Notes under the pieces: model-generated
Seen by the model: only the letters and a program-made list of their open reading frames with translations
Database searches by the model: none
Told to the model about the DNA's origin: nothing
Assembly: GCA_036170915.1 (NCBI GenBank)
Contig: JAVHQC010000024.1
Coordinates: forward strand, 1 to 56,777
Origin: Cyanobacteria bacterium auto_48_18
Lineage (GTDB): Bacteria; Cyanobacteriota; Vampirovibrionia; Obscuribacterales; Obscuribacteraceae
Length of the DNA: 56,777 nucleotides
Direction of reading: 5' to 3'
Position numbers and translations under genes: made by a program
Shown here: one piece after another, positions 1 to 56,777 of the stretch
How positions within the stretch are numbered: position 1 is the stretch's first letter
Layout: every line of letters starts with the position of its first letter

Positions 1-134
1 GAACAGTCTTGCTCAACCGCAAATTGCAGTCAAGAACTCAAGATACAAGGTTGTAAATCAATACAACCTATCAGTTGTATTTTTTGTTAGGCTGTGGGAA
101 GTTAACTGCCCAGCTAGAATCTTATCAAATGAGA

Positions 135-1637
135 TTATGTCAAGATGCCTGTGGCACCAGTCGCAGTATCACGTACATTGACGCAATTGTCGCACTGACC
201 ACACGGGTCGGCCACATCTTCTTCAAAATAGCGTTTGAGGAATTGACTGCGGCATTCCATAGTCTGGCCGTAATGCATAATCTGGCTCAAGCGTTCGCGA
301 TCTGAATGATGGCGCTCTTCATACGCATTGAGAAATTCATCAAAGGCTTTTTCACTATCGAAGTCTTTATCTATGATGAACCGGCGCTTTTTCTTCACCA
401 CACCGGCGCCTTCAAGATAGGCTACAACCACTTTGACTTTGTTAGCCGCAAGACCGGTAGCCTCAGTCAAAGTCGCCAGAGTATGACCGTCAGGTGTATG
501 TAGAAGTGCTTCGTAGATGATGCGCGATTGCTCGCGAGTAGGATATTTTCCACCCAGAAAATAACTCTGCACTCGGCGATCTTCTAGTTGATAGAGCAGT
601 ACAGCTTTAGCCGGTTGACCATCTCGCCCTGCCCGTCCTGCTTCTTGCAAATAACTTTCCACCGAATCAGGAAATTGGTAGTGAATCACATAACGCACAT
701 CAGGTTTATTGATACCGAGACCAAAAGCTTTGGTCGCCACCACTACTTTTATTTCGTCATTCATGAAAGCGTGTTGGGTCTCTTCACGCTCGCGCACCGG
801 CAACTTGCCATGATAAATTCCAGCTCTGATATCTTGCGCAATGAGCCATTGATGCAGTTCTATGGCAATTTTTACTGTAGAGGTATAAATGATTCCAGTA
901 CCTTCTAAACTGTTGAGCAAACTGCTTATTTGCTCTTGCTTGGCCGCTTCGCTCAAAGTGTTTATCACTTGAAAGACCAGGTTTTTGCGCTCAATGCCAA
1001 ATTGCACAATTTCTGCATCACTGATAGCCAGTTGAGTCAAAATATCCGCCACCACTTCGCTAGTTGCCGTTGCTGTGAGAGCCATTACTGGCGGTTTGCC
1101 TAATTTTTCTCGAGCGGTACGAATAGATAAATATGCAGGGCGAAAATCATGCCCCCACTGGGTAACGCAATGCGCTTCATCAATTACCAGCAGTGATACG
1201 CCTTGCTCCATCAAAACTTCCAGATAGTCTTCGTTTTCTAACCGTTCGGGAGTGACATAAATGAGCTTATGGTCGCCGTCTAAAATTGCATCACGCACTG
1301 ATGCTTCTTCACTGTCGGTCAAAGTCGAATTGACACTGGCAGCGTCAATTCCCACTTCAGCCAGCTTCTCTTGCTGATCTTGCATCAGAGCAATGAGCGG
1401 TGAAACAACGACGGTGTTTTGCGGCAGCATCAAGGCGGGCAATTGAAAACAGAGCGATTTACCTGCACCGGTGGGTAATATTCCCAGCGAGTTTTTGCCT
1501 GTCAGGGCACATTCAATAAGTTCTTTTTGACCTGGTCGAAATTTTGACAGACCGAATTTTCTTCTGGCAATACTGGTTACCGCTGGCCATTCAACTTGTT
1601 TATCTTCTTCCTGTTTGCTCTTGCTCTTTTTAGCCAT
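135..1637 (-). CDS. recQ: RecQ family ATP-dependent DNA helicase (short form, no obvious HRDC domain)
   Basis: Motifs LPTGAGKSLCFQ, DEAHC-x-x-QWGHDFRP, ALTATA, QEAGRAGRDG, C-terminal Zn-binding CR...CGQCDNC. Confidence 0.93.
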   Translation of the reverse strand: MAKKSKSKQEEDKQVEWPAVTSIARRKFGLSKFRPGQKELIECALTGKNSLGILPTGAGKSLCFQLPALMLPQNTVVVSPLIALMQDQQEKLAEVGIDAASVNSTLTDSEEASVRDAILDGDHKLIYVTPERLENEDYLEVLMEQGVSLLVIDEAHCVTQWGHDFRPAYLSIRTAREKLGKPPVMALTATATSEVVADILTQLAISDAEIVQFGIERKNLVFQVINTLSEAAKQEQISSLLNSLEGTGIIYTSTVKIAIELHQWLIAQDIRAGIYHGKLPVREREETQHAFMNDEIKVVVATKAFGLGINKPDVRYVIHYQFPDSVESYLQEAGRAGRDGQPAKAVLLYQLEDRRVQSYFLGGKYPTREQSRIIYEALLHTPDGHTLATLTEATGLAANKVKVVVAYLEGAGVVKKKRRFIIDKDFDSEKAFDEFLNAYEERHHSDRERLSQIMHYGQTMECRSQFLKRYFEEDVADPCGQCDNCVNVRDTATGATGILT

Positions 1638-1792
1638 GGTTTCCTTGATCAGTTCTGTCTCCGCTGCGAGAGACTGACTGAGGTCGGGAAAGTTTCAAAT
1701 TTAAATGTCTTTTTTAGTAACTGTTCAGTCACAGAACTTTCGTATCGTCATGAATGTGGAGCCATTTACTACATTTCTTGGGGAATATTGTC

Positions 1793-2074
1793 ATGAGTGT
1801 GAATTTGTCAGGTGAGACTGCTAGAGATTTCGCTAGTGAATTTGATCAGGTACAAAGTGGTGAAGAGCTTGATGCCGCTTTCAGTCTTCTTGCTGATAGC
1901 CTGAACGGCCAAAGTTTTAAAGAAACACTTGCCTTTTTGCGGCAGATAGATAACAAAGAACGAAACGGTGCAGGGGCTGATATCTCAGTTTCTGTGGGTG
2001 AAGATGGCAGGCACTATCTGAAGGTGAGTTCACCTTTCCGCTCGACGGAGAAAATTGATGTATCCAATTTTTAG
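1793..2074 (+). CDS. Hypothetical acidic protein (~93 aa)
   Basis: ORF track 1754..2074; ATG at 1793 preceded by GGGGA is the more plausible start; fills the gap between recQ and tetR. Confidence 0.55.
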   Translation: MSVNLSGETARDFASEFDQVQSGEELDAAFSLLADSLNGQSFKETLAFLRQIDNKERNGAGADISVSVGEDGRHYLKVSSPFRSTEKIDVSNF

Positions 2075-2100
2075 TATGGCACCGTAGGCGATACCACTTA

Positions 2101-2727
2101 TTATTTGCGTAGATATTTCAAGAAATTTTTGCTGTGTTGTTCAACAAATTGATCGACTTTGGCTTCGCGAACTTTCGCACCGCCAAGTTGATGTTGGTGC
2201 ATTAGTAAGATAAGAAGTGGCGAGTAGAGAGCAATTGCAGCAAAACGCAAGTCTATATCAGGGGCGATTTCGCCTTTTAATTGATAATAAGAAAGCCACT
2301 TCTCTCCAGCTTGCAGCGTTGGCTCGAGAAAATAATTGAGGTAGGCAGGGCCCAAGGTGGTGTGTCCTAAGCCTTCCGTCATGCCGAACATATGCAGTTG
2401 TTCCAGGCCGAAATTGAGCATAGCGTCAGTGAGGTTGTCGAGCTTGCTGCGCACACAGTCAGCCAGTTCACCTTTAGGTTCTGCAGCGTCAGTTAAATGG
2501 CGCTGTGCTGATTGCCATGTGTATTCAAGAAAAGCCGTAATGATGCCGTCACGCCCTCCAAAATAATGATTGAGCGTTGGAATTGTCACCTCAATTCCTT
2601 CAGCAATCTGGCGCAAGCTGAGTTTCTCGGTAGGTTGTTTTAGCAATAGGCGTCCGGCTTTGCTAAGCAATTTTTGTCGCTTATCGTCATAGTCTTTGCT
2701 ACGGCTGCCTTTTGGTTTTCCGGCCAT
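2101..2727 (-). CDS. TetR/AcrR family transcriptional regulator
   Basis: N-terminal HTH SLRQIAEGIEVTIPTLNHYFGGRDGI; 208 aa; divergent from SOUL gene. Confidence 0.88.
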   Translation of the reverse strand: MAGKPKGSRSKDYDDKRQKLLSKAGRLLLKQPTEKLSLRQIAEGIEVTIPTLNHYFGGRDGIITAFLEYTWQSAQRHLTDAAEPKGELADCVRSKLDNLTDAMLNFGLEQLHMFGMTEGLGHTTLGPAYLNYFLEPTLQAGEKWLSYYQLKGEIAPDIDLRFAAIALYSPLLILLMHQHQLGGAKVREAKVDQFVEQHSKNFLKYLRK

Positions 2728-2733
2728 TAATCT

Positions 2734-2790
2734 ATTGTATCACGAGTGTGATACAATTCTTTCTATATTGTATTGCGCGTGTCATAGTAA
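2734..2790. promoter_or_regulatory. Putative TetR operators: perfect inverted repeat ATTGTATCAC-GAGT-GTGATACAAT (2734-2757) and degenerate copy (2767-2790)
   Basis: 10-bp perfect arms read directly; second site ATTGTATTGC-GCGT-GTCATAGTAA matches 17/24; both lie in the 91-bp divergent intergenic region. Confidence 0.7.
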
Positions 2791-2818
2791 ATAGAGAAAG
2801 TAAGCTGGAGAGCTTGAA

Positions 2819-3457
2819 ATGGATAAACTTCAAAAAATTACGGCCACTGTGGCCAACGCAGTGGAATCAACATTTGCTCAAACCAATGACGAGAAAAATA
2901 TCTACAAAAACAGTGAAACACCTAAGTACAAAGTAATTGAAAAAAGTGGCCATATCGAAATCAGAGAATATCTCCCTATGATTGTCGCCCAGGTTGCCGT
3001 GGACGGCGACCAAAGAAAGGCTGCAGACAAGGGCTTTTGGATTCTCGCAACTTATATTTTTGGCAAGAACGTGCCTAAAGAAAAGGTGGCGATGACGAGC
3101 CCGGTTATGCTTAAGCAGGGGCAGAAAATAGAGATGACTGCACCGGTTCGCCAGACCGAAAAAGATGGTAGTTGGCTCATACAATTTGTCATGCCGTCCA
3201 AATTCAGTCTTGAAATGCTCCCTGCGGCTCTTGATCAGCGCATTAGTTTTCATACGACTGAGCCCAGCCGACAGGCTGTGATTCGTTTTTCTGGATTTGC
3301 TAAGCAGCGAGCAATCGCTTTGCACACAGATTTGTTATTCGAGTTTTTGCGGGTGCATGATTTACAGGCCAAATCAGAGCCGTCTTTGTATTTTTACGAC
3401 TCGCCATTTACGCTACCTTGGGACAGAAGAAACGAGATCGCAATAGAGATTGGCTGA
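2819..3457 (+). CDS. SOUL family heme-binding protein
   Basis: ETPKYKVI, EIREY, GFxxLAxYIFGKN, MTAPV, FVMP, YDSPFTLPWDRRNEI: typical SOUL/HBP motifs. Confidence 0.92.
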   Translation: MDKLQKITATVANAVESTFAQTNDEKNIYKNSETPKYKVIEKSGHIEIREYLPMIVAQVAVDGDQRKAADKGFWILATYIFGKNVPKEKVAMTSPVMLKQGQKIEMTAPVRQTEKDGSWLIQFVMPSKFSLEMLPAALDQRISFHTTEPSRQAVIRFSGFAKQRAIALHTDLLFEFLRVHDLQAKSEPSLYFYDSPFTLPWDRRNEIAIEIG

Positions 3458-3473
3458 TGCAAATTTGAAAGTA

Positions 3474-5447
3474 TCAAACCGCTGTTTGTGCCAGTGCTTT
3501 AAGGCAGTGGGCAAGTTGATCGCTGTGACCCACAACATAGATGGAATCATCACCCAGTAAAGAAAAACCTGGCACCGGATGCGATACCACCTGTTCTTCG
3601 CGCTTGACTGCCAACACGGTTACTCCAACTTTGTTGCGTAAATCGAGCTCTTTAATTGTTTTACCTGCCAGTGAGTCTTTCACTTTGAACCAGGCACCGA
3701 CAAAATCTTCATTGGCAAATCCGATAATTTCTCCAATTGGTGGATGATAGTCATAGTCATCAGAGTCTTCCACTCTGCTGTGGCGAATAAAAGTAAGAGC
3801 GCGGGCAAGTTGCGATGGTGAAGCCCGTTGGCCGAGCAGCGCTTGTTTGGTGAGCTCAAGGCTGGCCTCAAATTCTGGTTGGACAATCTGGGCCGCTCCG
3901 GCTTCTTTAAATGCAATGCGATCAATCGGCCTGTGTGCCCTGACCAGTATTCGTAAAGCCGGATTGACTTCCAGTGCAGTTTTAATGATATTTACTGCAC
4001 CGAGAGGGTCTGGCAAAGTGACCACGAGAGTAGTGGCTTCGCTGATATTGCATTCACTTAAAACCAGTCTGCTGCCGGCGTCTCCGTAAATAAATGGTAT
4101 GTGCCGTTGTTTTAATTCTTCAATGGCGCCGCCATCAAGTTCGATAACGGCCACGGGCATTCCTGCTTCGCGTATAGCCAGGGCAACGTGGCGGCCAATG
4201 CGGCCAAAGCCGCAGACAATGATGTGACCTGTGAGAGGTAGATGGCGCGAACCGCCTTCAGACGAGTCGATTGCTTCAGGTTCTCTCACTTTACGAATGA
4301 CAGGCGCCAGCCAAGACACCAGGCTGGGCGAAGCAATCATTGAAATCACGGCCGCGGCAAAGAATAAATTATAGAGCGAGCCTGTAAGCAGGCCAGCCTT
4401 GTTAGCCACCGTAGCAAGTACAAACGAAAACTCCCCCACTTGCGCCAGGCATAGGCCTGACAGAGCCGCACTGGTGACACTACTTGTAGCAAACAAAGCG
4501 GCACTTCCGGCCAACATGGCTTTGCCGAAAATCAACAGAGCGACGAAAATAATCACTTCGTTCAAGTGCTGGTAAATGTACATAGGGCTTAATAACATGC
4601 CCACGGAGACAAAGAAGACCGTGGCAAATAAATCGCGCAGGGGAATCAAATCTGAAAGAGCCTGGTGAGCGTAGGGCGATTCACTTACCATAATGCCGGC
4701 CAGGAATGCTCCCAACGCAATGGACAGGCCCATTTCGTGACTGGCGATAGCTACGCCCAGGCAGAGACAAATCATAAATAGCAAAAATAGTTCGCGTGAA
4801 TTGGTTTGCGCAACTTTAGCCAAAAGAGGCGGCAATATTTTGGTAGACAGCAAGATTACTACTGCCACCAGCAGTAGTGCTTTGCCCAGCGCCATCAATA
4901 ATGTCGTACCTGTATCGCCGCCTGCGCCACTCAGGGCTGGAATTATAGACATGGCTGGAATCAAGCTCAAATCTTGAACGATGAGCAAAGGAATAAGAAT
5001 GCGACCATGCATCGAATCAGTCTCGCCCCGTTCAACCAGCATTTTCGTGGCTATTACTGTGCTTGATAAAGCGACGATGAAACCGAAGACCATACCTGCT
5101 TGCCACGAGGGTGCCAGCTTGAGATAAGTGACTCCCAGGCCAAAAACGAGAGTCGTGGAAATGATCTGAAATATCCCCGCAGTGACAACTCGCCTGGTGC
5201 GGAACATCAATTGTCTGAAGGATACTTCGAGACCTAGCGCAAAAAGCAAAAGGGCCACGCCAAGTTCAGCCAGTACTGAAATTTGGTCGGGGTTGGATAT
5301 TAACTTAACACCGTGAGGTCCGATAACCAGACCGGCCAACATATAGCCGGCCATAGCCGGCTGTTTAAGGCCCACAGCTAGAAACCCGAACAAAGCGGCT
5401 GCTAGCCAGACCAGCGAAAGGTCCAGGATCAGTTGGAATTCAGACAA
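3474..5447 (-). CDS. CPA2 family cation:proton antiporter (Kef/YbaL-like) with TrkA-N and TrkA-C domains
   Basis: Multi-TM N-terminus with LSST, LIVQD, LGAFLAG, FFVSVG, QVGEFSF; RCK motif IIVCGFGRIG; TTG start with GAGGAG SD. Confidence 0.92.
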   Translation of the reverse strand: MSEFQLILDLSLVWLAAALFGFLAVGLKQPAMAGYMLAGLVIGPHGVKLISNPDQISVLAELGVALLLFALGLEVSFRQLMFRTRRVVTAGIFQIISTTLVFGLGVTYLKLAPSWQAGMVFGFIVALSSTVIATKMLVERGETDSMHGRILIPLLIVQDLSLIPAMSIIPALSGAGGDTGTTLLMALGKALLLVAVVILLSTKILPPLLAKVAQTNSRELFLLFMICLCLGVAIASHEMGLSIALGAFLAGIMVSESPYAHQALSDLIPLRDLFATVFFVSVGMLLSPMYIYQHLNEVIIFVALLIFGKAMLAGSAALFATSSVTSAALSGLCLAQVGEFSFVLATVANKAGLLTGSLYNLFFAAAVISMIASPSLVSWLAPVIRKVREPEAIDSSEGGSRHLPLTGHIIVCGFGRIGRHVALAIREAGMPVAVIELDGGAIEELKQRHIPFIYGDAGSRLVLSECNISEATTLVVTLPDPLGAVNIIKTALEVNPALRILVRAHRPIDRIAFKEAGAAQIVQPEFEASLELTKQALLGQRASPSQLARALTFIRHSRVEDSDDYDYHPPIGEIIGFANEDFVGAWFKVKDSLAGKTIKELDLRNKVGVTVLAVKREEQVVSHPVPGFSLLGDDSIYVVGHSDQLAHCLKALAQTAV

Positions 5448-5528
5448 ACTTAAAAGCTCCTCAAAAGCGCAGCCACGCAGATCTTGACTGCGAAGTTAAC
5501 TGCATAGCAGGACTGGTTAAGCGCCTTT

Positions 5529-5864
5529 TTAAATCAACATCGCTTGATTTACTATCCAGAGTGGCCTGACGATTACGGCCTGATATATAAACTGCTGCCC
5601 GGCTTGTTTATGGGGGCAAGAGGCAATAAGTGTCGAGACACAGTTGGCGACGATTTCACCACTGGAGGCGAAATTATGGGGCCCCTTGTTCTTGCTTGCG
5701 AACAACTGCAGGCCGGGTGTGGCCATGTCTCTAATGGACGAATTGTGATTTTCTTGAATTTCAAGGGTGCAGCGATTGAGATCGGGAGCAGCAATGCATG
5801 GTAGAACCAGGGCTGCTAAAAGCCCAACGAACATGACCAGTATCATCAGCTTATCCAGCCGCAT
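5529..5864 (-). CDS. Small exported/membrane-anchored hypothetical protein upstream of the antiporter
   Basis: ATG at 5864 with GGAGA SD; hydrophobic N-terminus; C-terminus RPLWIVNQAMLI. Confidence 0.55.
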   Translation of the reverse strand: MRLDKLMILVMFVGLLAALVLPCIAAPDLNRCTLEIQENHNSSIRDMATPGLQLFASKNKGPHNFASSGEIVANCVSTLIASCPHKQAGQQFIYQAVIVRPLWIVNQAMLI

Positions 5865-5984
5865 GTTGTGATTCTCCGTCTTCTTGTAACACTGTACCCA
5901 CAAAAGGCACTATTTAATACACCCTCCTATTTTCCATTTGGAGTCAGTGAGGTGTGGGTTACCGACCTCAACGGGGAAACAATC

Positions 5985-6485
5985 GTGATTTCAGTTAAGA
6001 GCATCGCCGCCAAAATATGCCGCTCATCCCTTGCAATCATTGGCATTGCCTTGTTTAATTGCCCGGCCTTCTGCCGGGACGGTGCTTCTGATATATCAAT
6101 AACTCCGTCACCGACAGAGACTTATTTGGAATTTCACGAGAAGATGCTAGCTGCCAGCAGTGTCGATCAATTGAGCCCTATGTTTACCAAATCACGCGCC
6201 GACCAAATTAAAACCGATAAAGAGAAAATGCCCCCGGCGCAAATCAAAGCCATGTTCAATTTTATGCAGGAGTTAGCACCACGCAAGGTGCATGTGCTTG
6301 CAGAACAAACCGATGGAGATATTTGCATGCTGGCGGTGGAAGCCCCTGAGTATAAAGATCCGATCTTAGGCACTCAATCTAAAAGTGTGACTAAAGGCAC
6401 TATTAGATTGATTCGTGAGGATGGTCGATGGAAAATAGAGAAAGAACAGTGGAATACTAGTTCTGGCGCCGATAGTAGTAAGTAA
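5985..6485 (+). CDS. Exported hypothetical protein, possibly NTF2-like fold
   Basis: ORF 5868..6485; in-frame GTG at 5985 after GGGGAA; signal-peptide-like N-terminus; C-terminal LIREDGRWKI pattern. Confidence 0.6.
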   Translation: MISVKSIAAKICRSSLAIIGIALFNCPAFCRDGASDISITPSPTETYLEFHEKMLAASSVDQLSPMFTKSRADQIKTDKEKMPPAQIKAMFNFMQELAPRKVHVLAEQTDGDICMLAVEAPEYKDPILGTQSKSVTKGTIRLIREDGRWKIEKEQWNTSSGADSSK

Positions 6486-6539
6486 ATGATCACAAGATGT
6501 GTTGTGTGAGTGGAGTTCTGAAACCGCTTGCCAAATCAT

Positions 6540-6566
6540 AGAGAAATTTGCGCAAAATTTCTCTGC
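6540..6566. repeat. Dispersed palindrome copy A (intergenic): AGAGAAATTT-GCGCA-AAATTTCTCT(GC)
   Basis: 10-bp perfect inverted repeat; matches copies at 21467 and 29222. Confidence 0.7.
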
Positions 6567-6666
6567 GATTTTGAAGGGTGTTGTGGACACGCTACGGCTC
6601 GAAACTCTAAGCTTAGAGCAGGAAATTTTCTTGCTGTTAACGCCGCTTCGGATAGCGACCGAACGA

Positions 6667-6705
6667 AAGAAAAGGCTCCGATTTTGTCGGAACCTTTTCT
6701 TTTTC
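6667..6705. terminator. Intrinsic terminator downstream of thrS (likely bidirectional)
   Basis: AAAGAAAAGGCTCCGA...TCGGAACCTTTTCTTT hairpin flanked by A/T tracts, immediately after the thrS stop. Confidence 0.8.
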
Positions 6706-6706
6706 A

Positions 6707-8662
6707 CTAAATCGATTCTTTGGTCTCGATTTCTTTTTTCAACTTCGCAAGAAGCTCATCGACACTCATGGTGCCAATGTCGCCTTGTCTTCTGTGGCGC
6801 AAAGCAATCTGGTTGTTTTCCATTTCTTTGTCACCAATTACCACCATGTAAGGCACTTGATCAACTTGCGCTTCACGAATGCGATATTTAATGGTCTCTG
6901 ATCTTTCGTCCAATTTCACCCGCAAATCTGCGGCTTTTAACTGGTCGGCAATGGCGCGGGCAGCGTCATTGTGACGGTCAGATAGTGGCAGTACAGTCAC
7001 TTGTGTTGGTGCCAGCCAGAGCGGGAAAGCTCCGGCATAGTGTTCAATTAAACCACCGACAAAGCGTTCCATCGAACCAAGCACAGCGCGGTGCACCATG
7101 ATTGCTTTATGGCGATTGCCGTCCACTCCGATGTAGTTAACATCAAAGCGCTCGGGCAAGTTCAAGTCAACTTGTACAGTTGGCCCTTGCCATTCGCGGC
7201 CGATAGCGTCGAACAATTTGACGTCAATTTTTGGTGCATAAAATGCGCCGCCACCTTCGTCAACTTCATAGGGCATGCCGCGTTTCTTCATGGCCCCTTC
7301 GAGCGCGCGAGTGGCTCTTTCCCACTCTTCATCGCTACCCATAGCGTTCTCTGGTTTAGTAGCCAGGTATGCTTTGTAGGTATAACCAAAAGTGGTCATC
7401 AACGTTTCAATCAAATCGATGATGGCTGAGATTTCGTCTTCCAGTTGTTCTGGCGTGCAGAAAATGTGCGAGTCGTCTTGTGTAAATCCGCGCACTCTCA
7501 GCATGCCGTGCAGCACACCAGAGCGCTCGTATCTATAAACGGTACCGAGTTCGGCCATGCGCACTGGCAGATCACGATAGCTGTGCAATTTCGATTTGTA
7601 GATCATAATGTGACCAGGGCAATTCATTGGTTTTGCCCGGTAATTTTGACCGTCGATTTCCATGGGCGAATACATATTTTCAGCGTAGTTTTCTAAGTGG
7701 CCGCTGATTTTGTACAGATCTTCGCTGGCAATGTGTGGCGTATAAACAAAAACATAGCCGCGCTTTTTGTGTTCTCCGCGCCAGTAGTTTTCAATTTCGT
7801 CACGCACAGTAGCTAAATTTGGATGCCAGAAGATTAGCCCAGGGCCAACTTCTTCGTGGGTAGAGAAAAGATCCAGCTGCTTCGATAATTTGCGGTGGTC
7901 TCTTTTTTCTGCTTCTTCCAATCTATTTAGATAAGCGTCTTGATCTTCTTTCGACCACCAGGCGGTGGCATAAATGCGCTGCAGTTGCTCGCGTTTTTCG
8001 TCACCACGCCAGTAGGCGCCTGAAACTTTCAAAAGTTTGAAGGCTTTGATTTTTCCAGTAGATGGCAAATGCGGCCCGCGGCAAAAATCATTCCAGACCG
8101 TCTTGCCTTCTTTGTCTTGCATCAAGTACAAAGTCGGGTTATGGTCGCGGTGCTCATTTAATAGTTCGGCTTTGAATTTCTCACCCTGACTTTTGAAGTC
8201 GGCCAGTTGCTGTTCAACGTCAGGAATATCAAAGCGCACAAGCCTTTGATTTTCGCCCACGATTTTTTTCATTTCGGCTTCAATCTGGGTCAGATCTTCA
8301 GTGCTTAAAGTGTGACCAGGAATTTCGAAATCGTAATAGAAGCCGTCAGCGATAGTGGGGCCAATAGCGATTTTGGCGTCAGCAAAAATTCGCTGCACGG
8401 CCTGAGCCAGTACGTGAGCGGTAGAGTGACGCAAAAGCTCAATTGATTCTGGGCTATCTGGAGTGAGAATCTTGACGGTATCACCATCGGTCAATGGTGT
8501 GAAAAGGTCTTTCAACTCGTCGTTGATTAAGACTCCTACTGCCTTGCGGTATAAGCCTTCGCTAATATTTTTAGCCAGGTCTGCTCCGGTCTCACCCCCA
8601 TTGAGCGTGCGCTCAGCGCCGTCAGGGAGTTTGACTTTTATTTGTGTTTGCACTTGCGACAT
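6707..8662 (-). CDS. thrS: Threonine--tRNA ligase
   Basis: TGS domain, RHSTAHVLAQA, DFCRGPH, GAYWRGD, KPMNCPGH, RVRGFTQDD, HRAVLGSMERF. Confidence 0.98.
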   Translation of the reverse strand: MSQVQTQIKVKLPDGAERTLNGGETGADLAKNISEGLYRKAVGVLINDELKDLFTPLTDGDTVKILTPDSPESIELLRHSTAHVLAQAVQRIFADAKIAIGPTIADGFYYDFEIPGHTLSTEDLTQIEAEMKKIVGENQRLVRFDIPDVEQQLADFKSQGEKFKAELLNEHRDHNPTLYLMQDKEGKTVWNDFCRGPHLPSTGKIKAFKLLKVSGAYWRGDEKREQLQRIYATAWWSKEDQDAYLNRLEEAEKRDHRKLSKQLDLFSTHEEVGPGLIFWHPNLATVRDEIENYWRGEHKKRGYVFVYTPHIASEDLYKISGHLENYAENMYSPMEIDGQNYRAKPMNCPGHIMIYKSKLHSYRDLPVRMAELGTVYRYERSGVLHGMLRVRGFTQDDSHIFCTPEQLEDEISAIIDLIETLMTTFGYTYKAYLATKPENAMGSDEEWERATRALEGAMKKRGMPYEVDEGGGAFYAPKIDVKLFDAIGREWQGPTVQVDLNLPERFDVNYIGVDGNRHKAIMVHRAVLGSMERFVGGLIEHYAGAFPLWLAPTQVTVLPLSDRHNDAARAIADQLKAADLRVKLDERSETIKYRIREAQVDQVPYMVVIGDKEMENNQIALRHRRQGDIGTMSVDELLAKLKKEIETKESI

Positions 8663-8678
8663 AAATACATCCTTCTTT

Positions 8679-8703
8679 AATCGGCATCTACAAACTGCCG
8701 ATT
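8679..8703 (-). promoter_or_regulatory. Putative thrS translational operator (tRNA-Thr anticodon-arm mimic)
   Basis: mRNA AAUCGGCA-G-UUUGUAG-A-UGCCGAUU: 8-bp stem with UGU centred in a 7-nt loop, ending 16 nt before the thrS AUG, next to the AAGAAGGA SD. Confidence 0.6.
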
Positions 8704-8726
8704 GTTAATTAGTGTCCGTGCCCATT

Positions 8727-9263
8727 TTAGCAGGCGAATTCGGCTTTGAGGGCGGCAGCGAAGGCGGCTACGGCCTCTGCATTGGTAAAGAAGCGGATAC
8801 CAAGGGCATCCCAGCGATAGATACCTGTCTCAACATTTCCGGCGTCTACGAAAAATTCTACTTTCAAGCCGCCACCCACTGCTTTTACAGACAGTTCAAA
8901 GGAAGGCTCGGCAGGTTCGAATAAAACCAGGCTGCGTTTGTCTTGAGCCAGATCTTCGAGCTTTTTGGCCAGATCGAGAGCTTCATCTTGCGGGCTGCGG
9001 CAGAGCAAATATGCGTGAGCCACCGATTGAATGTCGCCAACAGCTTCCGACAGGTCATTTTTTTCAAAAGTGCGTTCTTGGGGAGTTTCAAAGCTAAGGC
9101 AACGCGTACCGTTTTCTAAAGTCAGCCGCACATATTGCCAGGTCTGAGTTTCGAGCGGTTTGTCAGCTTGCAAATTTGCTTGCGCATTGATGGAAAATTT
9201 TTCGCCCGCTTCTATAGATAGCGAACTGTGGAAATTTGTATCTTCTGCTTTCAAGGTTGCCAT
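8727..9263 (-). CDS. Hypothetical protein (weak resemblance to WapI-like immunity proteins)
   Basis: ORF 8727..9293, ATG at 9263; C-terminal FEPAEPSFEL...VDAG...FAAALKAEF; co-oriented between mnmE and thrS. Confidence 0.65.
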   Translation of the reverse strand: MATLKAEDTNFHSSLSIEAGEKFSINAQANLQADKPLETQTWQYVRLTLENGTRCLSFETPQERTFEKNDLSEAVGDIQSVAHAYLLCRSPQDEALDLAKKLEDLAQDKRSLVLFEPAEPSFELSVKAVGGGLKVEFFVDAGNVETGIYRWDALGIRFFTNAEAVAAFAAALKAEFAC

Positions 9264-9277
9264 AATTTTTTTCCTGA

Positions 9278-10762
9278 TTATTTGCCGATACAAAAATTGG
9301 CGAAGACTTCGGTGATTACTTCTTCAGTGACCGCCACCCCTGATATTTCGTCAAGTGCGTCAACTGCTTGCCTCAAATCAGTGCCCAGGCAGTCATGTGG
9401 CATTCCACTTTGCACCGCCTGATCAAGATATGCAAGCGATGCCAGAGCCTTGAGGCAAAGCTGCCCCTGGCGCTGATTGAGTGAGCCGCCCAATTCTTGT
9501 ACCGCCGACCCGGCCAGAGCCCACTGTTCGATTGCGGCTTTGAGGTCGTCTATGCCGTGACCATAGCGAGCCGATATATCTATTGGTGTTTCTTGCACAG
9601 CCTGATTGGAGCTCTGCAATTTTCGCGCCGCATTGCTTTCGTCTTTAGCTGTCCAAGATTGCGCAAAACTTTGAGCTTCATCTTTGTCTTTGAGATCGAC
9701 TTTGTTGACCACTATTAAGTATGGTCGCTCAAATTGCAAAAGCCTGGCGGCAATAAATTCTTCTTCGTCGCCCACACCCTGCACACGGTCGATCATAAAG
9801 ACCACCAGATCTGCCTCTTCAATGGCTTTGCTGGTGCGTTCGATGCCAATCATTTCTACTGCGTCTTCGGTGGCCCGTACTCCCGCAGTATCAATTAAAA
9901 TTACGGGAATGCCGTTAACATCTACGGGCTCTTCAATCGAGTCGCGCGTGGTGCCGGGAATATCAGTGACAATAGCGCGCTCGAAATTAAGCATGCGATT
10001 GAGCAAGCTAGATTTGCCGGCATTGGGGCGGCCGACGATGGCCAGTTTCAAGCCTTCTCTTAAGTAGCGCCCGCTGCGAGCGGTTTTCGCCAGTTGAGCC
10101 AGACGACTTTGACAGTCACTGGTAACCTTTTCAATGTCACTGGTGTCAAGGTCGCCCACTTCTTCAGGAAAATCGATACCAGCCACAATGCGCGTTAAAA
10201 GCTCCATTAACTTTGAGCGCACCGCTTTGATTTCTTCTCCCAGTTGGCCTTTCAAAACCGATAATGCAAGCCCTGATTGCCGTTCTGTTTTTGAATGAAT
10301 TAAATCGAGCACTGCTTCAGCCTGGGTCAAATCGATGCGCCCTGATAGAAATCCACGCTTGGTAAATTCACCGGCTGAAGCCAGTCTTGCCCCCAGTGCG
10401 AGAGCCAATGTCAGTATTTCCCTCGTGACAATGGGCGAGCCGTGGCAGTTAATTTCCACCAGGTCTTCACCGGTATAACTGTTCGGTCCTTGATAAGGAA
10501 TGAGCACGACTTCGTCAATGAACCGCCCGGCATCGGCACCTTCGGGGCGTTGCACAATGAAGCCGATGGTGGCAGTGTGGCTTTTAGGCTGCCACTCGGC
10601 AGGTGCATTTAAATCAGGCGCAGCGGCCGTGCGGGGAAGAAATATTTTTTGCGCGATGGTAAAGGCCTGAGGGCCTGAAAGTCTTACTATGGCTATAGCT
10701 CCCACTCCCGGAGGGGTGGAAAGGGCTGTGATGGTCTCATCATTAATTGAACTGGCAAACAT
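9278..10762 (-). CDS. mnmE: tRNA modification GTPase MnmE
   Basis: GAIAIVRLSG, SYTGEDLVEINCHG, GRPNAGKSSL, GTTRD, DTAG, NKVD, C-terminal FCIGK; ATG at 10762 preferred over 10810. Confidence 0.97.
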   Translation of the reverse strand: MFASSINDETITALSTPPGVGAIAIVRLSGPQAFTIAQKIFLPRTAAAPDLNAPAEWQPKSHTATIGFIVQRPEGADAGRFIDEVVLIPYQGPNSYTGEDLVEINCHGSPIVTREILTLALALGARLASAGEFTKRGFLSGRIDLTQAEAVLDLIHSKTERQSGLALSVLKGQLGEEIKAVRSKLMELLTRIVAGIDFPEEVGDLDTSDIEKVTSDCQSRLAQLAKTARSGRYLREGLKLAIVGRPNAGKSSLLNRMLNFERAIVTDIPGTTRDSIEEPVDVNGIPVILIDTAGVRATEDAVEMIGIERTSKAIEEADLVVFMIDRVQGVGDEEEFIAARLLQFERPYLIVVNKVDLKDKDEAQSFAQSWTAKDESNAARKLQSSNQAVQETPIDISARYGHGIDDLKAAIEQWALAGSAVQELGGSLNQRQGQLCLKALASLAYLDQAVQSGMPHDCLGTDLRQAVDALDEISGVAVTEEVITEVFANFCIGK

Positions 10763-10865
10763 TTTTATTTCTGAAAAAGCACTTGAAGTACTTGAAAGTA
10801 AGCTGAACACGATGGTAGTATCTCACATCGTTTTGGCGCTCCAGTTGAGCACTTTAGGTAAAAGC

Positions 10866-11333
10866 ATGAATAAAGCAGAACTCGTAAATCAAGTAGCAAA
10901 AGCTACAGGGCAAACCAAGTTAAATGTACAGAATACCGTCGCATCTCTTCTTTACTCGCTGACTAGCGCGTTGGCAAAAGGTGAAAGAGTTACGTTGGTT
11001 GGTTTCGGCACTTTCGAGCGTCGTCAAAGACAAGCTCGTTATGGTGTTAATCCGCAAAATCCAAAGCAAAAGCTCAAGATTGAAGCGGCTAAAGTTCCAG
11101 TTTTTAGAGCTGGTCAAGAACTGAAAGATATCACTGATGGCAGAGCAAAATTGCCTAATCTTCCTAAGGCTGTAATGGCTGCAGAAGATAAGCCAGCTAA
11201 AAAATCTGCTGCAAAACCAGCTGCTAAGAAAAGCGCGGCCAAAAAGCCTGCAGCTAAAAAGGCTGCTGCTAAGCCAGCCAAAAAAGCTGCTCCAGCTAAG
11301 AAAAAGCCAGTAGCGAAGAAGAAGAAACGCTAG
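10866..11333 (+). CDS. hup: HU family DNA-binding protein with Lys/Ala/Pro-rich C-terminal tail
   Basis: MNKAELV...VTLVGFGTFE...GVNPQ...VPVFRAG followed by PAKK/AAKK repeats; start ATG 10866. Confidence 0.93.
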   Translation: MNKAELVNQVAKATGQTKLNVQNTVASLLYSLTSALAKGERVTLVGFGTFERRQRQARYGVNPQNPKQKLKIEAAKVPVFRAGQELKDITDGRAKLPNLPKAVMAAEDKPAKKSAAKPAAKKSAAKKPAAKKAAAKPAKKAAPAKKKPVAKKKKR

Positions 11334-11358
11334 TTTCTAATTCTGGCTCAGTGTTCTT

Positions 11359-11390
11359 AAAAGAGGCCCCCAAGGGCCTCTTTTTTCTTT
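11359..11390. terminator. Bidirectional intrinsic terminator
   Basis: AAAAGAGGCCC-CCAA-GGGCCTCTTTTTT between convergent hup and membrane-protein gene. Confidence 0.9.
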
Positions 11391-11400
11391 TACGCAGTCC

Positions 11401-11772
11401 CTAATTTGTTTTGTTCTTGTGAAACCAAACTTTCCCGGATGGCGTAAATAGCAAAATGATGGCGTATAGCTGAATTAGGGTTTGAATCAATAGAACAATG
11501 AATTCCATGCGGCTGAAATTCAAAGTGGCCAGCACTGGTAAGCCTATTGCGAACAGTACAGTATTGGTAATGCGCGCCCAGTTCTTACCGGCGGAGATTT
11601 TGACGATAAGCAGCGCTATGATAGCTTGGGTCGAAAGCACAATTGCAACAGTCAAAAGGCCGTCTCCGAATCCTTCCACCGGTGAACCCTTAAATACTAA
11701 TTGAATCAAGCCAAAGACAAGGCTCAGCCACATCAAATTTACTGCGAGAACAACATCTTTCGGTTTTTCCAT
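11401..11772 (-). CDS. Small hypothetical membrane protein (about 4 TM)
   Basis: Hydrophobic segments with GKNWARI loop; ATG with AGGA SD. Confidence 0.75.
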   Translation of the reverse strand: MEKPKDVVLAVNLMWLSLVFGLIQLVFKGSPVEGFGDGLLTVAIVLSTQAIIALLIVKISAGKNWARITNTVLFAIGLPVLATLNFSRMEFIVLLIQTLIQLYAIILLFTPSGKVWFHKNKTN

Positions 11773-11809
11773 TGCTATTCCTGATTGAGATATATTTCTT
11801 GCTAAGCGA

Positions 11810-12424
11810 CTAATTTTTCAGGTAACGCAAAACATTGATGCTGATGAAATTTACCAGGGCGTGGGCAACAATGGGAGCAATAATTGAACCACTGCCGCTC
11901 ATGACAAAACTCATCACCAGACCCACTAGTAGAGCCCAGACGGCATAGGGGAAATAGTAAAACGAAGGTAGATGAGCCAGGCCAAAGCACGTAGCGGAAA
12001 GGGCGATTCCGCCAGTGGTCTCAAGTATGCCGCGAAAGAAAATTTCTTCGCAGAGGCCAGATGCCAGGGAAACAAGGATGCTATCCATAACAGTCAGTCG
12101 GCTGAAAAGCGGCATCATCTCTTTTTTCAGTAAATCATGCATTGATTGAAAAACAAAAAAACGATTTAATTTCTGGCAAAGGTAAAGCAAAAGCAGATTT
12201 GAAGCCGAAATCGCCAGGCCGGCGGATAGGCCCCAAACAAGAGCGCTCCAGTTAAAGCGAAAGAGATAGCGCAAATCAACCTGGGCGAAATAGCTCCAGA
12301 TGGTGGTAATCAGCAAAAACAGCGCTTCTACCACGATGATCACGGTGACTATAGTTTGACGATCAAATTGTTTACCGAGGGCGGCGTGCAATTCGCTGTC
12401 TTCTTTAGTTTCAGGCATTGGCAT
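11810..12424 (-). CDS. CPBP (CAAX/Abi) family intramembrane glutamic endopeptidase
   Basis: EEIFFRG, FGLAH, HALVN motifs; multi-TM; overlaps truB 3' end. Confidence 0.9.
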   Translation of the reverse strand: MPMPETKEDSELHAALGKQFDRQTIVTVIIVVEALFLLITTIWSYFAQVDLRYLFRFNWSALVWGLSAGLAISASNLLLLYLCQKLNRFFVFQSMHDLLKKEMMPLFSRLTVMDSILVSLASGLCEEIFFRGILETTGGIALSATCFGLAHLPSFYYFPYAVWALLVGLVMSFVMSGSGSIIAPIVAHALVNFISINVLRYLKN

Positions 12425-13382
12425 GGCCGAAGACGACCTCCGGACTGATGACGCAACAGCCGTCTGTTTCGTTGACCTCGGCTATCAAGCCAACTACTAC
12501 TGCTCGGCAATCTTGCATAACTAAAACAAATTGCCCGACAACAGGTAGAACAGGGACATCCATTGGAATTGGAATTTGAATTTTCTGACCTAAAAATAAT
12601 TTGGTTACTAGATCATCGCTCAGCGTAATTTGCCTCAGCGGCAGAGCTTCTTCAATGGCAGTAAGTGACGAATCAGATTGTTCAGTGGGCACACTGGCAT
12701 TTTTGCTCTCGGCCAGTTGTTCTAAAGTAATTGATTTACTCAAATGGAAATTTCCTGATCGTTCGCGCACCAGTGATTTAAGTGTGCCTCCAACTTCCAG
12801 AGCCGCCCCTAAATCGCGAGCAATTGAGCGAATGTAGGTGCCTTTTGAGCAGCTTACTCTTACAGTCACCACCGGTAGCTCTACTTTAACCAGATCAATG
12901 GCATCGACTACCACTTCTCGTTCAGGTATTTCAATGCCCAGTGCTTTTAAATCGGCTCCTGAGCGAGCCAGTTTATAGAGCCTTTCACCTTTGACTTGAA
13001 TGGCACTATAAATGGGTGGAATCTGGGTGATTGCTCCACGAAAATTTGCCAGAGCGGCAGTTACAGAATCAATCGAAAGCGATGATGGTAATTCTTTGCT
13101 CTCGATAACAGCGCCTTCCATATCGTCGGTTTCAGTTTGCACCCCGAGTAAAATTTCTGCCAGATAGGTTTTATCGTCAGCAAGAAAACGCAGCAAGCGT
13201 GTGGCTTTACCGCATGCCACCACCATTACCCCTGAAGCCAGTGGGTCAAGTGTGCCGGCGTGGCCAACTTGTTTGATTTGGGTAATTTTGCGCACTCGTG
13301 CCACCACGTCGTGCGAAGTGATACCAACCGGTTTATTGATATTGAAAAAGCCGGGTGTCGCGGCTTTGACGTTAGACTTCAC
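12411..13382 (-). CDS. truB: tRNA pseudouridine(55) synthase
   Basis: KPVGITSHD, VGHAGTLDPLASG, PPIYSA, CSKGTYIRS. Confidence 0.97.
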   Translation of the reverse strand: MKSNVKAATPGFFNINKPVGITSHDVVARVRKITQIKQVGHAGTLDPLASGVMVVACGKATRLLRFLADDKTYLAEILLGVQTETDDMEGAVIESKELPSSLSIDSVTAALANFRGAITQIPPIYSAIQVKGERLYKLARSGADLKALGIEIPEREVVVDAIDLVKVELPVVTVRVSCSKGTYIRSIARDLGAALEVGGTLKSLVRERSGNFHLSKSITLEQLAESKNASVPTEQSDSSLTAIEEALPLRQITLSDDLVTKLFLGQKIQIPIPMDVPVLPVVGQFVLVMQDCRAVVVGLIAEVNETDGCCVISPEVVFGHANA

Positions 13383-13845
13383 CGCGTGAAATTTTGCCGA
13401 GCAAATCAGTGACTTTAGAACCGCGCTCTAATGACGTGTCTAATTTAAACTGCATTTCGGGAGCAAAGCGTAATCCGAGACGGCGACAAATTTCGCCGCG
13501 AATATAACCGCTTTGCTCATTCAAACATTCTACGACTTTTTCAGCTGCCAAATCAGCCGCGGCCTCAGCACTGAGGGGCGGTTTGCCACCAGCTTTGGTT
13601 TGATTTTGTTCGGCTTGATCTTCTGGTTTTCCCGCTGGTTTATCACCAGCAACAGCCCCAACTTCAGTTTTAATTGGCGCAAAAACTGAGATGTGCACTT
13701 TAGTGGAGCGCAAATCAGAAGTGCATTCCACTTCAGTAATTGAAATCATACCGGTGAGGCGCTCATCTCTGAGATCGCGCTGAATCATCTCGGCTAGCTC
13801 TTTTTTGATCGATTGAGAAACTCTCAAGGCACGCTCAGCTGTCAT
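13372..13845 (-). CDS. rbfA: Ribosome-binding factor A (with internal low-complexity insertion)
   Basis: RALRVSQSIKKEL, LRDERL, SITEV, LRFAPEMQFKLDTSLERG; between infB and truB. Confidence 0.93.
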   Translation of the reverse strand: MTAERALRVSQSIKKELAEMIQRDLRDERLTGMISITEVECTSDLRSTKVHISVFAPIKTEVGAVAGDKPAGKPEDQAEQNQTKAGGKPPLSAEAAADLAAEKVVECLNEQSGYIRGEICRRLGLRFAPEMQFKLDTSLERGSKVTDLLGKISRGEV

Positions 13846-13869
13846 GGCGAACCTCCTTTTGTTTTTTAT

Positions 13870-16785
13870 TTAGTTGTTTGGAATTTCGCCGCGTCTGGTT
13901 TCGGTGATGACGAAGAAATTGACCTTGTCGCCAATTTGCAAATCGGTAAACTTCTCGAAGCTCATGCCGCATTCAAAGCCGGTAGCCACTTCTTTAACGT
14001 CGTCCTTAAAGCGCTTGAGAGTGTCAAGCTTACCTTCCCAGACCTGAGTACCGGCCCGTTCAACTCGAGCGATAGCGCCGCGCTGAACTTTGCCGTTCAA
14101 GACCATACAACCGGCAATCATGGTGCCTTTGCCAACTTTGAAGATCTGGCGCACTTCGGCCTGGCCGATGTTCACTTCTTCTCTGATTGGTTTGAGCAAG
14201 CCTTGAATGGCGCGAGTGAGGTCGTCTGTAATTTGATAGATGATGCTGTAGGTGCGAATATCTACACCCTGAGCGTCGGCTACTTTGCTGGCGTTCTGGT
14301 CAGGGTTGACATTGAAGCCCACAATAATTGCATTAGAAGATGCAGCCAGGTTGACGTCGTTTTCGGAGATGTCACCAGATGCGGTGCGCAAGACTCTTAC
14401 TTGCACTTCTGAAGAAGTCAGTTTGCGAATTTGATCGGCGATCGCTTCAGCTGTACCTTGTACGTCCGCTTTGACGATGACGTTCAAATCTTTCACTTCA
14501 CCGGCTTCGATCATCTCGTGCAATGATTCGAGAGTGACGTGGTGCTGCGAACGAGCTTCAGGGCTACGACGCGACTCGGCCATTACTTTCATTGCTTGAG
14601 CGTCACTGACTACTTCAAAGCGGTCACCGGCTTGTGGTACTTCGTCAAGACCAAGTACTTCTACAGGCATTGAAGGACCAGCCGCTTTTACACGTTGACC
14701 ACGATCATCAAACAGGGCGCGAACACGGCCGCATTTGCTGCCGGCAACGATAAAGTCGCCTTCACGCAATGTGCCATTTTCAACCAGCGCTGTGGCAACG
14801 GCACCTTTGCCTTTATTAAGTTCGGCTTCAATAATGACGCCTACAGCCGGTTTGTCAGGGTTGGCGCGCAGATCAAGAATGTCTGAAACCAGTAAGACCA
14901 TTTCTAAAAGCTCGTCTAAACCGGTTCGTTTCTTAGCTGAAACCATACAAGTAACGGTTTCGCCGCCGAATTTTTCAGCCACCAGGTCATAAGTCATTAA
15001 CTGATTGAGCACGCGGTCCGGATCAGCTTCGTGCTTATCGACTTTGTTCACGGCAACGATAATTTGTACGCCCGCCGCTTTAACGTGGTCGATAGCTTCG
15101 ATGGTTTGCGGCATCACACCGTCATCGGCAGCTACCACGAGAATGGCTATGTCAGTAACTTTGGCTCCACGAGCGCGCATGGCGGTGAAAGCTTCGTGGC
15201 CGGGAGTGTCGAGGAAGACAATCTGGCGCATGTGGCCTTCTTTGTCTGGCACTTCCACGTGATAGGCACCAATGTGCTGAGTGATACCACCATGTTCGGC
15301 GTCGGTGAGCAAGAATTTGGTTTGTCTGATGGCGTCGAGCAAACTGGTTTTGCCGTGGTCGACGTGACCCATAATTGTCACTACCGGCGGACGATTTACC
15401 AGAGCAGCTTGCTCTTCATCTGTCAGTACGGCGATTTCTTCAACAGCAACTTCTGCATTTTCTTCAGCTGAAAGTACTTCGTATTCCATTTCAATGGCCA
15501 GCTCTTTGGCCAATTCAAATTCAACCATCATATTGACGGTGCGAGCGATGCCTTTCATGAAGAGGCGTTTGATCACCTCAGTGTCAGGCACTCCCATTTT
15601 TGCCGCCAGTTCTTGCACGGTGACATTGGTGGCAATAACAATTGATTTTGGAATTTCAGGAACGGCAGCGACTTTCTTTTCTTCTTTTTTAGGCGCATGG
15701 CGCTCAGAAGGATTAGGTCTGTGTGATTTTGGTGGCCGTGGTGGAGTGGCGCGCATGGAAGGAGCAGCAACGCGAGTGGGCACCGATGGCGACATAGGAC
15801 GTACGCCCTGGCCGCGATTGGCATCGCCATCTTCTTTGCTGTCTTTTTTCTTGGCTTTCGGGTCTGGCTTTGCTTCCGGTTTAGGCGGTTCTTTGGCTGC
15901 CGGAGGCTCGACTACTACCGCTTTTGGCGCAATGTCGAGGTTGCGGATTTTTCTTGGTGAAAACTTAGATTCATCAGACCATTCGTTGCCTGTGGCTCTT
16001 GGTTGAAGAGCGGGCATTTCGATTTCATTTGATTCGGGCTGGAAAGAAATCGCTTCGCCGGCTTTTTCAGTTGCTGGTGGGGGCGTCTCTATCGGTTCAG
16101 CTTTTAAAGCGGCAGGTTGCTGCTGTTGTTGTTGCTGTTGTTCAGAAGTTGCAGCTGATGCTGCTTCTTGGAGTTGCACCGCAGGCGTGTCGCGAACAGC
16201 CGTGAGTTGAGAATTAGGGGCAGTGACAGGAGCTGTTGCTGGCAATGGTTGTCCTTGGTTTGAGGGCTGAGCTGTTGAAGTTGCGGTGCCACCATTTGGA
16301 GTGGCGGCTGCTTGCGGTTGCGCTCTATCAATGCTTGATGCGGCACTGCTTGCTGCAGCACTGCTCGCTGCGGCATTGCCGCTACCTGCAGGTATCGCAT
16401 GTGAGGCTGAAGTGCCGGCGGCGTCGCCGATTGGTAAAAATTGTGGAGTGGGAACCGTACCGTCGGCATTTGGCTCAGGTTTTTTGTAGCGTGACAAAAC
16501 TCGAGGCTTGACTACGGCTGGTTGTGGAGGTGGTGGCAGAGCTGCTGCTTTGCCGGCTTTGGCGGGAGCCGCTGCCGGTGCCGCCTTGGTGGCCTTTTTG
16601 TCTCCACCCTCAGCTTTCTGCTTTTTCTTGTCAAAAGCAGCAATCAACTGGCCAACGCCAACTTTGTCAACGGTGCTGGAATGACTCTTTATGTCGTAAC
16701 CAAGTTCGCGCAAAGTGTCAATGATGTCTTGGTTAGAGACATTCATCTTGCGCGCCAACTCATAGATTCGAACTCTGTCGTCCAT
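13870..16785 (-). CDS. infB: Translation initiation factor IF-2
   Basis: RIYELA N-domain, [43 protein letters not shown]. Confidence 0.98.
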
Positions 16786-17160
16786 TCAGCCCTCTCCGTA
16801 TATCAGCATATTTTGGCATGTTTTTGCCGATTCTGGGCATTCTCGCCACAGTGCCTGGATAAGTTGTGCTTCAAGCGGCCAAGCCACTTTGCGTAAGCTC
16901 GCTACACCCTTCTTCCTGCGGCCTTCCAGGGCGTGTTTCAATTTCGTAGTCTTTAGTGCGATTTCGAGACATTGCGAAGTACGACAGACATATGCCGAGC
17001 GACCAAACAGTTGAGGGCCGGCTTTTGGGCCGGCCTGCTCAGTGCTGTTGATATCGAGTTTGGCGGTTGCCTGGTCGTAAGTTAAGCGAATCAGCTCAAG
17101 GCGTTCTTTTAGCTTACGGCAAGCTATACACAGTCTCAGTCTTGGTTTTGTCGTCGAAAT
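16786..17160 (-). CDS. ylxR: YlxR/RnpM (DUF448) family RNA-binding protein, absent from the ORF track; probable ATT start
   Basis: Manual translation (I/M)STTKPRLRLCIACRKLKERLELIRL...LFGRSAYVC...CLEIALK...; CxxCR and GRxAY motifs; canonical nusA-ylxR-infB position; TGA at 16788-16786 abuts the infB ATG. Confidence 0.9.
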   Translation of the reverse strand: MSTTKPRLRLCIACRKLKERLELIRLTYDQATAKLDINSTEQAGPKAGPQLFGRSAYVCRTSQCLEIALKTTKLKHALEGRRKKGVASLRKVAWPLEAQLIQALWRECPESAKTCQNMLIYGEG

Positions 17161-17175
17161 CTTGAACGCTAGCCT

Positions 17176-18309
17176 TTATGTGGTGAGCTCGTCAAGAGTC
17201 TGGTTCATGTTACGGAATGAACCACCAGCTTGGCTCTCAGACTTGATGTCGATTTTCCAGCCAGTCAACTTGGCGGCCAGACGAACGTTTTGACCGCCTC
17301 TACCGATGGCCAGGCTCAGTTGATCGTCAGGAACGATTACTTCGGCCCGGCGACCGCTGCTTTCTGGTTGTTCTTCGTAAAGAGCAACCGTCGTGATGCG
17401 GGCTGGCGATAGGGCATTGGAGATGTAGTCGACGGGGTCTGTCGAATAACGAATGACGTCGATTTTTTCGTTGCGCAGTTCGGCCACAACGTTTTGAATG
17501 CGCACGCCCCGGGTGCCGATACAGGCGCCCACTGGGTCAACGTCTGAGTCTTCAGAGTGGACGGCAATCTTTGTACGATAGCCGGCTTCGCGGGCGATTG
17601 ATTTTATTTCTACAGTGCTGTCTTCAATTTCAGGTACGTAGAGCTCGAACAATTCGCGCACCAGCTCAGGATGAGCTTGGGAGACGATAATTTGCGGTAC
17701 GCGGCCTGTATCTCTCAGTTCGAGAACATAAACACGCACACGGTTGCCCACGCGATAAGTTTCACCAGGCAGCTGTTCGCGGCTTGGCATGCAGCCTTCC
17801 ACGCGACCGAGGTTGACGATCACATTGTTTCGCGAGTTGCTGATCACTTCGATTCTTTCGATCTGACCAGTGGTGCAGCTGCCTTTGCGAGCTTCGAATT
17901 CTTTCTTGATTAATTCTTTTTCGGCTTCTCTCAATCGCTGAGTAATCAGCTGTTTAGCTGTCTGAGCGGCGATACGTCCGAATTCAGAAAAGTCTTGGGG
18001 TGTAACTTCGATTTCCAGAACTTCGCCCACAGTTACGTCTGGAATTAAGTCTTGAGCATCACCAAGACTAATTTCGTGATACTCGTTAGCGACTTTATCA
18101 ACAACTTCTTTAGGGGCAAAGATGCCGATTTCACCGGTCTCGGTATCAAAAATTGCTCTTACGCCTTCCACGTCATGGTCGGGCACTTTTTTCTTGTAGG
18201 CCGCAACAATGGCGTCGCAAACGTAGGAGATGAATTCCTCTTGAGGAATATTCCGGTCCCTTTCAAGCTCCTCAGCAGCTTCAAGGAGTTTGTCGCCAAT
18301 TTTAATCAC
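17176..18309 (-). CDS. nusA: Transcription termination/antitermination factor NusA
   Basis: FGRIAAQTAKQ, S1 and KH domains, AREAGYRTKIAV, LSLAIGRGGQNVRLA. Confidence 0.98.
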   Translation of the reverse strand: MIKIGDKLLEAAEELERDRNIPQEEFISYVCDAIVAAYKKKVPDHDVEGVRAIFDTETGEIGIFAPKEVVDKVANEYHEISLGDAQDLIPDVTVGEVLEIEVTPQDFSEFGRIAAQTAKQLITQRLREAEKELIKKEFEARKGSCTTGQIERIEVISNSRNNVIVNLGRVEGCMPSREQLPGETYRVGNRVRVYVLELRDTGRVPQIIVSQAHPELVRELFELYVPEIEDSTVEIKSIAREAGYRTKIAVHSEDSDVDPVGACIGTRGVRIQNVVAELRNEKIDVIRYSTDPVDYISNALSPARITTVALYEEQPESSGRRAEVIVPDDQLSLAIGRGGQNVRLAAKLTGWKIDIKSESQAGGSFRNMNQTLDELTT

Positions 18310-19060
18310 GTTCTACCTCCACCTTATTTTTTTGTTTTTTTGTATTTAGTTGTGCGTTTGTTTTTGGAGTAGCTTCACAGCTGAGCTCATGTAATTCAAC
18401 ATTTGATTGTGCGTCCAAATCGATTAGTTGTTCGCCTAGTTCGGGTAGTTCGCCTTCATCAATGGTGCTGATTTCTTTGAATTTCTTTTGTAAGTCAGGA
18501 TAAAGTCTGACTTGAATCACTTGCTTAAGTGGCACCTTCAGCTCTTTTACAGGTGGCATTGTGTTTTTGTTGGCCGCATGTTTCTTGCTGTTTTTGCTTT
18601 TTGTGGGCGCGCTCTGAATTGGCCCCAGCTCACTCAATGTAATAAATTCGTCGCTGAAACTATTGAGTTTGGCGACAAAATGCTGGCCATAGGGATCAGC
18701 ACCAACATTGGTTTTAGTCTTTACTTCGACGCGCCTGCCGCAGAAAATTTTGTATTCGCGTGCATTTTTTAAAATGCGATCGATACCAGGGCTGGCTACA
18801 TCTAAAAGAAACGGCCCATGGAAAAAGTCTAGGCCATCAGCAATTACTTCAATGCGGCTATCAAGTTCGCGGCTCACTTTCTCGCAATCGGAAAGGCCTA
18901 CTTTGCCTTCCGGATTATAGATAGTGATTTCAATAATCTTTTGCCGACCGTGCTGACCAAAATGAATATCAACTAATTCGAAGCCGAGGCGTTTCACCAC
19001 TTCTTCAGTTAGTTCTGTAACTTTTTTAATTGCTTGGTCAGCGTTTTTGCTGTCGGGCAC
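18302..19060 (-). CDS. rimP: Ribosome maturation factor RimP (start uncertain, GTG 19060 or nearby TTG)
   Basis: GFELVD, DCEKVSR, LDVASPGIDRIL; first gene of the nusA-infB operon. Confidence 0.9.
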   Translation of the reverse strand: MPDSKNADQAIKKVTELTEEVVKRLGFELVDIHFGQHGRQKIIEITIYNPEGKVGLSDCEKVSRELDSRIEVIADGLDFFHGPFLLDVASPGIDRILKNAREYKIFCGRRVEVKTKTNVGADPYGQHFVAKLNSFSDEFITLSELGPIQSAPTKSKNSKKHAANKNTMPPVKELKVPLKQVIQVRLYPDLQKKFKEISTIDEGELPELGEQLIDLDAQSNVELHELSCEATPKTNAQLNTKKQKNKVEVERD

Positions 19061-19124
19061 GGACAATACCAAAGTGAAGTTGCAAGCGATGAGTGCCTGG
19101 TGGGTGCAAATTATGCACAAACAC

Positions 19125-19157
19125 AAAAATGCCGTAGGCTAATCAGGAGCCTACGAC
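19125..19157 (-). terminator. Terminator-like hairpin in the rimP 5' leader (possible attenuator)
   Basis: mRNA GUCGUAGGCU-CCUGAUU-AGCCUACGGC followed by AUUUUUG; no co-oriented upstream gene to terminate (ybeY is divergent). Confidence 0.6.
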
Positions 19158-19217
19158 TAAAAATTTGGGTTTCTATGGGGAAATCCTAACATGGAAGCAG
19201 GGAGCACGCAAGAATAA

Positions 19218-19754
19218 GTGAAGATTGCTTTTCATAACCGCCAACGTAAGCTCAAACTCGACTTTGACGAGATGCAGCAAGATTTTGCCGCTCTGGCAGA
19301 GGCTTTGGGTGAAAATTTGCAGCAGAAACCGCCGCGCTGGTTGCCCAAAAAGGCTCTGCGACCGATTTTCGCTCGTGGCTCGCTTTCTGTTGTGATAGTC
19401 TCCGACCGCATCATTCGCCAGGTCAATAAAGAGTGGAGAGCTATAGACAAGGCTACTGATGTGCTTTCTTTTCCCCTTGAGCTGACTGAGCCAGCCACCT
19501 TTGCTTTTGACGAAGACGACGAAGATACTGAAGATAACAGCTGGATCGTGGGCGAAATCATCATTAGCGCCGAGAAGGCGGTTGCTCAAGCTGCCCAGTA
19601 TGGTCACAGCGTCAGGAGGGAGCTGGCTTTTCTTTTTATACATGGATGTCTGCACGTGCTTGGTTTTGACCACATGACCAAGGCTGAAGAAAAAGAAATG
19701 TTTGGCCGTCAGACTGAAATATTGGCGGCCAAGGGCTTCAAGCGTGAGCCATAA
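19218..19754 (+). CDS. ybeY: rRNA maturation endoribonuclease YbeY
   Basis: DKATDVLSFP, GEIIIS, HGCLHVLGFDH metal-binding motif. Confidence 0.96.
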   Translation: MKIAFHNRQRKLKLDFDEMQQDFAALAEALGENLQQKPPRWLPKKALRPIFARGSLSVVIVSDRIIRQVNKEWRAIDKATDVLSFPLELTEPATFAFDEDDEDTEDNSWIVGEIIISAEKAVAQAAQYGHSVRRELAFLFIHGCLHVLGFDHMTKAEEKEMFGRQTEILAAKGFKREP

Positions 19755-19843
19755 TTTGGTCTTGGCTGACACCCCAGAGTCGGCTGAATGTGCCATGATA
19801 GTTTGGTAACGCACAAAGCAGGCTGTATAGCTGGGTTGTACAA

Positions 19844-20356
19844 GTGGCTGAAGATTTAAAAAGTCCAGACAACCAATCTGAACCAGGTCTGTATGATTTC
19901 AGCCCGGTTTTGCCCGCATTTATAGAAGCAAACAAGGCTCCTATAAGCGACGACGGTGAAAGTGCCGGCGAAGATTGGCAGAAAAAAAGTGGGCGCTCAG
20001 GATCCGTTTGGGAAAGCTTTTATCACGCTTTCAATGGATTGCAAACTGGTTTTCGCCTGCAGAGAAATGTGCGCATTCATGTGTGTGTAGCCACGGCCGT
20101 TTTTGCTTTGGCCTTCTATTTAAAAGTTCAGGGACTAGAACTGATTGCCCTGGTTCTAGCAACTGGCTTTGTATTGTTTGCTGAATTTGTTAACACCGCC
20201 ATTGAGCACGTGGTGGACATTCAAACACAACATCAATATCAATTGCCTGCCCGTTACGCAAAAGATACGGCGGCGGCGGCAGTATTGCTCGCGGCACTCA
20301 CTGCCGTAGTGATAGGTTGCCTGGTTTTCGCGCCAAAGTTATTAGCTCTTCTATAG
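19844..20356 (+). CDS. dgkA: Diacylglycerol/undecaprenol kinase family protein
   Basis: SFYHAFNG, QRNVRIH, EFVNTAIEHVVD, AKDTAAAAV; conserved ybeY-dgkA order. Confidence 0.92.
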   Translation: MAEDLKSPDNQSEPGLYDFSPVLPAFIEANKAPISDDGESAGEDWQKKSGRSGSVWESFYHAFNGLQTGFRLQRNVRIHVCVATAVFALAFYLKVQGLELIALVLATGFVLFAEFVNTAIEHVVDIQTQHQYQLPARYAKDTAAAAVLLAALTAVVIGCLVFAPKLLALL

Positions 20357-20478
20357 CCTTGCAGGCGGCGAGCCGTGGGAATTTTCCCATTGACTGTCCA
20401 GGGACGAAAGGTATTGTATAGATACAGAAGCGAAGTGTGGCTGTGCGGACTATCCACACAATTTCTTAGGAGAACCCC

Positions 20479-21273
20479 ATGGGCGGATCGAAAAACAGCG
20501 GTAACCACGAAGTTACGGATTTATTTGACTCAAGACGCAACGATGTAATTGCGCCGACAGATGACAATCTGTCCAACTACAGAAGTGCCCCTCTCGAAAG
20601 AGAAAGAGGCTCGAGTCAGAATCGCGACATGACTTTCCGCACCGATGACGGTCGCACCATCAATATTAGAGATTCCACAGTCAATATTTATATTGGTGGA
20701 GATCAAGGAAATAGAGATTATCGCGATGAGCGTTCGTACCGTGTAGGCGGCGGCCGCAACAGCTATGTGCCAGATTATGACCGCTACGCCGAAATTCGCC
20801 GTGGGTACAACGAAGAGCGTTATATCAACAGCTATCAACCGCGTATTCCTATTCCTGATTGTTTTGGTCAGCAAGAACGGTCATGCCAACGTGGCGGACG
20901 TTATCAGCCAAGATATGAGCCAGCCTGGGCCTACGAAGATGACTATAATCGCGGCGTGAGAAACGTTGGTAGTAACAGAGATTATGACTACCGGCAGCCT
21001 CAGTACGACGACCGTCGTTATGATGATCGCCGTTATGACGACCCTCGCTATGATGATGGTCGCGGCCGCGGCTTTGAGAATGGTTTACATTCAGTCGGTC
21101 GCTTCTTGACCAATTTGCTCTACGCAGCTAGACCAGCTATTCAAGCTTATGCGCAGATCAAAATGGCCCAAAATGGTGGTGGTTGGGGCGGCGGCTGGGG
21201 TGGTGGCTGGGGCGGCGGCTATTATGACTACTACCGTACTCCCCAGAATAGAAACTATCCAGGCGGCTGGTAA
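20479..21273 (+). CDS. Hypothetical low-complexity R/D/Y/G-rich protein with YDDRR and GGGW repeats
   Basis: 264-aa ORF with AGGAG SD; candidate promoter TTGACT-N16-TATTGT at 20390-20417. Confidence 0.75.
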   Translation: MGGSKNSGNHEVTDLFDSRRNDVIAPTDDNLSNYRSAPLERERGSSQNRDMTFRTDDGRTINIRDSTVNIYIGGDQGNRDYRDERSYRVGGGRNSYVPDYDRYAEIRRGYNEERYINSYQPRIPIPDCFGQQERSCQRGGRYQPRYEPAWAYEDDYNRGVRNVGSNRDYDYRQPQYDDRRYDDRRYDDPRYDDGRGRGFENGLHSVGRFLTNLLYAARPAIQAYAQIKMAQNGGGWGGGWGGGWGGGYYDYYRTPQNRNYPGGW

Positions 21274-21315
21274 TTTATAAGTAGATTCTATAAGTAGCTT
21301 CTAGCTGTTTAGCTC

Positions 21316-22170
21316 TTAGTTAATTACTGATCGCGGTATATAAATATCGCAGTCGCCATCAGGGTCAGGCACGATTGTCAGATCAACATCGAAGACTGCT
21401 CGCAGTTGAGCGGGTTGCAGTACTTCTTTGACTGACCCCAGAGCTACTATTGATGACGCTGCAGGTTGCAGAGAAATTTCCGCAGATTTCTCTGCATTAT
21501 GTTTGCTCTTACCGACAAGTAACACCTGGTCGGCCACTCGCGCGCACAAATTTAAGTCGTGCAAAATGGCAGCCACACCAATGTTTTGCGCTTTCAATTC
21601 TTTGATGATGGCAATCAGTTCTAATTGATAGCGAAAATCGAGATTGGCAGTGGGTTCGTCTAACAGAATAAAATGCGGTTCTTGAGCCAATGCCATGGCC
21701 ATGGTAGCCCGTTGCTTCTCGCCTTCAGAGAGTTCGTTGACTTTGCGTCTGCCCATGCCATCGAGACCGCATCTCGACATTGCTGCCGCAACCAGCGCGC
21801 TTTCACTTGTGCTAAGAGCCGTGCTCCACCATTTCTGATGGGGGTTACGACCGAGCGAAACCAGCTCGTGCACTGTCATTTCCCAGGGTAGCTCAACACT
21901 TTGAGGCACATAAGCCACTTGTCTGGCAAATTCGCCGATGTTCATTTGCCATATATTTTTTCCGTCTAAAGAAATGGTTCCGGCAGCAGGTTTTAATTGC
22001 CTAGCCAGACCTTTCATCAAAGTCGATTTGCCACTACCGTTGGGCCCTTGAATTACAAGAACCTGGCCAGCGGTGAGACTCAAATTTACTTCGGCAATAA
22101 CATTGCCGATTTTATTTTTTTGATTGCCATAACCAAGAGCAAGTTGCGCTGCCTGAAGAGCGATAGTCAT
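21316..22170 (-). CDS. Iron-siderophore/cobalamin ABC transporter ATP-binding protein (FecE/FepC-like)
   Basis: GPNGSGKST, AYVPQ, LSEGEKQR, LLDEPT, LHDLN. Confidence 0.92.
   Translation of the reverse strand: MTIALQAAQLALGYGNQKNKIGNVIAEVNLSLTAGQVLVIQGPNGSGKSTLMKGLARQLKPAAGTISLDGKNIWQMNIGEFARQVAYVPQSVELPWEMTVHELVSLGRNPHQKWWSTALSTSESALVAAAMSRCGLDGMGRRKVNELSEGEKQRATMAMALAQEPHFILLDEPTANLDFRYQLELIAIIKELKAQNIGVAAILHDLNLCARVADQVLLVGKSKHNAEKSAEISLQPAASSIVALGSVKEVLQPAQLRAVFDVDLTIVPDPDGDCDIYIPRSVIN
21467..21496. repeat. Dispersed palindrome copy B (in-frame within the ABC ATPase gene)
   Basis: TGCAGAGAAATTT-CCGC-AGATTTCTCTGCA; encodes AEKSAEISL. Confidence 0.7.
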
Positions 22171-23165
22171 TGATTCACCCGCTCAAGCGAGTGTGAAAGC
22201 AGGTAGATAAAGAACGGCCCCCCAATTAGTGCCATCAGTGTACCCAGCGGTAGCTCCTGGCTGGCATTGAGTGTGCGCGCCAGCAGGTCACTAAAAAGCA
22301 CCAGGCATGCGCCTGTCAGGCCAGAAGTGACTAGTTGCAGACGCACGGCGCGACCAAAAAGTCGCCGCGAAATATGTGGTGCCACCAGTCCAACGAAACC
22401 CACCATACCGCTCAAAGCCACAGCTGAACTGGCAAGCAGCACCGCCGCAGATAAAATAATGACCTGGCTGCGGCCCACATTGAGGCCCAGAGAGCTGGCC
22501 GCCTCCTCACCAAGAGAAAGTAAACTCAGTTGTTTAGCGGTGGCCAGGGCTGCTACGAAACCCACGGCGACATAAAAGGAAGTGGGAATTAGTTCCGACC
22601 AACTTCTGCCGCTGATTCCCCCTAAGAGCCAGAGATTGAGCCCCTGAGCCATTAACTGCGTGCCGAAGACAGTCATAGCCATGGTTATCACAGCGCTGGC
22701 CACTGAAGACAAAGCAATGCCGGCAAGCAGCAGCTTCGCTACAGAGAGCCCGTAGTGCGCTTGACCCTTAGCTAGAAAGGCCACGAAAAAACTGGCTGTG
22801 ATACCACCAGCGAAGGCAAAAATTGGAATGTTCTGAAAGTCGAATTTTAATAGCATGGCAAAAGCCACACCCAGGGCGGCTCCGCTTGAGACACCGGTAA
22901 GATATGGATCTGCCAGATCATTGCGACTGAGAGCCTGCAAAAGATAACCAGAAGTGGCTAAAGCAAGGCCGACGAGAGCGGCGGTCAATAGTCGTGGCAG
23001 GCGAATGCCAAAGATGACGTCGTGCAACTGTCCTGGCTGTGCGGCAGGAGGAGCAAAAATGGTTTGCAGAGCTTCAAGGGGCTGCACCATGATGTCGCCC
23101 AGGCATAAGTTGGCAAGCATCAAGACAATGGTAAATAAAATCAGGGCAGAAAGCTTAACGAGCAT
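22167..23165 (-). CDS. FecCD/BtuC family ABC transporter permease
   Basis: IRLPRL, RNDLADPYLTGVSSGA, GFVGLVAPH, IGGPFF; ATG 23165 preferred over 23243. Confidence 0.93.
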   Translation of the reverse strand: MLVKLSALILFTIVLMLANLCLGDIMVQPLEALQTIFAPPAAQPGQLHDVIFGIRLPRLLTAALVGLALATSGYLLQALSRNDLADPYLTGVSSGAALGVAFAMLLKFDFQNIPIFAFAGGITASFFVAFLAKGQAHYGLSVAKLLLAGIALSSVASAVITMAMTVFGTQLMAQGLNLWLLGGISGRSWSELIPTSFYVAVGFVAALATAKQLSLLSLGEEAASSLGLNVGRSQVIILSAAVLLASSAVALSGMVGFVGLVAPHISRRLFGRAVRLQLVTSGLTGACLVLFSDLLARTLNASQELPLGTLMALIGGPFFIYLLSHSLERVNQ

Positions 23166-23218
23166 TATTATTCTAGGAAAATTAGAGAATGCTACCATAG
23201 CACCTGCGAGGGTAAGCA

Positions 23219-24391
23219 ATGATCTATCTCGATAACAGCGCAACCACTAAAGTGCATCCGCAAGTTCTGGCGGCGATGCTGCCTTTCTTGAGCGAAAATT
23301 TTGGCAATCCAAGCTCTATTCATAGTCAAGGACGCGCAGCACGAGCCGCGGTAGACAAGGCTAGAGAGCAAGTCGCTAATTTTCTTGGCTGCCAACCCAG
23401 TGAAGTTTATTTCAGCAGTTGCGCCACCATGTCAAACAATGTGGCCTTGCTTGGCCGTGCTCGCTTCATCGAAGCAAACGGTTTGCCCAAGCATTTGATT
23501 ACATCAGCCATTGAGCATCCGGCAATTTTAGGACCAGCTCAATTTTTAGAATCGCAAGGTTGGCGGGTTACATACCTGCCTGTTGATAAGCAGGGTTTTA
23601 TACGTTTAGATGATTTTGCCTCTGCGCTCAGCCGTGACACCAGCATGATTTCAATCATGTGGGCTAATAACGAAATTGGTGTGGTGCAACCAATTTTTGA
23701 AATTGCTGCTCTGGTGGAAAAACATAGCCAGGTGGTGGGTCATGAAATATTTTTGCATACCGATGCCGTGCAGGTGCCGGGCAAGCTTGCTATTGATTTG
23801 AGCCAACTTGCGGTTTCATCACTCTCTTTGTCAGGTCATAAATTTGGTGCGCCTAAAGGCATCGGCATTTTATTTTTACGGCGCCTGGTCAATGTGATGC
23901 CGATTGTTTTTGGTGGTGGCCAGGAGATGGGTCTCTTTGCCGGCACAGAGTCGGTGGCCGATATAGTTGGTATAGGTGAGGCAGCCAGCATCGCTCAAGG
24001 GCAGCAAGCGTCTTTAGAAAGACGTTTGCGCTCTTACCAGAAGCAATTATTTGAGCATCTTTTGGCTCTGCCGGGGGTTTCAATAACCGGTCCGGTGGAT
24101 GTGAGCAACCGCTTGCCTGGTCACGTTTCGGTGGCTCTCGCCAATGGCGAAGGGGAAGCACTGGTACTGAAAAGTGATCTTAAGGGGCTTTCGCTATCAA
24201 GCGGATCGGCCTGCCATCAAGGCATCATTGAACCTTCACATGTACTTCGAGCCATAGGCATTAGCGAAGAGAAGGCGCTTGGTGCCATAAGAATCAGCTT
24301 CGGAGCTGATAATAATGACGACGACGTCATTAAAGCCATGAGCGTGCTCGAGCAAATTCTCAACAAAACGGCCAAGGCCAGATCAATTTAG
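23219..24391 (+). CDS. iscS: Cysteine desulfurase (IscS/NifS group I)
   Basis: IYLDNSATT, GNPSS, NNEIG, HTDAVQ, SGHK (PLP lysine), SSGSAC (catalytic Cys). Confidence 0.93.
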   Translation: MIYLDNSATTKVHPQVLAAMLPFLSENFGNPSSIHSQGRAARAAVDKAREQVANFLGCQPSEVYFSSCATMSNNVALLGRARFIEANGLPKHLITSAIEHPAILGPAQFLESQGWRVTYLPVDKQGFIRLDDFASALSRDTSMISIMWANNEIGVVQPIFEIAALVEKHSQVVGHEIFLHTDAVQVPGKLAIDLSQLAVSSLSLSGHKFGAPKGIGILFLRRLVNVMPIVFGGGQEMGLFAGTESVADIVGIGEAASIAQGQQASLERRLRSYQKQLFEHLLALPGVSITGPVDVSNRLPGHVSVALANGEGEALVLKSDLKGLSLSSGSACHQGIIEPSHVLRAIGISEEKALGAIRISFGADNNDDDVIKAMSVLEQILNKTAKARSI

Positions 24392-26013
24392 TCTGGTGTG
24401 TCGCTTTTTTCTGCCGGCTCGTCTAACTTTTTGATCTGTGCCACTTGTTTCGGTCCGTCTGTAAACATGTTGCCTACAAAATTAACCAGGCCTGCAGTGC
24501 GTTTGGTCAGTTTACCGTGTAGTAACTGAATGCCGCCCTGAGCCATTTTAATTTTAGACTTACTGTAGGGGTACCACCACACGCGGTGCGCACCGCCGGC
24601 AGCATCAATGCTGATGTGCTTGATATTGCAAAGATCTTGCAAGCCAAAGATGGAATGGCCTTTACCAAAGCCGCTTTTCTTAATGCCGCCCCAGGGCAGC
24701 TGTGGTGTGGCGTGAGAGAAAAGGCAATCATTTATCAAAACAGTGCCCACATTAAGATCGCGAGCAACGCATTCGGCTCGATTAAGCTTGCCCGCCCAAA
24801 CAGTGGCTGTAAGGCCATATTCACTGTCATTGGCAAGGTCTACCGCCTGGTCTTCGCTGTCAACAATCATAATAGGCATAACTGGCCCGAATGTTTCTTC
24901 CCGCATAATTTTCATTTGTTGATTGACGCCGGTTATCACCGTCGGCTCGAAAAAGAAGCCTCCCAGATCTGTGCGAGCGTGGCCACCGGTGAGGCATTTA
25001 GCATCGCCCTGCACGGCCTCATCGACTTGTCTAACCACATGATCAAGTTGACCCTGATCAATTAGCGGCCCCACATCGGTCATAGCATCACTAGCGGCAC
25101 CAAGTTTTAATTTGCTGGTCATCGAGACAATGGTGTTAATCAGCTTGTCGGTATTTTTGCCTTTAACAATGTAGACGCGTTCCACTGAAGCGCAGGCCTG
25201 GCCGGCATTGGTGAATGCACCCCAGACAAGGCCACGGGCGGTCCAGTCAACCGGTGCGTCAGGTAAGACAATAGCGGCGTCTTTACCGCCAAGCTCTAGA
25301 GTGACCGGCGTTATTTGGGCAGAGGCCTGTGCCATCACTGCAGCACCACCTTCTACAGAACCGGTAAAAATCAGCTTCGACAGATTGGTGCGGCTTAAAA
25401 TTTTGCCGGTGCTGCTATCACCGGTGAGAATCTGAATCACGCCTGGTGGAAAACCGGCTTCAAGAAAAAGCTCACCGATTTTGATACCAATCAATGGCGA
25501 CTTCTCTGATGGTTTGAGCAAAACCGTGTTGCCTACCATAATAGCCATGAGAGCGGTCATTGTTGGTATGGCAAATGGATAATTCCAGGGAGAAATAATG
25601 CCGATTACTCCCAATGGTTCAAAAGCCACAATGCTTTGTTTACTCGACAAAAGTGGATTTGCCAGAGGCATGGGTTGGTCAGCGAGTAGACGTTCGCAAT
25701 TTTCAGCCAACCAGACGCAGGTATCAAGTGGTCCACAAAGCTCTGAAAGATAAGCTTCAGGCAAAGGTTTACCTACTTCTTCGCTAATCAAATTTGCTAT
25801 TTCGTCTGCCTTGTTAGCAATTAACTGGCGAAATTTTAAAACTAGCTTCGCTCTTTTGCTGTAAGAAGTGAGTTGCCAGTGCTCGAAAGTTTTCCAGGCA
25901 AGTTCATTAGCGGCATTGACTTCGCTTTCGCCCATAAGTGGCGCACGGCCCAGAGGTTGCTTTGTGGCAGGATTTATAGATTCGAATGTATCAGCTTGTT
26001 TAGTGACGACCAT
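24388..26013 (-). CDS. NAD(P)-dependent aldehyde dehydrogenase
   Basis: ISPWNYP, LKPSE, FTGS, LELGGKD, GQAC, EETFGP, PWGG. Confidence 0.95.
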   Translation of the reverse strand: MVVTKQADTFESINPATKQPLGRAPLMGESEVNAANELAWKTFEHWQLTSYSKRAKLVLKFRQLIANKADEIANLISEEVGKPLPEAYLSELCGPLDTCVWLAENCERLLADQPMPLANPLLSSKQSIVAFEPLGVIGIISPWNYPFAIPTMTALMAIMVGNTVLLKPSEKSPLIGIKIGELFLEAGFPPGVIQILTGDSSTGKILSRTNLSKLIFTGSVEGGAAVMAQASAQITPVTLELGGKDAAIVLPDAPVDWTARGLVWGAFTNAGQACASVERVYIVKGKNTDKLINTIVSMTSKLKLGAASDAMTDVGPLIDQGQLDHVVRQVDEAVQGDAKCLTGGHARTDLGGFFFEPTVITGVNQQMKIMREETFGPVMPIMIVDSEDQAVDLANDSEYGLTATVWAGKLNRAECVARDLNVGTVLINDCLFSHATPQLPWGGIKKSGFGKGHSIFGLQDLCNIKHISIDAAGGAHRVWWYPYSKSKIKMAQGGIQLLHGKLTKRTAGLVNFVGNMFTDGPKQVAQIKKLDEPAEKSDTPD

Positions 26014-26031
26014 GTTTTTCCTTAGTCAGAA

Positions 26032-27882
26032 TTAGTGGGCCGGTAATTTTTTCATAGGACTGACGGCTTTCATAGGTGCAGAAAATTTGGCGAATTTTGC
26101 TAGAGCGTCTTTTGCAATTAGCTTATCAGGGCCGCTCAAGCCGTTTTCCAGGCTCTGGCGAAATAGCTTTTCAGCTTCCTGGTTTTTACCTTTTTTCTCC
26201 AGCAGGCCTGCCAGGGTAAAACTGGCTTGCGCGCTAAGCGTTCCTTCACTTGCTGCCTTTAAAAGTAATGTTTCACCTCGTGACTGGCCGGCCTTAGTCA
26301 ATATTATTCCCAATCGGCTCAATGCCTCAATGTCGCCTGGCGCAATTAAGAGCGCTTGTTCAAGAGCCTCTTGTGCCGCTTGCTGATTGTCTTCAGCTAG
26401 CGCAACATCAGCTTCTGCCAAAATCACTTCTTCGTCGCGATTGTAAGCCGCAGCTTTAGTCAAATTAGCTCTAGCTTCAGCAATGTTGTTTTCAAAAAGC
26501 GCGTAACGCAAGAGTGCTAAATGCAGAGCAGCACGCTTGTACTTTTCACTATTGCTTTCAGGCAAGGCGGCAAGACTGCGAGCCACTTCATCTTTAAGGG
26601 CTGCCAGAGCGCTTTTGCTGACTTCGTCCTGGCGCAAGGCGGCGGTCAGTTCGAGGGCAAGTGCTTGAGCGCTTACACCAGGCACTTTGCGCAACTCATG
26701 GGCGGCAGCGGCGGCTTCAAGTGCTTCGCCATTCTTTAAAATCATTTTTGCCACCAGCAGTTTTGCCGGGAAAAGACTTTTTTCTTTGTTGCCCGAACTG
26801 GTCAGGGCACCGCGAGCTTCTCTGTAATTACCGTCTTTGTATGCCAAATAACCCTGGGCGAAAGGTACCAGCGCTTGCTTGCCGTCGATCATATTGGCCG
26901 TATTGACCAGGTCGCGCGCCTTATTAGTTTGGCCGGCGGTAATATTGCACATTGCTTCTAATGCTAGAAGTGCACTTGTAGAGTCGCTCACTCTCAGATT
27001 ATTGGCGTCTTCAATCAAACCATCAAGACAAGTCTGATTGTCACCGTTCAAATACATTGCTAACAGTTGTTTGTATCTGCCGCTGCTTGCCTTTGGAAAT
27101 TGCTCGCAAAAGCGATTGAAAAACTGAGTTGCTTCCTGATAGAAACCCAGATTGAGCGCCTGATCGCCCACGTCGATGTAGCCCTCTATTGGTACATCAG
27201 AATTATTGAGTAACTGTTTAAATTGATTGTGCACACCGCTAATATTGCCGGCGCGGTTCATGGTTAAAAGAGTACTGACCCGCGCTTGTTTATTCGATGG
27301 GCTAAGGCTCACTGCTTTGGCTGCCGCCTCTTGCGCTTTGGCACTTTCGTTTAGACCAGCATAGAGGTCTGACAAAGAGAGCCAGGCATCATAGTTAGTA
27401 GGATCGATTGCCACCACTTTTTCAAATTCCGCGGCAGCTCCAGTCGAATTGCCCATAGTAAGCAATGCCATGGCTGCCTGCAGGTGCGCCAGCATTGAGT
27501 CTGGAGCAATTGCTATGGCCTGTCTGGCTACCGCTAAAGCTTCTTCTTTGCCCTTGGGCAGACGCATCAAGACAGTGTGAAGAATCAATCGCAGCTGCAA
27601 GTTATTAGGACATTTATCTAGCCAACTGCGCAAATACTCGGCGGCTTCAAGGTTTTTTCCCTTCGCAAACAAACTGCTGCCGGTAGCCAAACAAGCAGGG
27701 CAACCAGGATCTTCGGGCTCTTTTGGTTTTTCGACCTCAACAGCCTCATTATGCTTTGCCTTCTTTTTCGCCAGGGCAGGGGCGCTGGATAAGAGCTGAG
27801 GTAAGAAACTCAACGCTAACGCAATTGCCAGCGCGCGGGTGCGTTGGTTTACCTGAAGATTGAAAATAATATTCTTGATCAC
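26032..27882 (-). CDS. Exported TPR-repeat protein
   Basis: Signal-peptide-like N-terminus ending PALA; repeated helix pairs with AIAIAPD/AIDPTN/LIAPGD turns. Confidence 0.82.
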   Translation of the reverse strand: MIKNIIFNLQVNQRTRALAIALALSFLPQLLSSAPALAKKKAKHNEAVEVEKPKEPEDPGCPACLATGSSLFAKGKNLEAAEYLRSWLDKCPNNLQLRLILHTVLMRLPKGKEEALAVARQAIAIAPDSMLAHLQAAMALLTMGNSTGAAAEFEKVVAIDPTNYDAWLSLSDLYAGLNESAKAQEAAAKAVSLSPSNKQARVSTLLTMNRAGNISGVHNQFKQLLNNSDVPIEGYIDVGDQALNLGFYQEATQFFNRFCEQFPKASSGRYKQLLAMYLNGDNQTCLDGLIEDANNLRVSDSTSALLALEAMCNITAGQTNKARDLVNTANMIDGKQALVPFAQGYLAYKDGNYREARGALTSSGNKEKSLFPAKLLVAKMILKNGEALEAAAAAHELRKVPGVSAQALALELTAALRQDEVSKSALAALKDEVARSLAALPESNSEKYKRAALHLALLRYALFENNIAEARANLTKAAAYNRDEEVILAEADVALAEDNQQAAQEALEQALLIAPGDIEALSRLGIILTKAGQSRGETLLLKAASEGTLSAQASFTLAGLLEKKGKNQEAEKLFRQSLENGLSGPDKLIAKDALAKFAKFSAPMKAVSPMKKLPAH

Positions 27883-27971
27883 GCCTTATAGCATAGCCTA
27901 ATTGGATCGTTATACTGAGTCAAAGGGGCAATTTTAGGTTGCAAGGGGATAATATTTTGGACTCTGCCGGT

Positions 27972-29060
27972 ATGGCCAAAAAATTTTCGATCAAGTCATT
28001 ATTGGCCGTGACGATTTTTGCCTCTTGTTTTGTCGTAGCGGCCAGCGCCGATGGTGCCACGGGCGGTGACAGTGAAGCGCTTCAGAGGGCAAATCAGGCT
28101 TATTTGGCAAAGAAGTATAGTGACGCTTCAGGCCTGGTTAGTCGTGTTATTCTCAAGCAGGGTGAAAGTGCTGCAGCCCTTAATTTGCTCGGCAAGATCT
28201 ATCACCGCCAGGGAAAAATTGACGACGCTTTGGCGCAATATCAAAAGGCCCTAAAACTAGATAGCAATTTTACCGAAGCACGTTTTGATTTAGGGGTGGC
28301 GCTCTTTGACCAGGGCCAGTATGCCCCAGCGGCCAAGGCATTTGAACAGGCCCTCAGTCAGGCTAACAATAACAGTGAGTATCAGTACAATCTAGCCATT
28401 GCTCTGGAGCGCCTGGGCCAACTAAGGCCGGCCACTGAGGGTTATGAGCGCGCCATTCAGTTAGATGATAAAAATGCCGCCGCCCATTACAGCTTAGCTC
28501 GCCTGATGGCGGCTTCAGGAGACAATGAGCGCGCCATTCAAGAGTATCGTCTGGCCATTGCTGCCGAACCAGATTTTCCTGAAGCTCACAACAACTTAGG
28601 CGTTGTCTACAGCAATTTAGGTAAGTATCCGGAAGCCATTGAGTGCTTTCAACAAGCTTTGAAGATTAACCCTAACTGCCCGGAAGCTCAGCGTAACCTG
28701 GGTTACGCCCAAGCGCACACCAGCCTTGGCGTTACTTATTTAAGCCAGGGTGATATGAAAAAAGCTTTGGAAGAATTTCGTAAGGCCTTGCACATTGATC
28801 CTCATTACAGTGATGCTCACTATAATCTGGCTCTGCTATTGCAAAAGCAAGGGCAATTAGCCGAAGCAGTTTCGCACTATCGAGAAGCGATCAAGGGCGA
28901 TCCTAAATCGGCCATGGCACACAATAATTTGGGAGTGGCCTTGATGCAGATGGGCAACAAAGATCAAGCAGAAATTGAATATAAAGAGGCTTTAAAAGTC
29001 AAGCCTGATTTTAGCGATGCCCAGCTCAATCTAGATGAATTGCAAAAAAGCCGTATGTGA
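27972..29060 (+). CDS. Exported TPR-repeat protein
   Basis: Multiple canonical TPRs (AHNNLG...Y..A...P); signal peptide from ATG 27972. Confidence 0.92.
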   Translation: MAKKFSIKSLLAVTIFASCFVVAASADGATGGDSEALQRANQAYLAKKYSDASGLVSRVILKQGESAAALNLLGKIYHRQGKIDDALAQYQKALKLDSNFTEARFDLGVALFDQGQYAPAAKAFEQALSQANNNSEYQYNLAIALERLGQLRPATEGYERAIQLDDKNAAAHYSLARLMAASGDNERAIQEYRLAIAAEPDFPEAHNNLGVVYSNLGKYPEAIECFQQALKINPNCPEAQRNLGYAQAHTSLGVTYLSQGDMKKALEEFRKALHIDPHYSDAHYNLALLLQKQGQLAEAVSHYREAIKGDPKSAMAHNNLGVALMQMGNKDQAEIEYKEALKVKPDFSDAQLNLDELQKSRM

Positions 29061-30475
29061 AAACTGACTCGGGAGGGAAATTGCTAAAATTTAAATTGCT
29101 GACTGCCGTATCTGTAATTTCACTGGTCTGCGCATCAATTGCTGCACCAAGCGCCACATCGGTCGCCGCACCAGTCGCCGCTCCAGTTACCGCACATGGC
29201 TCTAAAACTGTGAGCCAAAGTGCAGAGAAATTTTCAAAAATTTCTCTGCGAAATGGCAAGGGCGATTTGCATAGTCGCTGCAATGAGCAGTACCGAGTAA
29301 CGCCAGAATATTGCAAAACCACCCTTGATAAAATTGATTCTATTGTGCGCCAGAACTTTTACGACGCCACGGTAGCTTCCACGGTGTGGCCATCGGCGGT
29401 AGCAAAGATGCGCCCAGCGATTGAATCTTCCAAGAATCTGCAAGATCTGGCCGACAACATTAACTTGCTTGTGGCAGAGCTGCATTCAAGCCACTGCCAG
29501 TTTACGACTGTCAACGATGAGACCTTTTATTTCTTGCACTCTTTGTTTGGCGATTATCTACATCGTAAACATCATCGTGAGCCGCCAAAGATTGATTTTA
29601 CTGGTGCCATTACTGGTGGTGTAAACGCAAAGTTTAAACAAGTTCGCTACATTCTCGATGATTCGCCGGCTTCCCATGCTGGTCTCGAAATTGGCGACGA
29701 GATTGTTTCAGTCAATGGTCATCCGTTTGTTGGGCAGTTATCTTTTGCTGGAACTTCTAAGAATTCCACTGAAATTCTGATTCGCCGGGGAGAGCAAAAG
29801 ATCAGTCTGCGCTTGGTTCCGCAATTGAAGGAAGCCTATGGTACCTATATTCAAGCCTTGAAAAAGAGCGTGCGCATTGATTCGAAAATTATTGAATCTG
29901 GTGGTGCCCAGAAAAAGATTGCTTACATTCACTTCTGGTGCGGTGGAAGCGATGCTCACGATCTCTTCGAAGAGATTCTCAGTGGTGAGAATATTCATAG
30001 TACTGACGGCTTAATTTTAGATTTAAGAGACGGCTACGGTGCTGCCTATTTTGACGATCTGGATTATTTCTATCGTCCAGCCAAGGGTTATCCGGCTTTT
30101 AGAGGTAAATCAAGGAAGGGACTTTCGTCTCCGTCGTATATGTTTTATGATAAGCCCGTGGTAGCACTAATTAATGGTGGCGTCCGCAGTGGCAAAGAAC
30201 TTATGGCATACAGCCTAAAGCAAACAGGTCGAGCACAGCTTGTGGGTGAGAAAACTGCGGGTGCAGTTGTTGGTGGTCGTCTCTTTCCTTTAGACAGTCG
30301 CACCTCCCTCTACTTAGCAGTATCGGGACCTGACAAGGACGGCGTTAACCTGGAAGGTTCAGGTGTGATGCCTGACGTAGAGATACGTAGTTCACTGGTT
30401 GAGCGTGGTGAGAAAGACTTGCAGCTGGAAGAGGCAGAAAAACTTTTGAACAAAATGTTGATAGAGCGTCACTGA
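29057..30475 (+). CDS. S41 family (C-terminal processing-like) peptidase with PDZ domain
   Basis: SPASHAGLEIGDEIVSVNG (PDZ), LILDLRD, SGKE catalytic Ser region, VGEKTAG, LEGSGVMPD; GTGA overlap with TPR gene. Confidence 0.9.
   Translation: MKTDSGGKLLKFKLLTAVSVISLVCASIAAPSATSVAAPVAAPVTAHGSKTVSQSAEKFSKISLRNGKGDLHSRCNEQYRVTPEYCKTTLDKIDSIVRQNFYDATVASTVWPSAVAKMRPAIESSKNLQDLADNINLLVAELHSSHCQFTTVNDETFYFLHSLFGDYLHRKHHREPPKIDFTGAITGGVNAKFKQVRYILDDSPASHAGLEIGDEIVSVNGHPFVGQLSFAGTSKNSTEILIRRGEQKISLRLVPQLKEAYGTYIQALKKSVRIDSKIIESGGAQKKIAYIHFWCGGSDAHDLFEEILSGENIHSTDGLILDLRDGYGAAYFDDLDYFYRPAKGYPAFRGKSRKGLSSPSYMFYDKPVVALINGGVRSGKELMAYSLKQTGRAQLVGEKTAGAVVGGRLFPLDSRTSLYLAVSGPDKDGVNLEGSGVMPDVEIRSSLVERGEKDLQLEEAEKLLNKMLIERH
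29222..29249. repeat. Dispersed palindrome copy C (in-frame within the S41 peptidase gene)
   Basis: GCAGAGAAATTT-TCAA-AAATTTCTCTGC perfect 12-bp arms; encodes AEKFSKISL. Confidence 0.72.
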
Positions 30476-32502
30476 CAAGCATTGACAAAATCGGCTTGCA
30501 ATATCGGATAGCTCACAGCTTGAATGAATTTGTTTGACGTATAGACCGGTGTGGCATCAGTTTTGCGGGGCGGATGATTTTCTCCGCGTACAACCAGAGC
30601 CACGTATTTTTTGAGTTTCTTCGTCAGGTCATTTTTTCTCAAGACCGAAGCAAAATGTTTAGCGGCAATATCTTTGCCAATTTCTTCAGGGTTTTCTAGT
30701 GGCAATACTACCGGCCTGCGTTTTTCTGTTTCGCCACCAAATTCAGTGCTAACGCCCATTTTCTCTGCCGTATAAATTGACACTTTGATATTGCTGCAGT
30801 GGTTTAAGCTCGTACTGCTGGAGAAATCGTCACTGATTACCGACTGAAGCAGTGTGCCGTTTACCCAGGCGATGCGATCGCCGTATTTGGGTTTTATATG
30901 CGGGTGACTTTGCAAATAACGTTTGAGATATTCATTTAGTTTCAGCTCAGTGTATTTGATATTTTTTGCATCGGGGAACTGATAACCCTCTCCACCTTTA
31001 AACGAATAATCGGTCATGCCGATTCTATAGGTGTCAGCAGGACTCACTTCTTGCCATTGGCCAGCTTTTTCTGCCAGCAGGAAAACAATGCGGTCGCCAA
31101 ATTTTCGATCGCTGTCGTAGGCAAATTTTAATCCATGCACGTCTAAAAATTTACCGCCGGTAGACCCACCCACGCTATGTTCAAGTGTCTTTTTAAGTCG
31201 CTCGCCGCTGATATCGGCAAAAACCAGATGGTTTTCGAAAGGCAGTAATTCTTCAATTTTTTCTAGAGTAATATTGCCCTGCTCTATGCGAGAGCGAATG
31301 CCACCGCGATTTTCAAATGTGATCTGCGCGCCATCATCTTTGCCTGCTTCATAGAATGAATCGCAAATTAGATCACCCAGGGCAGAGTCTGTTTTCATGC
31401 CGCGAAAATTGTTGTCGAAATCTTTGCTGGCAACGCTAACGACTGTATCTCTCAGAGACTTAAGAGGCTCGCCTTTGCGCTCCAAATAATCTTTTATATC
31501 TTTGTCTTCGGGAATAGCAGGGGTTATGGGCAGCAATTGATAGCGAGTCGCAGCAGTATTTACCACTCCGCTGTTGTCGAAAACCAATTGCAATTTGCCT
31601 AGATTGCGGCCATAGTTGCCAGTTTGCACGATTATGGTATGACTGCCGTCATCATGCTTCACCACTATCGAGGCAGCTAGTCGAGTGTGACTGTGACCGC
31701 CGATAATGGCATCAACTTGCGGTATTTGAGCGGCGAGAATCTTATCGGCTTCAAGGCCGCAGTGAGTAACGAGAACGATTTTGTTTACGCCCTCAGCCGC
31801 TACTCTTTCAACTTCGTCTTTAATTGGGCTGACCCAACTGAGGTCGTCTCTGCTGTCAGCTTGAAGCGCCCGGCCGCGTTTTAGTTCGACACCATCACGG
31901 TTAAGCGAAAGAGTTTCAATATCAGGAGTTATGGCACCAACGAAAGCTACTTTCTGCCCATTGATAGTTTTAATCACAGATGGTTTAAGAATTTTTTTCA
32001 GTTGCGGCAAAGCCGTGGCGTCAAGATTGCAATTGAGCACATCAAAATGTGCCTTGGCCAGCTGATCGGCCATATTGATGCCACCTTCGTCAAATTCATG
32101 GTTGCCGATGGTATAAACATCGTAGCCAATCATATTGAGCAGTTCGACTTCCACCTCGCCTTTGTAGCGCGTGAAAAAAGCCGTGCCCTGAAAAATATCG
32201 CCGGCGTCAGCGACAATTGTATGTCCGCTGTTTTCTTTTCTTAGCTGGCGCACCAAATGGCCTAATCGGGCCATACCCCCCACAATTTTACCCCTGTCTT
32301 GGAAGGGCTGATCGTGGGCATGAATGTCATTAGTATGTAATATGGTCAAAGAGAAGGGTTTTGTTTCTTTATCAGCCAGGGCTTGCGGTAAAGAGGACAC
32401 GAGGAGAGCGCCGATGAGGCCAGTAAAAGTCAACAAGACAGCCAGCGCAAGGTTTTTGCTTACCCTGCTGGTTGGTTTTGCGATTTTGCTTTTCTCAGTC
32501 AT
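30469..32502 (-). CDS. Exported bifunctional metallophosphatase/5'-nucleotidase (UshA-like)
   Basis: LHTNDIH, DAGD, GNHEFD, GGHSH, NRGGIR, LPFEN; signal peptide; AAAGGGG SD. Confidence 0.93.
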   Translation of the reverse strand: MTEKSKIAKPTSRVSKNLALAVLLTFTGLIGALLVSSLPQALADKETKPFSLTILHTNDIHAHDQPFQDRGKIVGGMARLGHLVRQLRKENSGHTIVADAGDIFQGTAFFTRYKGEVEVELLNMIGYDVYTIGNHEFDEGGINMADQLAKAHFDVLNCNLDATALPQLKKILKPSVIKTINGQKVAFVGAITPDIETLSLNRDGVELKRGRALQADSRDDLSWVSPIKDEVERVAAEGVNKIVLVTHCGLEADKILAAQIPQVDAIIGGHSHTRLAASIVVKHDDGSHTIIVQTGNYGRNLGKLQLVFDNSGVVNTAATRYQLLPITPAIPEDKDIKDYLERKGEPLKSLRDTVVSVASKDFDNNFRGMKTDSALGDLICDSFYEAGKDDGAQITFENRGGIRSRIEQGNITLEKIEELLPFENHLVFADISGERLKKTLEHSVGGSTGGKFLDVHGLKFAYDSDRKFGDRIVFLLAEKAGQWQEVSPADTYRIGMTDYSFKGGEGYQFPDAKNIKYTELKLNEYLKRYLQSHPHIKPKYGDRIAWVNGTLLQSVISDDFSSSTSLNHCSNIKVSIYTAEKMGVSTEFGGETEKRRPVVLPLENPEEIGKDIAAKHFASVLRKNDLTKKLKKYVALVVRGENHPPRKTDATPVYTSNKFIQAVSYPILQADFVNACQ

Positions 32503-32962
32503 GGCGTTACCCCTTTCTTTTGTATACGCTCAATCGGGTCAAAAAGTTCGAAATTTGAGCTGCGAATTTGTAACTGAGGGTGAATGCCCCGTAGAAGTGG
32601 CTTCGATGCGTTGCGAACTGGATCTCGACCCGTTCGACGCACCAATGTCTTCGCGCATTTATGCAGACTACAAGAATATAAGCCAACGTTCCATCTCTGC
32701 TGTCAAGTTCAGAGTGCGTTTCGTTGATGCCGAAGGTGTCGATAGAGGTTCTTTCCACGCTGTGGACAGCGCTTTTGTACCTGCCGGTGGAACTAAAGGC
32801 CACAAATGGAAAAGAGATTTTACTCTTCATCCCAGTGTGGTAGGCATGAAAGTAAGAGTTCTACAAGTCAAGTATTCGGAAGGTGGTGACTGGACCAGTG
32901 TAAAAATGCAAGAGCTGGCGCAACCGGGTGTCGCCCCACCCTCACCTGCTGCCGCTCCGTAA
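32414..32962 (+). CDS. Exported hypothetical protein (beta-rich)
   Basis: ATG 32414 with GAGGAG SD 7 nt upstream; signal peptide ending VYA-Q; Pro/Ala-rich tail. Confidence 0.72.
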   Translation: MRPVKVNKTASARFLLTLLVGFAILLFSVMALPLSFVYAQSGQKVRNLSCEFVTEGECPVEVASMRCELDLDPFDAPMSSRIYADYKNISQRSISAVKFRVRFVDAEGVDRGSFHAVDSAFVPAGGTKGHKWKRDFTLHPSVVGMKVRVLQVKYSEGGDWTSVKMQELAQPGVAPPSPAAAP

Positions 32963-32974
32963 TTATTTTTCAGC

Positions 32975-33691
32975 ATGAAGTATTCGACCGCAGAAGCGAT
33001 TGAGAAGAATGGTTTTGCTTTAGTAGAGGCAGTGATTGATGACAGGGAGCTTGTCCTTTTAATTGCTGCCATCGAATCATTGACACCGAGTTCAGCACAG
33101 GCTGGCCAACGGCATTTGCTAAAGCGCAGTTTGGCTGTGCGTAACTTTGCAAGATCTAAGAAGATGCTGGCTCTGGCTTCTCTTGCAGCAGGGTCAAAAG
33201 CGAGACCAGTGAAGGCCATTCTTTTTGATAAAACCGAAGGTGCTAATTGGTATGTCACCTGGCATCAAGATTTAACCATTGCCGTGCACGAGCGAAAAGA
33301 TGTAGAAGGTTTCGGCCCCTGGTCAATGAAAGACGGTGTTCCGCATGTGCGTCCTACTTTGGATGTTTTGCAGGATATGATTGCTCTGCGCGTGCATTTA
33401 GATGATTGTCCTGCAGATAATGGTGCTATTAAATTCATTCCAGGATCGCACCGGAGCGGTGTTCTTGACGGCGATGCAATTTCGCAATGGCGCGGTCGGG
33501 TCCAAGTTTACGGTGCAGCCAAACGAGGCGACATTATTGTCATGCGGCCACTGATTTTGCACAGCTCTTCGCCATCGGTAAATCCGAAAAATCGGCGGGT
33601 TCTGCACTTCGAATCTGCAACTCAAGACTTACCAGCGGGTCTAAAGTGGGCGGAAGCGAGCGGTCTTGATGGGGTGGAGACATCTGACTGA
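32975..33691 (+). CDS. Phytanoyl-CoA dioxygenase (PhyH) family Fe(II)/2-oxoglutarate dioxygenase
   Basis: WHQD...HLDD...NG..FIPGSH...LHSS...RRVLH. Confidence 0.9.
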   Translation: MKYSTAEAIEKNGFALVEAVIDDRELVLLIAAIESLTPSSAQAGQRHLLKRSLAVRNFARSKKMLALASLAAGSKARPVKAILFDKTEGANWYVTWHQDLTIAVHERKDVEGFGPWSMKDGVPHVRPTLDVLQDMIALRVHLDDCPADNGAIKFIPGSHRSGVLDGDAISQWRGRVQVYGAAKRGDIIVMRPLILHSSSPSVNPKNRRVLHFESATQDLPAGLKWAEASGLDGVETSD

Positions 33692-33918
33692 TGCCACCTG
33701 CTGTGGTACCACCATTACAACCATGTTTTATCGGTCATGGCAGCTAGTTTTAGTGGGGCAGTATCTGATAAAGCATTATGCTGAAGAGCCTTATAAATTC
33801 TTGTATGCGGCCGGCCATGAGCTTCCTACCAGTTGTATTGTCGAACTGATATTGACTGGTGTTGTATTGTATATCCACTGCTAAAAATTGAATATTTCTC
33901 TCTATGGGAGGTTCGGAT

Positions 33919-34170
33919 ATGGCTCACGCCCGGGAGCCGATCACGACGATCCTTGCCATGGTTGTTGTTGCGCTCGCATGTTTTGTGGTCGCAAAAGCAA
34001 CCTGGCAGGTACTGCTTCTTGCTTTTGTCGTTGTGTGTTTCGGTTGTTGTCTCTATAAGTTAATTGAAAAGGATGGTCGCTCCCATAGCCAATTAAAGCC
34101 AGAAGGACGAGAGTCTCTTGCACCACAAGATTCGCTCGACCGCATGGCTCGCCGTAGGCACTATATTTAG
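33919..34170 (+). CDS. Small hypothetical membrane protein (2 TM)
   Basis: GGAGG SD before ATG 33919; two hydrophobic helices. Confidence 0.55.
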   Translation: MAHAREPITTILAMVVVALACFVVAKATWQVLLLAFVVVCFGCCLYKLIEKDGRSHSQLKPEGRESLAPQDSLDRMARRRHYI

Positions 34171-34380
34171 TATCAATTTTTACCGGCAGATGTTCACTTC
34201 TGCTTGCGAATGTTGAGCTAGCACTGTAACCGTACTATTGTTCTAACCAAATTGTTTATTGCTCTTTGTGGGCTGCTGTTCGTCAGTAGCTCACTTTTTT
34301 TATCATCAACTGACTTAAATGGTGGAATAGTGGGGGTCTATTGGTATAGATAATTTAGTAGGTCTAGGTGGAGTGTATGA

Positions 34381-36567
34381 ATGGAGCCAGGTAGCCGCGG
34401 TGAAATACTGATTGTCGACGACGATCAGGCATTTCGAGCCTTTGTGTCGGCTTTGCTGACTCGCCGAGGGTTTAAGGTTTGGGAAGCTCGTTCAGTCAGA
34501 GACGGCGAGCAAATTTTGCATGCTTCTAAACCGCGACTTTTGATTGTCGACTATAGAATTCCAGATATGGATGGGGTGACCTGGATTGGAAAGCTACGCG
34601 ATGAAGGTAACACTGTTCCCATCGCCTTTGTCAGTGGGTCATGGTGCGACCATAAAACTTTTAATTGGCTACGCAATATTCTAAAAGTTTCTCTGGTTTT
34701 GCAGAAACCGGTGGATCCTGAAATTTTTGTTGAGTCTATCGACAGCATTTTGCCCATGTCTCAATATCGGCCTCCAGAACGGGCCAATGTTGAAGTCATC
34801 GACCACGTCTCAATTATTGACCGCGAGATCGAGAATATTCTCAGAGAATATCCACAATCAGATGTGGTGGCTGCTGAGCTGGCGAAGCTGGGCAATCTGG
34901 AAACTCAACCAGAGTCTGTGCTTTTTGGCAAACTCACCAACCTGCGCAATATGCTCGAAGTTGAAGATTCGTTGCGGGTCGCTCGGGCCAGCTATCTAAA
35001 TGAACTGGCGTCGACCTGGGCTCATTTAACCACTGTTTTGAGATTACTCAAGGAAGACCCTTTGAACCGCGGCGCCGTTGAAGAAATAATGAGCGCAACG
35101 CACAAGGTTAAAGGAACAGCCGGGTCGTTTCAACTGACCACCATTGGCAAATGTGCAGCGCGCTTGGAAAATATTATTCAAGCCCATGATCCACACGCTT
35201 CTGATACTGAAAGCGAAATCATCTGGTCTGAAGTTTTTCGCGTTCTGGCCGATGGTGAGCTCGCCATTATTGAGGCCCAAGAACAATTCGCCGGTGATCT
35301 TTTCGACACAGTAGAGCAGCGCGCTCGATTGTTAGCAGTCGCTGATGCAGAAAGCGCCGAACAACTCGGGGCATACAGAAACTGTGCTGACCTTTCTATT
35401 GCCACAAGCCATTCGTCTGCCCTGACAAGCTTAAGTCGGGGAAACTTTGACGCTGTGATAGTCGCCGAACCATTCGCCAGCGCGCCAGATCTACTTAGTT
35501 TTTGTCGCGATTTGCGCCTGGCATCCGCTATTTCAGCAGTGCCACTGCTGATGGTGTCTGATCAATTATCCACCGTGGCTTCTGATACGCTCACGCCAGA
35601 CAAAATTAGCTATGCCGGTTTCTCTGAAGTTTTTCCATTAAATCCTGATCCAGAAGCTCTAGCTCTAGTCGTGGCCGAGATGGTCGACTATTCACTGCGC
35701 AGCAAGCCTCGTGTTCTCATTGTCGATGACGATAAGGCGCTGACAGACTTCGTCTCGCGAGTGTTATATCTACATGGCTTCAGTGTAGAAACGCTCAACG
35801 AACCGATTCGTATCATTGAAACTTTGAGTCGTTTCGACCCTGAAGTTGTGGTGTTAGATGTAATCATGCCTGGCCTGAGCGGTTATGATGTCTGTCGCGA
35901 AATTCGTAAGCACGAGCGCTGGCGCGATCTGCCTGTGCTTTTCTCAACTGCGAAGAGCAATCAAGAGGGTCGAGTATTGGCTTTCCGTGCCGGCGGCGAC
36001 GATTTAATCAGCAAACCGGTGCTGAAAGAAGAGCTCATTGCCAGAGTTACTTCCTACTCGGAACGCACGAGGCTGCGGGGCAACAGTATTGACAGCGATC
36101 AGCTCACCAAGCTGCTTTCCCGTAATGGTTTCACTATTGAAGCCGAGAAACGCATGAGCGAATGTACTGATATCGAAATTCCTTTCACACTGGCTTTTGT
36201 TTCAGTTGATGCCTTCGATGAGGTTCATCAAGCCTTTGGCATGATTGCCGCAGAATCAGTATTAGCTTCACTGGGCTCACTAATTCGTGGCCGCTTCGAG
36301 CCTTCTGTAGTGAAAGGGCGGTGGGCTGAACGCGTTTTTGCTTTGGCATTCACAGACCTGACGATTGAGCAGGCTGAGCAATTAGTTCGATTGCTCGACC
36401 AAGAGTTTTCTGATCTCGAGTTCGACGCTGAAGATGGCGCCAGCTTTAGGGTCTCACTCAGTGTAGGTTTTGCTTGCGCGCCGCTGCAGGGCCAGAAGTT
36501 CACGGACGTGCGAGAGGCTGCTGCCGAGAATCTTCTATCACAGATGAGAGAGAAGTCTCCCCTATGA
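34381..36567 (+). CDS. Multidomain response regulator: REC-HPt-pseudoREC-REC-degenerate GGDEF
   Basis: IVDDD/DYRIPDMDG; HPt HKVKGTAGSF; VLDVIMPGLSG; DQLTKLLSR...RWAERVF...SLSVG GGDEF-like fold. Confidence 0.88.
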   Translation: MEPGSRGEILIVDDDQAFRAFVSALLTRRGFKVWEARSVRDGEQILHASKPRLLIVDYRIPDMDGVTWIGKLRDEGNTVPIAFVSGSWCDHKTFNWLRNILKVSLVLQKPVDPEIFVESIDSILPMSQYRPPERANVEVIDHVSIIDREIENILREYPQSDVVAAELAKLGNLETQPESVLFGKLTNLRNMLEVEDSLRVARASYLNELASTWAHLTTVLRLLKEDPLNRGAVEEIMSATHKVKGTAGSFQLTTIGKCAARLENIIQAHDPHASDTESEIIWSEVFRVLADGELAIIEAQEQFAGDLFDTVEQRARLLAVADAESAEQLGAYRNCADLSIATSHSSALTSLSRGNFDAVIVAEPFASAPDLLSFCRDLRLASAISAVPLLMVSDQLSTVASDTLTPDKISYAGFSEVFPLNPDPEALALVVAEMVDYSLRSKPRVLIVDDDKALTDFVSRVLYLHGFSVETLNEPIRIIETLSRFDPEVVVLDVIMPGLSGYDVCREIRKHERWRDLPVLFSTAKSNQEGRVLAFRAGGDDLISKPVLKEELIARVTSYSERTRLRGNSIDSDQLTKLLSRNGFTIEAEKRMSECTDIEIPFTLAFVSVDAFDEVHQAFGMIAAESVLASLGSLIRGRFEPSVVKGRWAERVFALAFTDLTIEQAEQLVRLLDQEFSDLEFDAEDGASFRVSLSVGFACAPLQGQKFTDVREAAAENLLSQMREKSPL

Positions 36568-36965
36568 TCATTACTGAAGATAGAACAGTGCTGCTTGTGG
36601 AGGACGACGACCACATTCGCCTGATTGTCAAAATCAGTTTGTCAAAACTGACAAAGTGGAAAATTATAGAAGCGCGTGATGGCTTTCAGTGCCTTGAAGT
36701 AGCGGCAAAAATAGTTCCCGATTTAATTTTGATGGACGTGATGATGCCTGGCATGGACGGTGTCACGACATTTTCTTCCTTGAAAAAGAATGAAAACCTG
36801 AAAAATATTCCTGTGATTTTTATGACGGCGAAAGTGCAACAGGAAGAGATTGATGACTACATCAAGCTTGGCGCCTGCGGTGTGATCACTAAACCTATTG
36901 ATCCAATGACTCTACCGCAGAGCATCGCAGCCATTTTCGCAGCAAAAACAGTTGTCGATGGATAA
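36564..36965 (+). CDS. Single-domain response regulator (CheY-like)
   Basis: VEDDD, LMDVMMPGMDG, FMTAK, KPID; ATGA overlap with upstream stop. Confidence 0.92.
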   Translation: MIITEDRTVLLVEDDDHIRLIVKISLSKLTKWKIIEARDGFQCLEVAAKIVPDLILMDVMMPGMDGVTTFSSLKKNENLKNIPVIFMTAKVQQEEIDDYIKLGACGVITKPIDPMTLPQSIAAIFAAKTVVDG

Positions 36966-39900
36966 GGCACAAGAATTGTCTGGTCGCCTGAAAGCCCTGA
37001 CTGCGAGGGCGCCGCAATTTGCCGCCAGATCAGTAGTGGTGGCATTGTCATTTATGCTTTTGATTTTTGTCAGCTTTTCCTTATTTACTTTCAACCAGCA
37101 ATCGACAATGATTAGCTATCGCACTGCTTTACTTCAAAGCTATCACCGCGTCGGTCATCTGGAAAGTGTCATCAGTTTGCTCCGAGAAGCTGAAGCTGGT
37201 CAGCGGGGCTATTTGCTCAGCCATGAGGAGCGCTATCTCGACAACTTTGAGAAGGCCACCAGAGAGTTGCCAGCTGTTTTTGAGAAATTGTTGAGCTCCC
37301 CTCAATTAAAACAGTTAGACCGTTCTGCTTTGCAGAAAGTTCAGAAACTTTGTGTAGATAAAGTAGAAGAGCTAAGACAGACCGTAGAACTTGAACGTTC
37401 CGGCAATCAACCTTCTGCCCATCAAGTATTTAAAAGTGGTGTTGGGCGTGCCACCATGCAGCAGATTAGCAGCAGCATAGGGGCTCTAACTGCTCAAGAA
37501 ACAGCTAAGCGTGCCACGCTGGAAAAATACTTGCACGACTTTACAGAAAGATCAACTACAGCCACTGTTGTGGTGTTAATTGTTGCGGCTCTGGCACTAT
37601 TCGGTTTTGCCGGCATTGTAGTGCGTTTATTTGTTGCGAATTTGGAGAATACCAAACGCTCGCTGGCCTTCGCTCTAGAGATACGTGATGCTCGCGATCG
37701 CTTAGACACGGTGCTTAAGAGCATGGACGAAGGCCTACTTTTATTTGATACCAGTAGCAGTGTCACTTTTGCTAATCAATCGGCTGAAGAATTATTTGGT
37801 CGAAAGAACGAAGAGCTGATCGGTAAGACATTCCATCAGCTCTTTGCTGGTACCACCAGTCGGGAGTTAATTGAGTACTTAAGCCTAGCTAGTGTTTTTG
37901 AAAAGCAGAATAGCTTGCGTCACCTCGAGCTGCAATTGGTGCGCGACGATCAAAAGCCACTGTCTGTCAGTGCTACGGCTTCACCATTGCTGCACAATAA
38001 TATCATTACAGGCGCCGTTTTAACTTTTTTTGATACTACTGCTAAAGTCGAGAGTGAAAAAAGACTGCACGCGCAATTTGAAATTACAAAAATTTTGGCC
38101 AAGCAAATTCCAATCGAGAACGCAGCGCGTAAAATTATCGAGTTAATTTGTGAGCAGTTTGACTGGAGCGCCGGAGCGGCTTTTGTCTTAGAAGATCAAA
38201 AAACTTTTTTGCGGCCTTTCGCCTTCGCTGGTAGTGCTGGTACTGAAGAATTCGGTAAAGCTATTTCGGGCTTACAGGTTGAATTAGGGCAGTGTTTGGC
38301 CGGAAAAGTGTGGGAGGCCGAACAGCCTATTTGGGAGGTTGATCTGTGCGCCACAGAAAATTTTACTCTTAAAGAAGAAGGTTTGCGTGCCGGTATTCAC
38401 GCTGCTATTGGGGTGCCTTTCTTTTCCCGGCAAGAATTTTACGGTGTGCTGTTATTCTACTCACAGGAAGTGCGAGAAAGGGATCAATCACGATTGCTGA
38501 TGCTGAGCGCTATTTGCTCACAGTTAGGACAATATCTGGAAGTTAATGACGCCAGACAAATGCTTATTGCCAATGAACGAAAATTCCGCGCCATTTTTGA
38601 CAAGCAGTTTGAGCTGATCGGATTGCTCAGTGTTGAGGGAAAAATTCTTGATGCCAATTCAGCGGCGCTTAGAATGGCTGGCACAACTAGAGACCAGGTG
38701 GAAGGCCAGGACTTCTGGCTCGGACCATGGTGGGCTCATAGCGAAGCGGTCCAGCAGCGAGTCAAGGAGAGCATAGCCAAAGCTGCTCAAGGCGAGTTTG
38801 ATCGTTTTGAAACTGAGCATCTTCATGACGATCAAGTAGTGTATATAGACTTTTCCATGCAGCCTTTACTTGATGATGACGGTAAAGTTGTGATGTTAAT
38901 TCCGGAAGGACGAGATATCACTTCTCTTAAACAGGCTCAGGAGAAACTGGCTGAAAGCGAAGCAATGTTTCGAAGGCTGACTGAAAACGTCAAAGCGATT
39001 TTCTGGATTGCAAATTTAGATGGCAAAATTCTCTATTTGAGCCCTGCTTATGAATCGATTACCGCCGGCAGCATAGCTGATGTTTTAGCAAACGCCGATT
39101 TGTTTTTCCAGACAGTACAAGATGCAGATCGCGCCATTGTGCGCGGTTTGTTAAAAGATCAATCAGGAGACGAAGTACAATTTCGCCTGGCTCGCCCCGA
39201 GCAAGATGAAGCTTGGATTTCGGCGCGCTCATTTCCTATCTATGACACTGGCGGACAATTTATTCAAATGTGTGGAGTAGCCGAAGACATCAGTGAGCGT
39301 AAACGTGCAGAAAAAAGAGTGAGCGAATTTTACTCTACTGTTTCGCACGAGTTGCGCAGTCCACTTACCTCCATTAGAGGCTCTCTGGGGCTGATTGAGG
39401 GCGGTTTAGTTGGTGAGGTCAGCGAGGAAGCCTCTACCTTTATCACCATCGCCAGAGTTGAATCTGACAGGCTGATTCGCATGATCAATTCAATTTTGGA
39501 CCTGGACAAAATTGAAGCCGGCAAACTTGAATTGAAAATGCAAGAAATAGTTCCGGAAGAACTAGTGGGCACAGCACTCGATAATCTTCAAGGCATGGCC
39601 ATTGAAGCCAACGTCACTCTTAAAAAAGGGATTAACTGCGACGATCCAATTAGGCTGGATAGAGATCGCATCACCCAAGTCTTAACCAATTTGATTTCCA
39701 ACAGCATCAAGTTTTCGCCAAAGAGTTCAGTCATTACTGCCAATAGTGAGAGGACTGGTGAGCATGTGCGTTTTTCAATTCAAGATCAAGGGGCCGGTAT
39801 CAGCGCTAAAGACTTGCCTAAGCTTTTCGGTAAATTTAAACAGCTCGACTCTTCCGATAGCCGCTCTCAAGGTGGTACAGGTCTAGGGCTGGCAATTTCA

Positions 39901-40014
39901 AAGGCCCTGGTTGAACAACATGGGGGCACTATCGGAGTGCAAAGTGAGCCTGGTAAAGGATCAACCTTTTGGTTTGAATTGCCGTTAAAAGATGCACCCG
40001 AAAATGTTAATTAG
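36958..40014 (+). CDS. Sensor histidine kinase CHASE3-PAS-GAF-PAS-PAS-HisKA-HATPase
   Basis: AEAGQRGYLL (CHASE3), two TMs, PAS/GAF motifs, VSHELRSPL, NLISNSIKF, DQGAG, GGTGLGL. Confidence 0.93.
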   Translation: MDKAQELSGRLKALTARAPQFAARSVVVALSFMLLIFVSFSLFTFNQQSTMISYRTALLQSYHRVGHLESVISLLREAEAGQRGYLLSHEERYLDNFEKATRELPAVFEKLLSSPQLKQLDRSALQKVQKLCVDKVEELRQTVELERSGNQPSAHQVFKSGVGRATMQQISSSIGALTAQETAKRATLEKYLHDFTERSTTATVVVLIVAALALFGFAGIVVRLFVANLENTKRSLAFALEIRDARDRLDTVLKSMDEGLLLFDTSSSVTFANQSAEELFGRKNEELIGKTFHQLFAGTTSRELIEYLSLASVFEKQNSLRHLELQLVRDDQKPLSVSATASPLLHNNIITGAVLTFFDTTAKVESEKRLHAQFEITKILAKQIPIENAARKIIELICEQFDWSAGAAFVLEDQKTFLRPFAFAGSAGTEEFGKAISGLQVELGQCLAGKVWEAEQPIWEVDLCATENFTLKEEGLRAGIHAAIGVPFFSRQEFYGVLLFYSQEVRERDQSRLLMLSAICSQLGQYLEVNDARQMLIANERKFRAIFDKQFELIGLLSVEGKILDANSAALRMAGTTRDQVEGQDFWLGPWWAHSEAVQQRVKESIAKAAQGEFDRFETEHLHDDQVVYIDFSMQPLLDDDGKVVMLIPEGRDITSLKQAQEKLAESEAMFRRLTENVKAIFWIANLDGKILYLSPAYESITAGSIADVLANADLFFQTVQDADRAIVRGLLKDQSGDEVQFRLARPEQDEAWISARSFPIYDTGGQFIQMCGVAEDISERKRAEKRVSEFYSTVSHELRSPLTSIRGSLGLIEGGLVGEVSEEASTFITIARVESDRLIRMINSILDLDKIEAGKLELKMQEIVPEELVGTALDNLQGMAIEANVTLKKGINCDDPIRLDRDRITQVLTNLISNSIKFSPKSSVITANSERTGEHVRFSIQDQGAGISAKDLPKLFGKFKQLDSSDSRSQGGTGLGLAISKALVEQHGGTIGVQSEPGKGSTFWFELPLKDAPENVN

Positions 40015-40107
40015 GTGAGGCGAATTTTGGGCAAGGGTGAAGGTTTTGGGGATTGATTGAAAAAATAGACCGATATCCATCCAAGTTTCAATTTTATGGC
40101 CAGAAAA

Positions 40108-41811
40108 CTACCCCAATTTTTTATCAACTGGAGCTTTAGTTAGTTTTAATTTGACAAGAATTTTGTTGGCAACCAGATGAAGTTCTTCAAGTTTAAGGGC
40201 GTAGCAAAAACCAACATAGACTAAAAGTCCGGCACTGCTGGCGATACCAATTTTAATCCCCGCCAGAATTGTAAGAGCGTGTGCTTTGATCCACGGTACT
40301 GCAAAAAATGGATGATTGATGACGCTATCTGGAACAACGTTAACCAAATTGTGGGCCAGCAAGCCACAGAGTGCAGAACCGATAAACATTACGGCAAGTG
40401 GCTTTGCCATTGAATAAGTGCCAAGCTTTCCGATCTTTTTTCGCAGAAAATAAAAGAGAACACTTAAATTGATAATGGTCAACAGTGTGGTGGCAGATGC
40501 AATGCCTGCCGTTCCATAGTGGAGCTGAGTGACAAACCACCAGTCGAGACAATACTTTATAGCGATGGCCATCACGCCGATATAAAAAGGAGTGCGGCTA
40601 TCTTCAAAACCGTAAAAGACTCGGGTTATTAAGTCGCGGGCCACATAAAAGAAAATCATCGGCACTAAAATCAAAAGTACAGATAGCACCATTTCAGTAT
40701 TTTGAGCGGTAAATTCGCCTCTTTGAAAAAGCAGTTGAATGATCTCACGACCTTGTACCAGCAGCAAGGCCGACATTGGCAGTGCAAGAAACCACAAAAC
40801 GGTCAGTGCACGACGCAATTCTGATTTGAGACTATCAATTTTTCCGGCCAGCACCTGTTGCCTGAAAATAGGTCCGATAGGTACCAGCATGGCGGTGACT
40901 AAGATTCCCAAAGGTAATTGCACTAATCTATTGGCATTGCAGATAGCTGACCAGTCGCCTGCTTCCAGATTGGAGGCGAAAGCCTGATCTACGTATCCGA
41001 TTAATGTACCGATTGAAGTACTTACCGTTAACGGCAACACCATAAACAAATACTCTTTCATACCAGGCTGCAATTTTCTAAAGATGTCGCCGAATAATTG
41101 CGGTTTTGCTTTCATGATGCCGGGCAATTGCACAAGCAGTTGACCAATACCGCCCACGAGCGTGCCCATTGCCAGTGCCGTGCCATGATCTGTATGGGGC
41201 CACAAAATAAAAGCGATGATTGCCACAGACGCAAAGGCCGGTGCAATAGAAGGCCAGAAGTGTTCGTTATAAGTGTTGGAAATTCCGCAACCAATACCCA
41301 CAAGTGAAGAGACAAAAATAAGCGGCGACATAATGCGCAGCTGCTTGATGATTTCCACCCAGCGCATTTGCGTGGTGTACAAACTATTGCTTTTAACAGC
41401 GCCATTTGCAAGTTGATGGGCGAGCGGGTCGGCAAATAGATACACTAGGACGGAGAGCAGAGCCATGAATAGCCCTGTCCAGACCATGATTTGCATCACC
41501 AGCTTGCGCGAATCAAGATCGTTTTTGCGCGGCAATAAGGTGGTCATGGTGGCAGAGTGAAAAGGTCCACCCTGCCCGCCAAAGAGCACAAGAATAGTGC
41601 CGGTTATAGAATAGGCATAATTGTATGCGTCCTGTACGAGACCGAGGCCCATCACACCATTGACAATACTGTCGCGGGCCAGCCCGGCAAATTTTGACAA
41701 GAGGGTGAACAGTGCCACCATAGAAAAAGTCTTGGCCAGTCCCGGCGTTGCTTTTTCTACAAGAACTTCGGAAGCAATATTCTCTTCAGATTCGGCGTCA
41801 GCGTCCGACAC
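40108..41811 (-). CDS. murJ: Lipid II flippase MurJ
   Basis: SKFAGLARD, DAYNYA, GGPFHSA, QLPLGI, FQRGEF, RVFYG..D.RTP. Confidence 0.93.
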   Translation of the reverse strand: MSDADAESEENIASEVLVEKATPGLAKTFSMVALFTLLSKFAGLARDSIVNGVMGLGLVQDAYNYAYSITGTILVLFGGQGGPFHSATMTTLLPRKNDLDSRKLVMQIMVWTGLFMALLSVLVYLFADPLAHQLANGAVKSNSLYTTQMRWVEIIKQLRIMSPLIFVSSLVGIGCGISNTYNEHFWPSIAPAFASVAIIAFILWPHTDHGTALAMGTLVGGIGQLLVQLPGIMKAKPQLFGDIFRKLQPGMKEYLFMVLPLTVSTSIGTLIGYVDQAFASNLEAGDWSAICNANRLVQLPLGILVTAMLVPIGPIFRQQVLAGKIDSLKSELRRALTVLWFLALPMSALLLVQGREIIQLLFQRGEFTAQNTEMVLSVLLILVPMIFFYVARDLITRVFYGFEDSRTPFYIGVMAIAIKYCLDWWFVTQLHYGTAGIASATTLLTIINLSVLFYFLRKKIGKLGTYSMAKPLAVMFIGSALCGLLAHNLVNVVPDSVINHPFFAVPWIKAHALTILAGIKIGIASSAGLLVYVGFCYALKLEELHLVANKILVKLKLTKAPVDKKLG

Positions 41812-43669
41812 TGACCGGCTCTTTTATGCCGCCCAGTTCTGCGGCATACTTAACTGATGGTGGCACCACTGGTGCAATCTTTTTACTCTTATCACCAGGC
41901 ACACTAATGTAGTCTGGCGAAATATTGAGATAACGGGCTGCTTCCATGCCCACAGCATTGAAGACCGGGCCGGCCACTGTGTTGCCCCAGCGTCCGTCTG
42001 ATTGAGGGCTATCGATTACTGCGATACAAGTAATTTGCGGATTGCTGGCTGGTAAGAAACCGACGAATGAAGCAATGGTTTGACCGGCCATGTAGCCTCG
42101 GCCATTGGCTGTTACTTTCTGGGCTGTGCCTGTCTTTCCGGCTACCCTGTAACCAGGAATCTGACCGGCGATTTGCGTGCCTTCATAAATATTTTCGGCC
42201 AGTAGTCTTGATACAAGCTTTGCTACTTCGGGGGCGCAGGCCCGCCGTTTTTTTGGTTCTGTCCATTTTTCAGTGACACCACTGGTAGGGTCATATACGC
42301 GTTTGATCAAGTGCGGTTGAATCCAGACACCGTTGTTGGCAACGGCACTGACAGCTGCTACCAACTGCAAAGGAGTAACCGCGATGGCACCCTGACCAAA
42401 GCCGGTGGTGGCAGCGTCAATTGGTGTCCAGTATTTTGCCGGAGTCAGTAGTCCGCGCGATTCGCCGGGTAATTCCACCCCGGTGCGCCTGCCGATACCG
42501 AAATCAACTAATTTGTCATGAAACTGTTTTGGCGTCATCGCCATTCCGATCATGGCAGAGGCAATGTTGGAGGAGTGAATGAATAGCCCCTTTAGATCAA
42601 GGGTGCCATGGCCACCATCGTGGTTGTGAATTGTACGATTGCCGATGGTGAGCGAGCCGCCATCATAAAAAGTAGATGTGGGCTTGATCGCGCCTGTATC
42701 CAAACCAGAGCAGACCGTAATAATTTTGAAAGTAGATCCCGGTTGATAGACATCAACCATTGACCAGTTTTTCAAAATTTCGTAAGGATATTTACTGTAG
42801 TGATTAGGGTCGAAGCTTGGATAGTTTGCCCAGGCCAGAATTTCACCGTTATTGGGATCGGCTAGAATCACCGCTCCTTTTAAAGCGTGCGAGTGTTTGC
42901 ACATGGCAAACAATTCTTTTTCGGCCAGATGCTGCAAGTAATTGTCGATAGTGAGCTCGACATGCCGACCCAGGGGGGGTGTAATGTCCCATGAGGGCTC
43001 GCGCTCAGGCACCATGATAGGATGACCCTTGCCGTCTAATTGAGGCTTAGGAATGACACCTGTGTTGGTGAGCATGTCGTGTTCGGCTTGTTCGACGCCG
43101 CCTTGACCATGAAATTCAGCATCGGTAAAGCCAAGCAAATGCGCAGCCATGGCGCCTTCGGGATACTGTCTGAAAGGTCGCGGAACAATATCGATGCCGG
43201 CCCAATTTAGAGCTTGCAATGCGTCTGCTGTCTCTCGGTCAAGATGCTTTGCCAGTGTCACCACCGGATAGCCCTGATTGAGTAGTTTTGAAATTTTGTC
43301 CACTGGCTCTTTAACTATTGCCGCCAGCTTGGTCGCAGCTTCGTCACGATCGGCCTTGAGTAATTTTACGTGCACGTAAATATCGTAGCGAGTGGTATCA
43401 ATCGCCAGCGGTAATCCGCGTCTATCAGTAATTGCACCACGGTGCACCAGCATGTTGTGCTGTTGTCTTTGGGTCTGGGCCTTTTGCGTCAGCTTGCTGC
43501 CCTGATCGATTTGCAAATAGTACAGGCGGGCAATAACAGATAGTGCACAGAGTCCTAGAATCACCTGGCAAAAACGCAGACGCCAGAGAGGAGATTTTGG
43601 GTGGCGCTTGATGCGTCCCATTCTCGTTCTTGGTGGTCTTGCTGGTCTTTCTGTCAAATCTCTGGGCAA
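41798..43669 (-). CDS. ftsI: Class B penicillin-binding protein (FtsI/PBP3-like transpeptidase)
   Basis: N-terminal TM, RGAITDR, RQYPEG, PGSTFK (SxxK), SSN, KTGTAQK; follows rsmH-ftsL-like. Confidence 0.9.
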   Translation of the reverse strand: MPRDLTERPARPPRTRMGRIKRHPKSPLWRLRFCQVILGLCALSVIARLYYLQIDQGSKLTQKAQTQRQQHNMLVHRGAITDRRGLPLAIDTTRYDIYVHVKLLKADRDEAATKLAAIVKEPVDKISKLLNQGYPVVTLAKHLDRETADALQALNWAGIDIVPRPFRQYPEGAMAAHLLGFTDAEFHGQGGVEQAEHDMLTNTGVIPKPQLDGKGHPIMVPEREPSWDITPPLGRHVELTIDNYLQHLAEKELFAMCKHSHALKGAVILADPNNGEILAWANYPSFDPNHYSKYPYEILKNWSMVDVYQPGSTFKIITVCSGLDTGAIKPTSTFYDGGSLTIGNRTIHNHDGGHGTLDLKGLFIHSSNIASAMIGMAMTPKQFHDKLVDFGIGRRTGVELPGESRGLLTPAKYWTPIDAATTGFGQGAIAVTPLQLVAAVSAVANNGVWIQPHLIKRVYDPTSGVTEKWTEPKKRRACAPEVAKLVSRLLAENIYEGTQIAGQIPGYRVAGKTGTAQKVTANGRGYMAGQTIASFVGFLPASNPQITCIAVIDSPQSDGRWGNTVAGPVFNAVGMEAARYLNISPDYISVPGDKSKKIAPVVPPSVKYAAELGGIKEPVSVGR

Positions 43670-43833
43670 ATCCCTTTCTACCTTTTAAGTACTTTTGCCT
43701 TTTACTTTTTCCATTACGCCATCAATTTAAGGTATATCCATCGGATAGCCTTTGCTTTTGTTTACAAGAATTTCGTCAAAAGTGTGCTCTTGTTAATCAG
43801 TCATGGAGCGACCGCTTGTCAGTAAGCCTTATT

Positions 43834-44436
43834 TTAGTACCCGGACATCAAAGGTAGCTGATGTCTTGCTGGTTTAAAGGCATTAAGCTTTGGCGCGCTT
43901 ACTTCTTTGACTATCTTGACTTCTTCTGGCACTCGCAAACCAGTACTACCAGTGACACTATTTTGAATGTCCTGGTAAGAAACACGTTTGAGTAAATTAG
44001 ATGATTGCTCAGAATTTTGTTCGCTCAGGCGGCGAACCTGGTCTTGAACCTTGCTGACTTTGCTTGATGCGTCAACGTCCATGCCATAACCAAGAATGGC
44101 CAAACCACATAATGCAATCAGGCTGGCCTGTAGCGTTCTGTTTACACGAACAAGCAGAGGAGCCTTGCGGGTCTTTCTCTGTGGGGTCTCAATAGGAACG
44201 AGATGAGGTCTCTGAGCCGGAGCAGGCGTTGAACGCACCGGACGACTCAAATTATCGTTTTGATTAATGTTGCCGAAAGCTACAGGGTAGGTGGTGGTAG
44301 TTTGCAGATTTTCTACAAGGGCTACTCTGGCAGTCGACACTCTTGCAGCCGAATTCAAATCATTTTGTGATTTGCCGTATGCGAAGCTCACGGGTTGGTC
44401 TTCGTTTACGCGACGGCGCGATAGAGTGTTCACCAT
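43834..44436 (-). CDS. FtsL-like bitopic cell-division protein (positional and architectural call)
   Basis: Between rsmH and ftsI; disordered N-terminus, one TM (ASLIALCGLAILGYGM), then coiled-coil-like segment. Confidence 0.6.
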   Translation of the reverse strand: MVNTLSRRRVNEDQPVSFAYGKSQNDLNSAARVSTARVALVENLQTTTTYPVAFGNINQNDNLSRPVRSTPAPAQRPHLVPIETPQRKTRKAPLLVRVNRTLQASLIALCGLAILGYGMDVDASSKVSKVQDQVRRLSEQNSEQSSNLLKRVSYQDIQNSVTGSTGLRVPEEVKIVKEVSAPKLNAFKPARHQLPLMSGY

Positions 44437-44444
44437 ATATACTC

Positions 44445-45431
44445 CTAAATCAGCTTTTGAGCTGCACGTAGTTTAGCACTACGACTCCTGGTGTTGGCAA
44501 GCAATTCATCATCACTAGCAGTAATTGGTTTACGCGTAATTATCAGTACTTCACACTCTTTTTTACAGGTGCAAACAGGGGCACGGGGCGGGCAAATGCA
44601 TGATGCTGCGGCCGTTCTAAAGAATTGCTTAACGATGCGATCTTCTAAACTGTGAAATGTAATTACTACTAATCTTGCCCCTGGCTTCAGAATACTTAAT
44701 GACTCTCGTAAGAAATCTTCAAGACTCTCAAGCTCCTCATTAACAGCCATTCTTATGGCTTGGAATGTTCTAGTAGCCGGATGTATATAGCCACCACCAG
44801 CAGAGCCGAAACTTTTTTTGCTATTTTTTTTATCAGAACTTCGAGGCAGGCAACGAGCCACAATTTCGGCTAATTGCAGAGTGGTATCAATAGGCCTATT
44901 TGCCACTATGCGATTGGCTATCTTGCGGCTATGTCTTTCTTCGCCGTATTTGTAAATGATGTCTGCCAGCGCACCTTCTGGCCATTGATTGACTATATGC
45001 CAGGCCGAATTTGCTTCGCTACGATCCATACGCATATCTAATGGCCCTGCTTTTTGAAAGCTGAATCCTCTTTCACCCTGATCTATTTGCATAGACGAAA
45101 CACCCAGATCGGCTAGTATGCCACCATCTATGGTATTAACATCATATTGCGCCAGCGCCTCTTTTAGATATCTGAAATTACAGTGCACCATGGTGGCATG
45201 ATCACCGAAGCTGTCTTTCAGTTTGTCAAGGCTTGTCTGATCGCGATCAAAAGCGAACAGTCTGCTTTTACCCTGAGTAATTTTATCTATAGCGGCTAAA
45301 TGACCGCCAGCGCCGGCGGTGGCATCAACGTATGTCAGACCAGGTCTTACGTCTAATGCTTCAATCACTTCTTTAAGAAGCACGGGGATATGCGCCCGTT
45401 CTTCCAGGTCCTGGTCTGGCTGACCATTCAA
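44445..45431 (-). CDS. rsmH: 16S rRNA (cytosine1402-N4)-methyltransferase
   Basis: HIPVL, DATAGAGGH, DLGVSSMQ, PLDMRM, HPATRTFQAIR, ITFHSLEDR, RSAKLR. Confidence 0.97.
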   Translation of the reverse strand: MNGQPDQDLEERAHIPVLLKEVIEALDVRPGLTYVDATAGAGGHLAAIDKITQGKSRLFAFDRDQTSLDKLKDSFGDHATMVHCNFRYLKEALAQYDVNTIDGGILADLGVSSMQIDQGERGFSFQKAGPLDMRMDRSEANSAWHIVNQWPEGALADIIYKYGEERHSRKIANRIVANRPIDTTLQLAEIVARCLPRSSDKKNSKKSFGSAGGGYIHPATRTFQAIRMAVNEELESLEDFLRESLSILKPGARLVVITFHSLEDRIVKQFFRTAAASCICPPRAPVCTCKKECEVLIITRKPITASDDELLANTRSRSAKLRAAQKLI

Positions 45432-45451
45432 TATAGATTCACTCAGCTAAA

Positions 45452-45940
45452 TTATGAGATATGAGGGCTCTTGCTTGCTCTTTCTTTGCGCTTCGCCACA
45501 ATGTCGAAGTCACCGCAAAATGAGTATATCAGCGGCAAGACCATAAAGAATAGTGCTGCTGACGCCGCTAACATTGGGTTGAGACCAGGAAGTATATTCG
45601 TATTGACTGCAACAGCCAGGTATACGGCGCAGACTGTCATTACCGATACCAATACAATGGTCAAAATTTGTCTGGTGCTAGCAGTGGTGGCGGCCCAGTG
45701 CCATCTCAGGCCATCCCACCAAAATGTGGGGGCGATTTTATGGCCCATACGATTGGCCGGATACAGCATTCTTCCACCATGAAGCGCTACAAAGCCTCGC
45801 TCACATGATGTGCACTTCAATGTCTCTGTGATACCAAAAGCTTCAAGCATGCCACAACTGCAGCGAGGGCAAGGATACGACTGATTAGTGGCAATTATTT
45901 GCTGACGAAACGAGAGATTTTGGTAAGAAGAGTGGAACAT
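45452..45940 (-). CDS. Hypothetical Zn-ribbon membrane protein
   Basis: CPRC...CTSC pair followed by two TM helices; ATG 45940 with GGGGA SD. Confidence 0.7.
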   Translation of the reverse strand: MFHSSYQNLSFRQQIIATNQSYPCPRCSCGMLEAFGITETLKCTSCERGFVALHGGRMLYPANRMGHKIAPTFWWDGLRWHWAATTASTRQILTIVLVSVMTVCAVYLAVAVNTNILPGLNPMLAASAALFFMVLPLIYSFCGDFDIVAKRKERASKSPHIS

Positions 45941-46162
45941 CTGAACATCCCCATGATCGGCTTTGAAATACATATGGTTGGATGCGCGCAAAACAAGCGC
46001 GCCAGAATTCCATCGGCGTCGTACCCCACCGCTGTCTTTCTGAAAAGCAAGAGAACCAAAATCCCCTGTATATGATTGATACCCGCTAGAAGGCTTCCCC
46101 TCTACAGGTCATAAACAAAAATTGCAAATTTAATAATTCAAGTTGAGCTAGTTGCAAGCACG

Positions 46163-47005
46163 TCAAGAAAAATATGGATCACGGCGGCTGGCACCGAGCG
46201 CGCCTACGGCCAGCATTAGCCTGAAGTTAGATGCATAATCTTCACCGTTGAGGCTGATGGTGCGGGCAGACAGCCGTTTTACTTGTGGAATTAGCTCAGC
46301 AGCATCAGCCATAGATGGGTCGAAAAATGTAATCTCAATTTGGGCCGCGCCGCCTTTGACCTGGAACAGCTGCCAGTGAGCCTTATTGCTTGCCGCCTCT
46401 TGTGCTTTCTTCTTCAGTGATTTGAGATTTTCTTGATGCGGATTAAAGACAGCCGCATAGCGTGACACCGCTGTTTTTACCTGGGCTGTGACAATGTTTC
46501 CCAGCAGATTGCGTGCTTCTTCACAGACGCAATCATCTCCTGTAACCATGGCGACAGGCACACCAAAGTGACCTGCCAGTGCGGCGTTTAAGCCGGTTTC
46601 CCCCACTGGTTGACCGTTGAGTTTAACTTCAAAAAATATTTGCGCTCTATATGTATGGCTTAAAACTCCGGTGGCATGTCCAGCCCTGGCGTGATAGCCG
46701 ACAAAAACAGCAAAGTCTGCAGGATCTATCCCCGAAACCATGGAAAATGGTTTTTGCCATCCGCTCCGAACAGCAACGCCTTGATGCTGATGCAATTTCT
46801 CTATATGTAGATTACGCATATCCCAGTGAGAGTCGTTGACGAGAATATCGTCTACCCCACCAGCAAGCAGCCCCTCAATTACCGCATTGGTTTCTTCGTG
46901 CATCAACTCCAGGGCCCTGCCATAACCGGGCTCATTGGGCTGCGTCTGGCTCGAGTGCAGAATTCCGTTAACACCTTCCAAGTCAACAGATATATATGCT
47001 CTCAT
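46163..47005 (-). CDS. dppA: M55 family D-aminopeptidase
   Basis: ISVDLEG, NDSH, GYHARAG, LSHT, GETGLNA, VTGDD. Confidence 0.92.
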   Translation of the reverse strand: MRAYISVDLEGVNGILHSSQTQPNEPGYGRALELMHEETNAVIEGLLAGGVDDILVNDSHWDMRNLHIEKLHQHQGVAVRSGWQKPFSMVSGIDPADFAVFVGYHARAGHATGVLSHTYRAQIFFEVKLNGQPVGETGLNAALAGHFGVPVAMVTGDDCVCEEARNLLGNIVTAQVKTAVSRYAAVFNPHQENLKSLKKKAQEAASNKAHWQLFQVKGGAAQIEITFFDPSMADAAELIPQVKRLSARTISLNGEDYASNFRLMLAVGALGASRRDPYFS

Positions 47006-47167
47006 CTACGGATCAACCTTTTCATTTGGTAACGACTGTCAGGCCTGTTCAGCTTGAGTATATAAGGGATTCGAAGAAAGAGCAGCCTTACATCCTGATC
47101 ATGTCAAGCACAAGGCGGTCGACAAAGGCTATAATTGCTGGCCAATGGCAAGTATTGATTTAACACT

Positions 47168-48349
47168 GTGAAGACCTCGACCCCATCTGCCAATTTTTCA
47201 CTGCCTTTCACCAAAATGCATGGTCTGGGCAATGATTTTGTTATGGTCAAAGACAGCGATCTGGCCAGAGCGTTTGTTGCGCTCAAACTTGAGAGCGTTG
47301 ACGCAGCTGCGGCCTTGAGCCGACTGGCCGGTAAAATCTGCGACAGGCGTTTTGGGGTCGGCGGCGATGGGCTGATCGTGGCCGTCAGTCTTAAGGCACC
47401 ACAGGCGGTTGTGGCAAGTTTGATTGCCAGTTATCCGGCTTACAAAAGCTGTGATTTAGCCTGGATATATATAAACAGTGATGGGTCCAGTGCGGAGATG
47501 TGTGGTAACGGCCTGCGCTGCCTGGCTTACTATGCTCGGTTGTGCGGTCTTGATGAGGCTGGAAACCACGATAAACGTCTCTCATGGCCTCAACAAAATA
47601 GTTTCACCATTGCCACCAGTGTTTATGCCGTGGAAGTAAATATTGATCTAGCTGGTCGTGACTTGGACGCCCCTACTGGTGGTGGCAGCGGAAGCTATAA
47701 TCTTTGCACTGTGCGCACCAGCTTGGCCGGTCCTGATTTTGAGAGTGCCACGGCAGCTGGGAAATTTGTCAGTGGCACCATCGCTTTGTCTGATATCACC
47801 CTTAGTGCCACTGCCGTGAGCATGGGTAATCCTCACTGTGTGATCTTTGATTCTCCCGCTCTCAATCTGGGGCAATATCAAGGCTGTATGCAGGGTATAT
47901 GCGATGGCGATTCCTCCAGCTTTTTAGAAAAATTTCCTCAACCATTGATTGATTTAGCCCATCAAATTCAGAGCCATGCTCTGTTTCCGCAAGGAGTTAA
48001 TGTCGAATTTGTCTTGCCGCAGGGACGCGATCGCGCTCTTGTATTTGTAGTAGAACGAGGATGTGGGCCGACTTTAGCATGTGCCTCAGGTGCTGGTGCC
48101 GTGGTGGCAGCCGGCGTAATTGAAGAGCGCCTAAACAGGCAATGCTGTGTTATTCTTCCAGGTGGAGAATTGGAGGTTGCCTGGTCTTCCGTGAACAATC
48201 GCATCGAGTTGAACGGTCCAGCCCAATTAGCATTTGCCGGCACATTTTCTGTTAGCCGCAATAGTTTTCTATCGTCTGAATTTAGCTGCACTAATGTCGC
48301 CAACCTGACAGAAAGAAGTTCTTCCGCAAAAGAGGAACTACGCGCATGA
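47168..48349 (+). CDS. dapF: Diaminopimelate epimerase
   Basis: FTKMHGLGNDF, GVGGDG, NSDGSSAEMCGNG, SMGNPH, NVEF, ERGCGPTLAC. Confidence 0.95.
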   Translation: MKTSTPSANFSLPFTKMHGLGNDFVMVKDSDLARAFVALKLESVDAAAALSRLAGKICDRRFGVGGDGLIVAVSLKAPQAVVASLIASYPAYKSCDLAWIYINSDGSSAEMCGNGLRCLAYYARLCGLDEAGNHDKRLSWPQQNSFTIATSVYAVEVNIDLAGRDLDAPTGGGSGSYNLCTVRTSLAGPDFESATAAGKFVSGTIALSDITLSATAVSMGNPHCVIFDSPALNLGQYQGCMQGICDGDSSSFLEKFPQPLIDLAHQIQSHALFPQGVNVEFVLPQGRDRALVFVVERGCGPTLACASGAGAVVAAGVIEERLNRQCCVILPGGELEVAWSSVNNRIELNGPAQLAFAGTFSVSRNSFLSSEFSCTNVANLTERSSSAKEELRA

Positions 48350-49296
48350 CTATGATCATGGAAGCCGATCAAAGGCAGGAATGGATGCGCAGTCGCCGCA
48401 AGCAGCGCAAGGCCACTCGCCGTGCGCGCTCACGTCGGCAGACCATGCGTTACGTGCTTTTGTTGGCCATGGTTGTGGCCGGTGCCGCTTGTTTTACGCA
48501 TTTACCGTGGACTTTGCATAATGCTGAAACCGAAGTGATTGTGCACGGTAATTCTGTTGCCACGAAAGACCAGGTTTTGAAGCTGGTCAACAGCGCCGTT
48601 AACGTGCCGATTTATCGCATTGACCCGAAAAAGCTAGAATCTCAAATTGCTTCTCTAAAGGCTGTACGTCACGCTTTTGTGCGACGCTACGCTTTGCCTA
48701 AACCACATCTTGTGGTTGAAATTCTAGAGGAGTATCCCTGGGCCACCTTTAGTCCAGATCCAACTAAAGCGGCTCAAGCTGTGATTGCTCAATCTGGTCG
48801 TTTCATTTCTATTGCTGAATTTCCGGCTGTAGTGAGACCCCATCTGGTAATTTACGGTCAACCTACGCTCAAGCTAACTTCAAGAGAAGTGGCTCAGTGG
48901 GCCAGCTGGGCTAATTACATCAGCAGCCAGACCGGGCGGCCCGTTGACTATATTGATATGCGTCAGCCCTTCGACGTTAAGGTAGCTAATGGCGATTTGA
49001 CTTTAAAATTGGGCATGCCCGACGCCACTTTAACAAGGCGTCTGGGCCGATTGGTTTCAGTTTTGCCGGCGGTAGAACCGCTCAAAGACAAAGTTGAATA
49101 TATAGACCTTGGGCTTGATAATTCCATACCGCTAAAAATTTCGAAGAACACTAATTTGAAGGCCCTCGTGGCCGAACGCTTGCAAGCAGAAGAGGCTCGC
49201 ACCAGCGCGCTCAATGGTGTTCCGGCAAACAGTGTTGATAGTCATTCAGCGCCCACCGCAATTGCCACACCAGCCGTTCAACGCCATCATCTATAG
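48346..49296 (+). CDS. ftsQ: FtsQ/DivIB family cell-division protein
   Basis: Basic N-terminus, single TM, POTRA-like segment (VHGNS...VRR...PHLVVEILE), YIDM/YIDL motifs. Confidence 0.8.
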   Translation: MTMIMEADQRQEWMRSRRKQRKATRRARSRRQTMRYVLLLAMVVAGAACFTHLPWTLHNAETEVIVHGNSVATKDQVLKLVNSAVNVPIYRIDPKKLESQIASLKAVRHAFVRRYALPKPHLVVEILEEYPWATFSPDPTKAAQAVIAQSGRFISIAEFPAVVRPHLVIYGQPTLKLTSREVAQWASWANYISSQTGRPVDYIDMRQPFDVKVANGDLTLKLGMPDATLTRRLGRLVSVLPAVEPLKDKVEYIDLGLDNSIPLKISKNTNLKALVAERLQAEEARTSALNGVPANSVDSHSAPTAIATPAVQRHHL

Positions 49297-49314
49297 ACTG
49301 CAACATCTTTTTGA

Positions 49315-49340
49315 AAAAAATACCTTTGAAGGTATTTTTT
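49315..49340. terminator. AT-rich hairpin between convergent ftsQ and mazG
   Basis: AAAAAATACCT-TTGA-AGGTATTTTTT inverted repeat. Confidence 0.55.
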
Positions 49341-49375
49341 CCGGCAGCAACCTCAAGGCACATTGTAGAAACAGA

Positions 49376-50266
49376 CTAACTGCCCTTTAAAGCAATTTTG
49401 GCGCCTTCCCAGAGGTCGTTCAATTCTTCGGGCGACTGTGTTTTTAGCGGCTTCTGAGCGTTTTTCTCCATCCACTCAAAGCGTTTTTTAAATTTATTGA
49501 TGGTCATGAGCAGACATTCTTCAGGATCAAGAGCGTGCCAGCGGGCTAAATTGACCATGCAGAAAAGCATGTCGCCAAACTCTAAGGCCATTGCTTCTTT
49601 GGCAGCGTCCTGAGCTTTCCCGTCACCCTCAGATACTGACTGCTCTGACTGTGTTGATTGTGGACTCGTAAGATGCGGATGAGAGACGGCTTCTTGTAAC
49701 TCGGCAATCTCTGAATGCAATTTATCCCAGACGTCTCCTTCTTTTTCCCACTCAAAACCTTGACGCACAGCCTTTTCTGATATTTTCAAAGCTTGCATTA
49801 ATGCCGGCATGGTTTTAGGCACACCAGCCAGGGCAGAGCGATCAACATCTTTTTCTTGTTTGTCTTTTTTCTCTTGTTCTTTCAATTCTTGCCACTGAGC
49901 CACTACGCCATTGGCATCGTCAACTTTGGCGTCAGCAAAAACATGAGGGTGGCGCCGGATCATCTTGGCATTTATATTGGCCGCCACATCTTCGATGGTA
50001 AACTTGCCGTCATCTTGGGCAACCTGGGCATTTAAAACAATCTGCAGCAGCAAATCGCCCAGTTCGTCTTTAATTTTTTCGCAGTCACCTTCATGAATTG
50101 CTTCCATAACCTCATAAGCTTCTTCCAATAAAAAGCGCGCCAGAGTCTTGTGGGTCTGCTCCCTGTCCCATGGACAGCCATCAGGCCCCCGCAATCTGGC
50201 CACAGTTGCAATGAACTGTTCCAATTGTGAATCTTCTAAATGTGAACCTTCTAAATTCGAGGTCAT
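49376..50266 (-). CDS. mazG: Nucleoside triphosphate pyrophosphohydrolase MazG
   Basis: GCPWDREQT, EEAYE, ELGDLL, RRHPHVF, second domain EFGDMLF. Confidence 0.95.
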   Translation of the reverse strand: MTSNLEGSHLEDSQLEQFIATVARLRGPDGCPWDREQTHKTLARFLLEEAYEVMEAIHEGDCEKIKDELGDLLLQIVLNAQVAQDDGKFTIEDVAANINAKMIRRHPHVFADAKVDDANGVVAQWQELKEQEKKDKQEKDVDRSALAGVPKTMPALMQALKISEKAVRQGFEWEKEGDVWDKLHSEIAELQEAVSHPHLTSPQSTQSEQSVSEGDGKAQDAAKEAMALEFGDMLFCMVNLARWHALDPEECLLMTINKFKKRFEWMEKNAQKPLKTQSPEELNDLWEGAKIALKGS

Positions 50267-50370
50267 GGGACACCGTAAGCCTTAAGCTATTTGCTGTGGT
50301 TTAGCCACGTAACAAATCCAGAGGCTACCATAGTCGTAAGCATCTGTTTCTTAGTTGTGGGAATAAATTC

Positions 50371-51762
50371 GTGGATATATGTGTAATCGGTGCAGGCTAC
50401 GTTGGTCTAGTAACCAGTGCTTGTCTGGCTTATCTTGGCAATCATGTCACCGCGGTGGAAGCAAATCCTGAGCGCCTTGGCAGTTTGCAAAAAGGTCTGG
50501 TGCCATTTTTCGAGCCCGGTTTGCAAGAGTTTGTGCAGCAAACCAGCGAGTCTGGATTTCTTTCATTCTCTGATGATCTCGATCAAGCAGTAAAGCGGGC
50601 TCAGATTATTTTTATTGCCGTTGGCACCCCCTCTCTTCCCAATGGTGAGCCTGATCTGTCGCAGGTGATGGTGGTGGCTCGCAGCATCGGCAGCGCTTTA
50701 GATGCTAAGCATCGGCGTATCATCGTCAATAAATCTACTGTGCCAGTGGGTTCTGGCAACTGGGTAGAAATGTTGGTTTCGCAAGGCGTGCAGAACTCTC
50801 AACCGGTGCCGGCCCGTTCGGCCAGACCAGAGGCACCAAGTTTTGTTGTAGTGAGCAATCCGGAATTTTTGCGCGAAGGCAGCGCCATTGCCGATTCTTT
50901 CTATCCTGATCGCATTGTCGTGGGATCGACTGATGAACAGGCTATTGGAGTGATGAAAAATCTCTACAAGCCAATCATCAACCAATCGTTTGACGTACCA
51001 GCTCTAGCCCCTCGCCCTAAAGATTTCAGTGCGGTACCCTTTGTGGTGACCGATCTGGCCTCTGCTGAATTGATCAAATATTCTGCCAATGCTTTTCTGG
51101 CGATGAAAATTAGCTTCGCCAATGAGATAGCCGGTTTATGCGAAAAAGTCGGAGCTGACGTCAGTCAAGTAACTCAAGGCATCGGTCTTGATTATCGTAT
51201 CGGCAAAGCTTTTCTTAACGCCGGAGTGGGCTGGGGCGGCAGCTGTTTCGGCAAAGATGTGAGCGCTTTGATGCAGGTAGCCAAAGAATATAATTATCCA
51301 ACATCGTTGCTTGAAGCCACTGTGGCTGTCAATGAACGCCAGCGGTTGGTTGTAATTAAGAAATTGCAAGACGAACTGAAGATTCTCAAAGGCCGCACAG
51401 TTGGCCTAATGGGCTTATCGTTCAAGCCTAATACCGACGATTTGCGCGATGCACCGGCACTAACAATCGCCTATCAATTACTGAAAATGGGCGCTTCGGT
51501 CAAAGCTTACGATCCTGTTTCGAATGAAAGATGCAAAATGCTTCACCCCACTCTCGATATTCAATATTGCGACAGCAGTGAAGATCTGGCCAGTGACACC
51601 GACGCGCTAGTACTGGTGACCGAATGGGAACAATTTAAGAGACTGGATTGGAAGAAACTTGCGAAGAGCATGCGCTGGCCGCTTTTAATTGATGGTCGCA
51701 ACGCACTCAGCGAAGAAGACATAACCCTAGCCGGCATGACTTATAGAGGTGTAGGACGTTGA
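50371..51762 (+). CDS. ugd: UDP-glucose 6-dehydrogenase
   Basis: [41 protein letters not shown]. Confidence 0.95.
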
Positions 51763-52718
51763 GAATTCTTATCACTGGTGGCGCCGGTTTTATCGGTTCT
51801 CACCTCACCGACAGAATGATGGCCGAAGGTCATCGCGTGGTGGTGATGGACAATCTAGTCACCGGTAATTACCAAAATGTGGCTCACCATAAGGATAATC
51901 CGCGTTTTGAATTTATTCACCACAATGTCTCAAACCATATCCATATAGTTGGTGAACTCGATTGGGTTATTCATTTTGCTTCTCCCGCATCTCCAGTTGA
52001 CTATTTGTTGCTGCCTATTGAAACTCTAAAAGTAAATTCGCTGGGCACACACAACACGCTTGGGCTGGCACTTTCAAAAGGCGCCCGTTACTTTCTTGCC
52101 AGCACTTCTGAAGTTTATGGCGACCCCGAGATTCATCCACAGCCTGAAACTTATTGGGGCAACGTTAACCCCATCGGTCCGCGTGGTGTCTATGACGAAG
52201 CTAAGCGTTTTGCTGAAGCGATCACCATGGCCTATCATCACAAACATGGCTTAGACACTCGCATTATTCGCATTTTCAATTGTTATGGGCCGCGTTTACG
52301 TCTCGATGACGGTCGCGTGGTGTCAAACTTTATTGGTCAAGCACTGGCCAATCAACCGCTCACTGTTTATGGTGAAGGCCAGCAAACACGCAGCTTTCAG
52401 TATGTAACTGATCTGGTGGAAGGGATTGTGCGCTTAATGGATGTTGATCATCATCTACCCGTCAATCTCGGCAATCCTCAAGAAAAAACAGTATTGGAAC
52501 TGGCCACCATCATTAAAGACCTGGTGGGGGCAAGCAGCGAAATTATCAAAAAACCTCTGCCGGTGGATGATCCACGCAGACGTCTGCCAGATACCACTAA
52601 GGCTAAAGCGCTGATTAACTGGGCTCCGAGTAAAAACCTTATAGAAGGTCTGCAGGAGACAATTGAGTGGTATCGCCAGGCCCAGGCTCGTGAAGCCGTG
52701 ACAGCCAAAAGCAAATAA
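51759..52718 (+). CDS. UDP-glucuronate decarboxylase (UDP-xylose synthase) family SDR
   Basis: [52 protein letters not shown] overlap with ugd. Confidence 0.92.
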
Positions 52719-52850
52719 TCGAATCAGTACTTAGGAAAGATTTCCTGTATTAAAAGTAGGACTTTCCCCAATATTGCTTCAGGCAAATGCTGGCATTAAC
52801 TCCAAGCTCATTTGGCTAAAGTTGAAGCAGTTAGCGCTGGAGTTTGTCTA

Positions 52851-53882
52851 ATGAAAAAGAATATTGGTGCCGCTTTGCTGACTTTGCTCACCAGCGTGTC
52901 ACTGGGCAATTGTTTACTGGCCTCTTCAGTGTTTGCCCAAGTCATAGAAAAAGGCGCAGAGAAAGCCACAGAGAAAGCTGAAAAGACTGAGAAAAAGCCG
53001 CATCTCGACCTGGCTTTTTGCATTGATACCACAGGCTCTATGCAAAGTGAAATTGATCAGGTCAAAGAGAAGGTCAAATCACTAACGGCCAAGCTTGCCG
53101 CTGGTAAACCCGCACCAGTTGTGCGCGTAGGACTGGTGGCATATCGCGATCGTGGCGACGCATATGTGACCAAGGTTTTTCCGTTTACCGAAGACATTGA
53201 TCGCTTTGTCAAAGACGTGTCTGGCCTGCAAGCAGCTGGTGGCGGAGACGGCCCCGAAGCTGTTAATCAGGGCATGCATGCTGCTCTTCATGACCTTAAA
53301 TGGGACGACGACAAACACACAGCTAAGCTGATGTTTTTAATCGGTGATGCCCCGCCTCATGTTTACAGCAATGATTTTAAGTGGGAAGACGAATCTCGCC
53401 AGGCAATCAGTCGCGGCATTCAAGTCAACACCATCGCTTGCGCCGGTCTTGAATCATACGGCCCAGCACAAGGCAGTGACGTATTTAAACAGATTGCCAA
53501 ACTCGCAGACGGCAGTGCCGATACGCTCACATACCGTCAAACAGTTGTGGATAACAAAGGCAAAAAAGAAACGGTGGTTAGCTTCGGTGGCGAATCTTAT
53601 CGAGTCAAATCTGATTCGGCAGACTGGAAGCGCGGAGTAGCCTCACTCAAGGCCATGGGCGCCGCTGACAAAATGTCGCCAGTAGTGGCGCGTGAAATGA
53701 GTGCGTCAGCAGGTGCGCCAGGTGCATCATTTGCCATGAGCGAAAGTTCTAGAGCAAGGGGCAGTATGTCTGGTTTTAGTGGTGGCATGTCGCGCGGTGA
53801 CAGCAATCTAGATGAAATTGTGGTGCAAGCTGCCAAAAGACGTGCGGCTAAAGTTTCGAACGTAGATTACGGCGGCAAATAG
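52851..53882 (+). CDS. Exported von Willebrand factor A domain protein
   Basis: Signal peptide ending VFA-Q; MIDAS DTTGSM; GGGDGPEA; IGDAPPH. Confidence 0.88.
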   Translation: MKKNIGAALLTLLTSVSLGNCLLASSVFAQVIEKGAEKATEKAEKTEKKPHLDLAFCIDTTGSMQSEIDQVKEKVKSLTAKLAAGKPAPVVRVGLVAYRDRGDAYVTKVFPFTEDIDRFVKDVSGLQAAGGGDGPEAVNQGMHAALHDLKWDDDKHTAKLMFLIGDAPPHVYSNDFKWEDESRQAISRGIQVNTIACAGLESYGPAQGSDVFKQIAKLADGSADTLTYRQTVVDNKGKKETVVSFGGESYRVKSDSADWKRGVASLKAMGAADKMSPVVAREMSASAGAPGASFAMSESSRARGSMSGFSGGMSRGDSNLDEIVVQAAKRRAAKVSNVDYGGK

Positions 53883-53929
53883 CCTTGAGGTGGGTATAGA
53901 TAGTGGGGGAAAGAGAACAAGCGCTCGGC

Positions 53930-53959
53930 TTGACAAGTGCGTACCGCCCAGCTTAAAAT
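53930..53959 (+). promoter_or_regulatory. Sigma70-type promoter
   Basis: TTGACA-N18-TAAAAT upstream of the ORF starting at 54007. Confidence 0.6.
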
Positions 53960-54006
53960 CCTCTAACCCCCATTTACTACGCCCCTCTCTTATGAGGCAA
54001 TTTTTT

Positions 54007-54750
54007 ATGACTGAAAAACGCCAGGTCGCTGATAAGGGCGACAAGAAGGCCGACAAAGATGACGCTCCAAAAGAAGAAAGCCATGTGCTTAAAGGCATCT
54101 GGGGAAAGGTTAAACATGCCGGCAGTGTCGTCGCTGACAAGACTGTAGATTTGGCCAATGATGCCAAAGACGGCATCAAAGAGCATGGCCCCAAAGTCGT
54201 TCAAGGCGCCAAAGATGCTGTGAACAGCCCCGCCGGCCAGAAGATCAAAGGGGTTGGCGAAGACATTGCCAGAGACCAAAAGGAAAAAGTTCACTCTGTT
54301 GGCAAAGCAGCACAAAACGGCGATTACAGGACGGTGGTTAAAGAAGCTGCGCCTCTAATAATTGGTGGGCCCGCTGGATACATTGGCAAAGAAGTTAGCG
54401 GCAAAGTGGTCAATGAGGCAGTAAGGCAACTTCCACCTGAGCATCAAGGCACTGCTAGACAGGTTCAAAAGGGCTTGCAGCTTAAAGACGCTGTTACTGG
54501 TAATGGCTTCCCGTCAGGGCAAGATTTGATCATCGACGCCGCTACTGATCCTAAAAAGCAGAACCAGGTCAAAGACCTTGGTAAGAAAGCCGTCGATGGT
54601 GTGAGCGGTTTTTGGAACAAAATGACCGGCGGCGGTGATAAAGACGCTGACGAGAAAAAAGCTGAGGCGAAAAAAGAAGCAACCAAGCCTACTGAAGAAG
54701 AAGTAGAAGCAGAAAAAGCACAAAAACCTAAATATAAGACTAAGCGCTAG
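54007..54750 (+). CDS. Hydrophilic K/D/A/G-rich hypothetical protein (LEA/hydrophilin-like composition)
   Basis: ATG 54007 with GAGG SD downstream of the promoter; charged amphipathic composition. Confidence 0.7.
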   Translation: MTEKRQVADKGDKKADKDDAPKEESHVLKGIWGKVKHAGSVVADKTVDLANDAKDGIKEHGPKVVQGAKDAVNSPAGQKIKGVGEDIARDQKEKVHSVGKAAQNGDYRTVVKEAAPLIIGGPAGYIGKEVSGKVVNEAVRQLPPEHQGTARQVQKGLQLKDAVTGNGFPSGQDLIIDAATDPKKQNQVKDLGKKAVDGVSGFWNKMTGGGDKDADEKKAEAKKEATKPTEEEVEAEKAQKPKYKTKR

Positions 54751-54879
54751 GATCATTGATTTAAAACCAGTGAGCTAAAGCAACTGAGAAACTCGATTGC
54801 TCCGTGTTTTTGGCAATAGTTTTTGCTACGCTATTGCTATGGTTGTTGATCTGACAGAATCAGGCAGAGGTATTTAGAC

Positions 54880-55305
54880 TTGTCCACTTTGCGCCGCCTT
54901 TCTTTTGTGTCTCTTGTAGCCCTGGTTCTGACTGTGGGCGGATTAACACTGACGGCTTGCACCGCTAATTACAAACCGCCTGGTGTGGCGCTGCCCGACA
55001 AGTTTCCTATTAATTGCATTCCCGGATCTGAATGCACAAGAGCTGATAGCACTCCTATTGGCCAGGATAAATACCGGCAGATTGTTGTTTTAAAAACAGC
55101 GGATGATACTGAAAAAGTGCACGAGTTTTATAAAACTGAAGTGGTAATGAAAGGCTACAGGCTTAATGCAGACAACAACAGACGTGGTGCCATCTCGATG
55201 GAATGCCTATCTGATTCGGCGAAGCTTGATATACACCTTGAACCTGTGGCTAACATGACGATCATAAGCATTAGCTATGATCCTAAGCTCGAGTATGCGA
55301 AATAG
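54880..55305 (+). CDS. Hypothetical lipoprotein
   Basis: Basic N-terminus, hydrophobic stretch and lipobox LTAC. Confidence 0.75.
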   Translation: MSTLRRLSFVSLVALVLTVGGLTLTACTANYKPPGVALPDKFPINCIPGSECTRADSTPIGQDKYRQIVVLKTADDTEKVHEFYKTEVVMKGYRLNADNNRRGAISMECLSDSAKLDIHLEPVANMTIISISYDPKLEYAK

Positions 55306-55315
55306 TTGAAGTGAA

Positions 55316-56347
55316 ATGGCTTTAGTATCACCGCTGGTGCGGCTATATGTTGGTGCTTCGTCACTTGCGATTGCATTGACTGTGATTTTGAGTGTGGTGC
55401 CTGTTGTTCAGGCAGAGCAGGCCGTGTCTTCTGCTCCGGCTCTTGTACCTGCCTTTGTTCCTGTGCGCAGGCCGCCCACAGCTCTAGGCGCGACCTTACA
55501 AAAACTATCTTTCCCCGGCTGGAATGGAGTTTCATCCAGCGATTTCTTTATTGACCCAGCGGCACCTATGCCCGATCTTGCACACGTTGACGTCACTAAA
55601 ACTGCCATCTTGCGCGAGTTTGGCCTGAGTGCGATATCGCAAAAATCATTTCAGCGCGGACAAAGATATATCTACGTAGATCTATTCGAGTTTGAAAATA
55701 GTGATGGTGCCTATGCGGCTTACTGTTTGTTGAGACGCGGTGCAACGACTGTAGTTAAGCGCGGAGACGCGACGTCAGAAGACGACGACAGTATTTCTTT
55801 TGTTCAAGGTAAGACTTTCGTATCTATATATGGAACGTCTACCGAGGATGATGAAAGTAAAGATGTCATCAGGTTGATTGCCGGCGAGTTGAGTAAGGCC
55901 ATTCCTGAACATGGCACTCCGCCTGCGATTTTAACTACAATGCCACAGCTTGAACTGTTGCACGGCAGCGAAAAATTGGTCATGGGTCCTCTTTCAGCCC
56001 GGCGCTTTTTTCCGGCACCTTTTTTGAGCGCGCTCGATTATAAGAACTGCAAAGTGGCTTCAGTGGCCGATTATCAAATTACTTTGCCCGCTAAAGAGCG
56101 CGTCAAGCTAATGTTTTTTGACTATGGCGTCAACGCTCAGGCAGCGCAAGCCAGCTACCAGTCTTACTTGAATGAACTGTGCCAGAGCCGCGGTGAAGAT
56201 CCGGCGCAACTTTATGGGCGTCCAAGTAATCAGTTTCGCAATGGCGCAACCTATACCAATATTGCTCTAAAAGGGCCGCATGTAGTGCTTGTAAGCGGTG
56301 CACGAAAAAAATATAGTGCAGATTTGTTGCTGAGACAACTTCGATAA
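55316..56347 (+). CDS. Exported hypothetical protein (possibly DUF6599-like)
   Basis: Signal peptide ending VQA-E; VDLFEFENSDGAYAAY...SFVQGKTFVSI pattern. Confidence 0.72.
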   Translation: MALVSPLVRLYVGASSLAIALTVILSVVPVVQAEQAVSSAPALVPAFVPVRRPPTALGATLQKLSFPGWNGVSSSDFFIDPAAPMPDLAHVDVTKTAILREFGLSAISQKSFQRGQRYIYVDLFEFENSDGAYAAYCLLRRGATTVVKRGDATSEDDDSISFVQGKTFVSIYGTSTEDDESKDVIRLIAGELSKAIPEHGTPPAILTTMPQLELLHGSEKLVMGPLSARRFFPAPFLSALDYKNCKVASVADYQITLPAKERVKLMFFDYGVNAQAAQASYQSYLNELCQSRGEDPAQLYGRPSNQFRNGATYTNIALKGPHVVLVSGARKKYSADLLLRQLR

Positions 56348-56521
56348 GTGCGGACAGAGGCGGGTCGTCAAGAGCGCAACGCAGCTCTGGCACTCTATTG
56401 TTGAAGTCTATATATAGATTGTGAGCGCTAGCGCGCGGCGCATTCTGCCGCTTGAAAGTAAGTGTTGCGCCGCGTAACAAGCGGTTCGCGCAATCAAGAT
56501 GTGGCGTAATTTTCATCATTG

Positions 56522-56555
56522 CGCAGCTCATGCAGTGAAAGCTGCATGAGCTGCG
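56522..56555. other. Strong hairpin: 14-bp perfect stem plus U-G pair closing a GAAA tetraloop
   Basis: CGCAGCTCATGCAG-TGAAAG-CTGCATGAGCTGCG. Confidence 0.75.
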
Positions 56556-56642
56556 GTTCTTCAGTCGTCAGGTGTACAAGAGATATGCACCAGATTTGCG
56601 CACATTAAAGACAATGCTGTCCAGCAGCCACTCTTGAGGTGT

Positions 56643-56671
56643 TTGACAGGCCTAAGGTGGCTTGGTATGAT
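56643..56671 (+). promoter_or_regulatory. Near-consensus sigma70 promoter, probable rRNA operon promoter
   Basis: TTGACA-N17-TATGAT with extended -10 TG. Confidence 0.85.
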
Positions 56672-56680
56672 TTCTTAGTT

Positions 56681-56746
56681 GTCTGAATTTCATTCGCCTT
56701 CGAGCGGATAAATCCGACGCCAATTTGAACCCTGATAACTGAATAG
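56681..56746 (+). promoter_or_regulatory. Putative rrn leader: boxB-like hairpin followed by boxA-like antitermination sequence
   Basis: Imperfect hairpin GTC...ATTCGC-CTTCGA-GCGGAT...GAC, then GAACCCTGATAACTGAATAG (56727-56746), resembling cyanobacterial rrn boxA GAACCTTGAAAAC. Confidence 0.6.
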
Positions 56747-56777
56747 CCTTATGTACAAGGCGCCTGTCAAGAATTTT

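Follow-up and report, generated by a model that had tools for sequence, protein, structure and literature searches.

The window, the whole 56,777-nt stretch of DNA analysed here, carries thrS on its minus strand, with the ATG at 8662-8660. The product contains the TGS, editing, catalytic and anticodon-binding domains (Pfam) and matched solved bacterial threonyl-tRNA synthetase (ThrRS) chains with E-values of 1e-182 and 1e-174. One thrS was found in the source assembly, which is 86% complete, and the closest named relatives by ThrRS, mostly labelled Obscuribacterales or Melainabacteria, showed 92% and 76% identity. The source genome also has two tRNA gene arrays of nine genes each (G000:C33, 15652-16458 and 164122-165603) and a tRNA-Sec on C16. 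The features at the locus, with leader positions counted from the start codon and the basis of each call in brackets, are as follows:

6707..8662, minus strand: thrS, full-length ThrRS of 651 aa, the proposed repressor (Pfam TGS, tRNA_SAD, tRNA-synt_2b, HGTP_anticodon)
8670..8678, minus strand: Shine-Dalgarno (SD) region AAAGAAGGA, purine-rich, unpaired beside the hairpin (letters; unpaired probability 0.76)
8679..8703, minus strand: putative tRNA-Thr anticodon-arm mimic hairpin, with an 8-bp stem here and a 9-nt loop with G.A closure (letters, folding, covariance model)
8683..8699, minus strand: family-conserved 17-nt core GGCA-G-UUUGUnn-A-UGCC (91/94 leaders; alignment)
8688..8694, minus strand: 7-nt anticodon-like loop U32-U33-U34-G35-U36-A37-G38, in which G35 is 8691, or -29 (own tRNA-Thr(UGU) loop; E. 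coli leader)
8724..8732, minus strand: extended -10-like element TGCTAAAAT, which overlaps the upstream gene's stop codon (consensus match; predicts a start near -55)
8727..9293, minus strand: hypothetical gene with a weak WapI-like Pfam match below the cut-off (downstream of mnmE; context)

On the minus strand, the leader from 8703 to 8679 (-41 to -17) reads AAUCGGCA-G-UUUGUAG-A-UGCCGAUU and continues into AAAGAAGGA. The first-pass annotation had described an 8-bp stem with a G-A closure at this place, next to the SD, and the description was confirmed by the letters and by ViennaRNA, which predicted the 8-bp stem in each of the three fragments. Its reading of the central triplet as UGU after U33 was likewise borne out; the loop resembles that of the source genome's tRNA-Thr(UGU), with six of seven bases identical (UUUGUAG and UUUGUAA). 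A 36-nt piece chosen around the hairpin folded significantly better than its dinucleotide shuffles (z -4.30, 1/200); by the same comparison the 64-nt intergenic region (z -1.07) and a 121-nt piece (z 0.11) showed no significant folding, and folding energy alone is weak evidence for this hairpin. The core stem had a probability of 0.97 in the window's predicted leader. A covariance model of the family scored the window hairpin at 40.5 bits on the minus strand versus 10.3 on the plus strand, the window sequence being a member of the training set.

A thrS match was obtained in 102 of the 107 genomes of the order that were searched. Within the window's family, full-length thrS was present in 96 genomes and 94 leaders were readable (one start lay off the contig end and one fragment was missing). 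The 17-nt core, with up to two mismatches, was found in 91 of these 94 leaders and in 32 of the 35 genera of this Obscuribacterales family. It was kept while ThrRS identity dropped to 67%, and the flanking sequence showed no conservation. Columns 32-34 and 36, G31, A39 and the two inner pairs were invariant in the 91 leaders; U33 and U36 were thus kept in 91/91, and G35 in 90/91. Position 37 was A in 75, C in 10, U in 4 and G in 2, and position 38 was G in 79, U in 7, C in 4 and A in 1, so that the family has ten loop variants in which 32-36 is constant save in one genome and 37/38 is free. The U33-UGU-A37 pattern proposed earlier therefore stands for U33, G35 and U36 but not for A37. The constant five bases are those of the source genome's tRNA-Thr(UGU) loop and also of the E. 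coli domain-4 loop. A structure-based detector that was blind to the family sequence found the hairpin in 84/94 leaders, against 0.58 expected from shuffles, and the predicted core-stem probability was below 0.5 in 22 of the 91. The three core-less leaders formed one clade (support 1.0) in a midpoint-rooted FastTree tree of 112 selected proteins, indicating a single loss of the hairpin. Because all 91 leaders are kin, these counts show one conserved element rather than 91 independent trials; the cases are of one family and probably share one origin, and they point to selection, not to mechanism.

The stem was compared on 63 distinct genome rows, in which the 8-pair helix was 80.4% paired versus 72.7% after shuffling. 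Stem covariation on these rows was 0.247 versus 0.122 in shuffles (0/500) and at most 0.106 in slid controls; shuffle tests overstate significance for related sequences. The signal sits in pairs 26-44 and 25-45. Pair 26-44 was CG in 47 rows, UA in 10, GC in 2, UG in 1 and unpaired in 3, and on the protein tree it shows two changes of C-G to U-A and one to G-C, which makes at least three separate flips. The inner two stem pairs were without any variation and hence uninformative for covariation, and the two outermost pairs were not above shuffles on 86 rows that included metagenome leaders, indicating that the conserved stem is 5-6 bp; the 8-bp stem holds for the source genome but not for its relatives. 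All six changes inside the 4-bp core retained an RNA pair on the mRNA strand (two A-U and four G-U), and the sister genomes G109 and G110 have G-U versus A-U at one and the same core pair. Covariation across thrS leaders of Vampirovibrionia and Cyanobacteria, as the first-pass annotation had proposed to look for, was seen within the window's family, and the mimic was not found in the leaders searched elsewhere. Loss of the hairpin or of the loop GU in relatives, which that annotation had named as grounds for abandoning its idea, was not what we observed: the hairpin with its covarying stem is kept in 91/94 leaders, G35 in 90/91 and U36 in 91/91.

The hairpin adjoins the SD without covering it, as domain 2 of the E. 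coli thrS leader does next to domain 1. G35 lay at -23..-34 in 82 of the 91 leaders, at -38..-41 in six and at -98 or -131 in three, and the unpaired probability of the SD, 0.76 in the window, had a median of 0.52 across 83 leaders. The TGCTAAAAT element would place the transcription start at about 8717, near -55, and give a short leader. In 81/91 leaders a TGnTAnnAT element was present no more than 80 nt upstream of the core (8-12 nt away in 41 and 15-52 nt away in 40), and none was found in ten. A scan for sigma-70 promoters and terminators returned nothing in the thrS leader and did not pick up TGCTAAAAT. The hairpin was rejected as an intrinsic terminator, since the stem is followed by purines without a U-tract and the terminator scan made no call here, and a thrL-type leader-peptide attenuator was rejected for the window thrS because the leader has no terminator-like site. 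Thr-rich leader ORFs occurred in 5/94 long-type leaders; the five come from a single genus, start about 155 nt upstream and, by our reading, appear to lie within the upstream gene. The hairpin remains with thrS across three upstream contexts (75, 9 and 7 leaders). The hypothetical gene with the weak WapI-like immunity match, between mnmE and thrS, is itself conserved, lying upstream of thrS in 75/91 leaders.

The 4.94-Mb source genome contains a single exact copy of the core, with one more site at one mismatch and 32 at up to two. A generic NGU-loop hairpin within the last 130 nt was detected in 28 of 3302 ORF leaders of this genome; five of these were at -41..-23, among which thrS alone has 8 bp and the other four have 4 bp. 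No anticodon-arm hairpin of any triplet was found in 19 other leaders of the aminoacyl-tRNA synthetase family in the source genome, a set outside which glycyl-tRNA synthetase and PheT fall. The combination of core, SD and ATG occurred in 92 metagenome stretches, of which 38 were thrS by BLAST, all nearest to the window's family (72-100%), three were cut short but thrS-like at the start, and 51 were not thrS. In two of the metagenome sequences (L314 and L358), the same core with five extra pairs and a strong SD precedes a non-thrS ORF. A relaxed pattern gave 150 matches in the 107 genomes, 90 at thrS and 60 elsewhere, with 21 for the reversed control (hand-counted). Eight of nine non-thrS sites examined among the 60 lay in open frames 400 codons or longer, which makes codon usage a likely cause of such matches.

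Outside the family, the generic NGU-hairpin detector found nothing in three sister-family thrS leaders (0/3), in other families of the class (0/53; 52 of 70 matched leaders plus one extra) or, with one copy each, in the rest of the phylum (0/32, from 45 matched), so that the mimic was seen in 0/88 leaders examined across the phylum outside the window's family. It also found none in 66 distant thrS leaders (three of 69 were dropped for short upstream DNA). The detector recovers E. coli domain 2, and the start codons were called heuristically, some of them wrongly. Searched with the family covariance model, 95 loci besides that of the window, E. coli among them, gave no match below E 0.05. The earlier suggestion of a ThrRS mimic in this lineage thus applies to one Obscuribacterales family and not to Vampirovibrionia or Cyanobacteria at large. 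The thrS hairpin is real, conserved as an RNA structure, specific to thrS and restricted to the family.

Other thrS leaders of the class had features of their own. In family f6, nine of 11 leaders (L018, L227-L236) shared a AGTTAGGGGGATCCACCCC-like motif upstream of thrS; it looks T-box-like by eye, and those tested had no Rfam match. In families f4, f7 and f8 (L209, L213, L237, L238, L243, L244 and others), a -10-like hexamer was seen by eye 5-8 nt ahead of the ATG of thrS; the thrS mRNAs there may be leaderless, with no room for an operator.

Rfam searches gave no match to any family in the window, nothing but one tRNA at 19 related thrS loci and the E. coli locus, and a chance miRNA match only in 18 loci at E up to 0.5, from which it follows that the library has no family for this hairpin or for the E. 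coli operator. The first-pass annotation knew of no such control outside Proteobacteria; Torres-Larios and colleagues reportedly extended the operator in 2002 to 'a subset of Gram-negative bacteria', with Thermus perhaps among them, so that its absence from the record outside Proteobacteria is not established. In the accessible portions of the open-access literature, including PMC2965389 and PMC4787780, we found no description of a thrS operator in Melainabacteria or Cyanobacteria. Anabaena thrS2 is described as Zur-controlled, and the available sections of that paper mention neither a leader nor a T-box (PMC4787780).

Several genomes depart from the common arrangement. G032 retains the stem with a loop triplet UCU, a 70-100 nt insertion separates the hairpin from the thrS start in G080-G082, and in genus g37 (L107, L109, L110) the hairpin is 89-122 nt upstream of the thrS start. 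The g37 leaders show, after the hairpin, an SD and the GTG of a short out-of-frame ORF, as well as an inserted inverted repeat. In the hairpin-less clade (L137, L142, L174) the extended -10 is kept and the leaders are longer and folded differently; a search for a ThrRS protein signature of hairpin loss returned 0 columns (controls 0-3). The statement that there is a single mimic hairpin was accurate for 88/91 leaders, the window among them, whereas a search of the 150 nt upstream gave a generic second match in the other three. A possible second hairpin with a UUUGUA loop and an ACAUG/CAUGU stem lies 29 nt upstream of the main one in G047 and G054 (L138, L141) and in metagenome L333. All three are weak and absent from the minimum-energy fold; those of G047 and G054 (-2.7 kcal/mol) look real, and together with that of L333 they may represent a domain-4-like gain in one subclade.

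Three genomes, G068 among them, yielded only a divergent short thrS. The short-type leader of G068 (L189) has an unrelated stem at -42 to -20 with loop UUUGUAU and G35 at -32, the one NGU hairpin in 15 short-type leaders against 0.18 expected, and the mimic may have re-evolved independently ahead of the single thrS that this genome yielded, a reading that is suggestive only. Second, shorter thrS copies (L191-L202) occurred in twelve hairpin-carrying genomes (G046, G107, G106, G051, G108, G052, G048, G050, G047, G054, G053 and G033). All 12 have a leader ORF with at least three Thr in seven codons, encoding peptides of 19-28 aa with 3-6 Thr in seven codons at about -175 to -25. A GAGCC..GGCTC U-tailed hairpin follows the peptide, the terminator pattern being shared by 11/12 and the twelfth being similar by eye. 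Rfam at E 0.5 gave no match at the six second-copy leaders tested. These leaders are candidate ribosome-mediated attenuators acting on a second, shorter ThrRS in Melainabacteria.

In E. coli, ThrRS binds domains II and IV of its mRNA by their likeness to the anticodon loop and blocks the 30S subunit, and swapping the operator anticodon transfers control to MetRS, as described in accessible portions of PMC11088916, PMC9976931, PMC3858243 and PMC6542539. R583, E600 and R609 contact the operator loop (PMC6430810, available sections). For the same enzyme, the accessible part of PMC4756836 reports specific reading of G35/U36, with D549 touching U33, N575 touching 32/34, and R583 and R589 touching 37/38. 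The window ThrRS has R596/E613/R622 at the positions of R583/E600/R609 and D562 at that of D549. Across the family, R583 was kept in 86/87 proteins (one K), E600 and R609 in 87/87, and D549 in 84/87 (three E); N575 and R589 were not kept (S/A/P and Q/K). The R583K change belongs to G036 and not to the G35-mutant genome G032. Conserved anticodon-reading residues are general to ThrRS and are not diagnostic of regulation.

We conclude, with a probability of roughly 0.8, that the element is a one-hairpin operator for ThrRS autorepression and acts in the manner of E. coli domain 2. Because a copy of the anticodon loop sits just before the thrS ribosome-binding site, ThrRS probably represses its own production. 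From the E. coli case we infer that ThrRS binds the hairpin, that the outcome is repression and that tRNA competes; the transcription start is a prediction. In this mechanism, an internal extended -10 promoter would produce a leader of about 55 nt holding the hairpin, a free SD and the AUG. When ThrRS is in excess over its tRNA, the anticodon-binding domain would read loop G35/U36 as tRNA-Thr, and the bulky enzyme bound beside the SD would keep the 30S subunit off. tRNA-Thr would compete ThrRS away from the hairpin and lift the repression. Against the operator reading, the invariance of U32, U34, G31, A39 and the stem sequence goes beyond what recognition of G35/U36 alone needs. The missing domain-4 partner in 88/91 leaders, the changes at N575 and R589, the UCU loop of G032, the displaced g37 hairpins, the low stem probability in 22/91 and the relaxed-pattern matches away from thrS also count against it, as does the finding of no compensating ThrRS change in the hairpin-less clade.

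The invariance of U34 and of the G31.A39 closure would fit another binder of anticodon loops controlling thrS through the hairpin, either an enzyme that modifies tRNA at U34 or A37 (e.g. MnmE/MnmG, TrhO/TrhP or TsaD) or an unknown regulator, and most leaders have mnmE at a distance of one or two genes upstream. However, the hairpin is fixed in position to the SD of thrS and not to mnmE, seven leaders of five genera lack either usual neighbour within 480 nt, and the triplet is the cognate one for the enzyme encoded downstream. In addition, t6A enzymes require U36-A37-A38, and the freedom at position 37 argues against them. We regard such a binder as unlikely. A purely structural 5' element that no protein binds, serving in nuclease protection, as a processing mark or in ribosome standby, is suggested by the 41/91 leaders whose core begins 8-12 nt after the -10 element, which puts the hairpin at the predicted 5' end. 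A protective stem has no need of an invariant 9-nt loop, though; the conserved stem is short, with a median of -8.7 kcal/mol (core plus 3 nt), and the hairpin is 15-52 nt from the -10 element in 40 leaders, making this explanation very unlikely.

The same 41/91 leaders carry an almost invariant inverted repeat at roughly +2 to +20, and the relaxed pattern matched elsewhere above its control (60 versus 21), as expected if a transcription repressor bound the DNA at the palindrome GGCA-N9-TGCC, which follows closely on the -10 element. Several observations oppose this: the outer pairs switch in concert (CG, UA, GC), the core changes include four G-U and no A-C, conservation is highest in the asymmetric spacer, and the -10 distance spans 8-52 nt while G35 stays at -23..-34 from the start in 82/91. 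Moreover, the exact core is found once in the window's own genome, against 344 occurrences of bare GGCA-N9-TGCC. A DNA operator is consequently given a very slim chance. We grant an equally slim one to binding by ThrRS with an outcome other than repression of initiation, such as mRNA stabilisation or activation. In human cells, ThrRS binding to anticodon-like loops increases translation according to the available sections of PMC6430810, and a single hairpin may bind too weakly for a 30S block. The geometry beside a free SD is nevertheless that of E. coli domain 2 (G35 at -29 versus -32), where binding blocks the 30S subunit (PMC3858243, accessible portion), and the ThrRS retains its N-terminal domains.

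A wider picture can be drawn, to which we assign about even odds as a whole. Autorepression by mimicry would have originated independently in the ancestor of the Obscuribacterales family, as a minimal one-hairpin, G.A-closed operator. It would be one of two tiers of control: excess enzyme would cap the housekeeping ThrRS, and a Thr leader-peptide attenuator would turn on a second, acquired ThrRS. The element would also re-evolve easily, as the G068 stem and the second hairpin of one subclade may illustrate, the latter arriving again at the two-site layout of E. coli. For tRNA mimicry in mRNA, the thrS operator of E. coli is the textbook example, and the mechanism of ThrRS autorepression is itself already known from there. 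A one-hairpin form in another phylum, if true, would mean that this control is not an enterobacterial oddity and can arise again, and that one site may suffice for a dimeric synthetase. The family offers natural test variants in its ten loops, the G35 change, the one-clade loss, the displaced copies and the two-hairpin subclade.

The Firmicutes thrS/thrZ genes pair a housekeeping ThrRS with a back-up one, a two-copy arrangement to which the window's family bears a likeness, and their T-box shares with the proposed operator the control of thrS by tRNA-Thr status. They differ in that the window's intergenic region is only 64 nt and its loop shows the anticodon, not a Thr codon. A T-box riboswitch, with a stem I bearing a specifier codon, an antiterminator and a long leader, was rejected for the window on the 64-nt intergenic region and the lack of an Rfam match.

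The closer comparison is with E. coli, whose thrS leader has a domain 2 loop UUCGUGU with its G at -32 and an 8-nt domain 4 loop containing UUUGUUG. Domain 2 and the window's element are alike in being a hairpin just 5' of an unpaired SD with G35 at about -30 (-32 and -29), and in a 7-nt U-U-N-G-U-N-N loop whose closing pair is weak or non-Watson-Crick. In both, positions 37/38 are unlike tRNA and the ThrRS is full-length with R583/E600/R609 or their equivalents. In contrast, the stem sequences are unlike, the family's covariance model misses the E. coli leader, and the loop has CGU there and UGU in the window's family. The family further differs from domain 2 in its invariant G31.A39, its conserved stem of 5-6 bp and its predicted leader of about 40-70 nt; it belongs to another phylum, with no domain 4 in 88/91 leaders. 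The domain 4 loop UUUGUUG is one of the family's ten variants (2/91), but domain 4 is a distal second site (G at -95) whereas the family's UUUGU loop is proximal and usually the sole one. The window's family therefore has the anticodon-like loop, the SD-adjacent hairpin, the RNA covariation and a ThrRS with the contacting residues and N-terminal domains that characterise an E. coli-type operator, and it lacks, in 88/91 leaders and in the window, the second anticodon-like hairpin for the dimeric enzyme. As an element that would work like domain 2 without the two-hairpin feature, it is best placed as a variant of the E. coli-type operator rather than as a member of that class.
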